A stretch of DNA of 64,000 bases, taken from NCBI GenBank assembly GCA_904379005.1, contig CAJFHH010000014.1, positions 13,556 to 77,555 on the forward strand, given 5' to 3'. This document shows positions 1-64,000 of this stretch, in pieces. The position numbers and the translations under genes are program-made. The DNA comes from Candidatus Neoclostridium roslinense. Its GTDB lineage: Bacteria > Bacillota > Clostridia > Christensenellales > Pumilibacteraceae. The first letter of the stretch is position 1. The number at the start of each line of letters is the position of its first letter. The notes beneath the pieces are model-generated. The model was not told the origin of the DNA, did no database searches, and saw nothing but the letters and a program-made list of their open reading frames with translations.

Positions 1-2
1 AT

Positions 3-1826
3 GAGTTTTTACGGGTGGAACACCTAAAAAAATACTTTGTAATCGAAAAAAGTCTGTTGGGTAAGCCGCTGCGCTATCTCAAAGCCGTCGACGACGTGTC
101 GTTCACGCTGGAGCGCGGCAAGACGATAGGCGTCGTGGGCGAATCGGGCTGCGGCAAAACCACGCTCGGCAGAACGATATTAAAACTTTACGAACCGGAC
201 GGCGGAAAAATATTTTTCGAAGGGCAGGAAATTACTTCGCTCAACAAAAAGAACATGCGCAAATTCCGCACCGATATGCAGCTGGTCTTCCAGGACCCGT
301 ACTCGTCGCTGCCGCCCCGTATGACCGTGGGCAGCCTTATATCCGAAGGCGTAAAGGTGCACAAAGTCGTTCCCAAAGAACAAATGCACGACTACGTCAT
401 GGACATAATGCAGAAGTGCGGCTTGCAGCCCCAGTATTACGACCGCTATCCGCATGAATTTTCGGGCGGACAGCGTCAGCGTATATGCATTGCGCGCGCG
501 CTTGCCGTCAAACCCAAGCTCGTCATTTGCGACGAACCGGTTTCGGCGCTGGACGTGTCCATTCAGGCGCAGATAATAAATCTGCTTAAAGAGCTGCAAA
601 ACGATATGGGACTGACGTACGTTTTCATATCGCACGACCTGTCGGTTGTAAAATACATCACCGATTCGGTGCTCGTCATGTACCTGGGCAATATGATGGA
701 AAAGGGCGACACGGACGAGATTTTCAACAACCCGCTACATCCGTACACCAAGGCGTTGTTTTCGGCGGTGCCCGTCCCCAATCCGGACGTCAAGATGAAC
801 CGCATCATTTTGCAGGGAGACATTCCGTCGCCCGCAAATCCGCCCAAAGGCTGTAAATTCCACACGCGCTGTTCGTCGTGCATGAACGTATGCAAGTTCG
901 TCGACCCCAAATACGCGGAAGTTTCGCCCAATCACTTTGTGGCGTGCCATCTTTACGACAGCGAAATAATGTCTAATCTCAGCGAATATGACGCCCGGTG
1001 GGAAGAACTCGAACGGCAGCGCATCGCCGAGGAAGAGGCGAAAAAATTAAAGAAAAAACACTCCGCCGAGCAGCAGGAGACGCCCGAAAAAGCAGAAGAC
1101 GCCGCTTTGGAGACGCCCGAGGAAGTGCTCGCCGAGGAAGAAACCGCCGCTGATACGTACGAGGACGCCGAAAAAGAGGAAGAACTCGCCGCTACCATCG
1201 ACAGCGCCGAACAGGAAGAGGAACAGGACTTCGAGCAGGACGACGAGAGCGCCGATATCGAGGACGAAGACGAAGAAGAGGACGAAAGCGCCGTCGGTCC
1301 GGACGGCTCCGGAGTGTTGCCTTCTTTTGCCGGCGGCAGACTGAGAATACGCAGCAAGTACAACAAGTCGTTTACGGCCAAACTCATGCTGTCTCCGGAC
1401 AACATAAAGCAGTATTACTGCGAAGTGGCAAACGAGCTGTTGGCGTACAAAAAAGTCACCTACCGTATGCATTGGAAACAGTCGTCTTTGCGCGCGGGCA
1501 TGAAAACGCTGGCAAAGTTTACAATACGCGGTGCGACGCTGTGTCTGTATCTGGCGCTCGATCCGCAGGAATACCTGCATACAAAATACGCGGCAAAGGA
1601 TATGTCCGCGGTAAAACGCTATGCCGCCGTGCCGGTACGCGTCAAAATCAAGTCGCCGCGCGGTGTGAGATATGCCAAAGAGCTGATGCACAAGCTGGCG
1701 GAAAAAAACAATCTCGTCACGGCAAGAGTGCAAAAAACAGTGCTTGACGCATCGGAGTTCCCGACCGACACCATCGAAAACCTGGTGCAGAAGGGATATA
1801 TAAAACAAAATCCCGACGCGCTGTGA
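3..1826 (+). CDS. Oligopeptide/dipeptide ABC transporter ATP-binding protein (OppF/DppF-like), 5' end probably outside the window, fused to an acidic linker plus an uncharacterised C-terminal domain
   Basis: Walker A GESGCGKTT, ABC signature FSGGQRQR and Walker B LVICDEPVSALD are present. The OppF-type C-terminal Cys cluster (GCKFHTRC..C..VC) ends near aa 320 (HFVACHLY). The frame is open back to base 3 (EFLRVEHLKKYF), so the true start lies upstream of the window. The ORF then runs about 280 aa past the normal end. Confidence 0.85.
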   Translation, partial: EFLRVEHLKKYFVIEKSLLGKPLRYLKAVDDVSFTLERGKTIGVVGESGCGKTTLGRTILKLYEPDGGKIFFEGQEITSLNKKNMRKFRTDMQLVFQDPYSSLPPRMTVGSLISEGVKVHKVVPKEQMHDYVMDIMQKCGLQPQYYDRYPHEFSGGQRQRICIARALAVKPKLVICDEPVSALDVSIQAQIINLLKELQNDMGLTYVFISHDLSVVKYITDSVLVMYLGNMMEKGDTDEIFNNPLHPYTKALFSAVPVPNPDVKMNRIILQGDIPSPANPPKGCKFHTRCSSCMNVCKFVDPKYAEVSPNHFVACHLYDSEIMSNLSEYDARWEELERQRIAEEEAKKLKKKHSAEQQETPEKAEDAALETPEEVLAEEETAADTYEDAEKEEELAATIDSAEQEEEQDFEQDDESADIEDEDEEEDESAVGPDGSGVLPSFAGGRLRIRSKYNKSFTAKLMLSPDNIKQYYCEVANELLAYKKVTYRMHWKQSSLRAGMKTLAKFTIRGATLCLYLALDPQEYLHTKYAAKDMSAVKRYAAVPVRVKIKSPRGVRYAKELMHKLAEKNNLVTARVQKTVLDASEFPTDTIENLVQKGYIKQNPDAL

Positions 1827-1844
1827 TAAAAGCAGGCTGTTATA

Positions 1845-2081
1845 ATGAAAAAAAACGATAAAAAAAAGAAAAAAAGGGCGTTCGTGGACGATGGCCGCAC
1901 TATTTATGATATGAGCGGGCTCAATCCGGATGGGAAAAAGGATAAAGAACCTATTGGTTTATCCCGTAAGGAAAGATGGGCAGCGATAAAGGCGGCATTT
2001 TGGGTTTACGGACGCGTTTTTCTTTTGGTGCTCATAGGTTTTGCCATAGCGGGCGTGTTCATGTGGCTGTGGCTGCAATAA
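1845..2081 (+). CDS. Small Lys-rich protein with a single C-terminal transmembrane helix (hypothetical)
   Basis: 78-aa ORF with a poly-K N-terminus (KKNDKKKKKRAF) and the hydrophobic stretch VFLLVLIGFAIAGVFMWLWL. The RBS is weak. Confidence 0.4.
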   Translation: MKKNDKKKKKRAFVDDGRTIYDMSGLNPDGKKDKEPIGLSRKERWAAIKAAFWVYGRVFLLVLIGFAIAGVFMWLWLQ

Positions 2082-2258
2082 ACAATTACCCCCGCCGCCG
2101 AAACGCCGTTACTTATAATAATTCCGGCAAAACCGCCCGAATAAAAAACGTCGGGAAAGAAAGAAACCGCATTTTTACGAAAAAAAACGAAAATTTTTAC
2201 AAAAAAGCCGTCACGAGTGAAAAATGTATGAAATATTCACCAATACTAAGTTCATCGT

Positions 2259-2287
2259 TTGACCTCGCCGCAAAATAGTTTTATAAT
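2259..2287 (+). promoter_or_regulatory. Sigma-A type promoter upstream of the giant surface protein gene
   Basis: TTGACC (2259-2264), 17-nt spacer, TATAAT (2282-2287), about 30 nt upstream of the AAGGAG RBS and ATG at 2317. Confidence 0.5.
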
Positions 2288-2316
2288 GTACGGCATATAG
2301 ACAAGGAGTATAAATT

Positions 2317-5300
2317 ATGCGTAAAAAAATCCTATCGATTCTACTCTGCTTTGCTTTACTGGCGAGCGTTGCCGCGTGCACGACTACCGGCAGCGCCGTT
2401 CCGGAACACAGTTCCGATAGTCAGCAGCTGATGATTCTGCGCACCGACCTAAAACTGTCGCAGGAAGACATTGCGTCGCAGATAAAAGCCGAATATCTTC
2501 TACAAAACAACGGCTATAAAGACGACGACGTCGTTGTCGCAATAATCAAACTGCCCGGAAACGCGCTCATAGATACCTACCTTGCCGGCAGCAAATATCC
2601 GACGGTAGCCGATTATGTCGCCTCGCCCGAAGGCCAGGCTCAGGCTGCCAAGCTTGCCGCAAATCAGGACGCACTTATAGACGAACTGACGGATAAAGGC
2701 ATGATAGAAGAGGTTTTGTACCGCTATGACACACTTACAAACGCCATAGCCGTCGAAACCACATACGGCGATTTCAAAAAAATGGACAAAGTCAGCCGCG
2801 CATCGGCGGCATATTTGTCCGATACCTACAACCGTCCGCAGGAAACGTCGGTAAGCACCGACGCTTCGGGTGTGGTAAATATCGTGGATATTTACGAGAC
2901 GGGTATTTTCAATTCCAGCAGCGTGCCCTATACGGGAAAGGGAACGTCGGTGGCAATACTGGATTCGGGCTTTGACTGCTCGCATGCGGTATTTTCCACC
3001 CAGCCCGACGTGCCCGACGACCAGCTGGCCGTGACGAGAGAAACCATTTCGACGGTTCTCGGCAACACCAATGCCGCAAAGACCACCGAGGGCTTGCAGG
3101 TAAACGACGTCTATTACAGCAAAAAAATACCGTATGCTTACGATTACGCCGATAAAGATTACGACGTATTCCCCTATGATTCCGACCACGGCACGCACGT
3201 AGGCGGCATCATCGGCGGCAGCACACCCGAATGGTCCCAGACCGCGGACGAAAAGGGTATCGTAGGCGTGGCTGTGGATACTCAGCTGGTATTCATGAAA
3301 GTGTTCCCCGATCTTCAGCAAGGCGGCGAAACGGAGGACATCGTTGCGGCGGTGGAAGACGCCGTTGTATTGGGCGTGGACGCCATAAACATGTCGCTGG
3401 GCTCTTCGTGCGGTTTTACCCGTGAAGAAGACGGCAGCTACATCAACGATATTTACGACAAAGTCAACGAGGCGGGCGTAAGCCTTATTGTCGCGGCCAG
3501 CAACGATTACAGCTCGGCTCAGGGCGGCGAACAGGGAAACACCAACATGACCACCAACCCCGATTCGGCTACGGTAGGTTCGCCCTCCACTTATAACGCG
3601 TCTCTGTCCGTTGCCTCCATCAGCGGAACAAAGAGCAGATATTTTGTCGCCAACGGCAGCGACGTCGTGTTCTACACCGAGTCCAGCGCCACCGCGGCAA
3701 AGAAAAACGACTTCTTTGAAGATTTGTACACCTTGATGGGTTGGGACATGAACGACAACTCGCCCCACACTCTCGAATATGTCACCGTTCCCGGCGTAGG
3801 CCTCAGGGTCAACTATTCCAACATCGACGTCAAGGGCAAAGTAGCTCTTGTCCGCCGCGGCGACAACACATTCGAAGACAAGGCGTTGCAGGCCAAAAAT
3901 GCCGGCGCCATCGCTTGTATAATTTACAACAACGTCGAAGGCGACATAAGCATGACCATCGGTAAAACCGATAACATACCCACCATTTCTATAAGCAAGG
4001 CGAACGGAAGCGCGCTTGCCAAACGCTCTTCGGGCACGCTCGTGATAAGTTCGGACAACCAGGCCGGACCCTTCATGTCCGACTTCTCCAGCTGGGGACC
4101 CAATCCCGACCTTGAACTCAAACCCGAAATTACCGCGCACGGCGGCAACATAAAATCGTCCATCCCGGGCGGCGCGTACGACGAATTGTCCGGCACCTCC
4201 ATGGCTTGCCCCAACCTTTGCGGCATAACGGTGCTCATTCGTCAGTACGTCAAGGAGAATTTCCCTGATTTGAGCGCCGTCGAAGTCAAGACGATGACCA
4301 ACAGACTTTTAATGTCCACCGCGACCATCGCGCTTGACGAAGAAGGAATTCCCTATTCGCCCCGTAAGCAGGGAGCGGGACTTGCCAGCCTCAAAAAGGT
4401 CGTCTCCACGGGCGCGTACGTTTCCGTCGACGACAGCGACAAGGCAAAACTCGATTTAAAGGACGATCCCGAGCGCACCGGCGTTTACGAGATGAACTTT
4501 AACATAGTAAACTTCTCGGACAGAGAAATTACTTATGATCTCAGCATTTTGGGCATGACCGAAAGCATATCCACTTCCGACGAGCGTTTCGTCGCGGAGA
4601 CAGGCTATATTCTCGGCGGCACCACCACCGTTACAAGCGCCGTATCGGGCGCCGTAAACGGCATGACCGTTACCGTGCCTGCCGGTCAGACCGTGCCCGT
4701 GACGGCCACTTATACGCTTACTCAGGCGGATAAAGATTATTTTACAAGATATTTTACTTACGGATATTATGTCGAAGGTTTTGTGCAGCTGGACGCTCAG
4801 GGCGAGGAAGAAACCGACCTCAACGTGCCCTTCCTTGCATACTACGGCGACTGGACGGAAGCGCCCATGTTCGACGCGACGTATTACGAAGTGGACCGCG
4901 ATAAAAACGACGCGTCCTTAAACGAAGAGGATAAGCTTAAAGCCGACTACTATGCGACGACGCCTTACGGCTCGTATATGCACAACTACATTATCCCGCT
5001 GGGCACTTATCTTTACACCATCGACACCAACTCCTACGATCCCATTCCCGCCAACATGGATCACATTGCTCTTTCCGATTCCTTCGGAACGATAGACGGT
5101 CTGTCCACTATTTACGCGGGACTGCTGAGAAACGCCAAGACAATGGACTTTACCATTACCGACAAGGTGACGGGCGAAGTCATATGGAGCAAGACCGAAT
5201 ACAATGCGATAAAGGCTCATTCCAACGGCGGCACTCCTATCCCGTACTTCAACCAGCTTAAACTCAAATCTTCCGAATTGGGATTGGTAAACAACCGCGT

Positions 5301-8300
5301 TTACGAATTCAAGATGGTGGGCAAACTGGATTACGGCGACGGCGGAGCCACCACAAACGCTCGCAATACGTTTACGTTTGACTTTACTTTCGACAACGAG
5401 GCGCCCGTGCTGCGCGACTGCGTATACGAAAGAGAGTGGGACAGAACGCAGGAAAAATACCGCTACTATATCACGCTCACCATTTACGACAACCACTATG
5501 TGCAGTCGGTATCGCCGATAATGTTTATATCGAATTCATCGTACACTATGTTGTCGGATACGCCCATTCCCGTATATTCTTCCAAGAATACGGACAACAC
5601 GGTGCGTTTTGAAATTACCGATTACCTTGAAGACGTGGGATACGACGCCATGCTTTCGGGAGGACTGGCATTCTCCATCGACGACTATGCGTTGAATTCC
5701 AACATCTACGTCTGCCAGCTGCCCGGCTCTAACGGCGACCTCAAGTTTACCAGCGACGGCACGATGGAAGGCAACCCCATCAACGTCGTCACCGTTTACG
5801 AGGACGAAGTGGTGGATCTTACCGAACTGTTGGCGTCTTCCGACGAAAAGCTCGATCCCGATAAAGATTATCTCAAATATCTCACGTGGGAGAGTTCCAA
5901 TCCCGAAATCGCCGAGGTCAAGGAAGGCCTTGTAAGGGGCATTGCGCCCGGCCGCACGACCGTAACGGTGTTGAGACGCGGAATTGTTTCCGGCGAAATG
6001 CTGCCGACAAGACAGGCAACTATAGTCATCAACGTTCGCTCCCGCAGCAGTATGCCCAATACCACGGCCGCAGCAGATACCGTAACGAACGGCATGGCGA
6101 AAAACAAACAGACTGCATTGGCGGCTAAAGCGGAGACGCTGGCGGCAACCGCCGCACCCAGAGCGGGCGACGGAGTGTCCGACGTCAACGACGCCACCGT
6201 CAAAGCACTGAGATTTGCTTACTTTGACACCATTTTCGCTTACGACAACGCAGCGGGAACGTCCGACATAGGCAAAACGGGTTCGAGAACCTTTGTTTCC
6301 TCTGCCGGCGGCTCCGTTTCCATGTACCCGGGCGAAATAATAGATCTTGAATGCGATCTCGATCCGTGGTATGTGGCGGACAAATATACCATATCCTTTT
6401 CGTCCACCAACCCCACCGTTGCGACGGTGGATCAAAACGGACGCGTTACGGCGGTAAAAGAGGGCTCGACCACCATCGTGGCGTCGCTGCCCGGCTCGAA
6501 CATTATGGCGCGTATACGTATCGCCGTCCAGGATCCCTTCATCGTCGAAAATTACGAACTGGTTTCGTATAAGGGTGTCCCCGAAAACGGCGTGGTGGAA
6601 ATTCCCGAAGACGAAGGCGTGCTGTATATAGGCGCGTATGCGTTCTGCCTGTACACCACCGACCGCAACGTCGAAGTAAACGAAGACGACTGGGATAAAA
6701 ACAAAATTCCCGGCACCAACAATACAATCGAAAAGATTATTATTCCCGATACCGTTGAGGAAATAAGAAAATACGCTTTTTACAACTGCACCGAATTGAA
6801 GGAAGTGGAAATAAAGGGCGAAGTAAGATACCTTAGGGAATACGCGTTCTACAACGACAGCAAGCTGGAGAGAGTCAATCTCGAAAACGTGGAAGTAATA
6901 GGCGCAAGAGCTTTTTACGGATGCACGTCGCTTAAAGAAGTCAATCTCGACAAATGCTATTCCATCGGCGTAAGCGCGTTTGAAGGATGCACGGGACTTA
7001 GCTCCGTCGACCTTACGGCGCTTCGCAACGCAGGCAGCTATATGTTCAGAAACTGCGTCAACATTAAGTCGGTGGTTTTGAGCGCGGACACAAAGCTGTC
7101 GTATGGCGCGTTTATAAAGTCGGGACTTACGTCCGTCGATTTGTACGCCAATCTCGTGCCCGAAATGTGCTTTGCCCAGTGCGACTATCTCCAAAGAGTA
7201 ACGATACACAACGATATGATGTATATCGACGCGGCGGCATTCAGCCAAAACCCAAAACTCACGACGGTTGAGTTTAACGCGGATATAGATCTTATCGGAG
7301 AAAGAGCGTTTTACGACTGCGACGCTTTGCGGCAAATCACCCTGCCCGACGGTAATGTGACGTTGGCGCGTCAGGCGTTTGCCGATTGCGCGGTGCTTAC
7401 AACCGTCAATATTCCCGCAAACTGCGCAATAGACGCAATAGAGGGCGCGGTTTTTGCCGGCTCGGCGGTTACGACGTTTGAAGTAAATTCCGCCAACGGC
7501 AATTTGGCGGCGGCGCAGGACAAAGCGGTGCTTACAAACGGCGACGGAACGTCGATATTGGCGGTGGCGCCTGCTGCCGTCGACGGCGAATTTACCGTTG
7601 ACGCCCAAGTGGAAAATATTTATGCCGGAGCTTTCGGCGGCAGCGGAGTTACCGTTGTCATCATCGAAAACCCCGACATCACCATAGGAAGATATGCTTT
7701 TGAAGCTTGCGACAGTCTCGAAAAGGTGGTGTTCCCCGCCGAGGCCGGACAGAGCGTTATAGGCGACTATGCGTTCTATTACTGCCAGAGCCTTACCGAG
7801 GCCGAAAATCTCTCCTCTGTCGCCGAAATAGGCTCTTACGCCTTTGCTTACAGCGCAATAGCGGAGGCGGAGATAGGAGCAAACGCCACAGTGGGCGATT
7901 ATGCATTTATCAGCAGCAGAATTAAAAACGTCATAATAGGAGCGGGCGCGAATATAGGATACGGAGCGTTCCAGTCGTGCAACAACCTTACGACTGTCGC
8001 CATGCCGGCAGAAGGCGGAGTGCACTTCGGTCCGTACAGTTTCTCCAACGCCGCGTCGCTTCAGGATATCGATTTGACGAAAACCGACGGCATTATCGAA
8101 GCGGGAGCGTTTTACGGATGCACGGCGCTGCGCAAGGTAAATCTTGCGGGCGTGCGCGTTATCGGCGACCTTGCGTTTGCCGACTGCGCACTGCTGTCCG
8201 AAGTGGTCGTGCCCGACGTGGAAGAAATCGGCGCGAGAGCTTTTGCTAAATACGATCAGAATCTCGGTTCGGCTCCGTCGTTCACACAGATAACGCTGCC

Positions 8301-9990
8301 CGAAACGCTGGTAAAACTGGGCGAAGGCGCCTTTGAGCGTCAAACGGCTTTGACGAGCATCACGCTGCCGTCGTCGCTTAGCCCCGCGAATATCGGCACC
8401 GGCGTCTTTTATATGGCAACCGGACTCAAAAGCGTTACGCTGCCGCAAAATATGCATACTATAAGAGCGAATATGTTTTACGGATGCGCGATGCTTTCGT
8501 CCGTCAATCTCGAAAACGTCGCCGTCATCGAAGACAATGCCTTTTACAACTGTTTCTCCCTTACTTCCGTAGATTTGTCATCGGCGGAAACAATAGGCAA
8601 TTCGGCGTTTGCGCACGTGCCGCTTGCCGGCGACATCAATGCCGAAAACCTTGTAAAAGTGGGCGATTACGCGTTTGAGAGCGATCAGGAAATTTCCGCG
8701 TCGGCCATCACGTCCTTCACCGCACCCAAACTGCAGGAAATAGGCGAAGGCGCTTTTACCGGCGTCAAGACGCTTACCGAATTTGTTTTTTCCGGCGACT
8801 TGAAAAAAGTGGGAGTTCAGGCTTTTTATGACTGCACGGGCATCACGTCCTACTATTTCACGGACGCCGAAGGCCACAAAGTCGCAACGGGTGAAATAAA
8901 CGGCTACGCATATCTTGACGACGGCAGTCTGTACGTCGTTCTGCCCAACGGAAAATACATGCTCGAATCCGTGCCCGCAGGAAAGACGGGAACGCTGACC
9001 GTAATGGAAAAGACCGTCAAAATCGACAAATACGCCGGCAGCAAAAACGCCAACATAACGGAGATAGTGCTGCCCATGACGCTCAAGTCGGTGGGCATAA
9101 GCGCCTTCTACGGATACACCTCTTTGCAGCAAGTGGAATTCCGCTCCGTCAACGCGCCCGCGCTGGAATTCGAGAAAGTGGAAAACGTCAGACTTGAAGC
9201 AGGCGATCCCGGCTACGAAAAACTGTACGGCGAATATCAACTGTTCGGACTGGATCTGACGTATTACAACTTCATCGATCTGCTTGGAAAGAAAGCGCCC
9301 ATCAAGATGGTGCTGCCCTCCAACAGCGATATAAGCGGTTATGATTCGCTGATTTACGAAGTGTATTTCGGAGAACTTTCGGACGCCGAAAGAAGCGATT
9401 TCGTCGCGATGGAAAACAATATGGCGCTCTTTATCGAATACGCCGAACAAATCATGAAAATCGAGCAGATCACGATGGCGGACGAAGACCTGGTGCAAAA
9501 CGCCGTTACGGCATACAACGCAATAAAGACCGATTATAAGGACTTTGGTTACAGCGATGATGAATGGAACGCCATGGTGACGGCCGCTCAGCAGGCCAGC
9601 GACTATATCAAGGAACTGCGTTTCTCGCACGCCAGCTACGAAATTAAGCAGCTGCAGGAAAAGATAAATTCGCTTGCCGGCGAATACGATCCCGCAAAGA
9701 TTCCCGTAATGGAAGACATTCAGGCGCGTTTGAGACTGCTGACCGGCAGCGAGCGCGAGGTGCTGGACCTTACTTATTACAATCAGTATGTCGCCGAATA
9801 CGAGAAACATCAAAACGATCAGCCGGTAGATCCCGATCCCGATAATCCCGAAAATCCTGAAAATCCCGAAAATCCCGGTACGGGCAATTCGTGCGGAAAT
9901 TGTTCGTCGAAAGTCGGCTTCGAGAGCGTGGGATTGCTTGCTACGGCTTTGGTTGCGGCGTTCTTTGTCATGAAAAGACGCACAAAATAA
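2317..9990 (+). CDS. Giant cell-surface lipoprotein: subtilisin-family (S8) serine protease with PA-domain insert, Big_2-like domains, long BspA-type leucine-rich repeat array and C-terminal membrane anchor
   Basis: Lipobox LLASVAAC (Cys21). S8 triad motifs are VAILDSGFD (D216, nt 2962), SDHGTHVGG and LSGTSMACP. A PA-like insert reads GKVALVRRGDNTFEDKALQAKNAGAIA. Big_2-like segments are LTWESSNPEIAEVKEGLVRGIAPGRTTVTV and ISFSSTNPTVATVDQNGRVTAVKEGSTTIVA. More than twenty IGxxAFxxCxxLxxV LRR units span about nt 6590-9140. PEN repeats are followed by the TM helix LLATALVAAFFVM-KRRTK. A strong RBS (AAGGAG) precedes the start. Confidence 0.85.
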   Translation: MRKKILSILLCFALLASVAACTTTGSAVPEHSSDSQQLMILRTDLKLSQEDIASQIKAEYLLQNNGYKDDDVVVAIIKLPGNALIDTYLAGSKYPTVADYVASPEGQAQAAKLAANQDALIDELTDKGMIEEVLYRYDTLTNAIAVETTYGDFKKMDKVSRASAAYLSDTYNRPQETSVSTDASGVVNIVDIYETGIFNSSSVPYTGKGTSVAILDSGFDCSHAVFSTQPDVPDDQLAVTRETISTVLGNTNAAKTTEGLQVNDVYYSKKIPYAYDYADKDYDVFPYDSDHGTHVGGIIGGSTPEWSQTADEKGIVGVAVDTQLVFMKVFPDLQQGGETEDIVAAVEDAVVLGVDAINMSLGSSCGFTREEDGSYINDIYDKVNEAGVSLIVAASNDYSSAQGGEQGNTNMTTNPDSATVGSPSTYNASLSVASISGTKSRYFVANGSDVVFYTESSATAAKKNDFFEDLYTLMGWDMNDNSPHTLEYVTVPGVGLRVNYSNIDVKGKVALVRRGDNTFEDKALQAKNAGAIACIIYNNVEGDISMTIGKTDNIPTISISKANGSALAKRSSGTLVISSDNQAGPFMSDFSSWGPNPDLELKPEITAHGGNIKSSIPGGAYDELSGTSMACPNLCGITVLIRQYVKENFPDLSAVEVKTMTNRLLMSTATIALDEEGIPYSPRKQGAGLASLKKVVSTGAYVSVDDSDKAKLDLKDDPERTGVYEMNFNIVNFSDREITYDLSILGMTESISTSDERFVAETGYILGGTTTVTSAVSGAVNGMTVTVPAGQTVPVTATYTLTQADKDYFTRYFTYGYYVEGFVQLDAQGEEETDLNVPFLAYYGDWTEAPMFDATYYEVDRDKNDASLNEEDKLKADYYATTPYGSYMHNYIIPLGTYLYTIDTNSYDPIPANMDHIALSDSFGTIDGLSTIYAGLLRNAKTMDFTITDKVTGEVIWSKTEYNAIKAHSNGGTPIPYFNQLKLKSSELGLVNNRVYEFKMVGKLDYGDGGATTNARNTFTFDFTFDNEAPVLRDCVYEREWDRTQEKYRYYITLTIYDNHYVQSVSPIMFISNSSYTMLSDTPIPVYSSKNTDNTVRFEITDYLEDVGYDAMLSGGLAFSIDDYALNSNIYVCQLPGSNGDLKFTSDGTMEGNPINVVTVYEDEVVDLTELLASSDEKLDPDKDYLKYLTWESSNPEIAEVKEGLVRGIAPGRTTVTVLRRGIVSGEMLPTRQATIVINVRSRSSMPNTTAAADTVTNGMAKNKQTALAAKAETLAATAAPRAGDGVSDVNDATVKALRFAYFDTIFAYDNAAGTSDIGKTGSRTFVSSAGGSVSMYPGEIIDLECDLDPWYVADKYTISFSSTNPTVATVDQNGRVTAVKEGSTTIVASLPGSNIMARIRIAVQDPFIVENYELVSYKGVPENGVVEIPEDEGVLYIGAYAFCLYTTDRNVEVNEDDWDKNKIPGTNNTIEKIIIPDTVEEIRKYAFYNCTELKEVEIKGEVRYLREYAFYNDSKLERVNLENVEVIGARAFYGCTSLKEVNLDKCYSIGVSAFEGCTGLSSVDLTALRNAGSYMFRNCVNIKSVVLSADTKLSYGAFIKSGLTSVDLYANLVPEMCFAQCDYLQRVTIHNDMMYIDAAAFSQNPKLTTVEFNADIDLIGERAFYDCDALRQITLPDGNVTLARQAFADCAVLTTVNIPANCAIDAIEGAVFAGSAVTTFEVNSANGNLAAAQDKAVLTNGDGTSILAVAPAAVDGEFTVDAQVENIYAGAFGGSGVTVVIIENPDITIGRYAFEACDSLEKVVFPAEAGQSVIGDYAFYYCQSLTEAENLSSVAEIGSYAFAYSAIAEAEIGANATVGDYAFISSRIKNVIIGAGANIGYGAFQSCNNLTTVAMPAEGGVHFGPYSFSNAASLQDIDLTKTDGIIEAGAFYGCTALRKVNLAGVRVIGDLAFADCALLSEVVVPDVEEIGARAFAKYDQNLGSAPSFTQITLPETLVKLGEGAFERQTALTSITLPSSLSPANIGTGVFYMATGLKSVTLPQNMHTIRANMFYGCAMLSSVNLENVAVIEDNAFYNCFSLTSVDLSSAETIGNSAFAHVPLAGDINAENLVKVGDYAFESDQEISASAITSFTAPKLQEIGEGAFTGVKTLTEFVFSGDLKKVGVQAFYDCTGITSYYFTDAEGHKVATGEINGYAYLDDGSLYVVLPNGKYMLESVPAGKTGTLTVMEKTVKIDKYAGSKNANITEIVLPMTLKSVGISAFYGYTSLQQVEFRSVNAPALEFEKVENVRLEAGDPGYEKLYGEYQLFGLDLTYYNFIDLLGKKAPIKMVLPSNSDISGYDSLIYEVYFGELSDAERSDFVAMENNMALFIEYAEQIMKIEQITMADEDLVQNAVTAYNAIKTDYKDFGYSDDEWNAMVTAAQQASDYIKELRFSHASYEIKQLQEKINSLAGEYDPAKIPVMEDIQARLRLLTGSEREVLDLTYYNQYVAEYEKHQNDQPVDPDPDNPENPENPENPGTGNSCGNCSSKVGFESVGLLATALVAAFFVMKRRTK
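9829..9876 (+). repeat. In-frame short tandem repeat (DP/PEN repeats) near the 3' end of the giant gene
   Basis: gatccc gatccc gataatccc followed by gaaaatccY three times (9850-9876), encoding DPDPDNPENPENPENP. Confidence 0.8.
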
Positions 9991-10027
9991 CAAATAAATC
10001 ATGTCTTAAACAGCAAGACAGCAAAAA

Positions 10028-10056
10028 GCGGCCGGATAAAACCGGTCGTTTTTTTG
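10028..10056 (+). terminator. Rho-independent terminator after the giant gene
   Basis: Stem GCGGCCGG/CCGGTCGT (two G-U pairs), loop ATAAAA, then a run of seven T. Confidence 0.55.
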
Positions 10057-10313
10057 TAAAGACAAGCGGAAAAAAATATTTGCGCGAAAAGCCGAAAAAA
10101 CGTATGCCCGAATATACGCGCGCACAACATGAAAGAGCGAAAATTTGTACGCTAAAAGAAACGCAATAAAAACGCGCGTTTTATCGTAGGCGCGCCGCCC
10201 TCGGTCAATTTTTCGCGCCGGGGGGCAATTACCCGGCCGAGTAATAAAAGCGACGTTTTTTCGACGGCGGCAAGACATAGCGGCTTTACGCTTTTACTTG
10301 CGCGTAAAATTAT

Positions 10314-10342
10314 TTGACAAATAACGAAAATTAGTATATAAT
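10314..10342 (+). promoter_or_regulatory. Sigma-A type promoter for the zinc-ribbon membrane protein gene
   Basis: TTGACA (10314-10319), 17-nt spacer, TATAAT (10337-10342). Confidence 0.5.
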
Positions 10343-10373
10343 TGATGCAAATATCACAATAGAGGAGAAAAAA

Positions 10374-10700
10374 ATGTACTGTAAAAAATGCGGCAAAGAA
10401 TTGGATGACGAAGCAAAATTCTGTCCGTACTGCGGCACGTCCACGCGCGACGAAAAAGAAAATGCGCAAAACGGAGACGCAAGGAGCGTGGGCTTAGGGA
10501 TATTGTGCTTCTTTTTGCCGATAGTCGGACTTATTTTGTACATCGTATGGAAAGACACTTATCCTCTAAAAGCCAAAAGCTGCGGCAAAGGCGCGTTGAT
10601 AAGCGTAATAGTGTACGCCGCCCTAATGCTTTTGTCCGTATGTGCGACTTTTGCGGGAGTTTTCCTTATAATAGGCGACGGCAGCCTTATGCTGATGTAA
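10374..10700 (+). CDS. Zinc-ribbon domain membrane protein (hypothetical)
   Basis: N-terminal CxxC..CxxC (MYCKKCGKELDDEAKFCPYCG) followed by two hydrophobic helices. RBS GAGGAG lies upstream. Confidence 0.65.
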   Translation: MYCKKCGKELDDEAKFCPYCGTSTRDEKENAQNGDARSVGLGILCFFLPIVGLILYIVWKDTYPLKAKSCGKGALISVIVYAALMLLSVCATFAGVFLIIGDGSLMLM

Positions 10701-10885
10701 AAAAATAGACCGCTTGCCTTGGTGGCGGCGGTTTTTTAGTGTCGTAAAAGTTGCGCGGGCGGGGGAGAATACCTGGTAGAGTGCGGCAAGAGCCGAAACG
10801 TTAAACGCGCCGAAAGTTGCGCCGAAAAATCGAGAGGGAAAATTCTGCCGATGCGATGTTTCGGGTTCTTAGCAAAAAAAGACGA

Positions 10886-11491
10886 TTATTGCGACTTTTG
10901 TGCGTCGGCGCTGTCAAGCGCAAAATCAATGGCGACAGAATAGTAGCTGCGGCATATTTCGGCGGCGCGCACGGGCTCGATGTTTTCCGAATACGCCGTC
11001 GAGCGCAAAAAATCCATCGGCCCGTAACAAAGAAGAGACAACAGCTGCTCGTCGGACAGGCTTAGTCCGGAGCAGTCTTTTATTTTTCTTATGAGATCGC
11101 GCGCGGCGTGCGTAATAAAATCGGTAAACGTCGTAAAGGCATAGCCGCGTTCGTCAAATACGGCGCGAAAAAAAGGCATTCTGCCGTCGTAAAGCTCTTC
11201 GACATAGGAAACATACAGATTGACGCTATAAGCGCGTACGTCGTCTTTTTCGCCGTTTTTACGGCATTTGTCTATGCACCGCTGCATGACGCGCGCCAGA
11301 AAGTCGTCGTAAAGGTTGTCGAGCAGCGCGTATTTATCGGAAAAATGCGAATAAAAAGTCATTCGGCTTACGTTGGACTTTTTGCAAATCTGTTTTACTT
11401 TAATGTCGTCAAACGATACGGTTTCCATCAGCTGCTGTAACGCCGTGCGCAGCAACGCCCGCGTTTTGACTATTCTTTTGTCTTCCGGCAT
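10886..11491 (-). CDS. TetR/AcrR family transcriptional regulator
   Basis: N-terminal helix-turn-helix (HTH) FDDIKVKQICKKSNVSRMTFYSHFSDKYALL is typical of TetR_N. Length is 201 aa. Confidence 0.8.
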   Translation of the reverse strand: MPEDKRIVKTRALLRTALQQLMETVSFDDIKVKQICKKSNVSRMTFYSHFSDKYALLDNLYDDFLARVMQRCIDKCRKNGEKDDVRAYSVNLYVSYVEELYDGRMPFFRAVFDERGYAFTTFTDFITHAARDLIRKIKDCSGLSLSDEQLLSLLCYGPMDFLRSTAYSENIEPVRAAEICRSYYSVAIDFALDSADAQKSQ

Positions 11492-11573
11492 GTTCTACTC
11501 CCGAGCGGTATTTTCAAATAGTTTAGCACATAAAAAGAAAAAAGTCATTTGTTTTGCGCTAAACGTGCAAAAT

Positions 11574-12083
11574 TTATGCAAATAAAGCCAGCGCGCAGCA
11601 GCCTATCGAGTAGCCCGCAAAGTTGGCGATGAGCGCGACGGGAATGGCGTACCCCAGTTTTTTCGCCTTGCACTTGCTGAAATACACGGACGAAAGATAA
11701 AAAACCGTTTCGCTGGAACCGTACACCACCGAGGCGCAGTTGCCGATAAACGAGTCGGCCCCGTACCGAACGAAAATGTCGTCCAGCACCCCCAACGCCC
11801 CCGCGCCCGACAGCGGCCGTATCAAAATGAGTTCGCACAGCTCTTTCGGCAGTCCGAAAAACCCGAATACGGGCGAAAGAAAGTCGGAAACGGCCGCCGC
11901 CGCTCCGCTGTTTCTAAAGAGCGCCACCGCCACCATCACGGCGACGAGATAGGGAAGAGCTGTCTTTACGACGTCGAACGCTTCGCCCGCACCCGCTACG
12001 AAGGAGGAGTACGGGGCTTTTCTCAATATAAGAGAAATGAATATTACAAGCAAAAATATGACGGGGATAATGTATTCTGTCAT
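11574..12083 (-). CDS. spmB: Spore maturation protein B (nucleoside-recognition membrane protein)
   Basis: 169-aa polytopic membrane protein. Its start overlaps the stop of the upstream spmA-like gene by 4 nt (ATGA), and the pairing is typical of spmAB. Confidence 0.7.
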   Translation of the reverse strand: MTEYIIPVIFLLVIFISLILRKAPYSSFVAGAGEAFDVVKTALPYLVAVMVAVALFRNSGAAAAVSDFLSPVFGFFGLPKELCELILIRPLSGAGALGVLDDIFVRYGADSFIGNCASVVYGSSETVFYLSSVYFSKCKAKKLGYAIPVALIANFAGYSIGCCALALFA

Positions 12084-12742
12084 GCTTTTTTCCCCGCACT
12101 GCCGCGCATAAAGCTTTTTTCGCCGGATTTTTTTCTCGCGATGCCGCGCTTATTATTTTTTTTGGATGTTTTTTTTGACGCCCGGCGTCTGCCTGCCGCC
12201 GACAGAATTTTAACCAAAGATATTCCTATGACGGTGGACGCGACGGTGGCTATAATGTTGGCGGGCAAAAACGATACGGGAGCGGCGGCGCCCCGTGCAA
12301 CGCGCATTGCGATAACCGTGCCGGGCAGCAGCTGCAGAGAAGAGGAAGACAGCACCAGCGCCATTATCATGTCGGTGTTGGCTCTTTCCGCGCCGTCGTC
12401 GAGAGCGCAAACGGCGTTGATGCCCATAGGCGTTGCGGCGTTGCCCAGCCCCAGAAAATTTGCCGAAATATTCATCGACAGATAACTTTTGGCACGGTCG
12501 GAAGCGGACGGGAACAAAAAGTTCAACGGTTTTCTGATAAGTCGCGCCACGGCTTTGGAAATGCCGGTTTTTTCCACAAGGCGGAAAAAGCCCAGCCAAA
12601 GAGAATAAGACGCGAGCAGCGTTATTGCAAGCGAGACGGCGTTGTTGGCGCCTTCAGTCATGGCCTTTACCGCGCCGTCGGGTTTTATTACCACCATGGC
12701 GGCTATCGAACAAAGCATTATTATAGTCCACAATATATTCAT
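12080..12742 (-). CDS. spmA: Spore maturation protein A, with a basic C-terminal tail
   Basis: Nucleoside-recognition-type membrane protein (MNILWTIIMLCSIAAMVV..., GNAATPMG motif) followed by a K/R-rich tail (RRRASKKTSKKNNKRGIARKKSGEK). Confidence 0.7.
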   Translation of the reverse strand: MNILWTIIMLCSIAAMVVIKPDGAVKAMTEGANNAVSLAITLLASYSLWLGFFRLVEKTGISKAVARLIRKPLNFLFPSASDRAKSYLSMNISANFLGLGNAATPMGINAVCALDDGAERANTDMIMALVLSSSSLQLLPGTVIAMRVARGAAAPVSFLPANIIATVASTVIGISLVKILSAAGRRRASKKTSKKNNKRGIARKKSGEKSFMRGSAGKKA

Positions 12743-12826
12743 AAAACACTCCTTTTTCCGTATATAACAAATTTATGCCTTAGGAGCGCGCAATATTAGA
12801 CAAAGCGATATTATGCGGCAAAACAA

Positions 12827-12855
12827 TTGATTTTTGCGCCGCAATTTAGTATAAT
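12827..12855 (+). promoter_or_regulatory. Sigma-A type promoter upstream of metG
   Basis: TTGATT (12827-12832), 17-nt spacer, TATAAT (12850-12855). The leader is only about 45 nt. Confidence 0.45.
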
Positions 12856-12902
12856 ATCTATTGAAAATCAAAATAATTGTTTTTTACCGAAAGGAGAATC
12901 TT

Positions 12903-14855
12903 ATGCAGAAAAAAGACACCTTTTATATTACCACGCCGATATATTATCCCAGCGGTCAGTGGCACCTGGGACATTGTTATACCACGGTATGCTGCGACGC
13001 CATCGCGCGATATAAAAGAATGAGCGGCTATGACGTGTTTTATCTTACGGGCACCGACGAACACGGCCAGAAGATAGAAAAAAAGGCCGCCGAGCAGGGC
13101 GTTTCGCCCAAAGCGTTTGTCGACGAAAGAGTGGCCGTTATAAAAAATTTATGGCGGACGCTGGACATAAGTTATGACAAGTTCATCCGCACCACCGACG
13201 AATATCACGAAAAGGCGGCGGCGAAGATTTTTGACGAGCTGTACAAAAAAGGCGACATTTACAAGTCGGTTTACAAAGGTAAGTATTGCACGCCGTGCGA
13301 ATCTTTCTGGACGGAAAACCAGCTTGTCGACGGTAAGTGCCCCGACTGCGGCCGGGAAGTCACCGACGCGGAAGAAGAGTGTTATTTTTTCCGTTTGTCC
13401 GCCTATCGCGACAGAATAATAAAACTGCTGACCGAAACCGATTATCTGCAGCCGAAAACGCGCGTCAACGAGATGGTAAACAACTTTCTAAAAGACGGCC
13501 TTAACGACTTGGCGGTGTCGCGCACCTCGTTTAAGTGGGGAATACCCGTGCCGTTTGACGATAGGCACGTCATATACGTTTGGGTGGACGCCTTGACCAA
13601 CTATATAACGGCTTTGGGTTACGGCAGCGACGACGACAGTCTTTTCAAAAAATACTGGCCGGCGGATTTACACATGGTGGGCAAGGAAATAGTGCGTTTC
13701 CACGCCATCGTATGGCCGGCAATACTCATGGCGCTTTCGTTACCTCTTCCCAAAAAGGTGTACGGGCACGGATGGCTTATGCTGGACGGCGACAAAATGA
13801 GCAAGTCCAAAGGCAACGTCGTCGATCCGCTGGTCTTGTGCGACAGATACGGCGTCGACGCGGTAAGATATTATCTTCTGCGCGAAATTCCCTTCGGCAG
13901 CGACGCCAACTATTCGGGCGAAGCGTTTATTGCGCGCATAAATCAGGATCTTGCCAACGACCTTGGCAATCTCGTCAAGAGAACGCTTACAATGAACAAG
14001 AAGTATTTCGGAGGCAAACTGACCGCCCCGCAGACTCCCCCGGCAGAGGACGCGGAGTTTATCGAGGCTATCGACGCGCTAAAAGACAAGGTGGACGCTT
14101 ATATCGAAGAGCTAAACGTCACCAAGGCGCTGGAAGCGGTGTTCGCCGTCATCGGAAAGGCCAATAAGTATATCGACGTAAACGCTCCGTGGGTGCTGGA
14201 TAAAGAAGGCAAAAAAGAACGCCTTATGGAAGTAATGTACAATCTTACGGAGGCGATACGCGTTGCGGCGACGCTGCTGCTGCCCTTTATGACCAAAGGA
14301 CCTGCGGCGATTTTCGGCGCATTAAGGCTGCCCGTCGCCCGGTCGTTCGACGGCGTAAAGTGGGGAGCGGTAAAAAATTACGAGACGGGAGAGGCGGACA
14401 TTTTGTATCCGCGCCTGGACGTACAGAAGGAATTAAAAGAAATGGAGACTTTAAGCGAACAAACCGGTCGCGAGGAGAATAAGAATATGCAGGAAAACAC
14501 AGATAAAAAGCCGGCGGCCGAACAACCGGGAAATTATATCACGATAGACGATTTTTGCAAGGTCACGCTCAGAGTGGGTGAAGTCATCGCCAGCGAACGC
14601 GTGGAAAAAAGCAGCAAACTGCTTAAAAATACGGTAAAAATCGGCGATGAAACGCGCACTATTCTCAGCGGAATAGCCAAATATTATACGCCCGAAGAAA
14701 TGGTGGGCAAGCGCGTCGTCGTCGTCACCAACCTAAAACCGCGCATGATGTGCGGCTACGAGTCGTCGGGCATGATTCTGTGTGCCGAAAAGGACGGCAA
14801 AGTGGTGCTGGTTTCGCCCGAAAAGGCCGTCGAAAGCGGGGCGGAAGTATGCTGA
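12903..14855 (+). CDS. metG: Methionine--tRNA ligase with C-terminal tRNA-binding (Trbp111/EMAP-like) domain
   Basis: HIGH-type motif (GQWHLGHCY), zinc knuckle CTPCESF..CPDCG and KMSKS (DKMSKSKGN). The C-terminal OB-fold reads ITIDDFCKVTLRVGEVI. The start was moved to ATG 12903, which sits behind AAAGGAGAA; the ORF-track start at 12861 lacks an RBS. Confidence 0.95.
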   Translation: MQKKDTFYITTPIYYPSGQWHLGHCYTTVCCDAIARYKRMSGYDVFYLTGTDEHGQKIEKKAAEQGVSPKAFVDERVAVIKNLWRTLDISYDKFIRTTDEYHEKAAAKIFDELYKKGDIYKSVYKGKYCTPCESFWTENQLVDGKCPDCGREVTDAEEECYFFRLSAYRDRIIKLLTETDYLQPKTRVNEMVNNFLKDGLNDLAVSRTSFKWGIPVPFDDRHVIYVWVDALTNYITALGYGSDDDSLFKKYWPADLHMVGKEIVRFHAIVWPAILMALSLPLPKKVYGHGWLMLDGDKMSKSKGNVVDPLVLCDRYGVDAVRYYLLREIPFGSDANYSGEAFIARINQDLANDLGNLVKRTLTMNKKYFGGKLTAPQTPPAEDAEFIEAIDALKDKVDAYIEELNVTKALEAVFAVIGKANKYIDVNAPWVLDKEGKKERLMEVMYNLTEAIRVAATLLLPFMTKGPAAIFGALRLPVARSFDGVKWGAVKNYETGEADILYPRLDVQKELKEMETLSEQTGREENKNMQENTDKKPAAEQPGNYITIDDFCKVTLRVGEVIASERVEKSSKLLKNTVKIGDETRTILSGIAKYYTPEEMVGKRVVVVTNLKPRMMCGYESSGMILCAEKDGKVVLVSPEKAVESGAEVC

Positions 14856-15625
14856 TAGATACTCATGCCCACCTGGGCGGAACGGACGTGGACGAGCGTC
14901 TGGCGGTGGAAATGCTCGGTTTGGGCATGCCGGACGTCATAGTGGCGGCAAGTTACGACGTCGAGTCGTCGCTGCGTTCGGCGCGCATTGCCGGGGAAAA
15001 CGCAAAAATCTTTTCTATGGTGGGGGTGCACCCCAACGACAGTCAAAAGCTCACCGGTTCGCCCGTCGAACAGCTGCGCGCCATCGCCGCCGACAAGAAA
15101 AACAAAGTGGTAGCGATAGGCGAAATAGGGCTCGACTATCACTATGACGGAACGCAGAAGGAGGTGCAGCGCAAGTGGATGACGGAACAGATGCGTCTTG
15201 CCGCCGAATTGTCGCTGCCCGTCTCTTTTCATATCCGCGACGCATACGAGGACGCGCTTAAAATATTCGAAGAAAACGCAGACCTGCTAAAAAACGGAGC
15301 GATACTGCACTGTTATTCCGGTTCGGCCGAATACGCGCGGCAGGTGTCGGAAAAATTCGACTTTTATTTTTCGTTCAGCGGCGTCATAACCTTTAAGAGC
15401 GCAAAAAAATATCCGGACGTTCTGCGCGCCATACCGCAGGACCGTCTGCTGGCGGAAACCGACAGCCCGTACATGACGCCCGAACCTCATCGCGGCGAGA
15501 GCAACGTGCCCGCCAACGTCAAGTACGTCGTCCGCAAAATGGCCGAAATTCTGGGCGTGGACGAGCAGCGCATGACGGACATCACCGGCGAAAACGCCCG
15601 CCGCCTTTTTAAGCTTGAATTTTAG
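14849..15625 (+). CDS. tatD: TatD-family metal-dependent DNase/hydrolase
   Basis: MLIDTHAHL N-terminus, GEIGLDYHY and the DSPYM motif. The ATG at 14849 overlaps the metG stop (ATGCTGA), suggesting coupling. Confidence 0.9.
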   Translation: MLIDTHAHLGGTDVDERLAVEMLGLGMPDVIVAASYDVESSLRSARIAGENAKIFSMVGVHPNDSQKLTGSPVEQLRAIAADKKNKVVAIGEIGLDYHYDGTQKEVQRKWMTEQMRLAAELSLPVSFHIRDAYEDALKIFEENADLLKNGAILHCYSGSAEYARQVSEKFDFYFSFSGVITFKSAKKYPDVLRAIPQDRLLAETDSPYMTPEPHRGESNVPANVKYVVRKMAEILGVDEQRMTDITGENARRLFKLEF

Positions 15626-15858
15626 TCCGCGTCAAAAACAAAAGAGCGGTTGTCAAGTAAAAAACAAATTTACCGAAAAAAAGCGTGATTTTCAAAATAC
15701 GGCAAAATTGCGCTTTTATTTTTTGCCGTATAGGCAGGCTTTTACAGGGGTAAAAACAAGCACGGACGAAAATTGGCACTTTAAAAGCAAAATTAAAATC
15801 AAAAAACCTTAAAAATCGCGCGCCAAACGTTTTGTTTACGGCACAAAATGTGGTATAA

Positions 15859-17871
<2,013 letters not shown>

Positions 17872-17882
17872 CGGAGAAAATT

Positions 17883-20564
17883 ATGGCACATAACAGAGAT
17901 TATAAGCCCGAAGACATCGCGTTTCCCAATCAGATAATCAAGGAAAGCGAGCTCGTGAGCGAAATGGAAAAGAGTTATATAGAGTACGCCATGTCGGTAA
18001 TAGTGGGACGAGCGCTGCCCGACGTCCGCGACGGACTCAAACCCGTCCACCGCCGCATTTTGTACGCAATGTACGAAGACGGACTGACAAGCGACAAACC
18101 CTTCAAAAAATCTGCCACCTGCGTGGGTGACGTGCTGGGCAGATATCATCCGCACGGCGACTCTTCGGTGTACGACGCATTGGTGCGCCTTGCCCAGGAT
18201 TTTTCCATGCGCTATATGCTGGTGGAAGGCCACGGAAACTTCGGTTCGGTGGACGGCGACCCGCCGGCGGCTTATCGTTATACGGAAGCGCGCATGAGCA
18301 AAATCAGCAACGAGATGCTGCGCGACATAGACAAGGACACCGTCGATTGGGTGCCCAACTTCGACGAATCGCGCAAAGAACCGCTCGTGCTGCCGTCAAG
18401 ATTCCCCAACCTGCTGGTAAACGGCTCGTCGGGTATAGCCGTGGGCATGGCGACGAATATTCCGCCGCACAACCTGGGCGAAGTCATTGACGCCTGTATA
18501 TGCGAAATAGACAATCCCGACGCGACGCCGGACGAGCTAATGCAGCACATAAAGGGCCCCGATTTTCCGACAAAAGGCATAATAATGGGCAGAGCCGGCA
18601 TAAGGCAGGCCTACGCGACGGGTCGCGGCAAAATAGTGGTGCGCGCCCGCACCGAGTTTGAAGAATACGGCAAAGATAACCGCACGCGCATTATCGTAAC
18701 GGAACTGCCGTATCAGGTCAACAAGCGCCAGCTGGTAAAAAACATCGCCGATCAGGTCAAGGAAAAGCGCCTCGAAGGCATTTCCGATCTCCGCGAAGAG
18801 AGTGACCGCAACGGTATGCGCGTCGTCATCGAGCTCAAACGCGACGCCAATCCCCAGGTGGTGTTAAACCATTTGTTTGCGCAAACGGCGCTGCAATCGA
18901 GTTTTTCGATAATAATGCTGGCTCTTGTCGACAATCAGCGCCAGCCCAAAATACTTCCGCTGAAAAACATTCTGGACGAATACATCGCCTTCCAGGAGGA
19001 GATCATCATACGCCGCACGCAATACGATCTCGGCAAAGCGCGCGAAAGGGCTCATCTTCTCGAAGGGCTTATTATAGCTCAGGACAATATAGACGAAGTC
19101 ATTCACATAATACGCACTTCGTATGATGACGCGAAAGAGCGCCTTATGCAAAGATTCGGACTGGACGAAGTGCAGACGCAGGCCATCCTCGACATGCGCC
19201 TAAAAGCGCTCCAGGGCCTTGACCGCGAAAAACTCGAAAGCGAATACAGAGAGTTGCAGGAAAGGATAGCTTATTACGAAAAACTGCTGGCCTCTCCCGA
19301 TATGCTGCGCGGCGTGCTTAAAGACGAACTCATTCAGATACGCGACAAATACGGCGACAAACGCCGCACGGAAATTTGCGTCAACTTCGACGAAATAGAC
19401 GCCGAAGATCTCATCGAAAGGGAGGACGTAGTCATATCCATGACGCATTCGGGATACATAAAACGTATTCCCGTATCGGCCTACAAATCGCAGCACAGGG
19501 GCGGAGCGGGCATCACCGCGCACAAGCCAAAAGACGAAGATTTTGTCGAAAATATGTTTATCACCTGTACGCACGACGACCTCATGTTTTTTACCAACAG
19601 CGGCAAGGTGTACCGCATAAAGGCGTATTTTGTGCCCGAAGCGGACCGCACGGCGCGCGGCAGAGCGATAGTCAATTTGCTGCAGCTGGCGCCCGGAGAA
19701 CGCGTCACGGCGGTCATTCCCATAAAGGAAGGGGAAGACGGCAGCGGCTGTCTCGTCATGGCGACGCGCGGCGGTCTCATTAAAAAAACCGCGCTGTCCG
19801 AATTTGAGTCCATTCGAAAAGTGGGAAAAATCGCCATCATTCTGCACGAAGGCGATCAGCTTATCGCCGTCAGCAAAATTCACGAAGGCGACGAAATCAT
19901 GCTGGCGTCGACAAAGGGCAAGTGCATAAGATTTGCCGAAAGCGACGTGCGCGTCATGGGTCGCACTTCCGCCGGCGTGCGTTCCATAAAAATGGACGAG
20001 GAAGACGACTATGTCGTGGATATGGCGGTTATCGAAAAGGACACCGACAAGCAGGTGCTCACCGTCACGGAGCTGGGGTACGGAAAGCGCTGCCTGTTAA
20101 GCGAATACAGGCTGCAGTCGCGTGCCGGAAAGGGATCCAAAGCGGGAAAATTCAGCCTTTCCACCGGCGCTATCGTCAACCTTAAGCTGGTAAGTCCCGA
20201 CGACGACGTGATGATCATCGCCAACACCGGCATCATCATCCGCATGCCCGTAAGCGAAATTTCGCTTATATCCAAAGCCACAAAAGGCGTGAGAATAATG
20301 CGCCTTAAAGACAACGGCAAAGTGGTATGCGTTGCCGTCGCCGCGCCCGAAAACAAAGTGGAGGAAGACGCCGCCACGGCCGCGGAAAACAGCGAAAGCG
20401 AAGGCGCGGATATGCCCGCCGCAGATTATGCCGCTTTCAGCGCGGACGGGGAAGAAAACGGCTATGCCGGCGAAGACACCTTTAACGAGCCGCCTGCCGA
20501 AGATCGGGACGAGGCGTTAAGCGAGCAGCCGCCCGCCGACAAGACCGGTGACGACGAACAGTAA
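17883..20564 (+). CDS. gyrA: DNA gyrase subunit A with an acidic C-terminal tail
   Basis: [22 protein letters not shown], the QRDR-like segment [17 protein letters not shown] and the active-site [13 protein letters not shown] 17883 behind GGAG is preferred over the TTG at 17868. The last ~70 aa are D/E-rich. Confidence 0.95.
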
Positions 20565-20650
20565 AGAGCGGTTTTTGCGCTTAAAACGCGGCAAAAAAGC
20601 AGGAATTTTGTAAGAATTATAAAAAACAAGGGAATATTTTATAAAATTCA

Positions 20651-20679
20651 TTGCAATTTGTCTTTGTATTTGTTATAAT
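20651..20679 (+). promoter_or_regulatory. Sigma-A type promoter upstream of secA
   Basis: TTGCAA (20651-20656), 17-nt spacer, TATAAT (20674-20679). Confidence 0.5.
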
Positions 20680-20745
20680 AGTTCGGTATAGGCGGGCGAA
20701 AGAGCGCGGCCGCCTGACATTCAACGTAATAAAAGAGGTAATAAA

Positions 20746-23442
20746 ATGGGACTATTTTCTTTTTTTGCCAATGCGGACAACCGCAAAAGCATAAAGCGAT
20801 TGCAAACCATAGTAGATAAGGTCAACGCGCAGGAAAGCCGTTTTGCCGCCATGAGCGACGACGAGCTGCGCGGCATGACAGACATATTCCGCGACAGACT
20901 CCGCAACAATTACGAGACGCTGAACGATATTCTGCCCGAGGCCTTTGCCGTAGTGCGCGAGGCGGGCAAGAGAGTGCTCGAGATGCGCCACTTCGACGTT
21001 CAGATAATGGGCGGCGCGTGTCTGCATCAAGGCCGTATCGCCGAGATGCGCACCGGTGAAGGAAAGACGCTGGTGGCAACGCTGCCGGCCTATCTTAACG
21101 CGCTGGAAGGCAAGGGCGTGCATATCGTCACGGTAAACGATTATCTGGCAAAACGTGACGCCGAGTGGATGGGTAAAATACACAGGTTTTTGGGTCTTAC
21201 CGTCGGCGTGGCGGTTTCCGGCATGGACAACAAAGAAAAGCGCGCCGCTTACGCCTGCGACATTACTTACGCCACCAACAACGAACTGGGCTTTGACTAC
21301 CTGCGCGACAATATGGTTACGCGCGCCCGGGATAAAGTGCAGCGCGAACTCAATTTCGCGATTATCGACGAGGTGGACAGCATTCTCATAGACGAGGCTC
21401 GTACCCCGCTTATTATTTCCGGACGGGGCGGCAAGTCCAGCGAGATGTATGTCCAGGCTCAGGCCTTTGCCCGCACGTTAAAGCCCGACGATTATGAGAT
21501 AGAAGAAAAGAAAAAGGCGATAAACCTTTCGGAAAGCGGCATTACCAAAGCGGAAAAGTTTTTCAACGTCGAAAACCTTGCCGACCTTGACAATACCGAA
21601 CTAAACCATTACATCAACAACGCTCTGCGCGCCAACTTCATCATGAAACGCGATCAGGACTATATCGTCGATAAAAACGAAGTGTTAATTGTCGACGAGT
21701 TTACCGGCCGCGTCATGGTGGGCAGACGTTACAGCGAAGGCCTGCACCAGGCAATCGAGGCAAAAGAACACGTTCGCATACAGTCGGAAAACAAGACGAT
21801 GGCAACCATCACTTTCCAGAACTTTTTCCGTCTTTATCCCAAGCTTTCGGGTATGACGGGTACCGCCAAGACCGAAGAGACGGAGTTTAAGGGAATATAC
21901 AATTTGGACGTCGTCACCATTCCCACAAACAAGCCCAACGCCCGTATAGACGAAAACGACGTCATATACAAGACGGTAAAAGCCAAACTGGACGCAGTTG
22001 TCGCCGATATCACCGATTGCTATATGCGCGGTCAACCCGTGCTTGTCGGTACGACTACCGTCGAAAAGAGCGAGCACTTGTCCACCATGCTGCGCCATAA
22101 CAAAATTCCCCATTCGGTGTTAAACGCCAAAAACCACGAACGCGAAGCGGAGATAATAGCGCAGGCGGGCAAAAAAGGCTCGGTCACCATCGCCACCAAC
22201 ATGGCGGGCCGCGGTACCGATATTCTGCTGGGCGGCAACCCCGAATATCTCGCCTTGCAGCGCATGAGAAAAGAGGGCATGCCCGAAGAGGAAGTTTCCG
22301 CTGCTGTGTCCTATTATAATACCGACGACGAGGCGGTGCTGCACGCGCGTGCCGTTTTCAGACAGTATTATGACGAATTTAAGAAGGAGACCGACAAAAA
22401 CAAAGCCGAAGTCATAGCGGTGGGCGGTTTGCGCATAATCGGCACCGAGCGCCATGAATCGCGTCGTATAGACAACCAGCTGCGCGGTCGTGCCGGCCGT
22501 CAGGGCGATATAGGATCGACCATATTCTATTTGAGTATGGAGGACGACGTTCTGCGTCTTTTCGGCGGCGAGCGCATGCAGGCGATAGCCAACGCTTTCG
22601 GCACCGACGACAATACGCCGCTTTCGATGGGACTATTGAGCAAGGCCATCGAAAACGCCCAGCGCAGTATCGAAGGCCGCAACTACGACATTCGTAAGCA
22701 GGTCCTCGAATACGATAACGTCATGAATCAGCAGCGTACCATTATTTACAGCGAGCGCAATAAGGTGCTTTACGGCGAAAACATCCACAACGAAATTCTC
22801 GCCATGATGAAGGACGAAGTCAGCGTCATCGTCGACGACTATACCGATCCGCACAAAGACTGGCCCGAATGGGATTATGAGGAACTCAATAAGGAAATCG
22901 AGCGCAAACTGCTGCCGGGCGACCCCGAATTCCTCACTCGGGACAGGCTGGAAAAGTGGACGCTATCCGAGATTAAAGACCAGATTTACAACGCGATGAT
23001 GGCGTATTACGACGCAAAAATCGACTCGGCAAAACAGCTGGGGCTGGATTTTTCGGAAGTGGAAAGAGTGATCTTGCTGCGCGCCGTCGACTTCCGCTGG
23101 ATGGACCACATCGATCAGATGGACTTTTTGCGCCGCGGAATAGGCCTTAAAGCGTACGGCAATCAGGACCCCGTAATAGCCTACAAAAAGGAAGGTTTCG
23201 ACCTTTTCGAGCGCATGAACGCCAACATTCAGTCGGATACGGTGAGCATGCTTATGCACGTCAACATCGAAAAGGCGCCCTCGCGCGAGGAAAAGAAGGT
23301 GGATCTCGTCATGTCGGGCGGCAGTGAAGGCGCAAAATCGCCGCGGCAGGCTCAGGCGGTTTCCAAAAAGATAGGCCGCAACGATCCCTGTCCCTGCGGC
23401 AGCGGAAAAAAATACAAAAACTGCTGCGGAAAAAATCAATAA
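20746..23442 (+). CDS. secA: Preprotein translocase ATPase SecA
   Basis: DEAD-like motor motifs (MRTGEGKTLVATL, FAIIDEVDSILIDEARTPLIISG, TNMAGRGTDI) and the C-terminal zinc finger CPCGSGKKYKNCCG. Confidence 0.97.
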   Translation: MGLFSFFANADNRKSIKRLQTIVDKVNAQESRFAAMSDDELRGMTDIFRDRLRNNYETLNDILPEAFAVVREAGKRVLEMRHFDVQIMGGACLHQGRIAEMRTGEGKTLVATLPAYLNALEGKGVHIVTVNDYLAKRDAEWMGKIHRFLGLTVGVAVSGMDNKEKRAAYACDITYATNNELGFDYLRDNMVTRARDKVQRELNFAIIDEVDSILIDEARTPLIISGRGGKSSEMYVQAQAFARTLKPDDYEIEEKKKAINLSESGITKAEKFFNVENLADLDNTELNHYINNALRANFIMKRDQDYIVDKNEVLIVDEFTGRVMVGRRYSEGLHQAIEAKEHVRIQSENKTMATITFQNFFRLYPKLSGMTGTAKTEETEFKGIYNLDVVTIPTNKPNARIDENDVIYKTVKAKLDAVVADITDCYMRGQPVLVGTTTVEKSEHLSTMLRHNKIPHSVLNAKNHEREAEIIAQAGKKGSVTIATNMAGRGTDILLGGNPEYLALQRMRKEGMPEEEVSAAVSYYNTDDEAVLHARAVFRQYYDEFKKETDKNKAEVIAVGGLRIIGTERHESRRIDNQLRGRAGRQGDIGSTIFYLSMEDDVLRLFGGERMQAIANAFGTDDNTPLSMGLLSKAIENAQRSIEGRNYDIRKQVLEYDNVMNQQRTIIYSERNKVLYGENIHNEILAMMKDEVSVIVDDYTDPHKDWPEWDYEELNKEIERKLLPGDPEFLTRDRLEKWTLSEIKDQIYNAMMAYYDAKIDSAKQLGLDFSEVERVILLRAVDFRWMDHIDQMDFLRRGIGLKAYGNQDPVIAYKKEGFDLFERMNANIQSDTVSMLMHVNIEKAPSREEKKVDLVMSGGSEGAKSPRQAQAVSKKIGRNDPCPCGSGKKYKNCCGKNQ

Positions 23443-23534
23443 AACCAATTACGCCGGGAGCATAAACAACTCTCGGCTTGATTTTGGAAAATAACGGTAT
23501 GGTTTTGGCGCATACGACACAATAAAGAGGATAT

Positions 23535-24635
23535 ATGTTAATATTAGACGATTTAAAGTTCAAACTAAAAAATCTGCGCACGCTGTTCGACGGCGTTTGC
23601 AAGGCCTTTGACGTAGAACATCTCAAAAAAAAGGCCGACGACCTTGCCCGGCAGCAGCAGGACCCCGACTTGTACAGCAATCCCAAGCGCGCCGCCGAAA
23701 TTAACGCGGAGGCAAAGTACACGCAGGAAAGGCTAAGCACTCTTAAGCGTCTGCAAGGCGGACTCGACGACCTCGAAACGCTTATCGAGCTGGTGGAAAA
23801 CGAAAAGGACAACGAAAGTTATGAAGGCGAGCTCAATTCCACCTACGACGCGCTGGAAAAAGAAATAAACGAATTGAATCTCGAAACGCTGCTTAAAGGC
23901 GAGTACGACAAAAACAACGCCATTTTAATGCTGCAGGCGGGCGCGGGCGGCACCGAGGCCCAGGACTGGGTGAGCATGCTTTACAGAATGTATCGCATGT
24001 ATGCCGAAAAGCGCGGCTATACCGTGGAAGAGCTGGACCGCATAGAGGGCGACGTCGCCGGAATAAAGTCGGTTTCGTTTATGGTAAAAGGAGTCAACGC
24101 ATACGGTTACTTAAAGGCGGAAAAGGGCGTTCACCGTCTGGTGAGGATTTCGCCTTTCGACGCCAACGCGCGCCGGCACACGTCCTTTGCCAGCCTTGAA
24201 GTCATGCCGGAAATAGAAAACGACACCAGTATAGAGATTCGGCCCGAAGACATACGCGTCGACACCTATCGTTCGGGCGGAGCGGGCGGCCAGCACATCA
24301 ACAAAACCGACAGCGCCGTCAGAATCACGCACTTAAAGACGGGTATCGTCGTCCAGTGCCAAAACGAGCGTTCGCAGATCCAAAACCGCGAAACCGCCAT
24401 GAAAATGCTTGTCAGCAAGCTTGTCGAACTGCGCGAGCGCGAAAACCAGGAAAAAGCCAATTCCATAAAGGGCGAAATCAAAAAAATCGAATGGGGCAGC
24501 CAGATACGGTCATACGTCTTCCAGCCCTATACTTTGGTGAAAGACCATCGCACCGGCTATGAAAACAGCGATATCGCCGCCGTCATGGACGGAGACATCG
24601 AGCCTTTTATAGACGATTATTTGCGTAAATCATGA
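23535..24635 (+). CDS. prfB: Peptide chain release factor 2, encoded in one continuous frame
   Basis: SPF tripeptide (RISPFD) and GGQ motif (SGGAGGQHINKT). A single ORF runs from the ATG behind AAAGAGG, and no frameshift is needed. Confidence 0.93.
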   Translation: MLILDDLKFKLKNLRTLFDGVCKAFDVEHLKKKADDLARQQQDPDLYSNPKRAAEINAEAKYTQERLSTLKRLQGGLDDLETLIELVENEKDNESYEGELNSTYDALEKEINELNLETLLKGEYDKNNAILMLQAGAGGTEAQDWVSMLYRMYRMYAEKRGYTVEELDRIEGDVAGIKSVSFMVKGVNAYGYLKAEKGVHRLVRISPFDANARRHTSFASLEVMPEIENDTSIEIRPEDIRVDTYRSGGAGGQHINKTDSAVRITHLKTGIVVQCQNERSQIQNRETAMKMLVSKLVELRERENQEKANSIKGEIKKIEWGSQIRSYVFQPYTLVKDHRTGYENSDIAAVMDGDIEPFIDDYLRKS

Positions 24636-24639
24636 AAAT

Positions 24640-25698
24640 ATGTACGATATTTTGCAAAAATACCAACAATTAAGGACAAAACAAGACGTTTTGGTGCTGG
24701 GAATAGAGAGTTCGTGCGATGAAACGGCCTGCGCCGTGGTAAAAAACGGCAGAGAAGTGTTGTCGAACATTATAGCGTCACAGATAGAAGTGCACCGCAG
24801 GTTCGGCGGAGTGGTGCCCGAAGTGGCGTCCAGAAATCACACCATGGCCATCACGTCGTGCATTGACTCCGCGCTAAAAGACGCGGCGGTGACAATGGAG
24901 CAAATCGACGCCGTGGCGGTTACTTACGGCGCGGGGTTGGCGGGAGCGCTGCTGGTGGGAGTTACTGCGGCAAAGGCGCTTGCCATGGCGTGCGACAAGC
25001 CGCTTATCGCCGTCAATCATATCGAAGGACACATTGCCGCTAATTTTGTGCAGTTTAAGCAGCTGGAGCCGCCTTTTCTCGCGCTGGTGGCGTCGGGCGG
25101 ACATACCATGATGATAGACGTCCGCGGCTATTGCGATTATCGCTATATGGGCGGCACTACCGACGACGCGATTGGCGAAATGTTCGACAAGGTGGCGCGG
25201 CTTTTGGGACTTCCCTATCCCGGCGGGCCCGAAATAGACAGGCTGGCAAAAAAGGGCCGTCCCGTAATAAAATTTTATCATGTTCACAAGACGGTAAACG
25301 CCGATTTGTCGCTGTCGTATTCGGGTTTGAAGACGGCGGTGGTAAACTATCTGCACAACGCCGAACAGCGCGGCGAGCAGGTGATAAAAGAGGACGTGTG
25401 CGCCTCCGTGACACAAGAGGCGGTATCGCTCCTTACCGATACGGTGTTCGAGGCGGCGCGGCGTGCCGGCAGAAAGACGGTGGTACTTGCCGGCGGAGTG
25501 GCGGCCAACTCGTTCTTGCGGTCGGCGCTTTTTGAACGCGGCAAAAAAGAAGGGTGCGAAGTGTTGTTTCCGCAGCCCGTGTACTGCACCGATAACGCCG
25601 TCATGATTGCGTCGCGGGGTTATTTCAGCATAAGAGAAGGCAAAGATTTGGCGGATTTGTCGCTAAACGCACAGCCTTCGCTGAGGACGGGAGTATGA
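24640..25698 (+). CDS. tsaD: tRNA N6-adenosine threonylcarbamoyltransferase
   Basis: [16 protein letters not shown] metal site and GGVAAN. 352 aa with a short N-terminal extension, so an alternative downstream start is possible. Confidence 0.92.
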
Positions 25699-26789
25699 AG
25701 GAAAGAGTGGTTGTGGGAATGAGCGGCGGCGTCGACTCGTCCGTCGCGGCATATATGCTGCAAAAGCAGGGCTATGACGTCGTGGGGCTTTTTATGCACA
25801 ACTGGGAAGACAGCGACGACGGCGTTTGCACTTCCGCCGACGACTGGAACGACGTTACGGGCGTTTGCGGAAAGCTGGGTATTCCCTATTATTCCGTTAA
25901 TTTTGCCGCAGAGTACATGAACAGAGTGTTTAAGTACTTTCTGGACGAATACAAAAAGGGGCGCACGCCCAATCCCGACGTTTTGTGCAACCGCGAAATA
26001 AAGTTCGGGCCGTTTGTCGGATACGCAAAGCAGCTGGGGGCGGACTATATTGCCACGGGGCATTACTGCGATATAGCTAAAGATGACGACGGCACGCCCC
26101 AACTTATTGCCGCCGCCGACCAGTCGAAGGATCAGACGTATTTTTTAAATCAAGTGCGTACCGGACAGCTGAAAAACGTGCTGTTTCCGCTGGGCAATAT
26201 GCAAAAGTTCCAGGTGCGGGAGATAGCGGAGCGCGAAGGACTTATTACCGCCAAAAAGAAAGATTCCACGGGAATATGCTTTATCGGCGAGCGTAAGTTC
26301 AGGCAGTTTCTGGCGCAGTATCTGCCCGGGCAAAAGGGAGATATCGTTACGACCGACGGCAGAAAAGTGGGCGAGCATGCCGGCCTTATGTATTATACGC
26401 TGGGACAGCGCAAGGGCCTGGGCGTCGGCGGTATAGCCGGCGAGGACGCAAACCGCTGGTACGTCGTGGATAAAGATTTGGAGCACAACCGTCTTATCGT
26501 CTCATCGGGCGAAGGAGAGGAACTGTTTTCGTCGGGTCTTATCGCGAGCGGCGTAAACATAATAGGCAAATGGGATAAGAAAACTTTTAATTGCACGGCA
26601 AAATTCCGCTACAGACAAGGCGAGCAAGAGGTTTTTGCGCACATTGACGGCGATAAGTTGAGCGTCGAATTCCAAAAGCCCCAGCGCGCCGTAACGCCCG
26701 GGCAGTATGTGGTTTTGTACACGCAGTCGGACCTTTCCGAAAAGCGGAGATGCCTTGGCGGCGCGGTAATCGATACGGTAATAAAATAG
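25695..26789 (+). CDS. mnmA: tRNA-specific 2-thiouridylase
   Basis: PP-loop [22 protein letters not shown] and [10 protein letters not shown]. The start overlaps the tsaD stop (ATGA). Confidence 0.93.
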
Positions 26790-26805
26790 TATAAGGAGAA
26801 ATACA

Positions 26806-28971
26806 ATGCAGAGTAAGTACACGGACGAAAGACTAAGAGAAATAATCGCCTCTATGTCTGTAAGAGAGAAGGCGGCGCAGATGACGCAGCTAAACGCAAA
26901 CATAATAGCCACCGACGAAAACGGAGACATTACAGGTCCCGCGCTCAGCATGCACCTGACGAAGGAAGACGTGCTTGCCGTCGGTTCGACGCTAAACTAC
27001 CGCGGAGCGGACAGCATGATTCGCATGCAGAAAGAGCACATGGCGGGCGACCCCAATAAAATACCGCTTGCCGGCATGATGGACGTCATTCACGGCTGCT
27101 GCACGATATACCCCGTGCCTTTGGCTCTCGGATGCACTTTCGAGCCCGAACTTGTCGAAAAGCTGTGCGCTATGGCGGCAAAGGAAGCCACCGCATACGG
27201 TATTCAGGCGACGTTTGCTCCCATGGCGGATCTTGCGCGGGACGCACGCTGGGGCCGTGTTGTCGAAACCGCCGGCGAGGATCCTTACATGAACTCGCTT
27301 TACGCGGCGGCGGCGACGCGCGGTTTTCAGGGCGATGATCTAAGCGACGAGACCAAAGTGGCGGCGTGTCTTAAACATTTTGCCTCTTACGGAGCGGCCG
27401 AAGCCGGACGCGACTACAACACCGTGGACATGAGCGAACGCACTGCGCGCGAATTTTATTGGAAAGCGTACAAGGCGGCGGTGGACGCGGGCGTTGCCAT
27501 GGCGATGACGTCCTTTAACGTTTACGACGGCATTCCGCTTACCGCCAACAAGCATCTCACGCAGGACGTTTTAAGAAAAGAATGGGGCTTTGACGGCGTT
27601 ATAATATCCGATTACAACGCTTTCGGCGAGATGACTACGCACGGCTACGAACAGGACGGCGCACGCATTGCCGACCGTGCCTTCGAGGCGGGTGAGGATA
27701 TAGAGATGATGTCGCTCAACTATCTCGACAACATGGAAAAGCTGGTAAAGAGCGGCAAAATTTCGGAAAGCGAGCTGGACGAATATGTTTTCCGTATTCT
27801 TAAACTCAAACGCGACCTCGGTTTGTTTGACAATCCCCTGCGCGGCATGAGCGCCGAAAGAGAAAAAAGCCAGTGCCTTACCGATGAAAACAGAGCGCTG
27901 GCGCGCGAGGCCGCCGAAAAAAGCGCGGTGTTAATTAAAAATGAGCAAATTCTGCCGCTTAAAGCCGGCAAAATCGCGCTTATAGGACCGTTTGCAGACA
28001 CCGGTGAAATAATAGGAACATGGCATTGTTACGGTGAGGCGGCCGATACGGTTACCGTTAAGGCGGCGATGGAAAAAACCGGACTTGACTTCGCATACGC
28101 CGCCGGCTGCGACTGGAAACTAAAAAGCGACGACGTTTCGGGCTTTGAAGAGGCCGTGGCCGTCGCCCGACGCGCCGATGTGGTGGTAATGTGCGTGGGC
28201 GAGCATCAGGATTACAGCGGCGAGAGCAAGAGCCGCGGCGATATAAGCATACCGACCGTGCAGAAAAAACTCATCGAAGAGATCAAAAAAGTAAACGAAA
28301 ACATTGTGCTATGCATCTTTTGCGGCAGACCGCTTACTCTGACGGACGTACTGCCTTTGTGCAAGGCGGCGGCGGTGGTGTGGCAGCCCGGAACGGAAGG
28401 CGGCAGCGCAATAGTCAATCTGTTGACGGGCAAGGCCAACTTCTCGGGAAAACTCTCCATGACGTTCCCCTGTCACGTCGCGCAGTGCCCCATATACTAC
28501 AACCATATGTCCACCGGCAGACCCAAGCCGAGCGAAGATTTCGACGGCTCGTACGTCTCCATGTATGTGGACATTCCCAACGCGCCGCTGTTTCCCTACG
28601 GGTACGGCTTGTCATACTCGCAGTTTGAAATAGGGAAAGTGAGGCTTTCGAGCGATAAGCTGGAGCGCGGCGGAAAAATCACGGCGTCGGTTTCTGTCGC
28701 CAATACCTCTAAAACCGACGGATACGCGACGATACAGCTGTATATACATGACCTTTTCGCCTCGCGCGTGCGCCCCGTTAAAGAACTGAAAGCTTATAAG
28801 AAAGTCTATATCAAAGCGGGCGAAAGCATTGACGTTTGTATGGATATCGACGAAAATATGCTTAAATTCTGGGACGAAAACATGAAATATCTGGCGGAAA
28901 ACGGCGAGTTTGACGTCTACGTCGGCGAAGACAGCTCCACCGAAAATTCGGCGCGTTTTACGCTTGCGTGA
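26806..28971 (+). CDS. Glycoside hydrolase family 3 beta-glucosidase (BglX-like)
   Basis: GH3 motifs (RWGRVVETAGEDPY, KHFASYG, GFDGVIISDY) and a C-terminal Fn3-like domain. RBS AAGGAG. Confidence 0.85.
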   Translation: MQSKYTDERLREIIASMSVREKAAQMTQLNANIIATDENGDITGPALSMHLTKEDVLAVGSTLNYRGADSMIRMQKEHMAGDPNKIPLAGMMDVIHGCCTIYPVPLALGCTFEPELVEKLCAMAAKEATAYGIQATFAPMADLARDARWGRVVETAGEDPYMNSLYAAAATRGFQGDDLSDETKVAACLKHFASYGAAEAGRDYNTVDMSERTAREFYWKAYKAAVDAGVAMAMTSFNVYDGIPLTANKHLTQDVLRKEWGFDGVIISDYNAFGEMTTHGYEQDGARIADRAFEAGEDIEMMSLNYLDNMEKLVKSGKISESELDEYVFRILKLKRDLGLFDNPLRGMSAEREKSQCLTDENRALAREAAEKSAVLIKNEQILPLKAGKIALIGPFADTGEIIGTWHCYGEAADTVTVKAAMEKTGLDFAYAAGCDWKLKSDDVSGFEEAVAVARRADVVVMCVGEHQDYSGESKSRGDISIPTVQKKLIEEIKKVNENIVLCIFCGRPLTLTDVLPLCKAAAVVWQPGTEGGSAIVNLLTGKANFSGKLSMTFPCHVAQCPIYYNHMSTGRPKPSEDFDGSYVSMYVDIPNAPLFPYGYGLSYSQFEIGKVRLSSDKLERGGKITASVSVANTSKTDGYATIQLYIHDLFASRVRPVKELKAYKKVYIKAGESIDVCMDIDENMLKFWDENMKYLAENGEFDVYVGEDSSTENSARFTLA

Positions 28972-29099
28972 TAGTCTTTTGGCATCGTGCGGGCGGATAT
29001 TTTCCCTAAGAGCAGGCGGGCGTTGCGATGAAATACCGCCGCAAGCGCGATTATGCCGCAGTTTAATAAAAATAAAAAAATAAATTATTCGTAAATGTA

Positions 29100-29128
29100 T
29101 TGACAAAACACGGATTGTGTAATATTAT
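29100..29128 (+). promoter_or_regulatory. Sigma-A type promoter upstream of the VTC-domain gene
   Basis: TTGACA (29100-29105), 17-nt spacer, TATTAT (29123-29128). Confidence 0.45.
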
Positions 29129-29170
29129 TATATTATAGCTTTACAAAAAAGTTAAAAAAATTTACGGGTA

Positions 29171-29899
29171 ATGATGATGAGCAGCGTTTTTCTTAGAAAA
29201 GAGACAAAGTATATTCTCAATTCAAAGAGTTATGAAACGCTGCTTTTTATTATGCGCGCGCACATGAAACGCGACAAATACGGCAGGCAAACCGTAAACA
29301 ACGTGTACTTCGACAACGACAGCTACGAGCTCATATCGCGTTCCATCGAAAAGCCGGTTTATAAGGAAAAGGTGCGTATGCGCGTTTACGGCAGGCCGGA
29401 TGAGACCAGCCCCGCGTTTTTCGAAATCAAAAAAAAGTATGACGGAGTGGTCTTTAAGCGCCGAATAAGCACCGATGTCGGGGCGATGCAAAGGTACATT
29501 GACGAGGGCCGACCCATAGACGACAGCCAGATTTTCAGGGAAATAGACTATGTGTACAGGATAAAAAAACTGTCGCCCAAAGTGGTGCTCGCATACGAGA
29601 GAGAGGCCTATTACTGCAGTTACGACGAAAATCTGCGCATTACTTTCGATACGGGCATAAGATTCAGGACAGATTTTCTCGACATAACAAAAAAGGCGCC
29701 CATGACGTTTCTCACCGGCGGCGACGTCGTGCTTATGGAAATAAAATGTCTTTTGGGATATCCGCGTTGGCTTATCGATTTTTTGACGCGCAACGGCATA
29801 TACAAGACGTCCTTTTCAAAGTACGGAAAGGTTTATACGGACGCGATTCTTTGCGACAGCGAGGCAAAACTAAAGGAGAAAATTTTATGTTCAGTTTAG
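29171..29899 (+). CDS. VTC-domain (polyphosphate-polymerase-like, CYTH-related) protein
   Basis: ETKYIL, VNNVYFDNDSYEL, FFEIKKKYDGVVFKRR and VLMEIK resemble bacterial VTC-domain proteins. It overlaps the next gene by 13 nt. Confidence 0.7.
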   Translation: MMMSSVFLRKETKYILNSKSYETLLFIMRAHMKRDKYGRQTVNNVYFDNDSYELISRSIEKPVYKEKVRMRVYGRPDETSPAFFEIKKKYDGVVFKRRISTDVGAMQRYIDEGRPIDDSQIFREIDYVYRIKKLSPKVVLAYEREAYYCSYDENLRITFDTGIRFRTDFLDITKKAPMTFLTGGDVVLMEIKCLLGYPRWLIDFLTRNGIYKTSFSKYGKVYTDAILCDSEAKLKEKILCSV

Positions 29900-30555
29900 A
29901 CACGACCACGACAGAGGGAATACTTTACAGCATGGCGTTTGCGTTGTTGTTCGGCGCGGTTACGGCGGTAGTGTACGCCGTCAAAAACCGCTATTCCCGC
30001 AACATGTTCATTTCGCTTATAGTGCTGCCGGTGGCGATAGGCGCCGTTCTTACGCTCATAAATACCAATCTGAGCGGGGGAGTGGGCGTGGGAATAGCCA
30101 TCGCGGGCGCTTTCAGTCTTTTAAGATTTCGTTCGGTGCCGGGTACGGCGCTTGACATAACGTATGTCTTTATAGCTCTCGTATCGGGCGTTACGGCGGC
30201 GACGGGGCAGGTGGCGTACGGCGGAATAGCCGTGGGAGCGACGCTGCTCATTCTGCTGATTTTCAAGTTCATTCCCGACAAAAAGCGCAAAAGCAATATG
30301 CGTTCGCTGCGTCTTACCGTGCCCGAGAGCCTTAATTATGCCGAGGCTTTTGAAGAAGTATTAAAACAATATGCGCTGTCTTACGAGCTGGTAAAGGTAA
30401 AAACTACCAATATGGGCAGTACGTTTGAACTTATTTACGATATCATGCTTAAAAACGGCGCCGACGAAAAGCAGTTTATAGACGATTTGCGCGTTCGGAA
30501 CGGCAATCTGCCCATTTCATGCAGTGTGCTTGTCGGCAGCAACGAACAGCTGTAA
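29887..30555 (+). CDS. DUF4956-like membrane protein, the usual partner of bacterial VTC-domain proteins
   Basis: Four N-terminal hydrophobic helices with LLRFRSVPG, followed by a soluble C-terminal domain. The start was moved to ATG 29887 (MFSLDTTT); the track ORF begins inside the VTC gene. Confidence 0.65.
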   Translation: MFSLDTTTTEGILYSMAFALLFGAVTAVVYAVKNRYSRNMFISLIVLPVAIGAVLTLINTNLSGGVGVGIAIAGAFSLLRFRSVPGTALDITYVFIALVSGVTAATGQVAYGGIAVGATLLILLIFKFIPDKKRKSNMRSLRLTVPESLNYAEAFEEVLKQYALSYELVKVKTTNMGSTFELIYDIMLKNGADEKQFIDDLRVRNGNLPISCSVLVGSNEQL

Positions 30556-30636
30556 AAAAATAATAAAAAAAGCGCAGGCTGTAGAAACGCCCGCGCCTTT
30601 TTTGCGCCTAAACGCCGAGTTAAACCGGTAATTGCG

Positions 30637-31454
30637 TCAAGTTGCGATTATTCCGGCGGCGCGCAGAGAAGCAAGCAGCGCGTTTAGGGTGTTGGCAACG
30701 TCGTCTGCCGAAGGGGACGCCTGAACGTCCGATACCGCCGTGCCTTGCGTTACGGAGCCGGCAGGACCCTGGGGGCCTTGGGGACCTGTGGGGCCCGTGG
30801 GACCGACTGCACCAGCAGCGCCTGCCGTACCCTGAGGGCCTTGGGGACCTGTGGGGCCTGTGGGACCGACTGCGCCTGTAGCGCCAGCAGCGCCTGCCGT
30901 ACCCTGAGGGCCTTGGGGACCTGTGGGGCCTGTGGGACCGACTGCGCCAGCAGCGCCTGCCGTACCCTGTGGGCCTTGGGGACCTGTGGGGCCTGTGGGA
31001 CCGACTGCGCCAGCAGCGCCTGCCGTACCCTGGGGGCCTTGGGGACCTGTGGGGCCTGTGGGACCGACTTACCCTGGGGGCCTTGGGGGCCGGTGGGACC
31101 CGTGGGACCGACTGCACCGGCAGCGCCTGCCGTACCCTGAGGGCCTTGGGGACCTGTGGGACCCGTGGGGCCGACTGCACCTGTAGCGCCTACCGGGCCT
31201 TGAGCGCCCATAGGACCCTGGGGACCTGTGGGACCTATCTCTCCCGCCGCGCCGCGCGGACCTTGAACGCCCGGCGGACCTTGCAGACCCGTTTGACCCA
31301 TTGGACCGACAGGGCCTCTCGGACCCATTGGCCCCGTAGGACCGGTAGGACCGATTATAGGCGGCGGACAATCGGGGCAGGGCGGACAGGGCGACGGCAT
31401 ATTGTTGTCGCAGCCGTTGTTGCAGCCGCAGCCGCAAAATCTACGAAAAAACAT
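30637..31454 (-). pseudogene. Collagen-like (Gly-X-Y) surface protein gene whose triple-helix frame is broken by a 19-nt deletion in a tandem repeat (or an assembly collapse)
   Basis: ATG 31454 sits behind AAGGAGG. The product starts [27 protein letters not shown] and then runs [16 protein letters not shown]...GPQGPQG. At 31069-31071 the GXY frame hits TAA while the annotated frame drifts into VPQAPQVPK. The GXY reading resumes one base out of frame and continues to TGA 30637-30639, ending ...[43 protein letters not shown]. Confidence 0.65.
30767..31134. repeat. 63-bp tandem repeat array inside the collagen-like gene
   Basis: Units begin at 30767, 30830 (72 nt, carrying a 9-nt insertion), 30902, 30965, 31028 (only 44 nt, which is 63 minus 19) and 31072. 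The consensus on the + strand is ccctgRgggccttggggacctgtggggcctgtgggaccgactgcgccagcagcgcctgccgta. Confidence 0.9.
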
Positions 31455-31662
31455 TACAAAAAACCTCCTTTTAATAATTTTCGGCAACAGCACCTGTTTT
31501 ATAATATGCAAAGTATATAAAAAGTGCGATTTTCCTTTGCGGCCCTGCGCTGTTTTTGCGGAAATTTTTAAGTCGCGGGCCGTGTCGGGCGGTTTTGTAT
31601 TGACAAAAACGTCCGCCGTCGGTATAATTATAGTTATAACAATAAAAATAGGAGAATATCGT

Positions 31663-32541
31663 ATGGGAAATTATAAAAATCCGGTCATAGAAGGCGCAGA
31701 TCCGTTTTTGCTCTTCGACGGCGAAAAGTACTACCACTACGCAACGTCGGCGCCGGACGGCTTTATCGTGCACTCGTCCAAAGATCTGTCCGAGTGGAAG
31801 GACGAGGGATATTGCCTTAAAGCGGGTGAAAGCGTTGTGGGCGACAAGTGCTTCTGGGCGCCGGAGATAAAGTATCGCGACGGCAAATACTATATGGTGT
31901 ACGTCGCCAACGAACACCTTGCCGTTGCCGTGGCCGACAAGCCTACGGGCCCGTTTGTCTGTCCCGAAAAGCAGTGGCTAAGTCAAAAAAACGCCATCGA
32001 CGGCAGTTATTTTATCGATGACGACGGCAGAATTTATCTGTATTATGTGCGCTTTGACGGCGGCAACGTCATTTACGGCGCGCCTATGTCGGATATGCTG
32101 ACCTTGCAGGAAGACAAGGAACGCGAACTTATTCGCGCCGGGCTGGCATGGGAGACGAGCATGGGAAATGTCGCCGAAGGGCCTTACATGTTAAAGCACA
32201 ACGGCAAATATTATCTGACGTATACGGCAAACGATTACCGCAGTCAGGACTATGCGGTGGGATATGCCGTATCGGACAGCCCGATGGGACCGTTCGTAAA
32301 GTACGACGGCAATCCGATATTAAAAAAGGACGGCGTAATTTTCGGGCCGGGACATCACAGTTTTACCACCTCGCCCGACGGAAAAAGCCTTTTGATAGTC
32401 TATCACATTCACCACGACGCCAAGGAAGTGCATCCGCGGCTTACATGCGTTGACCGCGCGCATTTTGAAAAAGATCCGCGCCAAAACGCGCCCGATATAC
32501 TAAAAATAGACGTTGTTCACGGCGAGCAGAGCCTTGACTGA
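31663..32541 (+). CDS. Glycoside hydrolase family 43 (beta-xylosidase/alpha-L-arabinofuranosidase-like)
   Basis: [48 protein letters not shown] and [20 protein letters not shown] form a five-bladed propeller pattern. The start was moved to ATG 31663 behind AGGAGAA. Confidence 0.85.
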
Positions 32542-32589
32542 CTACTTTTAGAAAAAAAAAGCGTTCCCGCGCAAAGGAACGCTTTTGCA

Positions 32590-33246
32590 TTAAATAAGCT
32601 TTCTGTCGAAATCGATGGAGCGCAGGTATTCTCGCGCGATGATCATGCCGCCTATATTGCCGGGATGCACGCGGTCCCACATGATGTACGCCGGGTGCCT
32701 AAAGCGCAGATATTCGTCGAACGCCGCCTGCAAATCGACGCATGGCACGGTTTTTTCGCGGCACAGCGTTAAAAGCTCCGCACGGAATTCGTCGGTCATG
32801 GCCCGCATGGGGTCGTCTTTGTTGAGTTCCATAAAATAGGGAGTCATGCACGAGACCTTAATACCGTTTTTGACGCATTTATCCAGCATTTTTTCCACGT
32901 TTTGGCGGTATTCGGCTTTGTCTATAAGGTTTGACATAAGAGAGGGTTCGTCAAAATGCCGCCAAACGTCGTTGATGCCTATTAAGATGACAACGCGGGC
33001 GGGACAAAGCGCCAATACGTCGTCGTCGAAACGATTCAAAAGGTCGCGGCTGGTGTTGCCGCTTATACCCATGTTGATTATGCGGAAAAGCATCTCGGGA
33101 TAACAGACGTTTAGTATCGTGTCGATTTGTCTGACGTAGCCGTCGCCCATGCCCTCGTATCTGCCTTCGCCCACGGGACGCTTTCTGCCGCAGTCGGTAA
33201 CCGAATCCCCGGCAAAAACTATTTTCTCTTTGTCTTGCAGCTGCAT
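32590..33246 (-). CDS. SGNH/GDSL-family hydrolase
   Basis: Block I is FAGDSVTD, block III is GINDV and block V is DRVHP. RBS AAGGAG. Confidence 0.8.
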   Translation of the reverse strand: MQLQDKEKIVFAGDSVTDCGRKRPVGEGRYEGMGDGYVRQIDTILNVCYPEMLFRIINMGISGNTSRDLLNRFDDDVLALCPARVVILIGINDVWRHFDEPSLMSNLIDKAEYRQNVEKMLDKCVKNGIKVSCMTPYFMELNKDDPMRAMTDEFRAELLTLCREKTVPCVDLQAAFDEYLRFRHPAYIMWDRVHPGNIGGMIIAREYLRSIDFDRKLI

Positions 33247-33500
33247 ATATTTGTCTCCTTAAATCTTTTTTTGACAATTATAGCACAACGAAGGCGCCGT
33301 GTAAAGGCATTTGCGATTTTTTTTGCGGCTTTTGAAGAAGTCCTTTCTTTCCGTCATAATAAAAGGAGGCTTTTTACGGCTTACGGCGTCCGAGGGGCGG
33401 AGCCCTTGTATATCCCGCGCGAAAAAGCTCGACTTTTGTAAAAAAGGGAAAATTTTAACAAAAATAACACCGTAATTTTGACAATCGGGTATATTCGGAC

Positions 33501-33529
33501 TTGACAGCGCATAATAATTGTGGTATAAT
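33501..33529 (+). promoter_or_regulatory. Sigma-A type promoter for tRNA-fMet
   Basis: TTGACA (33501-33506), 17-nt spacer, TATAAT (33524-33529), about 30 nt before the tRNA. Confidence 0.6.
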
Positions 33530-33560
33530 AATAAAGCTGTCCGAGAAAAGACAGTGTCGT

Positions 33561-33637
<77 letters not shown>

Positions 33638-33642
33638 ATAAA

Positions 33643-33677
33643 AAGACATTCCCGTATTGTTCGGGGGTGTCTTTTTG
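33643..33677 (+). terminator. Rho-independent terminator after tRNA-fMet
   Basis: AAGACATTCCCG / CGGGGGTGTCTT stem followed by TTTTTG. Confidence 0.6.
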
Positions 33678-33791
33678 TAAATTCTTTTTGCAAAAGCGCG
33701 TCTTTGCGGTCAAGCGGGACAAAAAACGGTGACGCGCCGCGCGAAAAACTGTTAGTCAATACCAAAGAGCGTTTATCAAGGAGATAAAGAC

Positions 33792-34541
33792 GTGGAAAAA
33801 GCCGCATTACGTCCGCAATACGTATCGTTTTTAGAAAAACAGAAACAAAAAGAAGGCTCGCTGTTGCTGTCGGGCAATCAGCTTAAAATCATCGCCATGA
33901 TAACCATGCTGATAGACCACATAGGCGTAAACCTGTTTCCGTCCGTCACAATACTGCGCGTTATCGGCAGACTATCCTTTCCCATCTTTGCGTATATGAT
34001 AGCGGAAGGCTGCCGTTATACCCGCGACAGGAAAAATTATCTCTTTACGATAGCGGCGCTGGGAATTTTGTGCCAGCTGGTGTTTTACGTTTTTACGCAG
34101 TCGCTATATCAGGGCATTTTGATAACGTTTACTATATCGATTGTGACGATTTATGCCATTGACGGTTTGATTTACGGCAAAAACAACTATTCCCGTGCGG
34201 CATGGGGAGGTGTATTGTTGATTGCCCTTTACGTCGCGTTTATAGCGCCGGTCCGGCTGGAAGCAAGGGGTTTTGCGCTGGATTACGGAGCGGCGGGCGC
34301 CGCCTTGCCCGTAGCCGTCTATTACAGCCGCGGCAGACTCATAAAGCTTTTAAGCCTTACGATAATGCTTTGCGTCGTCGCATATATGTCGCTGCCGGTG
34401 CAGTGGTATTCGCTTTTTTCGGTGGTTTTGCTAATGCTATACAGCGGCTTTCGCGGCAAAATGCGCATGAAGTATGTCTTTTACGTATTTTATCCCGCGC
34501 ATCTGGCAGTAATATATCTTATAGGCATGATGATGCATTAG
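33792..34541 (+). CDS. TraX-family membrane protein
   Basis: GNQLKIIAMITMLIDHIG and FPIFAYMIAEGCRYTRDRKNY are TraX-like. It is polytopic and starts at a GTG behind AAGGAG. Confidence 0.75.
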   Translation: MEKAALRPQYVSFLEKQKQKEGSLLLSGNQLKIIAMITMLIDHIGVNLFPSVTILRVIGRLSFPIFAYMIAEGCRYTRDRKNYLFTIAALGILCQLVFYVFTQSLYQGILITFTISIVTIYAIDGLIYGKNNYSRAAWGGVLLIALYVAFIAPVRLEARGFALDYGAAGAALPVAVYYSRGRLIKLLSLTIMLCVVAYMSLPVQWYSLFSVVLLMLYSGFRGKMRMKYVFYVFYPAHLAVIYLIGMMMH

Positions 34542-34600
34542 CGGTCGCCTCAAAAAGCGCACAAACAAAAGACTTTGTCCGCGCGTTCGTAGTAAAATTA

Positions 34601-34630
34601 AAATTCCCGTTGTAATGACGGGAATTTTTT
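34601..34630. terminator. Bidirectional terminator between traX-like and sdaA
   Basis: AAAATTCCCGT tgtaatg ACGGGAATTTTTT, with A- and T-runs on both sides of a perfect stem. Confidence 0.7.
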
Positions 34631-34663
34631 GTTGCGCCGCAAAAAATACAGCGCGGTAAAACG

Positions 34664-35908
34664 TCATATGTCTAATTTGGCCAGCCCGCCCAGAGAAGTT
34701 TCGCGGTAGACGGAATTAAGGTCCTGTCCCGTCTCTTTCATGGTGCGAATGACGCGGTCCAGCGAAATTTTGCGGCTGTCCCACAAAAAGTCGGCAAGGT
34801 CGGCGGCGTTTACGGCGCGCATGGCGGCGACGGCGTTGCGTTCGATGCAGGGAATTTGCACCAGTCCCGCGATGGGGTCGCACGTAAGCCCCAGATGGTG
34901 CTCTATCGACACCTCGGCGGCGTAGCCTATCTGGTCGATATTCATGCCGCGCAGTTCGCACAGTGCGGCGGCAGCCATTGCGCAGGCGCTGCCTATTTCC
35001 GCCTGACAGCCGCATTCCGCGCCCGAAATGGAGGCGTTGGTCTTGATGAGATCGCCTATTATTCCCGCCGTCGCCAGCGCCCGGCATATATCGGTGTCGG
35101 GGCAGCCGTGTTTTTGTTGATGGTGGAACAATACCGCCGGCACCACTCCCGCCGAGCCGCACGTAGGAGCGGTGACAATGGTCTCGCCCATGGCGTTCTG
35201 TTCGCTCACGGCAAACGCATAGGCGCAGATAAGACGCGCGTCGGTATTGTCGTGCTCGGAAGCTATTATGCCGTCGTACAGCGTTTTGGCGCGCTTGTGG
35301 ACGTTTAGGCCGCCGGGCAGTATACCCGAATCATTAAGACCGCGCGCTATCGAATTTTTCATCGCCGTCCACGCCTTAAGGAGAAAAGGCTCGATTGAGT
35401 CGCCTTCGCGTTCGTACACAAACTGCCACAAGCGAATTCCGCGTTTTTTACACGTTTTGCTGATTGCGTCGAAAGATCTTTCGGGATACACTATCGGCTC
35501 GTCCGGCGCGGATATGTCGGGTCCGAAGGAGATGTTTCCGCCGCCGATGCTCACAACGCGCGCCGAGCCGCAAACTTTTCCCGCCTTATAGGCGTATAGG
35601 TCCATGGTGTTCGGGTGAGGAAGGTCGGATTTTTGCGTGTCGAAGATTATCTCGACGGAGAGGGGAGCAAAGGTCTTTTTTATTACTTCGTCCGTGCCGT
35701 GCCCTTTTCCGGTGCACGCCAGCGAACCGTACAGGAAAACCTTAAAGGCGTCGGCTTCCGGATGGCGCTGCAAAAAGATGCGGCACGCCCGTTCCGGACC
35801 TATCGTGTGCGAACTCGACGGTCCGCGTCCCGTTTTGTATATTGACTTTATCGATGTCATGCCGCCGGACTGGTTTTTGTCGTCCGGACTTATGTTTGCG
35901 TCTTTCAT
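34664..35908 (-). CDS. sdaA: L-serine ammonia-lyase (iron-sulfur dependent, single-chain form)
   Basis: GRGPSSSHTIGP, APTCGSAGVVPAVL and the AECGCQAEIGSA cysteine ligands. Confidence 0.88.
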   Translation of the reverse strand: MKDANISPDDKNQSGGMTSIKSIYKTGRGPSSSHTIGPERACRIFLQRHPEADAFKVFLYGSLACTGKGHGTDEVIKKTFAPLSVEIIFDTQKSDLPHPNTMDLYAYKAGKVCGSARVVSIGGGNISFGPDISAPDEPIVYPERSFDAISKTCKKRGIRLWQFVYEREGDSIEPFLLKAWTAMKNSIARGLNDSGILPGGLNVHKRAKTLYDGIIASEHDNTDARLICAYAFAVSEQNAMGETIVTAPTCGSAGVVPAVLFHHQQKHGCPDTDICRALATAGIIGDLIKTNASISGAECGCQAEIGSACAMAAAALCELRGMNIDQIGYAAEVSIEHHLGLTCDPIAGLVQIPCIERNAVAAMRAVNAADLADFLWDSRKISLDRVIRTMKETGQDLNSVYRETSLGGLAKLDI

Positions 35909-36016
35909 GATTGCCTCGCAGGTAGAGTGTCTTGGTTTTTATCGCGGTATTTTGCTTGGCGGCATCGGGGGAGTGCCGCCGGCAGAGCCGAAAAAATTAT
36001 TCTTTTGCCGAAATTA

Positions 36017-37447
36017 TCATATGCGGCCGTAAATTTCGTTCCAGCGCCGCAGCTTTTTTCTGTCTATCTTTTCGAGTTGCTCTTTTGTAATGCGGTACGC
36101 CCAGTTGCCTTCGGCGGTGCCGGGCGTGTTGAGCCGCGTATCGCTGCCGTAATGCAAAAGGTCCTGCACGGGGAAAATGACTATGCCCGCATGGCTGGAC
36201 GTCATGGCGCGGACAATGCAGTCGTAACAAGCGTCCCAGTCGCCGCCGTACCCGAAGTATTCGAGAACGCGCCCGCGTGTTTTTTCGTCCAGTTCCCAGA
36301 TGTAACCCAGCAGCGTGTTATTGTCGTGCGTTCCGGTATAGGCAATGCAATTGTTATCGTAGTTGTGCGGCAGATGCGGAGAGGAGGCGTCGCCCAAAAA
36401 GGCGAATTGCAGCACTCTCATGCCGGGAAAACCGCTTTTATCGACCAGCGCGCGCACTTCGGGCGTAATGTCTCCCAGGTCCTCGGCAATAAGCAGCTTG
36501 CCGCCTGCCGCCTGCTTAATCGCGTTTATAAGCGCCTCTCCGGGACCGGGCTCCCAGCGGCCTTCTTTGGCGGTTTTGGCGGCTGCGGGAACGGCGTAAA
36601 AAGACTCTATTCCGCGGAAGTGGTCTATTCTCACGCCGTCGAAAAGTTCGGTCATAAAGGCGATGCGGGCGCGCCACCAGGCAAAGTCATCGTCTTTCAT
36701 CGCCTTCCAATCGTACAGGGGGTTGCCCCAAAGCTGACCGTCGGCGCTGAAATAGTCGGGTGGAACGCCGGCAACGTCGGTCATCCGCCGGTTTTCGTCC
36801 AGCATGAACATATCGGGATGAGCCCATACGTCCGAGCTGTCGTAGGCGACGTAAATGGGGATATCGCCTATTATCTTTATATTCTTTGAATGTGCGTAGT
36901 CGGCTATCTGTTTCCATTGAGCGAAAAACTCATAGCATATGAATTTCCACGTTTTTAGGGCGGAAGCGTCCAAAACGTCGGTTTTCCACTCGTTCCACGG
37001 CAGCATGCCGTTTGCCGTTTTAAGCGCCATAAAGCGGCAGAAAAGCAATGTCTCGGCGTGGCGCGCAAAAAATTCTTCCGCTTTGTCCCACTCGTCAAAT
37101 CTCTCGGCGGCGCGCCGCAAAAGAGAAAGACGCTGTTCTTTAAGCCGCGTAAACTCGCACGAATAAGGCGTTTTCTGACGGGCGTCGTTTTCTTCTCCAT
37201 CTGTGATAAGCCCCTTGCTTTTCAGTATGTCGAGGTCGATAAAAAAGGGATTTACCGAAAAAGCGCTGAAAGATTTGTATGGCGAATTACAGTCGTCGGG
37301 AAGACAGAAAGGCAGCGTCTGCCAGTACGAAAATCCGCAGTCGCTCAAAAAGTCTATCCACTGTTTTGCCGCCGTGCCGAAGGAGCCTTCCGAATATTCG
37401 CCCCAAAGCGACGAAACGTGCATCAATACCCCGCTTGCTCTTTTCAT
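36017..37447 (-). CDS. malQ: 4-alpha-glucanotransferase (amylomaltase, GH77)
   Basis: MKRASGVLMHVSSLWG N-terminus, GDIPIYVA, GVRIDHFRG and LIAEDLG. ATG 37447 behind AAGGAG is preferred to the TTG at 37453. Confidence 0.92.
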   Translation of the reverse strand: MKRASGVLMHVSSLWGEYSEGSFGTAAKQWIDFLSDCGFSYWQTLPFCLPDDCNSPYKSFSAFSVNPFFIDLDILKSKGLITDGEENDARQKTPYSCEFTRLKEQRLSLLRRAAERFDEWDKAEEFFARHAETLLFCRFMALKTANGMLPWNEWKTDVLDASALKTWKFICYEFFAQWKQIADYAHSKNIKIIGDIPIYVAYDSSDVWAHPDMFMLDENRRMTDVAGVPPDYFSADGQLWGNPLYDWKAMKDDDFAWWRARIAFMTELFDGVRIDHFRGIESFYAVPAAAKTAKEGRWEPGPGEALINAIKQAAGGKLLIAEDLGDITPEVRALVDKSGFPGMRVLQFAFLGDASSPHLPHNYDNNCIAYTGTHDNNTLLGYIWELDEKTRGRVLEYFGYGGDWDACYDCIVRAMTSSHAGIVIFPVQDLLHYGSDTRLNTPGTAEGNWAYRITKEQLEKIDRKKLRRWNEIYGRI

Positions 37448-37496
37448 TATCAAAATCTCCTTTATAAATTATGACAAATTTTGCCCGCACGCGGCG

Positions 37497-38066
37497 TCAA
37501 AAGTTTATGACGCCCAGGTGTTGCAGCAATATTTTCACGCCCAGCAGAATGAGTATAACGCCACCCGCGATTTCCGCAATGTTTTTTTTGCCCGCGCCGA
37601 AGACGTTGCCCACCTTGACGCCCACTGCCGACAGAATGAAAGTAGTAGCGCCGATGAGCGCCGTGGCCACCCAAATGTTTACGTCCAGAAAGGCAAAGGT
37701 TATGCCCACCGCCAAAGCGTCCACGCTGGTTGCGACCGCCATTATAAGCATGGTCATAAAGGAAAAGGGATTTGTCTCTTTCTTTTCTTCGTCCTTTTTA
37801 AAGGATTCCGCTATCATGCTTATCCCTATCGCAACGAGCAGAAAAAACGCCACCCAGTGGCCGAAATTCGTGATATATTCCGAAAACATCGACGCGCACA
37901 AATAGCCCAAAAGCGGCATCAGCATCTGAAAGCCGCCAAACCATACCCCCGTAATTACCGCGTGTCTCAGTTTTACTTTTTCGACGGTAAGACCTTTGCA
38001 TATTGCCACCGCAAACGCATCCATGGCCAAAGCAACTGCCGTGATAAATAATTCAAGAAGACTCAT
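37497..38066 (-). CDS. mntP: Manganese efflux pump MntP
   Basis: Duplicated DAFAV/DALAV motifs (AMDAFAVAICKG, SVDALAVGITFA) and six hydrophobic segments. The start was moved to ATG 38066 (MSLLELF) behind GGAGAG. Confidence 0.85.
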   Translation of the reverse strand: MSLLELFITAVALAMDAFAVAICKGLTVEKVKLRHAVITGVWFGGFQMLMPLLGYLCASMFSEYITNFGHWVAFFLLVAIGISMIAESFKKDEEKKETNPFSFMTMLIMAVATSVDALAVGITFAFLDVNIWVATALIGATTFILSAVGVKVGNVFGAGKKNIAEIAGGVILILLGVKILLQHLGVINF

Positions 38067-38233
38067 TGTTCTCTCCGTGCGCAAGCTTTTATTATATTTT
38101 ATCACAATTGCGCCGATATGTAAAGTGTAGGTGCCATTATTGTGCAATATGGAGCGTTTTTTACAAAAGTACGTCCGCGCCCGCCGGTCAAACGCGGCGG
38201 CATTAAAATTTTTGCAAATACGCGTAAATTCGA

Positions 38234-38262
38234 TTGACATTTTTATTTGTGTTCGATATAAT
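38234..38262 (+). promoter_or_regulatory. Consensus sigma-A promoter for tRNA-Thr
   Basis: TTGACA (38234-38239), 17-nt spacer, TATAAT (38257-38262). Confidence 0.6.
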
Positions 38263-38330
38263 ATTAAAGCTGGAATTAAATGTGCTTATATGTTTTGAGC
38301 AATATTTAATACTCGGCTGAAACTCAATAT

Positions 38331-38406
<76 letters not shown>

Positions 38407-38415
38407 CAAGTGAAT

Positions 38416-38457
38416 AATACGAACCTCGGCGAAATGTCGGGGTTCGTATTCTTTTGT
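38416..38457 (+). terminator. Rho-independent terminator after tRNA-Thr
   Basis: AATACGAACC ... GGTTCGTATT (10-bp stem) followed by CTTTTGT. Confidence 0.65.
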
Positions 38458-38513
38458 GCGAGAGATTATTTCGGCATCCGCTTTCAGCTCCCATAATAAA
38501 ACCTTCCGAATTT

Positions 38514-38767
38514 GCTTTTTCGGGGCGGCTATGGTAGCATAGGACTTCGCAGACGTCAACGGCCGCAAAATCGTCGCTGAAAGCACCTATAGAAAGACAT
38601 TTATAGCCGGGCAAGGAATAACTCCTTGCTCGGTTCTTTTGCCGTCTATGGGGCATTACCAGACCTGCACGCAACGATTTTGGCTTTGCCCCGTTGACTT
38701 CCGCAGACCGACAGAAAGGACGCCTTATCTCTACCGTCCTATGCTACCCGGCCTGTTGCCCGAAAAA
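38514..38767. other. 254-nt element bounded and subdivided by nested long-range inverted repeats (candidate structured RNA or MITE-like element)
   Basis: Three nested complementary pairs: CTTTTTCGGG 38514-38523 with CCCGAAAAAG 38758-38767; GGTAGCATAGGAC 38532-38544 with GTCCTATGCTACC 38735-38747; GTCAACGG 38554-38561 with CCGTTGAC 38690-38697. Internal local hairpins are present (CTATA..TATAG, GCAAGGA ataac TCCTTGC). Confidence 0.5.
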
Positions 38768-38794
38768 GGCAAATATAAATTCAGAGGTGTTAAA

Positions 38795-39466
38795 ATGGAA
38801 ATGTTGGTAACAAAGTTCTCAAACGGAAAGTATCGCAACGAAGGCGAATGGTTCGCAGAGCCTATCTCTGCCGAGAACATCAAGCTCATGGGCGAAATGA
38901 TCGCGTTGCAGGCATTGCGTACCGTGAAAAAGTATGATTTAAAAATCGCGGACAGACTGTATATCGGTCTCATCAAAGACCTGCACCATATGCGTGAGAT
39001 AGACTATATCGTATCGGATGGCTATGACGTAGCGCAAACTGCTATCTGCTTTCTCTATAAATTCGTCGGTCGTACAGCACATGAGATTTACGGTAAAGAC
39101 CGCAAAGGGAAAGAAATCACCATTAAACTTGCCTGCTATCGTGAAGTAGACAGCTTTATCAACCTTCTTTGTAACAGGCCGGACAGGCGCGGAACTGTCG
39201 TTGAATCCATTGACTTTACAGACTACAAGGCTCTGCCTATGGATCCCGTGAATTGTTTTGAAAAAGAACAGACCGATTACAGCAAATACGATGAACTCGT
39301 AGGCGCGTTGCAGTTATCCGCTTTGGAACTTGCCATTTTAAACTGCTACATGAACGGTATGAGGCAAGCCGAAGTCTGCGCCGAGCTCGGCATCGGCAGA
39401 GGAACGATAAACCACCGCAAGGCGAGCATACGTCAAAGGTATCAGGAGCTTTACGGCGCATACTGA
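38795..39466 (+). CDS. Sigma-70 family-like protein (region 2-like core plus region 4 HTH), mobile-element type
   Basis: C-terminal LSALELAILNCYMNGMRQAEVCAELGIGRGTINHRKASIRQRY is a region-4/LuxR-type HTH. The central DGYDVAQTAICFLYKF is region-2-like. The start was moved to ATG 38795. Third codon positions look visibly more A/T-rich than in neighbouring genes. Confidence 0.6.
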   Translation: MEMLVTKFSNGKYRNEGEWFAEPISAENIKLMGEMIALQALRTVKKYDLKIADRLYIGLIKDLHHMREIDYIVSDGYDVAQTAICFLYKFVGRTAHEIYGKDRKGKEITIKLACYREVDSFINLLCNRPDRRGTVVESIDFTDYKALPMDPVNCFEKEQTDYSKYDELVGALQLSALELAILNCYMNGMRQAEVCAELGIGRGTINHRKASIRQRYQELYGAY

Positions 39467-39494
39467 TATGCCACTCAACCTCATATCAAGCTAA

Positions 39495-39525
39495 AAGGCA
39501 GCACATAACGTGTTGCCTTTTGTTA
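39495..39525 (+). terminator. Rho-independent terminator after the sigma-like gene
   Basis: AAGGCAGCAC ataac GTGTTGCCTT followed by TTGTT. Confidence 0.55.
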
Positions 39526-39882
39526 TGGGGGAAGATTATCACGCGGTCAAAATTATTGCAAATAGTTATTTTCTATCGCTTACAATAGCTTGTGGTTATT
39601 GCAAAAATGATGTATAATAAAACTTGAAGAAGCAAAATTGCCGATAAAACCGCGGTTGTTTTATAAAAATTAAAATTTGCTTATATCCGCGTAACAATAA
39701 AGGCAATTATGTTACAATATACTACACGCGTTTGCGGTAGTACGGCGCGCCGTCGGCGCCGAAAAGCATAAAAAAGCCAAAATATCGGCGGCGGTTTTTG
39801 TCATACGGCGGATTGACACCCCGAAGAAAAATAACAAAACCGACTTATAATCAAAAGAGATCCAACAAAAGGAGTAGAGTAT

Positions 39883-41553
39883 ATGAAGAACAAAGACAAA
39901 ATATTACTTACCGAAATGCAGCTTAAAATACTGACGCTCAAAGTGCTCGGTATAGGAATTATCGCGTATTTATTGATGATGGTCGTACATTTAAGCGGAT
40001 TGTACAGGCTGGACGCCGGCAGCTGGATATTGTTGTTCGGACTGACGGCGGCGGCAGCGGTGCAGTGGTCGGTTTTGGTGTGCCTGCTGTATTATACCGG
40101 CAGCTTAAACGGCAAGACGGCTTTCGGGACGGTGCTTAAAAAGGTGCTGGCGTTTATTCCGACGTACGCGGCGGTAATAGTCGTCATAGTGCTGTTCAGC
40201 GTGCCCGTCGAAAATTTCAACGTCCGCGCCGACAACTTCTTTATAGGACTGATGCTGTTTGCCTTGTGCTGCGTAGTCGCTTTTCTGATAATAGCCGGGA
40301 TAGAGCACTTGGCGCGCAAAAAAGGGTGGACGGTAAACTTTGACGCCCGGGCGTCGCACCTGCCGAAGGACGCCGAAAAGGACAAAAGCGAAGCGCAGAC
40401 CTCCGCCGTAACGGCTACCCATTCCCGCGAAAAGGGCGCAGCGGGCAAGTCGAAACAGCTTATTTTCCCCGATCTCGTGGCGGTGGACGAATATTTTGCC
40501 AAAAACCCGTATGTTCCCGCTGTCAGTTCGGACGTCAGCTTAAAAAAGCTGTGCGACGGCTTTAACGCCTTTCTCGAAAGCAATCATATGTACTACACGC
40601 CGGAAACCATTCGTTCGTTTATCGCGGGCATGGCGTGTTCGCACTTTATCATTCTGGAAGGACTGTCGGGCACGGGCAAGACCTCTCTTCCAAAACATTT
40701 CGCGCAGTACATCGGTTGCGACGTGTGTTTTACTTCGGTGCAGGCGTCGTGGCGCGACCGCAGCGACGTGTTGGGCTATTACAACGACTTTTCGGGCAAC
40801 TTTAAGGAGACGCCTTTTCTGCGTGCGCTTTATACCGCGTCTTATAAGACCGATACGATAAATCTCATGGTGCTGGACGAAATGAATTTAGCGCGCGTCG
40901 AATATTATTTCGCAGATTTTCTGTCCGTGCTGGAACTGGATACGTCCAAATGGAATATAGAGCTCATGCCGTCCTCGACGCAGGGCAAGCTTCCCAAGGC
41001 GTTTACAAACGGATGCTCGGTGGTTATTCCCTTAAACACGTGGTTTATAGGCACGGCCAACAAGGACGATTCGACGTTTACCATCACCGACAAAGTGTAC
41101 GACCGCGCGGCGGTGATTGATTTTTCCAGCCGCAACTCTCAGTCGGGACTTGCCGTCTCCGCCCGACCCGTTCACGTCGGCTTGAAAAAGCTAACGCAGC
41201 TGTTTGACGAGGCGACGTCTTCCGGCGATTTCGGCTTAAGCAAGGAAGAATTCGAGCGTTTCAACAAGCTGAGTGACTTCATGCTGGACAGATTCGACAT
41301 CAACTTCGGCAACAGAATTTACAATCAGATAATGAAATTCGTGCCCGTGTACGTGGCGTGCGGCGGTACGGCGGCAAAGGCGCTGGACATAATGTTCTCG
41401 CGCAAGATACTGCGCAAAATGGAAGGCCGCTTCGACGACGGACTAAAAACCGATATAACCGCTCTTGAAACGCTGATAAACGAACTGTACGGAAAGGAGA
41501 CCTTTTCGCTTACTCTGGACGCGGTAAATAAACTAAAGAGGAAACTCATCTGA
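39883..41553 (+). CDS. Membrane-anchored McrB-family AAA+ GTPase (about four N-terminal TM helices in place of a DNA-reader domain)
   Basis: Hydrophobic helices span roughly aa 18-40, 47-70, 85-106 and 118-140. Walker A is EGLSGTGKTS (nt 40660). SWRDRSDVLGYYN matches the McrB hxSYsYEDF position. Walker B/McrB signature is LMVLDEMNLARVEYYFADFLSVLE (nt 40864). WFIGTANKDDSTF aligns with McrB IIGTMNTADRS and carries an NKxD-like guanine motif (nt 41059). DRAAVIDF aligns with RRF.F. RBS AAAGGAG. Confidence 0.7.
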   Translation: MKNKDKILLTEMQLKILTLKVLGIGIIAYLLMMVVHLSGLYRLDAGSWILLFGLTAAAAVQWSVLVCLLYYTGSLNGKTAFGTVLKKVLAFIPTYAAVIVVIVLFSVPVENFNVRADNFFIGLMLFALCCVVAFLIIAGIEHLARKKGWTVNFDARASHLPKDAEKDKSEAQTSAVTATHSREKGAAGKSKQLIFPDLVAVDEYFAKNPYVPAVSSDVSLKKLCDGFNAFLESNHMYYTPETIRSFIAGMACSHFIILEGLSGTGKTSLPKHFAQYIGCDVCFTSVQASWRDRSDVLGYYNDFSGNFKETPFLRALYTASYKTDTINLMVLDEMNLARVEYYFADFLSVLELDTSKWNIELMPSSTQGKLPKAFTNGCSVVIPLNTWFIGTANKDDSTFTITDKVYDRAAVIDFSSRNSQSGLAVSARPVHVGLKKLTQLFDEATSSGDFGLSKEEFERFNKLSDFMLDRFDINFGNRIYNQIMKFVPVYVACGGTAAKALDIMFSRKILRKMEGRFDDGLKTDITALETLINELYGKETFSLTLDAVNKLKRKLI

Positions 41554-42863
41554 TGTCTTTGTCGGCGCTTAAACAATTTTACGCACAACTGAGCGGTGAC
41601 GTAAACGTTGCCGCAATATGCAAAAAAGCCGCAAAAGGGCAGTTCGACTTTTATTTTCCCGCGCCCGCCAGCCGCAGCGACGACGATATACTGGACGCGA
41701 TAAATTCGGCCATGGGAAATATAATAAACGTCGTCACAACCCCCTATATAGTCTTAAAAACGCAGCTGGATACGCGGCGTGCCGAAAATGTCGGAGCGCT
41801 CACGTCCGAGGGTATGCGTAAAACAATAGCCGACTCCCGCGTCTGGAAAAACGACGAGCAGGGCCCCCGTCCCGAATACGCCTATGCCCGTTCGGCGGAG
41901 GACGAGTACGACACATACGAAAATAAACTGGTCAAGACGCTTATCGACAGACTTAACGACTTTATAGGGCGTCCGCTGGAAGAAACGCGCGGCGGTATCA
42001 AAAGCATGTACGACGTCATGAACAGCCGCCGCAGCTTAAATAAATTCGACATGGTGCGGCTTACCGATTTTAAGGCGCTTGCCGAGTGCGACACCGAATG
42101 TTTTTCGCAGTACAAAAAGCTTTTTTATCTGCGCGCAAAGCTAAGACAGCTAAAAAGCAGCGCGTTTTACAAGATAATGTCGCGGCTGGCCCCTTTTACG
42201 GACGCGGTGCCGCAGCCCACCAATCTGCTGGTGCACAACGCCGATTACAACGCCTGTATGAAACTGTGGCTTCTTATAAGCGACGCCCGCAAGAAACAAG
42301 ACGAACTTACCCGCGAACAAACAAAAGCCGCCTACGCGTCGTTTGTGTTTTTGTATGCGGCATACACGCTGTCGCAGTCGGGATACGAAATAACAGGCGG
42401 TCGGCTGCATCCGGACGGCGATGCCGTTTGCGGCGACGCGGTGGCGCAGGGCAAGTGGCTGACGGTAACAATGCGCTGCGACGCGGAAAGCATTGCGTTC
42501 GACGTCAAATCAAACGTCTCCCCTGTATGCCGTAGCACGCGGGCGGGACTTGTGACTTCCGAGGGCGGCGGCAAAGAATGCGATTATTTTATAAGTATGT
42601 TGCCCACCGTCTGCACCGATAAGACCATATACGCCTTTCCCGACAGCAGATGGTCTCTTAACGACTTGCAGACGCTCGTCGGCTGCCTTGTCATGGTGGT
42701 AGACGTGGCGGAAGACGTGTACGAAAAGCTGTGCGTAGTGTGCGGCGACAACGCCGTTACGCAGAATGAAGGCGTGTTTTGCTGCGGCTCATGCGGAGCG
42801 CAATACGTATTTTTGGCTCCTAACGTTTTGTGGATATGCCGGTTTGCTCCCGAAAAAGAGTAA
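41553..42863 (+). CDS. McrC/DUF2357-like partner protein with degenerate PD-(D/E)xK candidate motif and C-terminal zinc ribbon
   Basis: The start overlaps the upstream stop (TGATG) behind AAGAGGAAA. DTYENKLVKTLIDRL resembles McrC NEDTLANRIIKSTL and the DUF2357 T.EN+..K motif. The order DYNACMKLWLLI, then YASFVFLYAAY, then HPDGD...CDAESIAFDVK parallels the McrC core (..ETD..ILIVDAKYY). The C-terminus reads CVVCGDN..CCGSCGAQY. Confidence 0.5.
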   Translation: MSLSALKQFYAQLSGDVNVAAICKKAAKGQFDFYFPAPASRSDDDILDAINSAMGNIINVVTTPYIVLKTQLDTRRAENVGALTSEGMRKTIADSRVWKNDEQGPRPEYAYARSAEDEYDTYENKLVKTLIDRLNDFIGRPLEETRGGIKSMYDVMNSRRSLNKFDMVRLTDFKALAECDTECFSQYKKLFYLRAKLRQLKSSAFYKIMSRLAPFTDAVPQPTNLLVHNADYNACMKLWLLISDARKKQDELTREQTKAAYASFVFLYAAYTLSQSGYEITGGRLHPDGDAVCGDAVAQGKWLTVTMRCDAESIAFDVKSNVSPVCRSTRAGLVTSEGGGKECDYFISMLPTVCTDKTIYAFPDSRWSLNDLQTLVGCLVMVVDVAEDVYEKLCVVCGDNAVTQNEGVFCCGSCGAQYVFLAPNVLWICRFAPEKE

Positions 42864-42871
42864 TAATAAAA

Positions 42872-42900
42872 ACGCGGACAAGTTTGATTCCGCGTTTTTT
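42872..42900. terminator. Bidirectional terminator between the McrC-like gene and ktrA
   Basis: AAAAACGCGGA caagtttgat TCCGCGTTTTTT. Confidence 0.65.
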
Positions 42901-42977
42901 AATTAACCGATTAGATTTCGAGTTTATTTATACTGATTTATAAAATTTTATTTAATTTACAGCAGCGGTTCGCGCCT

Positions 42978-43661
42978 TTATGCGTCTTCGCGCTTGGACC
43001 ACACCAGCAGATTGTTAAGGCCTTTTTTCTCGCCCGAAACAAACAGGATATCGCCCTTTTTGAACTGGTAGTTGGGGTCCACCGTCTGCATGACTGTGCT
43101 GTTGTTTTCGATGGCGATAATATTGATGCCGAAGTGTTTGCGCAGGTTGGTTTCCAGCACGGTTTTTCCCACCAATCTGTCGGGAATTATCAGTTTGGAA
43201 ATGTTGACGCGTTTGCTAAGCTGAATAAAGTCCAGCGACTTCGACGTTTCCAGGCGATGGGCAAGGCGTATTGCCATATCGCGTTCGGGATAGACCACTT
43301 CCGCGCCCAGTTTTTCCAGAATTTCGCCGTGTTCGGCGCTGGTGGCTTTGGCGATGACGGTGGGGATATGCATGGACACGAGATTGAGAGTGGTGAGTAT
43401 GGAAGTGTCCATCTGCTCGCCGATGCAGACGACCGCGACGTCGCACGACTGAATACCCGTTTCAAGCAGCGTGGATTTGTCGAGGTTGCGCACAACGAAG
43501 GCGTTTTCGGTGTATTCTCTTAAGCGCGAGATTTTCTCTTCGTCGCGGTCCAGCACAAGTAAGTCTGCTCCCGCCGCAGCCAGTTCGAGCGCCAGCGCAA
43601 AGCCGAAGCGGCCCAGTCCGACAATGCCGTAAGAATCGGCTTGTTTGTTTTTTCCGTTCAT
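42978..43661 (-). CDS. ktrA: K+ uptake system peripheral subunit KtrA/TrkA (RCK domain)
   Basis: Rossmann motif IVGLGRFGFALA, followed by RCK_N and RCK_C. 227 aa. Confidence 0.88.
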   Translation of the reverse strand: MNGKNKQADSYGIVGLGRFGFALALELAAAGADLLVLDRDEEKISRLREYTENAFVVRNLDKSTLLETGIQSCDVAVVCIGEQMDTSILTTLNLVSMHIPTVIAKATSAEHGEILEKLGAEVVYPERDMAIRLAHRLETSKSLDFIQLSKRVNISKLIIPDRLVGKTVLETNLRKHFGINIIAIENNSTVMQTVDPNYQFKKGDILFVSGEKKGLNNLLVWSKREDA

Positions 43662-43676
43662 AGTAAATCTCCTTGA

Positions 43677-44975
43677 TCAACCTATAGAAATATTGCCCGT
43701 GGGATAGAACACTCTGTCGCCGCGTGAAAAATGCCACAGAGTCGCGATGGTCATCGGTCCGAGCCTTCCGATGTACATGATAAAAATAGACAAAAGTTTA
43801 CTGCCAAGGCTAAGCGTCGGCGTTATGCCGGTGGAAAGTCCCACCGTTCCGAAGGCGCTTACCACTTCAAACAACGCGTCCACCAGCCTTAAATACGGGT
43901 CCATTATTATCATAAGGTAGGTGCCGGTAATGACGACGCCCAGCGCAATAAGCGTTATTACGGCGGCTTTTTTAAATGCGTCGCGGGGCATGGAATAGCG
44001 GAATGCCTTTTCGGCGCGGTTTGTAGCGGACGCCTTTATGCCTTGCAGCAGCGTAAAAAAGGTGGTGGTCTTGATGCCGCCGCCGGTGGATCCCGGTGAC
44101 GCGCCTATAAACATGAGTATGGTTATCGTAAAGAGACCGGCGTTTGTAAACTGCCCCAGCGGAAAAGTAGAAAAGCCCGCGGTACGCGCCGATACGCTGA
44201 AAAAGAAAGCGCCCAGCCAAGTGATATCTTCCGTCGCTTTTATGAGCAGCGTTCCCGACAGCAGCAGCGCCGCCGTCGTGAGCAACACCACTTTGGTGTG
44301 CATCGAAAACTTTTTCCAGCGGAAGCGAGTCGAAAACATTTCGCGTATTACCAAAAAGCCTATACCGCCGAAGATGATAAGCGCGCAGGTGACGAGGTTG
44401 AGCAGTATGTCGTTTTGATAGGGAATGAGATTTTGGTAGTTGCCTAGAATATCGAATCCGGAATTGTTGAACGCCGCCACCGAGTGGAAAAGGCTGATAA
44501 ACATTGCCTCGCCCACGGAATAGTCCCGGACAAAGACGATAAAGCTTAGCGCCGCGCCCGTAAGTTCGAAGGCGAGAGTGGTGAGAAAGACGCTGCGTAT
44601 AAAGCGCACCATATCTTTTGCCGAATCGAGGTTCATGCCCTCTTTTACCACCGTAAGTCCGCGGAACGTGATTTTTTTGCCGACGGCGAGTATAATGCCC
44701 GTGCCCACCGCGGTGACACCCAGACCGCCCAGCTGAATGAGCAGCATTACCACGACTTGTCCCACGCGCGTAAAGGTGTCGCCTACGTCCACGGCGATAA
44801 GACCGGTGACGCACACCGCGCTCGTAGAGGTGTACAGCGCGTCTATATAGTCGAGATGAACGCCTTCCTTTATGCTGAAAGGCATCATAAGCAGTAACGA
44901 CCCTATGAGTATCAGCGCGGCAAAACCCAGCGCTATTATTCGCGCCGGAGTGAGTATTTTAGATAATTTAGACAT
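43677..44975 (-). CDS. ktrB: K+ transporter membrane subunit KtrB/TrkH
   Basis: Polytopic TrkH-family protein with repeated selectivity-filter-like segments (TSAVCVTGL, AFNNSGF, ARTAGF, ASPGSTGGGIKT). Confidence 0.88.
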   Translation of the reverse strand: MSKLSKILTPARIIALGFAALILIGSLLLMMPFSIKEGVHLDYIDALYTSTSAVCVTGLIAVDVGDTFTRVGQVVVMLLIQLGGLGVTAVGTGIILAVGKKITFRGLTVVKEGMNLDSAKDMVRFIRSVFLTTLAFELTGAALSFIVFVRDYSVGEAMFISLFHSVAAFNNSGFDILGNYQNLIPYQNDILLNLVTCALIIFGGIGFLVIREMFSTRFRWKKFSMHTKVVLLTTAALLLSGTLLIKATEDITWLGAFFFSVSARTAGFSTFPLGQFTNAGLFTITILMFIGASPGSTGGGIKTTTFFTLLQGIKASATNRAEKAFRYSMPRDAFKKAAVITLIALGVVITGTYLMIIMDPYLRLVDALFEVVSAFGTVGLSTGITPTLSLGSKLLSIFIMYIGRLGPMTIATLWHFSRGDRVFYPTGNISIG

Positions 44976-45005
44976 TTCGAAAAAAATATCTCCGGAAAGT
45001 AAAAA

Positions 45006-45341
45006 TCAAAACTTAATGCATTTTTCGATATCCATTACGAATACCACCGAGCCGCCGGTATGTACTTTTATGGGATAGGCCGACAAGCCCGCTTCCGACG
45101 TGTTGGCTACAATCGTCGTCTGCACGCGTTCGCCGGCGTGGGCTTTTATGACGGCAAGCGCCGTTTCCAGTTTTTCCGCCTCCACGCCTATCATTAAAGT
45201 TATGCTTTTTTTGCGCAGAAAGCCGCCCGTGGAAGACAAAATGGTGGCGTAAATACCTTCGTTGTTTAAATGTTGCACCGTATTGGAGTAATCATCGCCC
45301 GAAATAACAGCCAAAATCATCTTATTGCATGATTGTTCCAT
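45006..45341 (-). CDS. darA: PII-like cyclic-di-AMP receptor (DarA/PstA, formerly YaaQ, DUF970)
   Basis: About 111 aa. MILAVISGDD..TILSSTGGFLRKKSITLMIGVE...GGSVVFVMDIEKCIKF parallels B. subtilis DarA (TGGFL..GNTTFMIGVE...GGATVFVLPV). ATG 45341 sits behind AAGGAG. The 5' part of the track ORF is not coding. Confidence 0.75.
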   Translation of the reverse strand: MEQSCNKMILAVISGDDYSNTVQHLNNEGIYATILSSTGGFLRKKSITLMIGVEAEKLETALAVIKAHAGERVQTTIVANTSEAGLSAYPIKVHTGGSVVFVMDIEKCIKF

Positions 45342-45395
45342 ACTTATTATTCTCCTTGATAAATAAATTGGCAAAAGTTCCATTCTGCTATGAGC

Positions 45396-45424
45396 ATTAT
45401 AGCAAGCATATTGCAAAATGTCAA
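45396..45424 (-). promoter_or_regulatory. Consensus sigma-A promoter for the darA-ktrB-ktrA operon
   Basis: On the minus strand: TTGACA (45424-45419), 17-nt spacer, TATAAT (45401-45396). Confidence 0.55.
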
Positions 45425-45497
45425 ACGAAATGCGGCATATAGCAAATTTACACAAATAAGAATTATGTCGATTTTTCGTAAAGAATATGTAAAACGG

Positions 45498-45526
45498 TTG
45501 ACGTGCTCCGGTTATTTTGGTATAAT
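45498..45526 (+). promoter_or_regulatory. Sigma-A type promoter for the Na/Pi cotransporter gene
   Basis: TTGACG (45498-45503), 17-nt spacer, TATAAT (45521-45526). Confidence 0.55.
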
Positions 45527-45554
45527 TACAGCCGTAAATACATAAGGAGTTTTT

Positions 45555-47177
45555 ATGACTACTCAACAAATCATTATGTTTCTTGTCATGCTGTTGTCCG
45601 GGACGGGCGTGTTTCTGGTGGGCGTACATCTTCTTACCTCAAACATCGAACAGCTTGCGACGGACAGGATAAAGAAACTGTTTGGAAAGACCGCCGACAA
45701 ACGCCTCGTCAACGTGGGCATAGGAGCGGCAACCACGGCCATAATACAGAGTTCGGGCGTCACTACCGTGCTCATAGTAGGCTTTGTAAACGTCGGCATT
45801 ATGTCGCTCTCCCAGGCAACCGCCATGATAATGGGCGCCAATATAGGCACGACGATCACGGCGCAGATTGCGGCGCTAAGCGCTTTTCCTTTTACTACAT
45901 ACATTCAGATACTGGTTTTTGTGGGCATATTCATGTCCATGCTCACCAAAAGCGACAAGCTGAAAAAGGTGGGGATGCTGGTAGCGGGTCTGGGGTTGGT
46001 TTTTATAGGCTTGTCCATGATGTCCGATTCGATGGAAAGCTTTAAGACGAGTATTCAAAAGATTTTCGAGGCGGTGGAAAACCCGTTTTTGCTGTTTTTC
46101 CTGGGCATAGTGCTGACGGCGATAGTGCAGTCCAGCAGCGCCACGACGTCCATAATAATAGCCATGTCGGTGGCGGGCCTGCAGATAGGAACGGGCGGCA
46201 ACGAAGTTTTGTATTTCATACTGGGCACCAACATAGGTTCGTGCGTTACGGCGATAATGTCCTCTTTCGGGGCGGGCGCCAACGCAAAGCGCGCCAGCCT
46301 TATACACCTTATGTTCAACGTGTTCGGCTCCATAATATTTTTTATTATATTCCTGTGTTTCCCGTCGTTTATGGATATGACGTTCAAGCGCTGGTTCAGC
46401 CAGTCGGCGACGCAGATAGCCATGTTCCACACCTTCTTCAACGTGGTGTGCACGATAATTTTCCTGCCGTTTTCGGAAGTGTTCGTCAAACTGTCCAAAA
46501 TCATAATAAAAGACAAGAAAAAGCCAAAAGAGCAGTCCTATCTTGACGAACGTATGATTTCGTCGCCGTCTATCGCGTTGGAACAAATAGGCAAGGAGAT
46601 GTTTCTGATAGCGGACCTTGCCATGGACACTTTCCGCGACGCATACAACGCGTTCGAAAAGCGGGATATGAGCAGCGCCGACGCCATACGCGGCCAAATC
46701 GATAAAATTTCCGATAAAATACAAAACATTGTCAGTTACATGATAAAAGTGTCGGCAAACTGTTCGGAAGAGGAAGAAAAAAAGATAACCACCTATCAAA
46801 ACTGCATGGGCGACATCGAACGTATTTCCGATATAGCGGATAATTTTATAAAGTATACGCGGCATGAGGTGGAAAAAAACATGGAGTTTTCCGACGGCGT
46901 CATGGACGGCGTCAATCTCATGGTCAACCGCATTTACGAATTGTACGACATCACAAAGCAGGCCGTTACCGAAAACGACAAGGACAAGCTGGCGCACGTC
47001 GACGAAGTGGAAGACATGATAGACGGCGACAGAAAACGTCTTGTAAACGCGCATATAGAGCGGCTTAACAAAGGTCAGTGCAAGGCGGAGAGCAGCGGCA
47101 TTTTCATCAATCTCATCTCCAATATCGAAAGAATAGGCGACCATATCACATATATCGCCCATTCTATTGAGGCGTAA
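45555..47177 (+). CDS. Na+/phosphate cotransporter family protein (NptA-like) with C-terminal PhoU-like domain
   Basis: Duplicated QSS motifs (IIQSSGVTTVL, IVQSSSATTSI) and a C-terminal PhoU-type helical repeat (ISDIADNF.., IERIGDHITYIA). Confidence 0.85.
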   Translation: MTTQQIIMFLVMLLSGTGVFLVGVHLLTSNIEQLATDRIKKLFGKTADKRLVNVGIGAATTAIIQSSGVTTVLIVGFVNVGIMSLSQATAMIMGANIGTTITAQIAALSAFPFTTYIQILVFVGIFMSMLTKSDKLKKVGMLVAGLGLVFIGLSMMSDSMESFKTSIQKIFEAVENPFLLFFLGIVLTAIVQSSSATTSIIIAMSVAGLQIGTGGNEVLYFILGTNIGSCVTAIMSSFGAGANAKRASLIHLMFNVFGSIIFFIIFLCFPSFMDMTFKRWFSQSATQIAMFHTFFNVVCTIIFLPFSEVFVKLSKIIIKDKKKPKEQSYLDERMISSPSIALEQIGKEMFLIADLAMDTFRDAYNAFEKRDMSSADAIRGQIDKISDKIQNIVSYMIKVSANCSEEEEKKITTYQNCMGDIERISDIADNFIKYTRHEVEKNMEFSDGVMDGVNLMVNRIYELYDITKQAVTENDKDKLAHVDEVEDMIDGDRKRLVNAHIERLNKGQCKAESSGIFINLISNIERIGDHITYIAHSIEA

Positions 47178-47252
47178 AACAGTCGCCAAAGACCGCGTCT
47201 GAAGTGTTTGCCGTCGCTATTAAGCGCACGACTACGAAAAAGAATAAGAAAA

Positions 47253-47282
47253 AGCCGTTTGCGATATGCAAACGGCTTTTTG
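47253..47282. terminator. Bidirectional terminator between nptA-like and the oxidoreductase gene
   Basis: AGCCGTTTGC gatat GCAAACGGCT is a perfect 10-bp stem flanked by A- and T-runs. Confidence 0.75.
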
Positions 47283-47292
47283 TTTCTTTCGG

Positions 47293-48477
47293 TTAAATTT
47301 CGGGAATTTTTATTTTTATTTCCTTTCCCATTTCCGCCGATTCCGCTATGCCCGACAATATTGCCTGGTTGTACAAAATCTGGCCGGAGGGGACGGGGGA
47401 GGGGCCGCCGGTTTTTACGGCGTCGAGGAAGGAACGAATTTTTTTATCGAACAGAGAGACCTTTTCGTCGGGAGCTATTATGGGGATGACGGTTTCCACC
47501 TGCTCGCCGCAAACCTCGTGATAAAGTTTCATGGGACCGCCGACGCTGCCGTTCCAACAGTCGGTGGAGGGGATGCGCAGGCCGCCTTTCGTGCCCAGGA
47601 TAATGGTGTCGCCGGGGGTGTCTATATTCATCGCCCACGCAATGCGGAAGTCGAGAACGACGCCGCCTTCCATACGAATAAACGCCGCGGCAAAGTCGTC
47701 TACGCCGAATTTTTGCGCATATTCGGGGTGGCAGGTCTTGACATAATTGCAGTAGTTCGGGTCGGTGCCGAAGTATGCCGATTTATAACCCGTCACGGTT
47801 AGCGGTTTGGGATAGCCTATGGCGTTTAGCACCATGTCGATGGAGTAGCAGCCTATGTCCGCCAGCGCGCCCAGTCCCGCCGTCTTGTCTTCGATGAAGG
47901 TGGTGCCGCGGGAAGTGGGAATGCCGCGCCGTCTGCCGCCGCCCGTCTGAATATAATAGACTTTGCCCAAAGCGCCGCTTTCGACGATTTTTTTGATCAT
48001 CTTCATGTTCGCGTCAAAGCGGGGCTGAAAACCTATCGACAAAACTTTTCCGCTCTTTTTTTCGGCGCGAATTATGTCCGCCGCCTCTTCCAGTGTGACG
48101 CACATGGGTTTTTCCAGCAAAACGTGTATGCCGGCGTTTAACGCGTCGATAGTGCACACAGCGTGCGTGCGGTTGTAGGTGCAAACGCTCACCGCGTCCA
48201 GCCTGAGAGACTTGTCCGCCAGCATTTCCGCATGGTCTTTGTAGTCGGTTTTGGCGTTTTTTACGCCGTATTTTTCAAAAAAGGTCTTGGCTTTTCCCGG
48301 AATAAGGTCGGCGCCCGCCACTATTTCGACGTCGGGCTGACGCAGATAGCTTTGCAAGTGCGCTTCGGCAATTCCGCCCGTGCCGATAATGCCTATGCGC
48401 AGCTTTTTGCCGGCGTCGGCTTTCCCTTCGCTTGTACCTGAATTTTTGTAAGCGTCCGAAAGCGATTGTTCTTCCAT
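47293..48477 (-). CDS. Gfo/Idh/MocA family NAD(P)-dependent oxidoreductase
   Basis: Rossmann motif RIGIIGTGGIAEAH and the EKP motif (LLEKPM). 394 aa. RBS GGAGGA. Confidence 0.85.
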   Translation of the reverse strand: MEEQSLSDAYKNSGTSEGKADAGKKLRIGIIGTGGIAEAHLQSYLRQPDVEIVAGADLIPGKAKTFFEKYGVKNAKTDYKDHAEMLADKSLRLDAVSVCTYNRTHAVCTIDALNAGIHVLLEKPMCVTLEEAADIIRAEKKSGKVLSIGFQPRFDANMKMIKKIVESGALGKVYYIQTGGGRRRGIPTSRGTTFIEDKTAGLGALADIGCYSIDMVLNAIGYPKPLTVTGYKSAYFGTDPNYCNYVKTCHPEYAQKFGVDDFAAAFIRMEGGVVLDFRIAWAMNIDTPGDTIILGTKGGLRIPSTDCWNGSVGGPMKLYHEVCGEQVETVIPIIAPDEKVSLFDKKIRSFLDAVKTGGPSPVPSGQILYNQAILSGIAESAEMGKEIKIKIPEI

Positions 48478-48575
48478 ATCAAGTCCTCCGATTTATTAAG
48501 CTTAAATTACATATATGATATCATCGATTTTTGACGATTTCTTTTCAATAATCGAGTATTTGTTCCCAGATATTG

Positions 48576-49130
48576 TTATGGACGGATACCCGAAAGGTAT
48601 TTGCGCAGTTTTATGTAGACGTCCGCGCAGATGAGACAGTCCTTTTCCGCGCGGTGGGCTCCGTCGGTGTCTATCCCGAAAAACTCCGCTACGGTGGTCT
48701 GTTTGTGGTTTACGAGCGCCGGCAGCGTCCGTCTCGCCATTCTGAGAACGTCGAAGTAGTCGTTTTTAAGCGGAAACCCCAGCTCGGACAGGATATTGTC
48801 GTAAAGAAAGTTTATGTCGAAGTTGACGTTGTATCCCATAATTATGTCGTCGCCGAGAAAATCTGTAAAGTCCGTCAGCGCCGGCAAAAGCTCTCTGCCG
48901 TCCTGCGCCATTGCGTCGGTAATGCCCGTAAGCCGGGTGACGAAGGGAGATATCTTTGACTTTGGCTTTATAAGACAGGAAAAAGCCGCCGTACGCTCAT
49001 TTGCGCGGAACCTGACGGCGGACGTTTCGATTATTTCGCAGCAATTTACGTCCATGCCGTTTGTCTCTATGTCCACTACCGTGTAATCGTCCGGAAGAAA
49101 GTTTATGTGTTTTCCTTTGTAAACGCGCAT
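48576..49130 (-). CDS. DnaQ-like 3'-5' exonuclease (DEDDh, stand-alone epsilon-like)
   Basis: Exo I is VVDIETNG, Exo II is GYNVNFDINFL and Exo III is HRAEKD. The start was moved to ATG 49130 behind GAGGT. Confidence 0.8.
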   Translation of the reverse strand: MRVYKGKHINFLPDDYTVVDIETNGMDVNCCEIIETSAVRFRANERTAAFSCLIKPKSKISPFVTRLTGITDAMAQDGRELLPALTDFTDFLGDDIIMGYNVNFDINFLYDNILSELGFPLKNDYFDVLRMARRTLPALVNHKQTTVAEFFGIDTDGAHRAEKDCLICADVYIKLRKYLSGIRP

Positions 49131-49244
49131 ATTTTGTCTTTTACCTCGTTTGTCGTCTGTAAAAATTATACAAGACGCCGCCGCGAAAGTCAATATCCGC
49201 GCAAAAAAAACCGCCCGCGCAAGCGAACGGCTAAAAAGTATAAA

Positions 49245-50339
49245 TCAAAGCGCCCGGTTTTTTCGGAGAAAATCGCGGAAAAATTCGGCGTTCGCGCTTA
49301 TTCGGGCGTCGCCGGGCGACAAAAACAGAGCGGCGTCGGCACATTCGAGCGCGGACAATGCGTCGCCCGTCTTAAAGTAGGCCACGGACAAGACGTCGTA
49401 AGGGTAGGAGGAAAAACTTGCCGGGTCGTTGAGATACGAGGAGGAGGGGCGGGGGATGGCAAGAGCGTTTTGCATCGCCCATATCGCGCCTTGCCAGTCT
49501 TCGTCCGAGTAAAGAAATTCCCCGAGGGCTATCCACGGCTCGCGCGAATAGGGATATTCGCCCACGCCCATGATAAAATTTTGGCGCGCGGCTTGCTTTT
49601 TGCCCAGCATTACCTGCGACTTTGCGAGAAATCTGCGCGACGCGCTGCGTTCTTCCGCCCATGTGGCGGCGGGAAGGGAGAGATGGCGCAAAAGTTCTCT
49701 TTCCGCCTCTTTGTACATTGCCCTAAAATAGTATTCGCGCCCCAGATAAAAGCTGTTGCGGTCGTTTTGCGGCTCTTCGCGGGTGGCTTTTTCCAACAGC
49801 GGCAGGTATTGAGCGCGCGACTTTGAGCCGTCGGGTCTGTGCACGAGTTTTACGCCTTCCGCTATAGCCTCCGACAAAACGGTGCCGTCCGAGGGAGTCA
49901 CCACTTCGTGGACAATGCCCTTCCACGCAAAGCCCCGCCGCGCGTGTATCTTTTTAATGTAAAAACTTATGCCGTCGCTGCCGTCTGGCATTACCGACCA
50001 CACATAATAGCACGACAAAAGGTTGGCGCGCGTGCGCACGGCCGCCTCTTCCAGTTTTGCCCGCCACCCCGGCAGAAAAACTTCGTCCAGATCCGTCGAG
50101 ACGCACAGACAGTCTTCGTCGGGCACCATGTCAAGCGCCGCATTGCGGGCGGAGTCAAACCGCCACGGCTCTATCGCGGCTTGTTTTACCGTGGCGCCGC
50201 CCTCTTGCAGCAGTTTTACGGTGTCGTCGTCCGAACCGGTGTCCAGCACGAATATTCCGTCGGCTTCGGCCATGGATTTTAACCAGCGGCAGGCAAATTT
50301 TTCCTCGTTTTTTGATATTGCGTAAACATAAATTTTCAT
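49245..50339 (-). CDS. Glycosyltransferase (GT2-like N-terminal domain) with C-terminal TPR-like repeats
   Basis: MKIYVYAISKNEEKF..VLDTGSDDDT..STDLDE carries DxD-type motifs, and the helical-repeat C-terminal half contains YFKTGDALSALE. The track ORF 5' extension (50340-50768) overlaps the MATE gene and was discarded. The RBS is weak. Confidence 0.65.
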   Translation of the reverse strand: MKIYVYAISKNEEKFACRWLKSMAEADGIFVLDTGSDDDTVKLLQEGGATVKQAAIEPWRFDSARNAALDMVPDEDCLCVSTDLDEVFLPGWRAKLEEAAVRTRANLLSCYYVWSVMPDGSDGISFYIKKIHARRGFAWKGIVHEVVTPSDGTVLSEAIAEGVKLVHRPDGSKSRAQYLPLLEKATREEPQNDRNSFYLGREYYFRAMYKEAERELLRHLSLPAATWAEERSASRRFLAKSQVMLGKKQAARQNFIMGVGEYPYSREPWIALGEFLYSDEDWQGAIWAMQNALAIPRPSSSYLNDPASFSSYPYDVLSVAYFKTGDALSALECADAALFLSPGDARISANAEFFRDFLRKNRAL

Positions 50340-50475
50340 AATTATCTTTATGCGTCGCCGCCCTCCGCCGTGACGATAAAATATATTATAAAATGGAATA
50401 AAAGCGCCCGTATTTTGTTGCATATTTATTTTTAAAGTGCTAAAATAAATATACTTTTGTTCGTGGAGATGTCGT

Positions 50476-51888
50476 ATGAATACAAACGTTAAGAAAAAAA
50501 CCCGCGAAGTCGACATGACGACGGGAAAACTGCTGCCGAAAATACTCGTTTTCGCGACAGTGCTTATTCTTACGGCTATATTGCAGCTTTTGTTCAATTC
50601 CGCCGACATGATAGTCGTCGGGCAGTTCGTCAACAACAACGCGGTGGGCGCGGTGGGTGCCACCAGCTCTCTTAACGCGCTGATAATAAACGTCGCGATA
50701 GGTTTTTCGGTGGGAGCGGGCGTCGTTGCCGCCAGCGCGTACGGGGCAAAAAACCGCGAATACGGCAATCAGGTTCTGCACACGTCCATAGTGCTGAGCG
50801 TAATAGTCGGCATAATAGTGGGCGCGGTGGGGTTTTTCCTTGCCGGAGATTTGCTCGAGCTTATGCAAACGCCCGACGAACAGATAGTGTATGCCACCGA
50901 ATATCTCGAAATTATATTTCTTGGCACTCCGTTTAACCTTTTGTACAACTTCGGCTCGTCCATGCTTAGAGCCGTCGGCGACACAAAGCGACCCCTTATA
51001 TATCTTACGATATCCGGCATTATCAACGTAATAATCAACATAGTTACGGTAACCGTCTTCAACATGGACGTCGTGGGCGTTGCCATTGCGACGATATTCA
51101 GTCAGGCGGTTTCGGCGGTTTTGGTGCTTATCACGCTTATACGCAGCAACGGCTTTCTTAAATTGTCGCTGCGCAAGCTTAAAATTCACAAACACGCGCT
51201 TATCGACATAATAAGGCTGGGCGTGCCTACGGGAATACAGAGTGCGCTTTTCAGCATCACAAACGTATTCCTGCAGTCTTCCGTCAACAGCTTCGGCAGC
51301 GCGGTGGTAAACGGATGTTCCATCTCCGGCCAGATAGAAGGCTACATCTACGCCGTAGTAAACAGTATAAGCAGCACCGCTCTTACGGTGGTGGGACAAA
51401 ACTACGGCGCGCGCGACTATTCCCGCATAAAAAAGACCATACTTATAACCAATGTGTTTGTCACGGTGGCGACGCTGGCTATATCGTGGCTTGCGATACT
51501 GTTCCACCGCCCGCTGTGCAAGATATTCATGAACGGCAACGCCTCCGAAGAAGAAACAAACCTTATCATATCGTACGCCTATCAAAAACTCATTATTATC
51601 GGCGGAACGTACTTCCTGGACGGCATAATGGAAGTGGTTACTTTTTCATTAAGAGGCGTCGGATATTCGATTACGTCCATGCTGATAGTGCTGGTGGGAA
51701 CGTGCGTTTTGCGTATAGTGTGGATATACTGTATTTTCCCGTTCGTACACAATCTGTCCTTCCTGTTTTTGATGTATCCCATATCGTGGATCGTGACGTT
51801 GGGCGTAGGTATAGTGTTCCTGGCCGTTTTGCTGCGGCGCGACGAGAAGAGGGACGCCGCTATAAACAACGTGGCGGAAAAGGCATAA
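50476..51888 (+). CDS. MATE family efflux transporter
   Basis: 12-TM pattern, with an N-terminus (LLPKILVFATVLILTAILQLLFNSADMIVVGQF) typical of MATE proteins. RBS GGAGAT. Confidence 0.88.
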   Translation: MNTNVKKKTREVDMTTGKLLPKILVFATVLILTAILQLLFNSADMIVVGQFVNNNAVGAVGATSSLNALIINVAIGFSVGAGVVAASAYGAKNREYGNQVLHTSIVLSVIVGIIVGAVGFFLAGDLLELMQTPDEQIVYATEYLEIIFLGTPFNLLYNFGSSMLRAVGDTKRPLIYLTISGIINVIINIVTVTVFNMDVVGVAIATIFSQAVSAVLVLITLIRSNGFLKLSLRKLKIHKHALIDIIRLGVPTGIQSALFSITNVFLQSSVNSFGSAVVNGCSISGQIEGYIYAVVNSISSTALTVVGQNYGARDYSRIKKTILITNVFVTVATLAISWLAILFHRPLCKIFMNGNASEEETNLIISYAYQKLIIIGGTYFLDGIMEVVTFSLRGVGYSITSMLIVLVGTCVLRIVWIYCIFPFVHNLSFLFLMYPISWIVTLGVGIVFLAVLLRRDEKRDAAINNVAEKA

Positions 51889-51982
51889 AAGCGGCAAAAT
51901 TCCGCGCAATAAGGCGCCGAATCCGCTGCCGCCGCATTATACTTTACAATGCTTTTATAATATGATACAATAAAAGCGCCAT

Positions 51983-52354
51983 GGGCCAGCAACGGCATCG
52001 ATTGCCGTCTGCGGAAAGGAAAAGCATGTCGGAGGTTCGGCTCCGTTAAAAACGAAAACAAAATTTAAATGCTAACAATAGCAAAAATTACAGCGCTCCC
52101 GTAGCGCTCGCAGCTTAATCTAAAATTTAAGCTCCGTTCCGGCGGAAAATGCCCACGTTTTTTGCAGGAACGTCATCATCAGTGGGGTATCGCCGTCGTT
52201 GCATCGTCTTCGGCAGCTGCGGCGGGAATCAGGAAGACATGGCGCGGCGCGTTCGTCTGCGGAAACGCCGCCCCGAGATTAAACGCCGACTAAACATGTA
52301 GAAAGCTTTTCTTACGGCGGTAAGACCGCGGTTCAATTCCGCGCTGGTCCACCA
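51983..52354 (+). ncRNA. ssrA: tmRNA (SsrA)
   Basis: 5' GGGCCAG pairs with 3' CTGGTCC-A-CCA, giving a G3:U70 tRNA-Ala-like acceptor. The T arm is CCGCGGTTCAATTCCGCG. The tag [51 protein letters not shown] (52071-52118) encodes ANNSKNYSAPVALAA. Confidence 0.9.
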
Positions 52355-52360
52355 AAAAAA

Positions 52361-52394
52361 GCCGTTCGGGCAATATCGTCCGGGCGGCTTTTTT
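52361..52394 (+). terminator. Rho-independent terminator after ssrA
   Basis: GCCGTTCGGGC ... GTCCGGGCGGC stem (with G-U pairs) followed by TTTTTT. Confidence 0.6.
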
Positions 52395-52490
52395 AGTGTG
52401 CCGGCAAAAGCGGCTCTTTTAGGGCGGCGAAAAGTTTTTATCCCGCCGACCTGTATTGCGGCGCATGAGAGAAGACGTTTTCGCCATAAG

Positions 52491-53024
52491 TCAGATGCGC
52501 TGGTCTGAGAGCAGGTCGCTGCCTTTTTCCAACAGATTGGCGAGCTGTTCTTCGCTGTCGTCAATGACGGGCAGCAGCCGGCCGGTCTTTTTTTCGACGA
52601 GCTTTTTGAAAATGGGATAGTTTACGCAGCACAGCGCTATACCCACAACGCCCAGTACGACGCCGACCGCAACGGCGGCTGGTCCGCTAAGCAGCATCAC
52701 CATGGACATTCCGCCGCCGAGAATCAGCGCCGCGGCAATGCCGAAAATAAAAGAAAATATTGTAGCGCCGCAGGTTTTTGCTTTTTCCAACCGACAGATG
52801 CAGTCGAGGGTGTTTTCGGCCTGACGTTCGAGCTTGTTTAATTCCGGCTTGTGCGGCAGTTTCCTGTCGCGTTTCATGGACAATGTTACCGTGCCGGGCA
52901 GCGAAGTGCTGACGGACGTGATCTCCCAGCCGAAGGCTTCGTACATATCGGCGGCGTACGCCTGTTTTTCGGCTTTGATTTTTTTCGTACAATATTCGTA
53001 TGTGATAAAATCTTTTTCCTGCAT
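52491..53024 (-). CDS. Hypothetical membrane protein (soluble N-terminal domain plus two TM helices)
   Basis: 177-aa ORF with hydrophobic segments IFSFIFGIAAALILGGGMSMVML and VAVGVVLGVVGIALCCV. It is divergent from a TetR gene. Confidence 0.55.
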   Translation of the reverse strand: MQEKDFITYEYCTKKIKAEKQAYAADMYEAFGWEITSVSTSLPGTVTLSMKRDRKLPHKPELNKLERQAENTLDCICRLEKAKTCGATIFSFIFGIAAALILGGGMSMVMLLSGPAAVAVGVVLGVVGIALCCVNYPIFKKLVEKKTGRLLPVIDDSEEQLANLLEKGSDLLSDQRI

Positions 53025-53170
53025 GATTAGTTTCCTCCGGGAATTATATTTTGCGAAAGTGGGTGTGCCGACGCGCGTTTCGGTTGACTTTTCCGCAAGA
53101 CAAGTGTATCATATAATAAATCGGAGAGAAAATCAAGTCAAAAAAAGCGCGATGGGACAAAAACGGGAAA

Positions 53171-53734
53171 GTGTCGCGCCGAATAAGACAAAAAAGGAGA
53201 AAGTGTATCGTGCAATACTACCAGGAAGACTATACCAGGTTTTATATAGTACAGGCGCTTTTCAAGTTGATGAAAGAGTACAATTACGACAAAATAAGCG
53301 TCACGGACATAGTAAAAAAGGCCGGCGTGGGGAGGGCGACGTTTTACAGGTATTTTAAAAGCAAGGAAGAGGTGATATTGCATTATTTCAGGCACCACAC
53401 CCAAGATTTTGTCGCCGCTCATAGGTTTTATCCGCGCTGCCGCGCCGATTACACAGACCTTGTAAAGGACGTGCTCAAATATTTCGAGGCGCAGAAAGAG
53501 CGCTTTATGCTTATCCGTCAGGCTCATCTCGAATATGTTTATCTGGACTATCTAAATAAAATGTTTGTCGAAAAATTCATAGTCGACCACGACGACCTTG
53601 ACGGCAAACTGCTGCCGTATATTTACGCGGGCATGCTTTTTAACGTATCCATGAAGTGGCTGGACGACGGGTGCAAACGCCCGATAGGCGAGCTGGCCGA
53701 CATGATTGTTGACGCAGTATATTTCGAAAAATAA
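53171..53734 (+). CDS. TetR/AcrR family transcriptional regulator
   Basis: HTH ISVTDIVKKAGVGRATFYRYFKSKEEV. An alternative GTG start at 53210 behind AAGGAG is at least as likely as 53171. Confidence 0.8.
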   Translation: MSRRIRQKRRKCIVQYYQEDYTRFYIVQALFKLMKEYNYDKISVTDIVKKAGVGRATFYRYFKSKEEVILHYFRHHTQDFVAAHRFYPRCRADYTDLVKDVLKYFEAQKERFMLIRQAHLEYVYLDYLNKMFVEKFIVDHDDLDGKLLPYIYAGMLFNVSMKWLDDGCKRPIGELADMIVDAVYFEK

Positions 53735-53809
53735 GCGGCCGAAAAAACGCGGCGCATAAAAACAAAAGCGGGCAAAAACAGCGCCCGCTTTTTTGTAAAA
53801 TCAACAAAA

Positions 53810-55246
53810 TTATTCTTTTTCGTCTGTCGATGAATCGTCTTCCGCCGGCTTTTCCTTTTTGAAGAGGCGGAATTTTTTGTCCTTGTCCTCGTCGGCATTT
53901 TCTTCTTTTTGTTCTTCTTCGACGGGTTTCGGCTTTTTGGTAATGCGCATTTTTTCGATGCGGTGTTCGTTGACGAGCAGCACCTGCACTTTTACATAAT
54001 CGTTTTCGCATTCGGCGGTGGAGCCGTCGTCGGGAACGGCGCCCAGCATTTCGCAGACGTAGCCGCCGAAGGTCTCGTAGTCGTCTTTTTCCAGTTCGTC
54101 TTCCGGCAGGCGGATATCCATTTTTTCGATGACCTCGTCAAAGGGGGCCAGCCCCGTAACTTCCCACGTGTCGTCGTCAATACGCGTAATTTCGTAATCG
54201 GGATCTTCGCCCTTTTCCTGGAGATCGCCCACCAGCAGTTCCAACAGGTCGTGCAGCGTTATTATGCCGTTTATTCCGCCGTATTCGTCCAGCACAACGG
54301 CAAAGTACTCACGCGTGTTTTTCATGCGGTAAAACAAATCGTCCGCGGGCATGGTTTCGGAAATAAATACCGGCGGCATTATGGCCTGCTGTTTGACGTT
54401 TTCCTTGGACTTGTCGTCCAGACGGAAATATATTTTCGTGTTCAAAACGCCTATTACGTCGTCGATATCCTTGCCGCAGACGGGGTAGTAGGTGTGGTTG
54501 GACTGCTTTATCGTGTTTTCCCAAACCTCCTGGTCGTCGCGGTCGAACAGAAAATCCACGTCTTTTCGGTGAGTGCACACGTCGCCTACGTCGTTTTCTT
54601 TAAATTCAAATACTTTTTGAATAAATTCGTTTTCCTTCGCGTCTATCGAACCTTTTTCGCTGCCGGCCTCGGCCATGAGCATAATCTCCTCTTCCGACAC
54701 GTCTTCGCTCGTGTCTTCGGGTTTAATGCCGAACATACGCAAAATGCCGTTGGCGGATACCGTAAGCAGCCACACGAACGGCGCAAAGGCGTACGACACG
54801 AAAGTAAGTATTCCCGACAAAAACAGCGAAAGCTTTTCGGGGTTGCGCATGGCGATGCGTTTGGGGATGAGTTCGCCGAATACGATGGAGAAGTAGGACA
54901 GAATGAGAGTAATGGCAATCATACATATCGTGCTTGTGACGGTGAAGTATGAGCTGTCTTTTCCTACGATAAGGGCAGCGAGCGGTTCGGAAAACGAATC
55001 GGCCGCAAATGCCGAGCCTAACAGCGAGGCAAGAGTGATGGCCACCTGTATGGTGGAGAGAAATTTGGAAGAGTTTTTTGTAAGACGGCAGATGCGTTTT
55101 GCACGCTTATTCCCGTCTTCGGCAAGCTTTTCCATTTTGGTCTGGTTGGCTGAAATTACCGCAATCTCGGCGCTTGCAAAAATGGCGTTAAGGAATATAA
55201 GCACCACCTGTAACAACAACGCGAGCACTATTTCGCCTGGGTTCAT
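53810..55246 (-). CDS. CNNM/CorC-HlyC family protein (DUF21 membrane domain, CBS pair, CorC_HlyC domain) with charged C-terminal tail
   Basis: N-terminal 4-TM DUF21 (FLNAIFASAEIAVIS), a CBS pair and the CorC_HlyC motif (ETFGGYVCEMLGAVP). The tail reads KKPKPVEEEQKEENADEDKDKK.... Confidence 0.85.
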   Translation of the reverse strand: MNPGEIVLALLLQVVLIFLNAIFASAEIAVISANQTKMEKLAEDGNKRAKRICRLTKNSSKFLSTIQVAITLASLLGSAFAADSFSEPLAALIVGKDSSYFTVTSTICMIAITLILSYFSIVFGELIPKRIAMRNPEKLSLFLSGILTFVSYAFAPFVWLLTVSANGILRMFGIKPEDTSEDVSEEEIMLMAEAGSEKGSIDAKENEFIQKVFEFKENDVGDVCTHRKDVDFLFDRDDQEVWENTIKQSNHTYYPVCGKDIDDVIGVLNTKIYFRLDDKSKENVKQQAIMPPVFISETMPADDLFYRMKNTREYFAVVLDEYGGINGIITLHDLLELLVGDLQEKGEDPDYEITRIDDDTWEVTGLAPFDEVIEKMDIRLPEDELEKDDYETFGGYVCEMLGAVPDDGSTAECENDYVKVQVLLVNEHRIEKMRITKKPKPVEEEQKEENADEDKDKKFRLFKKEKPAEDDSSTDEKE

Positions 55247-55698
55247 GATAAAATTAGCATACAGCGCGTATTATACGCGCATTGTGGAAGTAGAAACTGG
55301 GGATTTTTTTAGTTTTACTTTTTACAACGCAAAAAAACACAACCTCTTTGTAAACCATACAAAAAAGTCATGTTGCAAATCCAAGTATTAAGTTGTGCGT
55401 TCGTCGCGGAACGCTACTTGTTGGGCTGTCGTCCACTATGCTTTAGTCCTCCTATGACATATATGTTAGCACATTGCGGGGCATAATGTCAAGAAAAATC
55501 GAGGCGTTTTTATGACGCAATCATGAAAAACGCAAGAATATTGTAAGTTAATATTGTAGATTTGATACGCTTAACTTATAAACAATATAAATATTTTATG
55601 TATTTCGATGCGCTTTTACGAAATTTATTTAATTTTCGAGTTTTTTTGTCTTAAAGCAAAAAAATACAATATTCGTGTCAAAATTTATAAAAAAACTA

Positions 55699-55727
55699 TT
55701 GACAAAAGCAAATAGGTGTGATATTAT
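55699..55727 (+). promoter_or_regulatory. Sigma-A type promoter upstream of copA
   Basis: TTGACA (55699-55704), 17-nt spacer, TATTAT (55722-55727). Confidence 0.5.
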
Positions 55728-55821
55728 AAAACCGACTAAATAAGTAGGCAAATAGTCGCGCCGATAAAAATCGTTATAGCGGCGGGCGATTTTGCAAATA
55801 ATATAGGTCCGGAGATAATAT

Positions 55822-58428
55822 ATGAAACAGTACAACGTTACCGGCATGAGCTGCGCTGCCTGCAGCTCGCGAGTGGAAAAAGCCGTTTCCAAGGTGGACG
55901 GAGTCACTTCGTGTTCCGTAAACCTGCTTACCGGTGCCATGGGTGTGGAAGGCAACGCCAGCGACGCCGCAATAATAGAGGCGGTGGAAAAGGCGGGATA
56001 CGGCGCGTCGCCCAAAGGGACCGAGGTAAAAGCCGCCGCAAAGGAAGAGTTTGCGGATCACGAAACGCCTGTGCTTGTAAAAAGACTGGCGGTATCGGCG
56101 GTTTTGCTGGTGGTGCTCATGTATATATCCATGGGACACACCATGTGGGGTTGGCCGCTGCCCGGATGGCTGGCGCGCAATCCTATTGAGATAGGTTTGG
56201 TACAGCTGCTGTTGTCGGCGGTAATCATGGTCGTAAACGGTAAATTTTTCGTAAGCGGATTCAAGAGTCTTTGGCACAGGGCGCCCAACATGGACACTCT
56301 GGTGGCGCTGGGGTCCATGGCGTCGTTTGTTTGGAGCGTGGTAATTTTGTTTTTCATGACCGACGCGCAGGTCAACGGCAATGTCGACGCGGTGGCCTCT
56401 TACATGCACGAATTTTACTTCGAGTCGGCGGCGACGATACTTACTTTGATTACGTTGGGCAAAATGCTGGAATCTATTTCCAAGGGCAAAACCACCAATG
56501 CGCTTAAAGGACTGATGAATCTGGCGCCCAAGACGGCGGTGGTGGTAAAGGACGGCAAAGAGCAGACGGTTCCCGTCGAGCAGGTGCGCATAGGCGACGA
56601 ATTCGTCGTACGTCCCGGCGAAAGTATTCCCGTGGACGGAGTTATCGTCGACGGCATGAGCGCCGTAAACGAGTCGGCCCTTACCGGCGAAAGCATTCCC
56701 GTGGATAAGAAGGCGGGCGACAGAGTATCGGCTGCCACCATCAACCAATCGGGCTTTTTGCGCTGCCGCGCCGAACGCGTGGGCGAAGACACCACTTTGT
56801 CGCAAATAATAAAGATGGTGGAGGGAGCGTCGGCTACAAAAGCGCCCATCGCCAAGGTGGCGGACAAAGTTTCCGGCATTTTCGTGCCGGCGGTAATAGC
56901 GATATCTCTTGTTACGCTTGTCGTATGGCTGCTCATCGGCCGCGGAGTGGGATTTGCGCTGGCCCGTGCGATATCCGTGCTGGTAATAAGCTGTCCCTGC
57001 GCGCTGGGGCTTGCCACGCCGGTTGCCATAATGGTGGGCAGCGGTCTGGGCGCCAAAAACGGAATATTGTTCAAAACGGCGGCGTCGCTGGAAGAAGCGG
57101 GTAAAGTGCAGATAGTCGCGCTGGACAAAACCGGCACCATTACGAACGGTACCCCCGTTGTAACGGATATTCTTCCCGCCGACGGTTATACCGAGCAGCG
57201 GCTAATGGAAGTGGCGGCTACGCTGGAAAACAAGAGCGAGCATCCGCTGGCAAAGGCCATCATGCAAAAGAGCGGCGAGATGAACGTCAAGGCGCTGCCG
57301 ACGAAGAACTTTGCCGCTTTGCCCGGCAACGGAGTCAGCGCCGAAACGGACGAGCAAGATTTGCTTGCGGGCAGTCTCGAATTTATTCGCAGCCGCGTCA
57401 GCGTGTCGCCGGAAATAATCAAGAAAGCGGAAGAACTGTCCAATCAGGGCAAAACGCCGCTGCTGTTTAGCGAAGGCGGCGTGCTTGCGGGCATAATAGC
57501 GGTGGCGGACACCATCAAAAAGGACAGCGCCGCTGCCATCGCCCAGTTTAAGAAGATGGGCATAAGGGTGGTAATGCTTACCGGCGACAATAAACGCACC
57601 GCCGATGCGATAGGAAAAGCCGCCGGCGTCGACGAAGTAATAGCGGGCGTTATGCCGGACGGAAAGGAAGAAGTGGTGCGCCGTTTGCAGCAAAAGGGCA
57701 AAGTCGCCATGATAGGAGACGGAATAAACGACGCGCCTGCGTTGACGCGTGCCGACATAGGCATAGCGATAGGCGCGGGAGCGGATATAGCCATCGACGC
57801 CGCCGACGTGGTGCTGATGAAGAGCAATCTTTCCGACGCCGTCGCGGCAGTGAGACTTAGCCGTGCGTCGCTTAGAAACATTCACGAAAACCTGTTTTGG
57901 GCGTTTGCGTACAACGTCATCGGAATACCCATCGCAGCGGGCTGTTTCGTCGCGCTGGGACTGACGTTAAATCCCATGATAGGCGCCGCCGCCATGAGTT
58001 TGTCGAGCGTCTGCGTCGTCACCAACGCACTGCGTCTAAATCTTTGCAAAATACGCAGCGACAAACACGACCACAAGTTTAAAAACGCTCTGCCGGCGGA
58101 TATGCCGCTTATCGACGCTCCCGTGGCGGAAAAGAACGCGGATACGGCCGCAAAGACTGTGGCGGAAAAGAACGCGGATACGGCTGCAAAACCCATGGCG
58201 GAAGAAAATGAACAATTGACGAAAAAGACCATCACGATAGAGGGCATGATGTGCGAGCATTGCGAAAGGACGATAAAGGCAGCTCTCGAAAAAAAACCGG
58301 GAGTGCAGTCGGCGACGGCGGATTTTGCGTCGGGCACGGCGGTTGTGTATTTGTCGGGCAAGGTCGACGACGCGGCGCTGAAGGCTGCGGTCGAGGCCGA
58401 AGATTATAAGGTGGTAAAAATAGAATAA
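55822..58428 (+). CDS. copA: Copper-translocating P1B-type ATPase with N-terminal and C-terminal heavy-metal-associated (HMA) domains
   Basis: N-terminal [17 protein letters not shown]6 CPC ([11 protein letters not shown]), DKTGTIT and GDGINDAP. After the last TM there is a linker and a second HMA domain ([17 protein letters not shown]). Confidence 0.92.
58123..58209 (+). repeat. 36-nt in-frame tandem duplication (about 2.4 copies) in the copA C-terminal linker
   Basis: gtggcggaaaagaacgcggatacggccgcaaagact (58123-58158), then gtggcggaaaagaacgcggatacggctgcaaaaccc (58159-58194), then a partial atggcggaagaaaat. The product reads [29 protein letters not shown]. Confidence 0.85.
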
Positions 58429-58588
58429 TTTGTATCGTCTTACCGGCAAAAGCAATGTCAATAAGTAAAATACGTAAAAAAGGCTCTGTGCGCTGCGGCG
58501 CCCGGGGCCTTTACTTTATGCGACAAAAATATCGTTGCCGGCCATAACGCCATTTTGCGGTAAATGCCCGTAAAGCTATGCCGGCGTA

Positions 58589-59539
58589 TCACTTGTTTTC
58601 GCTTTTTTTAATTTTATTTGCGCGGGGAGCGGTGTTGCGTTCCCAAAACACACCGTCATTGTACCCTTGAATGGTCTTGTCCCATTCGGCGTCTTCCAGC
58701 CGTTTTTCCGCCCATGCGCAGTACAGCGGACTTTTTTCTATGCCGGTGTAGTGCCGGCCTAATTTTTTCGCCGTTACCGATGTGCTGCCCGAACCCAAAA
58801 ACGGATCCAGCACGAGATCGCCCGCGTCCGAACTTGCCAAAATGAGCTTTGCCAGGAGTTTTTCGGGCTTTTGCGTGGGATGGGAGGTATTTTCCGCCAT
58901 CGACCAGTAAGGAACGGAAATATCGTCCCAAAAGTTGGACGGACAGGTGTCGCGGAAATTGCCGCAGGGCGTTTGCTCCCAGTCTTTCGGCGCTCCCTTG
59001 TCGCGATAGGGAGCGATGACGCGTCTTCGCATTTTTACGTCGCTCAGGTTAAAGACATAGTCGTCGGAAACGGTACAGAACCAAATGTCCTCCATGGCGT
59101 TTTTCCAATTTTTTTTACAGCCGCGCCCCTTTTCGCGCTGCCAGGTAATGCGGTTGCGCACGATAAGCAGCTTGTCGAGCGCTTGGCTTATTGCGCCGGA
59201 CGAACGCCAGTCGCAGCACACATATACGGACGCGTCGCGTTTTAAGAGCGGCAGAGCGGCGGAAAGCCAGCTTACGGTGTAGTTTAGATAGTCGTCGTAG
59301 CTGAGCTTTTTGAATTTTTCGCCGTCGAACCGCTTGTCCATATTGTACGGCGGATCGGCTATCATCAAATCGAATATGCCGCACGGCAGCTTTTTAAGTA
59401 CGTCGAACGTGTCGCCGACAATGGTTTTGTCGATGATTTTCTCGGCAGTCAAAGTATCGTCCGCCGTGATGCAGTTTTTAAGATACCGTTGTCCTTCCTG
59501 TATATTAAAGTCGATGGTTTTGTTTCTTTTTGATTTCAT
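58589..59539 (-). CDS. Beta-class N6-adenine/N4-cytosine DNA methyltransferase (N6_N4_Mtase family), apparently orphan
   Basis: Motif IV DPPYN (MIADPPYNMD) precedes motif I (DPFLGSGSTSVTA), and HPTQKPEKL is present. The start was moved to ATG 59539. No endonuclease-like neighbour was found. Confidence 0.85.
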   Translation of the reverse strand: MKSKRNKTIDFNIQEGQRYLKNCITADDTLTAEKIIDKTIVGDTFDVLKKLPCGIFDLMIADPPYNMDKRFDGEKFKKLSYDDYLNYTVSWLSAALPLLKRDASVYVCCDWRSSGAISQALDKLLIVRNRITWQREKGRGCKKNWKNAMEDIWFCTVSDDYVFNLSDVKMRRRVIAPYRDKGAPKDWEQTPCGNFRDTCPSNFWDDISVPYWSMAENTSHPTQKPEKLLAKLILASSDAGDLVLDPFLGSGSTSVTAKKLGRHYTGIEKSPLYCAWAEKRLEDAEWDKTIQGYNDGVFWERNTAPRANKIKKSENK

Positions 59540-59594
59540 GACCTTTCCGTATGCGCTGTTTCGGCGCAAAGTAATATAAAAAATTGCTTTTATG

Positions 59595-60461
59595 TCAGTG
59601 TTCGGCCGAGGTTTTTTGCGGCGCGTCGAAAGATATCGCTTTTTCGTCCGCGTCCGGCGACAGATACTTCGAGTAGCTTATCTTGCGGTATTCGTCGGGA
59701 GTGATGAGCACGGCTTTTTTGAAGTGGCGGTCTAAGTGCGACTGCGACGAAAACCCGCATTCGTAAGCAATGTCGCTAAGACGCTTGTTGGTGGAGGCGA
59801 GCAGCTTTTTGGCGTTGTTGAGACGTATGTTCAAGAGGTATTTGAGCGGCGTAATACCCATTATTTCGCAAAAAACCCTGTGAAAGTACGTGGGCGCGTA
59901 ACCCGCCAGCGACGCCAGCTTGCCAAGCGTTATCTTTTCGCCGAAATGTTCCTGCATATATTGCAGACTGCCCGAAATAAAGCGGTCGTCGCCCTTGGGG
60001 TACAGGCGTATATAGTTGCTGTTTTTCACGCAGTCGCGGCCGATATAAAAAAACAGCTCCATGAGTTTTGCCGTCACGAAATCACAGTTCTCGTCGCCGC
60101 CGGTTTGTAAAAACAGCACCAGGTCCTGAAAGATGTTTTTATATCTTTCGGAGTCGATAAGCTGGAAATAGTTGGGCGCTTTTTTTAAAAGGTCCGTATA
60201 TGCGCACGGCTCGTCGAAGCGGAAATGAAAAAAATAGCACTTGAAATGCAAATAACTCGAGCACCGCTGCCCGGGTTTTCTCAACAGAAAAGTGTTGGGT
60301 TTAAGGGCGTAGCGCGCGTCGTTTATTACGGACGTGGCGTCGGAGGAAATGATGTATTCGAACTCGAAATATTCGACTTTGCGCTCTTCGGTTTTTTTGA
60401 CCGAGGGAAATACCGCCGCCGAATCGAAAACGCCGTATTTGATTATTTTGCCCAGTGCCAT
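59595..60461 (-). CDS. AraC family transcriptional regulator
   Basis: C-terminal double HTH (LASLAGYAPTYFHRVFCEIMGITPLKYLLNIRLNNAKKLL...GFSSQSHLDRHFKK) and an N-terminal cupin-like sensor. Confidence 0.88.
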   Translation of the reverse strand: MALGKIIKYGVFDSAAVFPSVKKTEERKVEYFEFEYIISSDATSVINDARYALKPNTFLLRKPGQRCSSYLHFKCYFFHFRFDEPCAYTDLLKKAPNYFQLIDSERYKNIFQDLVLFLQTGGDENCDFVTAKLMELFFYIGRDCVKNSNYIRLYPKGDDRFISGSLQYMQEHFGEKITLGKLASLAGYAPTYFHRVFCEIMGITPLKYLLNIRLNNAKKLLASTNKRLSDIAYECGFSSQSHLDRHFKKAVLITPDEYRKISYSKYLSPDADEKAISFDAPQKTSAEH

Positions 60462-60608
60462 AATGCGCTTCCTTTTTGTGTATAATTAAATTATAATAAA
60501 TTTTTCCGCAATTGTCAAAATAAATAATAAGATTATGCAAAACAGAGTTTAAATCGTGGTAGATAAAAAAGCGCGCCGGCGGTATAATAAAATAATCAGG
60601 AGGGATAT

Positions 60609-61769
60609 ATGTTAGTTACGGATGTCAAAACGTTTGTCGTCGACTGTTACAGAACCAACTGGGTGTTTGTAAAAGTGTACACCGACGAAGGCATAAGCGG
60701 AGTGGGCGAAGGCACTCTCGAATATAAGGAAAAAGCGCTTGTCGGCGCCGTCGAGCACATAAAGAGTTATCTTGTCGGAAAGGATCCGCGCGATATCGAA
60801 AAACACTGCCATGCCGTTTACAGGGACGCGTATTGGCGGGGCGGAGCGGTGCTTATGAGCGCGCTTTCGGCGCTAGAGATGGCACTGTGGGATATACTCG
60901 GCAAAAGCCTCGGCGTGCCGGTTTATCGTCTTCTCGGCGGAAAAGTCAACGACGACTGCCGCATCTACGTCAACGGCTGGTTTTCGGGCGCAAAGCAGCC
61001 CGGCGAGTTTGCCGAAAAAGCCAAAGAGGCGGTAAAGCGCGGCGTTACGGCGCTAAAATGGGATCCCTTCGGGAAGGCATATCTGCGAATAAGCAATGCC
61101 GACCTCGATAAAGCGCTGCAATGCGTGGCGGCGGTGCGCGAGGCGGTGGGAAAAAACGTCGATCTGATGATAGAGGGGCACGGACGTTTTGACGTTCCCA
61201 CGGCCGTCATGATAGCAGGCGAGCTGGCTCAGTTTAAGCCCATGTGGTTTGAAGAACCCGTTCCGCCCGACAATCTGCAGGCGCTTAAAGCCGTAAAGGA
61301 CAAGTCGCCGGTGGCAATCGCCGCGGGTGAAAGACTGTACACGCGCTACAATTACCGCGAACTGTTTGCCGGACGAGCGAGCGATTATATTCAGCCCGAC
61401 GTGTCGCACGCGGGCGGTATTATGGAGCTAAAAAAGATTGCGGCGACGGCGGAATCGGAATATATAGCTTTTGCGCCGCACAACCCCAGCGGACCGGTGG
61501 CCAACGCGGCGACGCTGCAGCTTGCCGCATGCTGTCCTAACTTCTGTATTCTCGAAATAATGTATTCGGACGTCGCATACAGAAAGTATATCACCGACGA
61601 AAAACTCGAGTATTCGGACGGAAGAATAAAAATAGGCGATAAACCCGGCTTGGGAGTGGAACTTAATGAAGAGGCTTGTCTAATGCACCCCTACAAAGAG
61701 CATACGCTCAGGCATTATACAGGCGCGCTCACCGATATTCGTCCGCCGAAATCGGAATTCTATTTTTAA
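60609..61769 (+). CDS. Enolase-superfamily dehydratase (mandelate racemase/muconate lactonizing enzyme family, galactonate/mannonate dehydratase-like)
   Basis: N-terminal capping domain (VKVYTDEGISGVGEGT), KWDPFG, FEEPVPP and the IQPDVSHAGG barrel motifs. RBS AGGAGGG. Confidence 0.85.
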   Translation: MLVTDVKTFVVDCYRTNWVFVKVYTDEGISGVGEGTLEYKEKALVGAVEHIKSYLVGKDPRDIEKHCHAVYRDAYWRGGAVLMSALSALEMALWDILGKSLGVPVYRLLGGKVNDDCRIYVNGWFSGAKQPGEFAEKAKEAVKRGVTALKWDPFGKAYLRISNADLDKALQCVAAVREAVGKNVDLMIEGHGRFDVPTAVMIAGELAQFKPMWFEEPVPPDNLQALKAVKDKSPVAIAAGERLYTRYNYRELFAGRASDYIQPDVSHAGGIMELKKIAATAESEYIAFAPHNPSGPVANAATLQLAACCPNFCILEIMYSDVAYRKYITDEKLEYSDGRIKIGDKPGLGVELNEEACLMHPYKEHTLRHYTGALTDIRPPKSEFYF

Positions 61770-61845
61770 TTTACAATAAAAAGGATATCAAGGCCGCAAT
61801 TGCGCGCCAAATGTAGTAAAATTTATATCCGGAGACAACAGCATC

Positions 61846-62640
61846 ATGAAAAATAAAACGGTTTTAGTGACGGGCGCCTGCATAAATACGGGCGTAGCAA
61901 TAGTGGAAAAATTCGCCTCGGAAGGCTATGACGTCGTCTTTACGGGGCGCAGTAAGGCGAAAGTGGAGGAGGCGGAGCAGGCATACCGCGACAAATTCCC
62001 CGGGGCGGACATATCGGGATACGAGCTGGAATCGCTTAAAGCCGACGGCTGCGTCGATGAGGAAAGCGTTTGCCAACTGTTTGACGGCCTGGACAAAAAA
62101 GGCGTTTTTATACAATGTCTTGTACTCAACGCCGCCGACCAGGGACTGGGGCAGGAGATTTTCGTGTCGTCCCTTACGGACTTTATAAAGGTGATAAACA
62201 CCAACGTCGTATGGAATTTCGCGCTGGCGCAGCAAGCCGCCTTACGCATGAAACAAAACGGCGGCGGCAGCATAATCTTCATTAATTCCAACACGGCGTA
62301 CCGGGCCATTCCCAATCGTATCGCGTATTCGGCGTCAAAGGGCGGCCAACTGGGAATGATGCGCGCTCTCGCGTTGGATCTGGGCAAGTACAACATACGC
62401 GTAAACGCGGTGCTGCCGGGAATGATACGCACCGACAGATGGCAGAAAAACCCCGAGTGGTACAAAACCGTTCCGTCGGCGTTTACTCCCATAGGCGACG
62501 TGGCGGACGGAGCGGATATAGCCGAAGGCGTGTGGTATTTTGCCGCCCATGCCCGCAACACCACGGGCGCAGAGCTTGTCATAGACGGGGGTAACACCAT
62601 CCAGCTGTACCCCATTATTCCCAAGGACGGCGAAAAGTAA
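61846..62640 (+). CDS. Short-chain dehydrogenase/reductase (SDR) family oxidoreductase
   Basis: VLVTGACINTGVAI nucleotide-binding motif, NNAA-like LNAAD, and catalytic YSASKGG (YxxxK). Confidence 0.85.
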   Translation: MKNKTVLVTGACINTGVAIVEKFASEGYDVVFTGRSKAKVEEAEQAYRDKFPGADISGYELESLKADGCVDEESVCQLFDGLDKKGVFIQCLVLNAADQGLGQEIFVSSLTDFIKVINTNVVWNFALAQQAALRMKQNGGGSIIFINSNTAYRAIPNRIAYSASKGGQLGMMRALALDLGKYNIRVNAVLPGMIRTDRWQKNPEWYKTVPSAFTPIGDVADGADIAEGVWYFAAHARNTTGAELVIDGGNTIQLYPIIPKDGEK

Positions 62641-62741
62641 AAGCCCGTTGTTTCGCCCGCAAAAAGTGAAATAAAGGACGCGCCATTAAAAATTAACGGC
62701 GGAAACGATGCTCTACGCCGCTGATAGCAAAACAAAAAAAG

Positions 62742-62772
62742 ACCGCGAGCAATTGTGCTTTGCGGTTTTTTT
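62742..62772 (+). terminator. Rho-independent terminator after the SDR gene
   Basis: ACCGCGAGCA attg TGCTTTGCGGT followed by TTTTTTT. Confidence 0.55.
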
Positions 62773-63186
62773 CGGCACAATAAAACGTGCGTTTAAGGCG
62801 GCAAGTCGCCTGCGTCTTAATGTTGCGCGGTTTAATAAAAACCTTTTTCGGCGCAAAAAGGGCATGGCGCCGCGGCAAGAAAAGAGCCTGTCTTTTATGC
62901 CTAACGTCCGGCGGCGTTTTACGCTGCCTGTATCGCCCCGCGCCGCAGAATTTTGATATTAAATTTTATTATACAAAAAAAATACACCCGGCTTTTCGTC
63001 CTGCGGCAAACGCGATAAATAATATTTATATTTTTGGCGCATGCCGCGCTCAAAACCGCGCGCAATTCCGATATATCGCACGGATAAAGACGGGAAATTT
63101 TCAGTATCCGGACAAACGCGATAAGAATTTTGCAATTTTTACAGATAAAAAACTGACAGACGTTAAAAATATATGCAATTGTCGAC

Positions 63187-63215
63187 TTGCAAAAAAGCGC
63201 GATAAGTAGTATAAT
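63187..63215 (+). promoter_or_regulatory. Sigma-A type promoter for the DUF4011-like helicase gene, with a repeat motif inside the spacer
   Basis: TTGCAA (63187-63192), 17-nt spacer, TATAAT (63210-63215). The spacer contains AAAGCGCGATAA, which is related to two upstream CAAACGCGATAA copies. Confidence 0.5.
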
Positions 63216-63253
63216 ATTTATCGGCGGTTACAACGGCGTTTTACGGAGGAGCG

Positions 63254-64000
63254 ATGAAAAGTATTTATACATATTACAAAGAGCGGCTTATAGAAATAGG
63301 CGGAAAGAACAGGAGTTTATATATCCGTTCTTTGGGAAAGAAAACCGGATACGACCTCGGACGACTTTTTGTCGGGGATGACGCGCGCGCCGAAGAATTT
63401 TTTGACTTTCTCTGGTCGGGAAGACGCGACGCATTGACAGTCATCTCTCCCAAGATTTCGGCCTTAAAAAAGATATTTGCCGCCTGTGCGGACACAGCTG
63501 CGGACGATAAGCGCCGCAAAAGTCCTACGTTTGTCTCCTTGCTGGAAAAAGAAGCCGACTACATAAGCGCCTTAAAACATGAGGCGGAGGACGTGGAGAA
63601 GGAGACGGGGCGTTACGAGTTGTTTGTGGGCTATCCCTTCGTGTGCGGCGCCGTAAAAGACCTGCCGATAAAAGCTCCGCTTATATTTTTCCCGGTGGAA
63701 GTGGAGATTTCCGAGCGCAATACGGTGACGATTTGCGCCAAGCGCGGCGAACGCGTGCGTCTCAATCAGGCGCTTATATTCGCCTATGCCCAGGCGAAAA
63801 ATCTGGATCTGGACGAAATGGAAACCGACTTTGACAACTTGCGCCGGGCGGGACTGAGCGACGAAAAAGCCGTTTTGTCATACCTTAAAAAATACGGCAT
63901 TAACCTGCGGCTTTCCGACAAAGAAAAACTGACGCCTTTTGCCTCTCTTTCCGACCAGGACGGCGGCGCTTTGACGATTAAAAAATCGTGCGTTCTCATG
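63254..64000 (+). CDS. N-terminal part of a DUF4011-type protein (large SF1 helicase-related family), truncated by the window end
   Basis: This ORF is not in the supplied track because it has no stop. Hand translation is open for 249 codons: MKSIYTYYKERLIEIGGKNRSLYIRSL...ETGRYELFVGYPFVCGAVKDLPIKAPLIFFPVEVEISE.... The GKNRSLY and G..LF.GYPF....aPLif.PVe patterns match my recollection of DUF4011. RBS GGAGGA. Confidence 0.55.
   Translation, partial: MKSIYTYYKERLIEIGGKNRSLYIRSLGKKTGYDLGRLFVGDDARAEEFFDFLWSGRRDALTVISPKISALKKIFAACADTAADDKRRKSPTFVSLLEKEADYISALKHEAEDVEKETGRYELFVGYPFVCGAVKDLPIKAPLIFFPVEVEISERNTVTICAKRGERVRLNQALIFAYAQAKNLDLDEMETDFDNLRRAGLSDEKAVLSYLKKYGINLRLSDKEKLTPFASLSDQDGGALTIKKSCVLM

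Follow-up and report, generated by a model that had tools for sequence, protein, structure and literature searches.

Related systems

McrBC is the model example of a restriction nuclease that is driven by GTP and depends on modification. In E. coli K-12 (PDB 6HZ4, 6UT6, 7VSR) it is encoded by adjacent, translationally coupled genes, as is the pair described here. The closest described kinds to this pair are CoCoPALM, which is named but unexplored, and the PADLOC candidate PDC-M26. CoCoPALM ("pilus assembly linked to McrBC") was named by Bell et al. (2024), who independently noted a McrBC clade tied to signal peptidase and pilus genes; in the class as described, the NTPase is fused to an FtsB-like single transmembrane (TM) segment and a coiled-coil, and both proteins carry coiled-coils. 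In the literature it is found only in the naming paper and a preprint, where it is named without analysis and the supplements give no detail. PDC-M26 is a candidate proposed through guilt-by-embedding (Payne et al. 2024 preprint), PDCs being embedded in BREX, DISARM or type I restriction-modification (RM) loci, and a literature search for PDC-M26 found no paper.

Two kinds of surface-fibre locus are also relevant to the relatives of the pair, namely the SipW-TasA/Bsa biofilm-fibre operons and the type IV pilus (T4P) clusters of Firmicutes. The T4P genes of C. perfringens help in the secretion of proteins encoded by the sipW-bsa operon; the effect is clear for BsaC and less conclusive for oligomers of the TasA-like BsaA (PMC11580942). 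Known SipW/TasA and T4P systems are without a McrBC-like component, unlike the loci described below; McrB is mentioned in the C. perfringens paper merely as part of an E. coli strain genotype.

Organization of the locus

The pair lies in a 64,000 nt stretch of the genome of Candidatus Neoclostridium roslinense, the whole of which is referred to here as the window. The features of the two genes are listed in Table 1. The stop codon of gene 1 and the start codon of gene 2 share one base in the junction sequence TGATG, and a GAGG ahead of gene 2, read directly from the sequence, constitutes a Shine-Dalgarno-like site. The first-pass annotation had reported this pair, its coupling and the separate ribosome-binding site of gene 2, all of which are present, and each motif that it listed for the two proteins was found at its place. 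The promoter-like site 5' of gene 1 is weak, the number of such sites in the consensus scan being no higher than the shuffled expectation.

Table 1. Coordinates of the two genes, their predicted domains and nearby expression signals in the window.
Feature	Position	Strand	Details and basis
Promoter-like site 5' of gene 1	39691..39718	+	GTAACA-16-TG-TACAAT, 9/12; consensus scan only
Gene 1 Shine-Dalgarno	39869..39874	+	AAGGAG, 8 nt from ATG; direct reading
Gene 1 ORF	39883..41553	+	556 aa; membrane-anchored McrB-like AAA+ NTPase
Four-helix transmembrane domain	39913..40320	+	gene 1 aa 11-146; KD hydropathy, AF2 helices
Disordered linker rich in K/E/S/T/A	40321..40464	+	gene 1 aa 147-194; AF2
N-helical extension and AAA+ core	40465..41127	+	gene 1 aa 195-415; homologue alignment, McrB alignment
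C-terminal helical (lid-like) domain	41128..41550	+	gene 1 aa 416-556; AF2 helices 434-555
Gene 2 ORF	41553..42863	+	436 aa; McrC-like partner, translationally coupled
DUF2357 (McrC N-terminal) domain	41712..42014	+	gene 2 aa 54-154; Pfam PF09823
C-terminal alpha/beta domain	42387..42722	+	gene 2 aa 279-390; AF2 secondary structure
Zinc ribbon	42723..42845	+	gene 2 C394, C397, C411, C414; conservation in 65 members

The membrane-anchored NTPase

Four transmembrane segments with KD hydropathy peaks of 2.0-3.1 are found at the N-terminus of gene 1, and the AF2 model places helices at residues 11-38, 45-72, 80-106 and 116-146 (pLDDT 84-96). Clusters of K/R occur at the N-terminus, in the TM2-3 loop and after TM4, and the predicted topology is N-in/C-in with the ATPase in the cytoplasm. 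The layout of four TM segments followed by Walker A is common to all of the approximately 115 full-length, best-matching homologues. One subfamily has a single TM segment (loci L080, L081 and L088-L092) and may represent true CoCoPALM. Sequence identity of the TM domain is only 28%/12% despite the kept architecture, and the aligned homologues share no conserved polar or pore-lining residues in it. The linker that follows has a pLDDT of <50 at residues 155-188 (84.9 for the model of the whole protein) and no sequence conservation among the homologues compared. Unlike McrB, in which this position is taken by an N-terminal DNA-reading domain, gene 1 has four TM helices and the linker, and no DNA-binding domain was found by Pfam, hydropathy or AF2; the earlier proposal of a membrane anchor and unstructured linker in place of a DNA reader is backed by both hydropathy and the structural model.

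The AAA+ core is better conserved (78%/62% identity) and aligns with that of McrB in its Walker A, DExN and Nx(x)D elements. It carries GLSGTGKT at residue 260, VLDEMNLARVEYYFADFLSVLE at residues 330-351 and IGTANKDDS at residues 389-397, comprising Walker A G260-T267 (with K266), Walker B D332-E333-x-N335, N393-K-D395-D396 and R408, in register with 201-GPPGVGKT, DEIN and NTAD of E. coli McrB. Across 39 diverse homologues, G260, S262, G263, G265, K266, D332, E333, N335 and R408 are invariant, as are N393 and D395, while D396 is at least 90% conserved. The residue between them, K394, varies among K, R, T and N, and the NKxD guanine-specificity motif read from this stretch in the first-pass annotation was dropped for that reason. 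The kept pattern is N-x-D-D, which fits the NxD variant of a McrB clade described by Bell et al. (2024). Conserved residues of the lid-like domain are G476-N477-R478, Q482, P488 and G494.

The suggested McrB affinity of the ATPase was borne out by profile comparison as well as by the invariant Walker A, DExN and N-x-D(D) motifs. A PDB search with full-length gene 1 returned GPCR/TM-protein noise alone, so the profile of the soluble domain was used instead, and E. coli McrB was then the sole PDB sequence match at E <= 0.01 (E 1.5e-6); hhalign of the gene 1 core against E. coli McrB gave 95.9%. Foldseek returned dynein AAA modules, NorQ/MoxR, RavA, MCM and BrxL first, with McrB outside the top 50, and was dropped as a guide to the clade since it did not separate McrB from dynein, MoxR, MCM and BrxL. 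The Pfam AAA_5 match was below threshold, and PHROGs and NCBIfam searches returned nothing specific for gene 1 or gene 2. From its sequence and predicted structure, gene 1 can be recognised as a cytoplasmic McrB-type AAA+ NTPase with all catalytic residues intact, flexibly tethered to a membrane domain.

The McrC-like partner

Gene 2 matches PF09823 at 25.5 bits (Pfam cut-off 23.3), and the same domain is precomputed for 10 of 11 close homologues. The domain includes the motif DTYENKLVKTL at residues 120-130, and W98, P107 and Y122-E123-N124 do not vary across the 65 family members aligned. With the AF2 model (pLDDT 89.4), the best Foldseek match was the McrC chain 6hz4_M (E 0.038, prob 0.63), and 6ut7_G, 6ut6_G and 6ut5_G were also returned, none at E <= 0.001; the alignment with McrC is full length and weak. 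Gene 2 is therefore of the same DUF2357 kind as the McrC-type partner that had been anticipated, with McrC chains as its best fold matches, weak though they are. Comparison of the partner profile with E. coli McrC by hhalign gave 0.25%, that is, no sequence similarity. E. coli McrC is itself not a DUF2357-type sequence neighbour.

Gene 2 differs from McrC in lacking conserved PD-(D/E)xK residues. A nuclease site had been read into HPDGD...FDVK (residues 286-319), but across 65 members the column of D310 has D or E in 30, that of D317 is mixed and that of K319 keeps its lysine in only 10, and HPDGD...DVK was rejected as a PD-(D/E)xK site on this conservation. No invariant acidic or lysine residue occurs in residues 250-390 across the 65 members, and the alpha/beta domain is probably an inactivated nuclease-like fold. 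A second difference from McrC is the zinc ribbon. The CxxC-x12-CCxxC pattern reported earlier is found at residues 394-414, with C394, C397 and C414 invariant and C411 at least 90% conserved among the 65 members, and in profile searches it matches the zinc ribbon of eL43/L37Ae weakly. The gene 2 family has 1260 representatives; GNAT domains, possible toxin-like effectors, occur in some of its members.

Family and gene neighbourhoods

The gene 1 family comprises at least 7993 homologue clusters in at least 591 species, all Bacillota, and its hosts are gut Bacillota including the reduced-genome RF39/Acholeplasmatales lineages. The same partner lies directly 3' of the gene 1 homologue in 70 of 75 species loci, in agreement with the conserved pairing expected at the outset. 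Given the number of clusters, the shared layout of four TM segments and Walker A, and this arrangement of the partner, the existence of a conserved pair is far beyond chance.

In 57 of the 75 species loci the pair lies within a conserved cluster of genes for a SipW signal peptidase and small secreted paralogues, together with an ABC-2 transporter and a surface lipoprotein; these SipW clusters belong to Bacilli/Mollicutes-type genomes. A Flg_new lipoprotein is among the flanking genes of these 57 loci. In class II loci, small signal-anchored paralogues adjoin a SipW-type peptidase, a combination that resembles the SipW-TasA/Bsa operons, and the SipW-type peptidase was found in 14 of 14 loci scanned (best E 5.9e-20). 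The small paralogues differ from the components of those operons, since neither TasA nor any solved structure is detectably similar to them. A TasA-like identity of the small GFAAW proteins is suggested by SipW adjacency and drew no support from Pfam, NCBIfam, source names or PDB sequence search. The class I lineages have variable flanks around the pair and no SipW was found in their loci. In five class I Clostridia species, pilD-pilC-pilB are directly upstream of the pair (gaps of 25-71 bp in four), a point of likeness to Firmicutes T4P clusters. One locus (L009) has a WYL regulator upstream of the pair.

Beside the pair in the window there are no pilus, SipW, signal peptidase or ABC genes. 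All 10 distinct strain contexts contain the pair while the 5' DNA varies, and the pair is fixed in its species; in a relative at 73% identity it is syntenic with trkAH. It adjoins a tRNA-Thr integration hotspot and lies outside the 7.2-kb tRNA-Thr element, so its initial placement in a tRNA-adjacent accessory patch does not hold. The defence-island context suggested with it also found no counterpart: no recurrent defence system was present among 83 neighbours, and what relatives show is either SipW with secreted paralogues and an ABC transporter or type IV pilus genes. In one strain, KwaA and RM genes occur inside the adjacent hotspot. A 223-aa HTH gene was rejected as a fixed regulator of the module, being absent from 4 of 10 strain contexts, and a functional tie to the trkA, trkH and c-di-AMP receptor genes was rejected as the synteny is confined to the species of the window and one relative.

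Comparison with CoCoPALM and PDC-M26

Like CoCoPALM, the pair has a McrB-like NTPase that is anchored in the membrane and in which D/E comes after the N-x-D signature, and its wider family is associated with signal peptidase (SipW) or pilus (pilBCD) genes. It differs from CoCoPALM in that gene 1 has a 4-TM bundle, neither AF2 model has a long coiled-coil, and the window locus is without signal peptidase or pilus genes. Gene 1 matches PADLOC PDC-M26A at E 2.4e-48, in the soluble core only (profile positions 299-443 of 724 and a second stretch), as do 39 of 39 gene 1 relatives (E about 1e-48 to 1e-51). The PDC-M26B model gave no match with gene 2 and matched just one of 65 partner-family members, a distant one. 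Since gene 2 lacks this match, PADLOC would probably not call a system at the window locus. The novelty claimed for the architecture is consequently right only in part, gene 1 matching PDC-M26A and the related CoCoPALM class being already named.

Possible functions

The best reading of the locus is a McrBC-derived two-protein module that is not a DNA-cutting restriction enzyme, and its molecular architecture, a membrane-anchored McrB-type NTPase with a McrC-like partner, is held with high confidence. As to its role, the tentative preference, quite possible though short of probable, is for a membrane machine that is driven by NTP and linked to surface-filament biology, because the family is genomically tied to the SipW cluster (Bacilli/Mollicutes-type) and to pilD-pilC-pilB (Clostridia). 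By analogy with McrBC (PDB 6HZ4, 6UT6), gene 1 would form a hexameric ring beneath the membrane, with 24 TM helices, and the DUF2357 finger of gene 2 would enter the ring and stimulate NTP hydrolysis. On the same analogy, the work of the ring may act on the membrane domain or on a ligand held at the zinc-ribbon end of gene 2. The genomic context suggests that the machine could help to assemble, secrete or control pili or surface fibres, and in the lineage of the window the pair would work without linked partner genes. Several points count against a surface-filament role: the pair of the window has no such genes beside it, the link being one of guilt by association through relatives at 42-72% identity, no TasA-likeness of the small flanking proteins could be shown, and the PDC-M26A match, the WYL regulator of L009, the KwaA and RM genes of the hotspot and the GNAT domains point elsewhere. 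To our knowledge, McrBC modules are otherwise known solely from restriction and defence, and no way in which a McrB ring could help fibres to assemble is known. A broader proposal is that the family of about 8000 clusters is the energising or gating motor of an unrecognised Gram-positive surface-filament or secretion apparatus, which we consider unlikely. The apparatus would consist of SipW-processed fibres and the ABC-2 exporter in gut Bacilli/Mollicutes and of the type IV pilus machinery in Clostridia, and the McrC-like protein would serve a McrB ring embedded in the membrane as its central shaft or its regulator.

A somewhat unlikely but serious alternative is that the pair, as a defence system of McrBC lineage, acts at the membrane against phages or plasmids. 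The McrC-like partner would sense an invader cue there, for example DNA entering via the pilus route, and the TM domain of the activated ring would be the effector, by membrane depolarisation (abortive infection) or a block of entry. Pili are common phage receptors. The McrB/McrC ancestry of both proteins is in keeping with defence, as are the PDC-M26 matches among relatives and partners and the embedding of PDCs in BREX/DISARM/type I RM loci, the WYL regulator, the hotspot with its KwaA and RM genes, the differing flanks of class I lineages and the GNAT fusions of some partners. However, the pair is fixed across strains and syntenic across species, its AAA+ core (62-78%) is much better conserved than typical defence genes, its neighbours hold no recurring defence system, and most family members lie within a strongly syntenic envelope gene cluster; in this fixed, envelope-gene context without RM association it also differs from McrBC. 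In addition, the TM domain lacks conserved polar or pore-lining residues, and PDC-M26 is only a candidate, whose B component gene 2 does not match. A type IV restriction enzyme that is conventional apart from its membrane tether, with gene 2 cutting via D310/D317/K319 or HPDGD...DVK, is a scarcely credible reading of the pair. Although gene 2 of the window does carry D310 and D317-V-K319, a few relatives retain a D...[DE]-V-K pattern and the best fold matches are to McrC, the lysine and acidic columns vary as described, and in the AF2 model D310 and D317xK319 appear to lie on a single hairpin/strand instead of adjacent strands; gene 1 has no DNA-binding domain, and gene 2 and E. coli McrC are not similar in sequence. 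A membrane-associated chaperone of generic AAA_5/MoxR type, with superficial McrBC likeness, would suit the Foldseek ranking and the merely sub-threshold AAA_5 match, but is very unlikely given that McrB is the sole AAA+ PDB match by sequence profile, with the hhalign result alongside it, that DExN and Nx(x)D, motifs specific to McrB, do not vary across the homologues aligned, and that the obligate partner has DUF2357 and not a VWA domain.

In this locus the McrBC two-protein module has lost its DNA reader and nuclease site and gained a membrane domain, and the family to which it belongs is very large, strongly conserved, wholly without annotation and linked to pilus and surface-fibre genes. 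A defence role, if true, would make it a nuclease-free, membrane-acting McrBC derivative guarding the pilus entry route. Were the motor proposal true, pilus-associated NTPases would gain a new class, and a McrBC module would for the first time have a role outside both defence and nucleic acids. If the preferred envelope role is true, a defence motor would have been exapted for cell-surface biology, and the family would point to an as yet unrecognised apparatus for fibres or secretion in gut bacteria that are abundant but uncultured.

The gene pair and its position in the species

Gene 1, a membrane-anchored McrB-like AAA+ protein, and gene 2, its McrC-like partner, are encoded in tandem, and the stop codon of the first overlaps the start codon of the second as TGATG. 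The reading frames, the overlap and all motifs quoted in the first-pass annotation were recovered as given from the window sequence, and the feature is both real and, in its anatomy, mostly as described there; the exceptions are the nuclease and the guanine-specificity motif, which were wrongly assigned. The remainder of the window is occupied by core housekeeping genes (MetRS, GyrBA, SecA, PrfB, TsaD and MnmA). Other features of the region are included in the table, and a helicase of the DUF4011/AAA_11/AAA_12/MTES_1575 type lies just past the 3' end of the window, with the same type found upstream in the related locus L004.

Coordinates of the gene pair, other features of the window and features of comparison loci
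Sequence	Coordinates	Strand	Feature
Window	39883..41553	+	Gene 1, 556 aa; AAGGAG 8 nt upstream of start
Window	41553..42863	+	Gene 2, 436 aa; GAGG ahead of start
Window	38234-38262	+	Perfect consensus sigma-70 promoter, TTGACA-17-TATAAT (12/12), ~70 bp upstream of tRNA-Thr
Window	38331-38450		tRNA-Thr(GGT) and terminator; strain-variable integration hotspot at tRNA 3' end
Window	38416-38450		Strong terminator, 16-bp stem, after tRNA-Thr
Window	38792-39466	+	223-aa ORF; weak C-terminal sigma-70 region 4/LuxR-type HTH
Window	51983-52354	+	Full-length tmRNA (Rfam, 144.7 bits); absent from ARAGORN scan of the window
Window	2317-9990	+	2557-aa ORF, surface subtilisin-type protease (Peptidase_S8, PA, fn3_5, Big_2, LRR_5)
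Window	58589-59569	-	Apparently solitary N6/N4 DNA methyltransferase (PF01555) beside AraC-type regulator
L001	1289-8518		7.2-kb insertion at tRNA-Thr
L096	13373-18684		Integration hotspot at tRNA-Thr(GGT)
L024	6456-18388		Class II cluster, ~10 genes
L058	6926-19024		Class II cluster, ~10 genes
L047	6770-19242		Class II cluster, ~10 genes

Compared with the window, the sister strain L001 carries an additional 7.2 kb, inserted precisely at the tRNA-Thr 3' end. The insertion brings another tRNA-Thr copy together with Metallophos, Rep and large serine recombinase genes, and the pair sits outside it. Contigs encoding the exact TrkA of the window provided ten distinct strain contexts, and the pair adjoins trkA in all ten. 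The DNA immediately upstream of gene 1 is hypervariable across these contexts, with four types of content: the 223-aa HTH gene alone (the arrangement of the window), a recombinase/Rep/Metallophos element, a recombinase with KwaA and type I/IIG RM genes, or Fe-ADH/FMN-reductase genes. Since only some contexts contain the HTH gene, it is assigned to the variable region and is no constant companion of the pair. The pair itself is found in every context and is still syntenic with trkA-trkH in L004 (a 73% relative), indicating that it has a fixed place in the chromosome, bordering an integration hotspot, and is not accessory cargo.

Domain structure of the two proteins

Four hydrophobic segments (aa 12-42, 48-70, 83-116 and 114-146; KD hydropathy 2.0-3.1) occupy the N-terminal part of gene 1, and the AF2 model (pLDDT 84.9) places four long helices at these positions, followed by a disordered linker (155-188, pLDDT <50) and the alpha/beta AAA+ core, with a helical domain at the C-terminus. 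Clusters of K/R at the N-terminal end, in the loop between TM2 and TM3 and following TM4 suggest, by the positive-inside rule, an N-in/C-in topology, which would place the ATPase in the cytoplasm. Pfam gave a sub-threshold match to AAA_5 and nothing else. When the soluble domain was turned into a profile and searched against PDB sequences, E. coli McrB was the sole match at E <= 0.01 (E 1.5e-6), and alignment of gene 1 with K-12 McrB by hhalign (95.9% probability) brought the Walker A, DExN and N-x-x-D regions into register. Foldseek grouped gene 1 with AAA+ proteins of the helix-2-insert type (dynein, NorQ/MoxR, RavA, MCM and BrxL), and as McrB was absent from the best 50 matches, structure by itself does not discriminate the clade. 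Eleven positions are invariant among 39 diverse homologues (G260, S262, G263, G265, K266, D332, E333, N335, N393, D395 and R408), and D396 is conserved in at least 90%. Position 394 varies (K/R/T/N), so this is not the NKxD guanine motif it had been taken for; the N-x-D-D region fits the variant, 'NxD followed by D/E', by which Bell et al. define a major non-canonical McrB branch. Gene 1 has an intact McrB-type NTPase active site, and a membrane domain replaces the DNA reader.

Residues 54-154 of gene 2 score above the Pfam threshold for DUF2357 (25.5 bits vs 23.3), which Bell et al. take as the McrC N-terminal domain. The AF2 model is confident (pLDDT 89.4), and its best fold matches in the PDB are McrC chains, none of them significant (6hz4_M, prob 0.63; 6ut7_G, prob 0.57); similarity between the family profile and E. 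coli McrC was not detectable. The sole invariant residues in a 65-member alignment are W98, P107, Y122-E123-N124, C394, C397 and C414, with C411 at least 90% conserved. The residues proposed in the first-pass annotation as a PD-(D/E)xK site fall in columns that are not conserved, position 319 being K in 10/65 sequences and positions D310 and D317 mixed in composition. Gene 2 keeps the McrB-engaging DUF2357 domain and an invariant zinc ribbon, without a conserved nuclease site, and the family is predicted from its sequences to be a nuclease-less McrC-like protein. Some longer members (P0173, P0179 and P0193; 942-1123 aa) have a GNAT acetyltransferase domain (Acetyltransf_3, E 1e-16 to 8e-19) immediately C-terminal to the zinc ribbon, and others carry C-terminal extensions of 200-650 aa that have no Pfam match.

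Distribution and gene neighborhoods

Homologues of gene 1 form at least 7993 clusters at 90% identity, with names absent or 'hypothetical' among the matches listed, while a gene 2 profile search gave 1260 representatives at 50% identity; relatives occur in the genomes of at least 591 GTDB species. Named hosts among the matches listed in the GTDB species scan are Bacillota or Mollicutes-type, except for two bins from metagenomes that carry the labels Bacteroides uniformis and Roseburia hominis, and the host types listed include uncultured Clostridia, Christensenellaceae, Bacilli, Acholeplasmatales and Anaeroplasmataceae. All full-length proteins in the best 120 gene 1 matches have about four TM segments ahead of GLSGTGK[TS], and a DUF2357/zinc-ribbon partner directly follows the gene 1 homologue in 70 of 75 species loci. 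Identity in the AAA+ core is 78% among relatives grouped with the window and 62% against distant members, compared with 28% and 12% in the TM domain, where the architecture is kept but the sequence is not.

Two clearly separate classes of locus emerge. The window belongs to class I, which is Clostridia-type and whose members are at least 49% identical to it; the pair stands alone, flanked by housekeeping or envelope genes that vary by lineage (e.g., PrfB and TsaD directly downstream in L007, MnmA adjoining in L012). In five class I species (L007, L014, L015, L016 and L040) pilD-pilC-pilB lies directly upstream on the same strand, with gaps of 25-71 bp in four of them; among the matches listed, the GTDB species closest to the window is L040 (72%). 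A prepilin-type gene adjoins the pair in L009, which also has a WYL regulator upstream. Among the 83 neighbours of class I pairs scanned with PADLOC, no defence system recurs.

Class II is Bacilli/Mollicutes-type (57/75 loci), and the pair (positions 0 and +1) lies within a conserved, co-directional cluster. Small paralogues (205-250 aa) whose signal-anchor ends in G-F-A-A-W-[VI]-I-[TS] are found at -3 and -2 (often also +6), and a SipW-type signal peptidase I at -1 (NF046067 matched in 14/14 scanned loci, E 5.9e-20 at best). Downstream are an ABC ATPase (+2), an ABC-2-like permease with 10-11 TM (+3), an exported protein of ~820 aa without family (+4) and a lipoprotein with Flg_new repeats (+5). 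Likeness of the small GFAAW proteins to TasA was looked for and could not be demonstrated. Most components of the cluster lack a family assignment in these gut Bacilli/Mollicutes-type genomes.

Relationship to described systems

The PADLOC model PDC-M26A matches gene 1 (E 2.4e-48) and 39/39 of its relatives; PDC-M26B does not match gene 2 and matches 1/65 members of its family. PDCs are 145 untested PADLOC candidates inferred from their embedding in BREX, DISARM or type I RM loci, and no mention of PDC-M26 was found in the searchable literature. CoCoPALM, a pilus-assembly-linked McrBC class named by Bell et al. 2024, has an McrB of the NxD clade in fusion with an FtsB-like TM and coiled-coil and is associated with signal peptidases; its analysis was deferred by these authors, and no later literature beyond the naming was found. 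The pair's family resembles CoCoPALM in its NxD-type motif, its membrane anchoring and, for SipW in class II loci and for pilus genes in five class I species, its signal-peptidase/pilus association, but differs from it, as described, in having a 4-TM bundle, a zinc-ribbon partner and no coiled-coils. The pair is probably a McrBC derivative of the NxD clade that is close to CoCoPALM and has a relative in a still untested PADLOC candidate. A separate ATPase subfamily with a single N-terminal TM (L080, L081, L088-L092), whose partners of 402-609 aa lack the zinc ribbon, may be CoCoPALM proper; SipW-like matches also occur in L081.

Possible function

The gene neighborhoods tentatively favour an envelope-linked role, in which the pair would act at the membrane in connection with pili or surface fibres. 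By analogy with solved McrBC complexes (PDB 6HZ4, 6UT6), gene 1 would form a hexameric ring beneath the membrane, and a finger of gene 2 in the ring pore would stimulate hydrolysis. The output, judging from context, would be mechanical or regulatory work tied to pili or surface fibres and not DNA cleavage. Against this envelope-linked role stand the lack of linked pilus or SipW genes in the window itself, the PDC-M26 match of gene 1, the WYL neighbour in L009 and the GNAT-fused partners. We also know of no means by which a McrB ring could help build fibres.

The defence role put forward in the first-pass annotation gained little support, and a membrane-acting or entry-sentinel McrBC derivative is the less likely but serious alternative, with the PADLOC result for gene 1 in its favour and that for the class I neighbours against it. 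That gene 1 is a non-McrBC chaperone, its Foldseek neighbours and its McrB-type motifs both considered, is quite improbable, and a conventional nuclease, with the candidate catalytic columns of gene 2 as variable as they are, is hardly credible.

The interest of the family lies in its size and conservation and in the loss of all nucleic-acid-directed parts, together with unexpected ties to two filament systems of different kinds.
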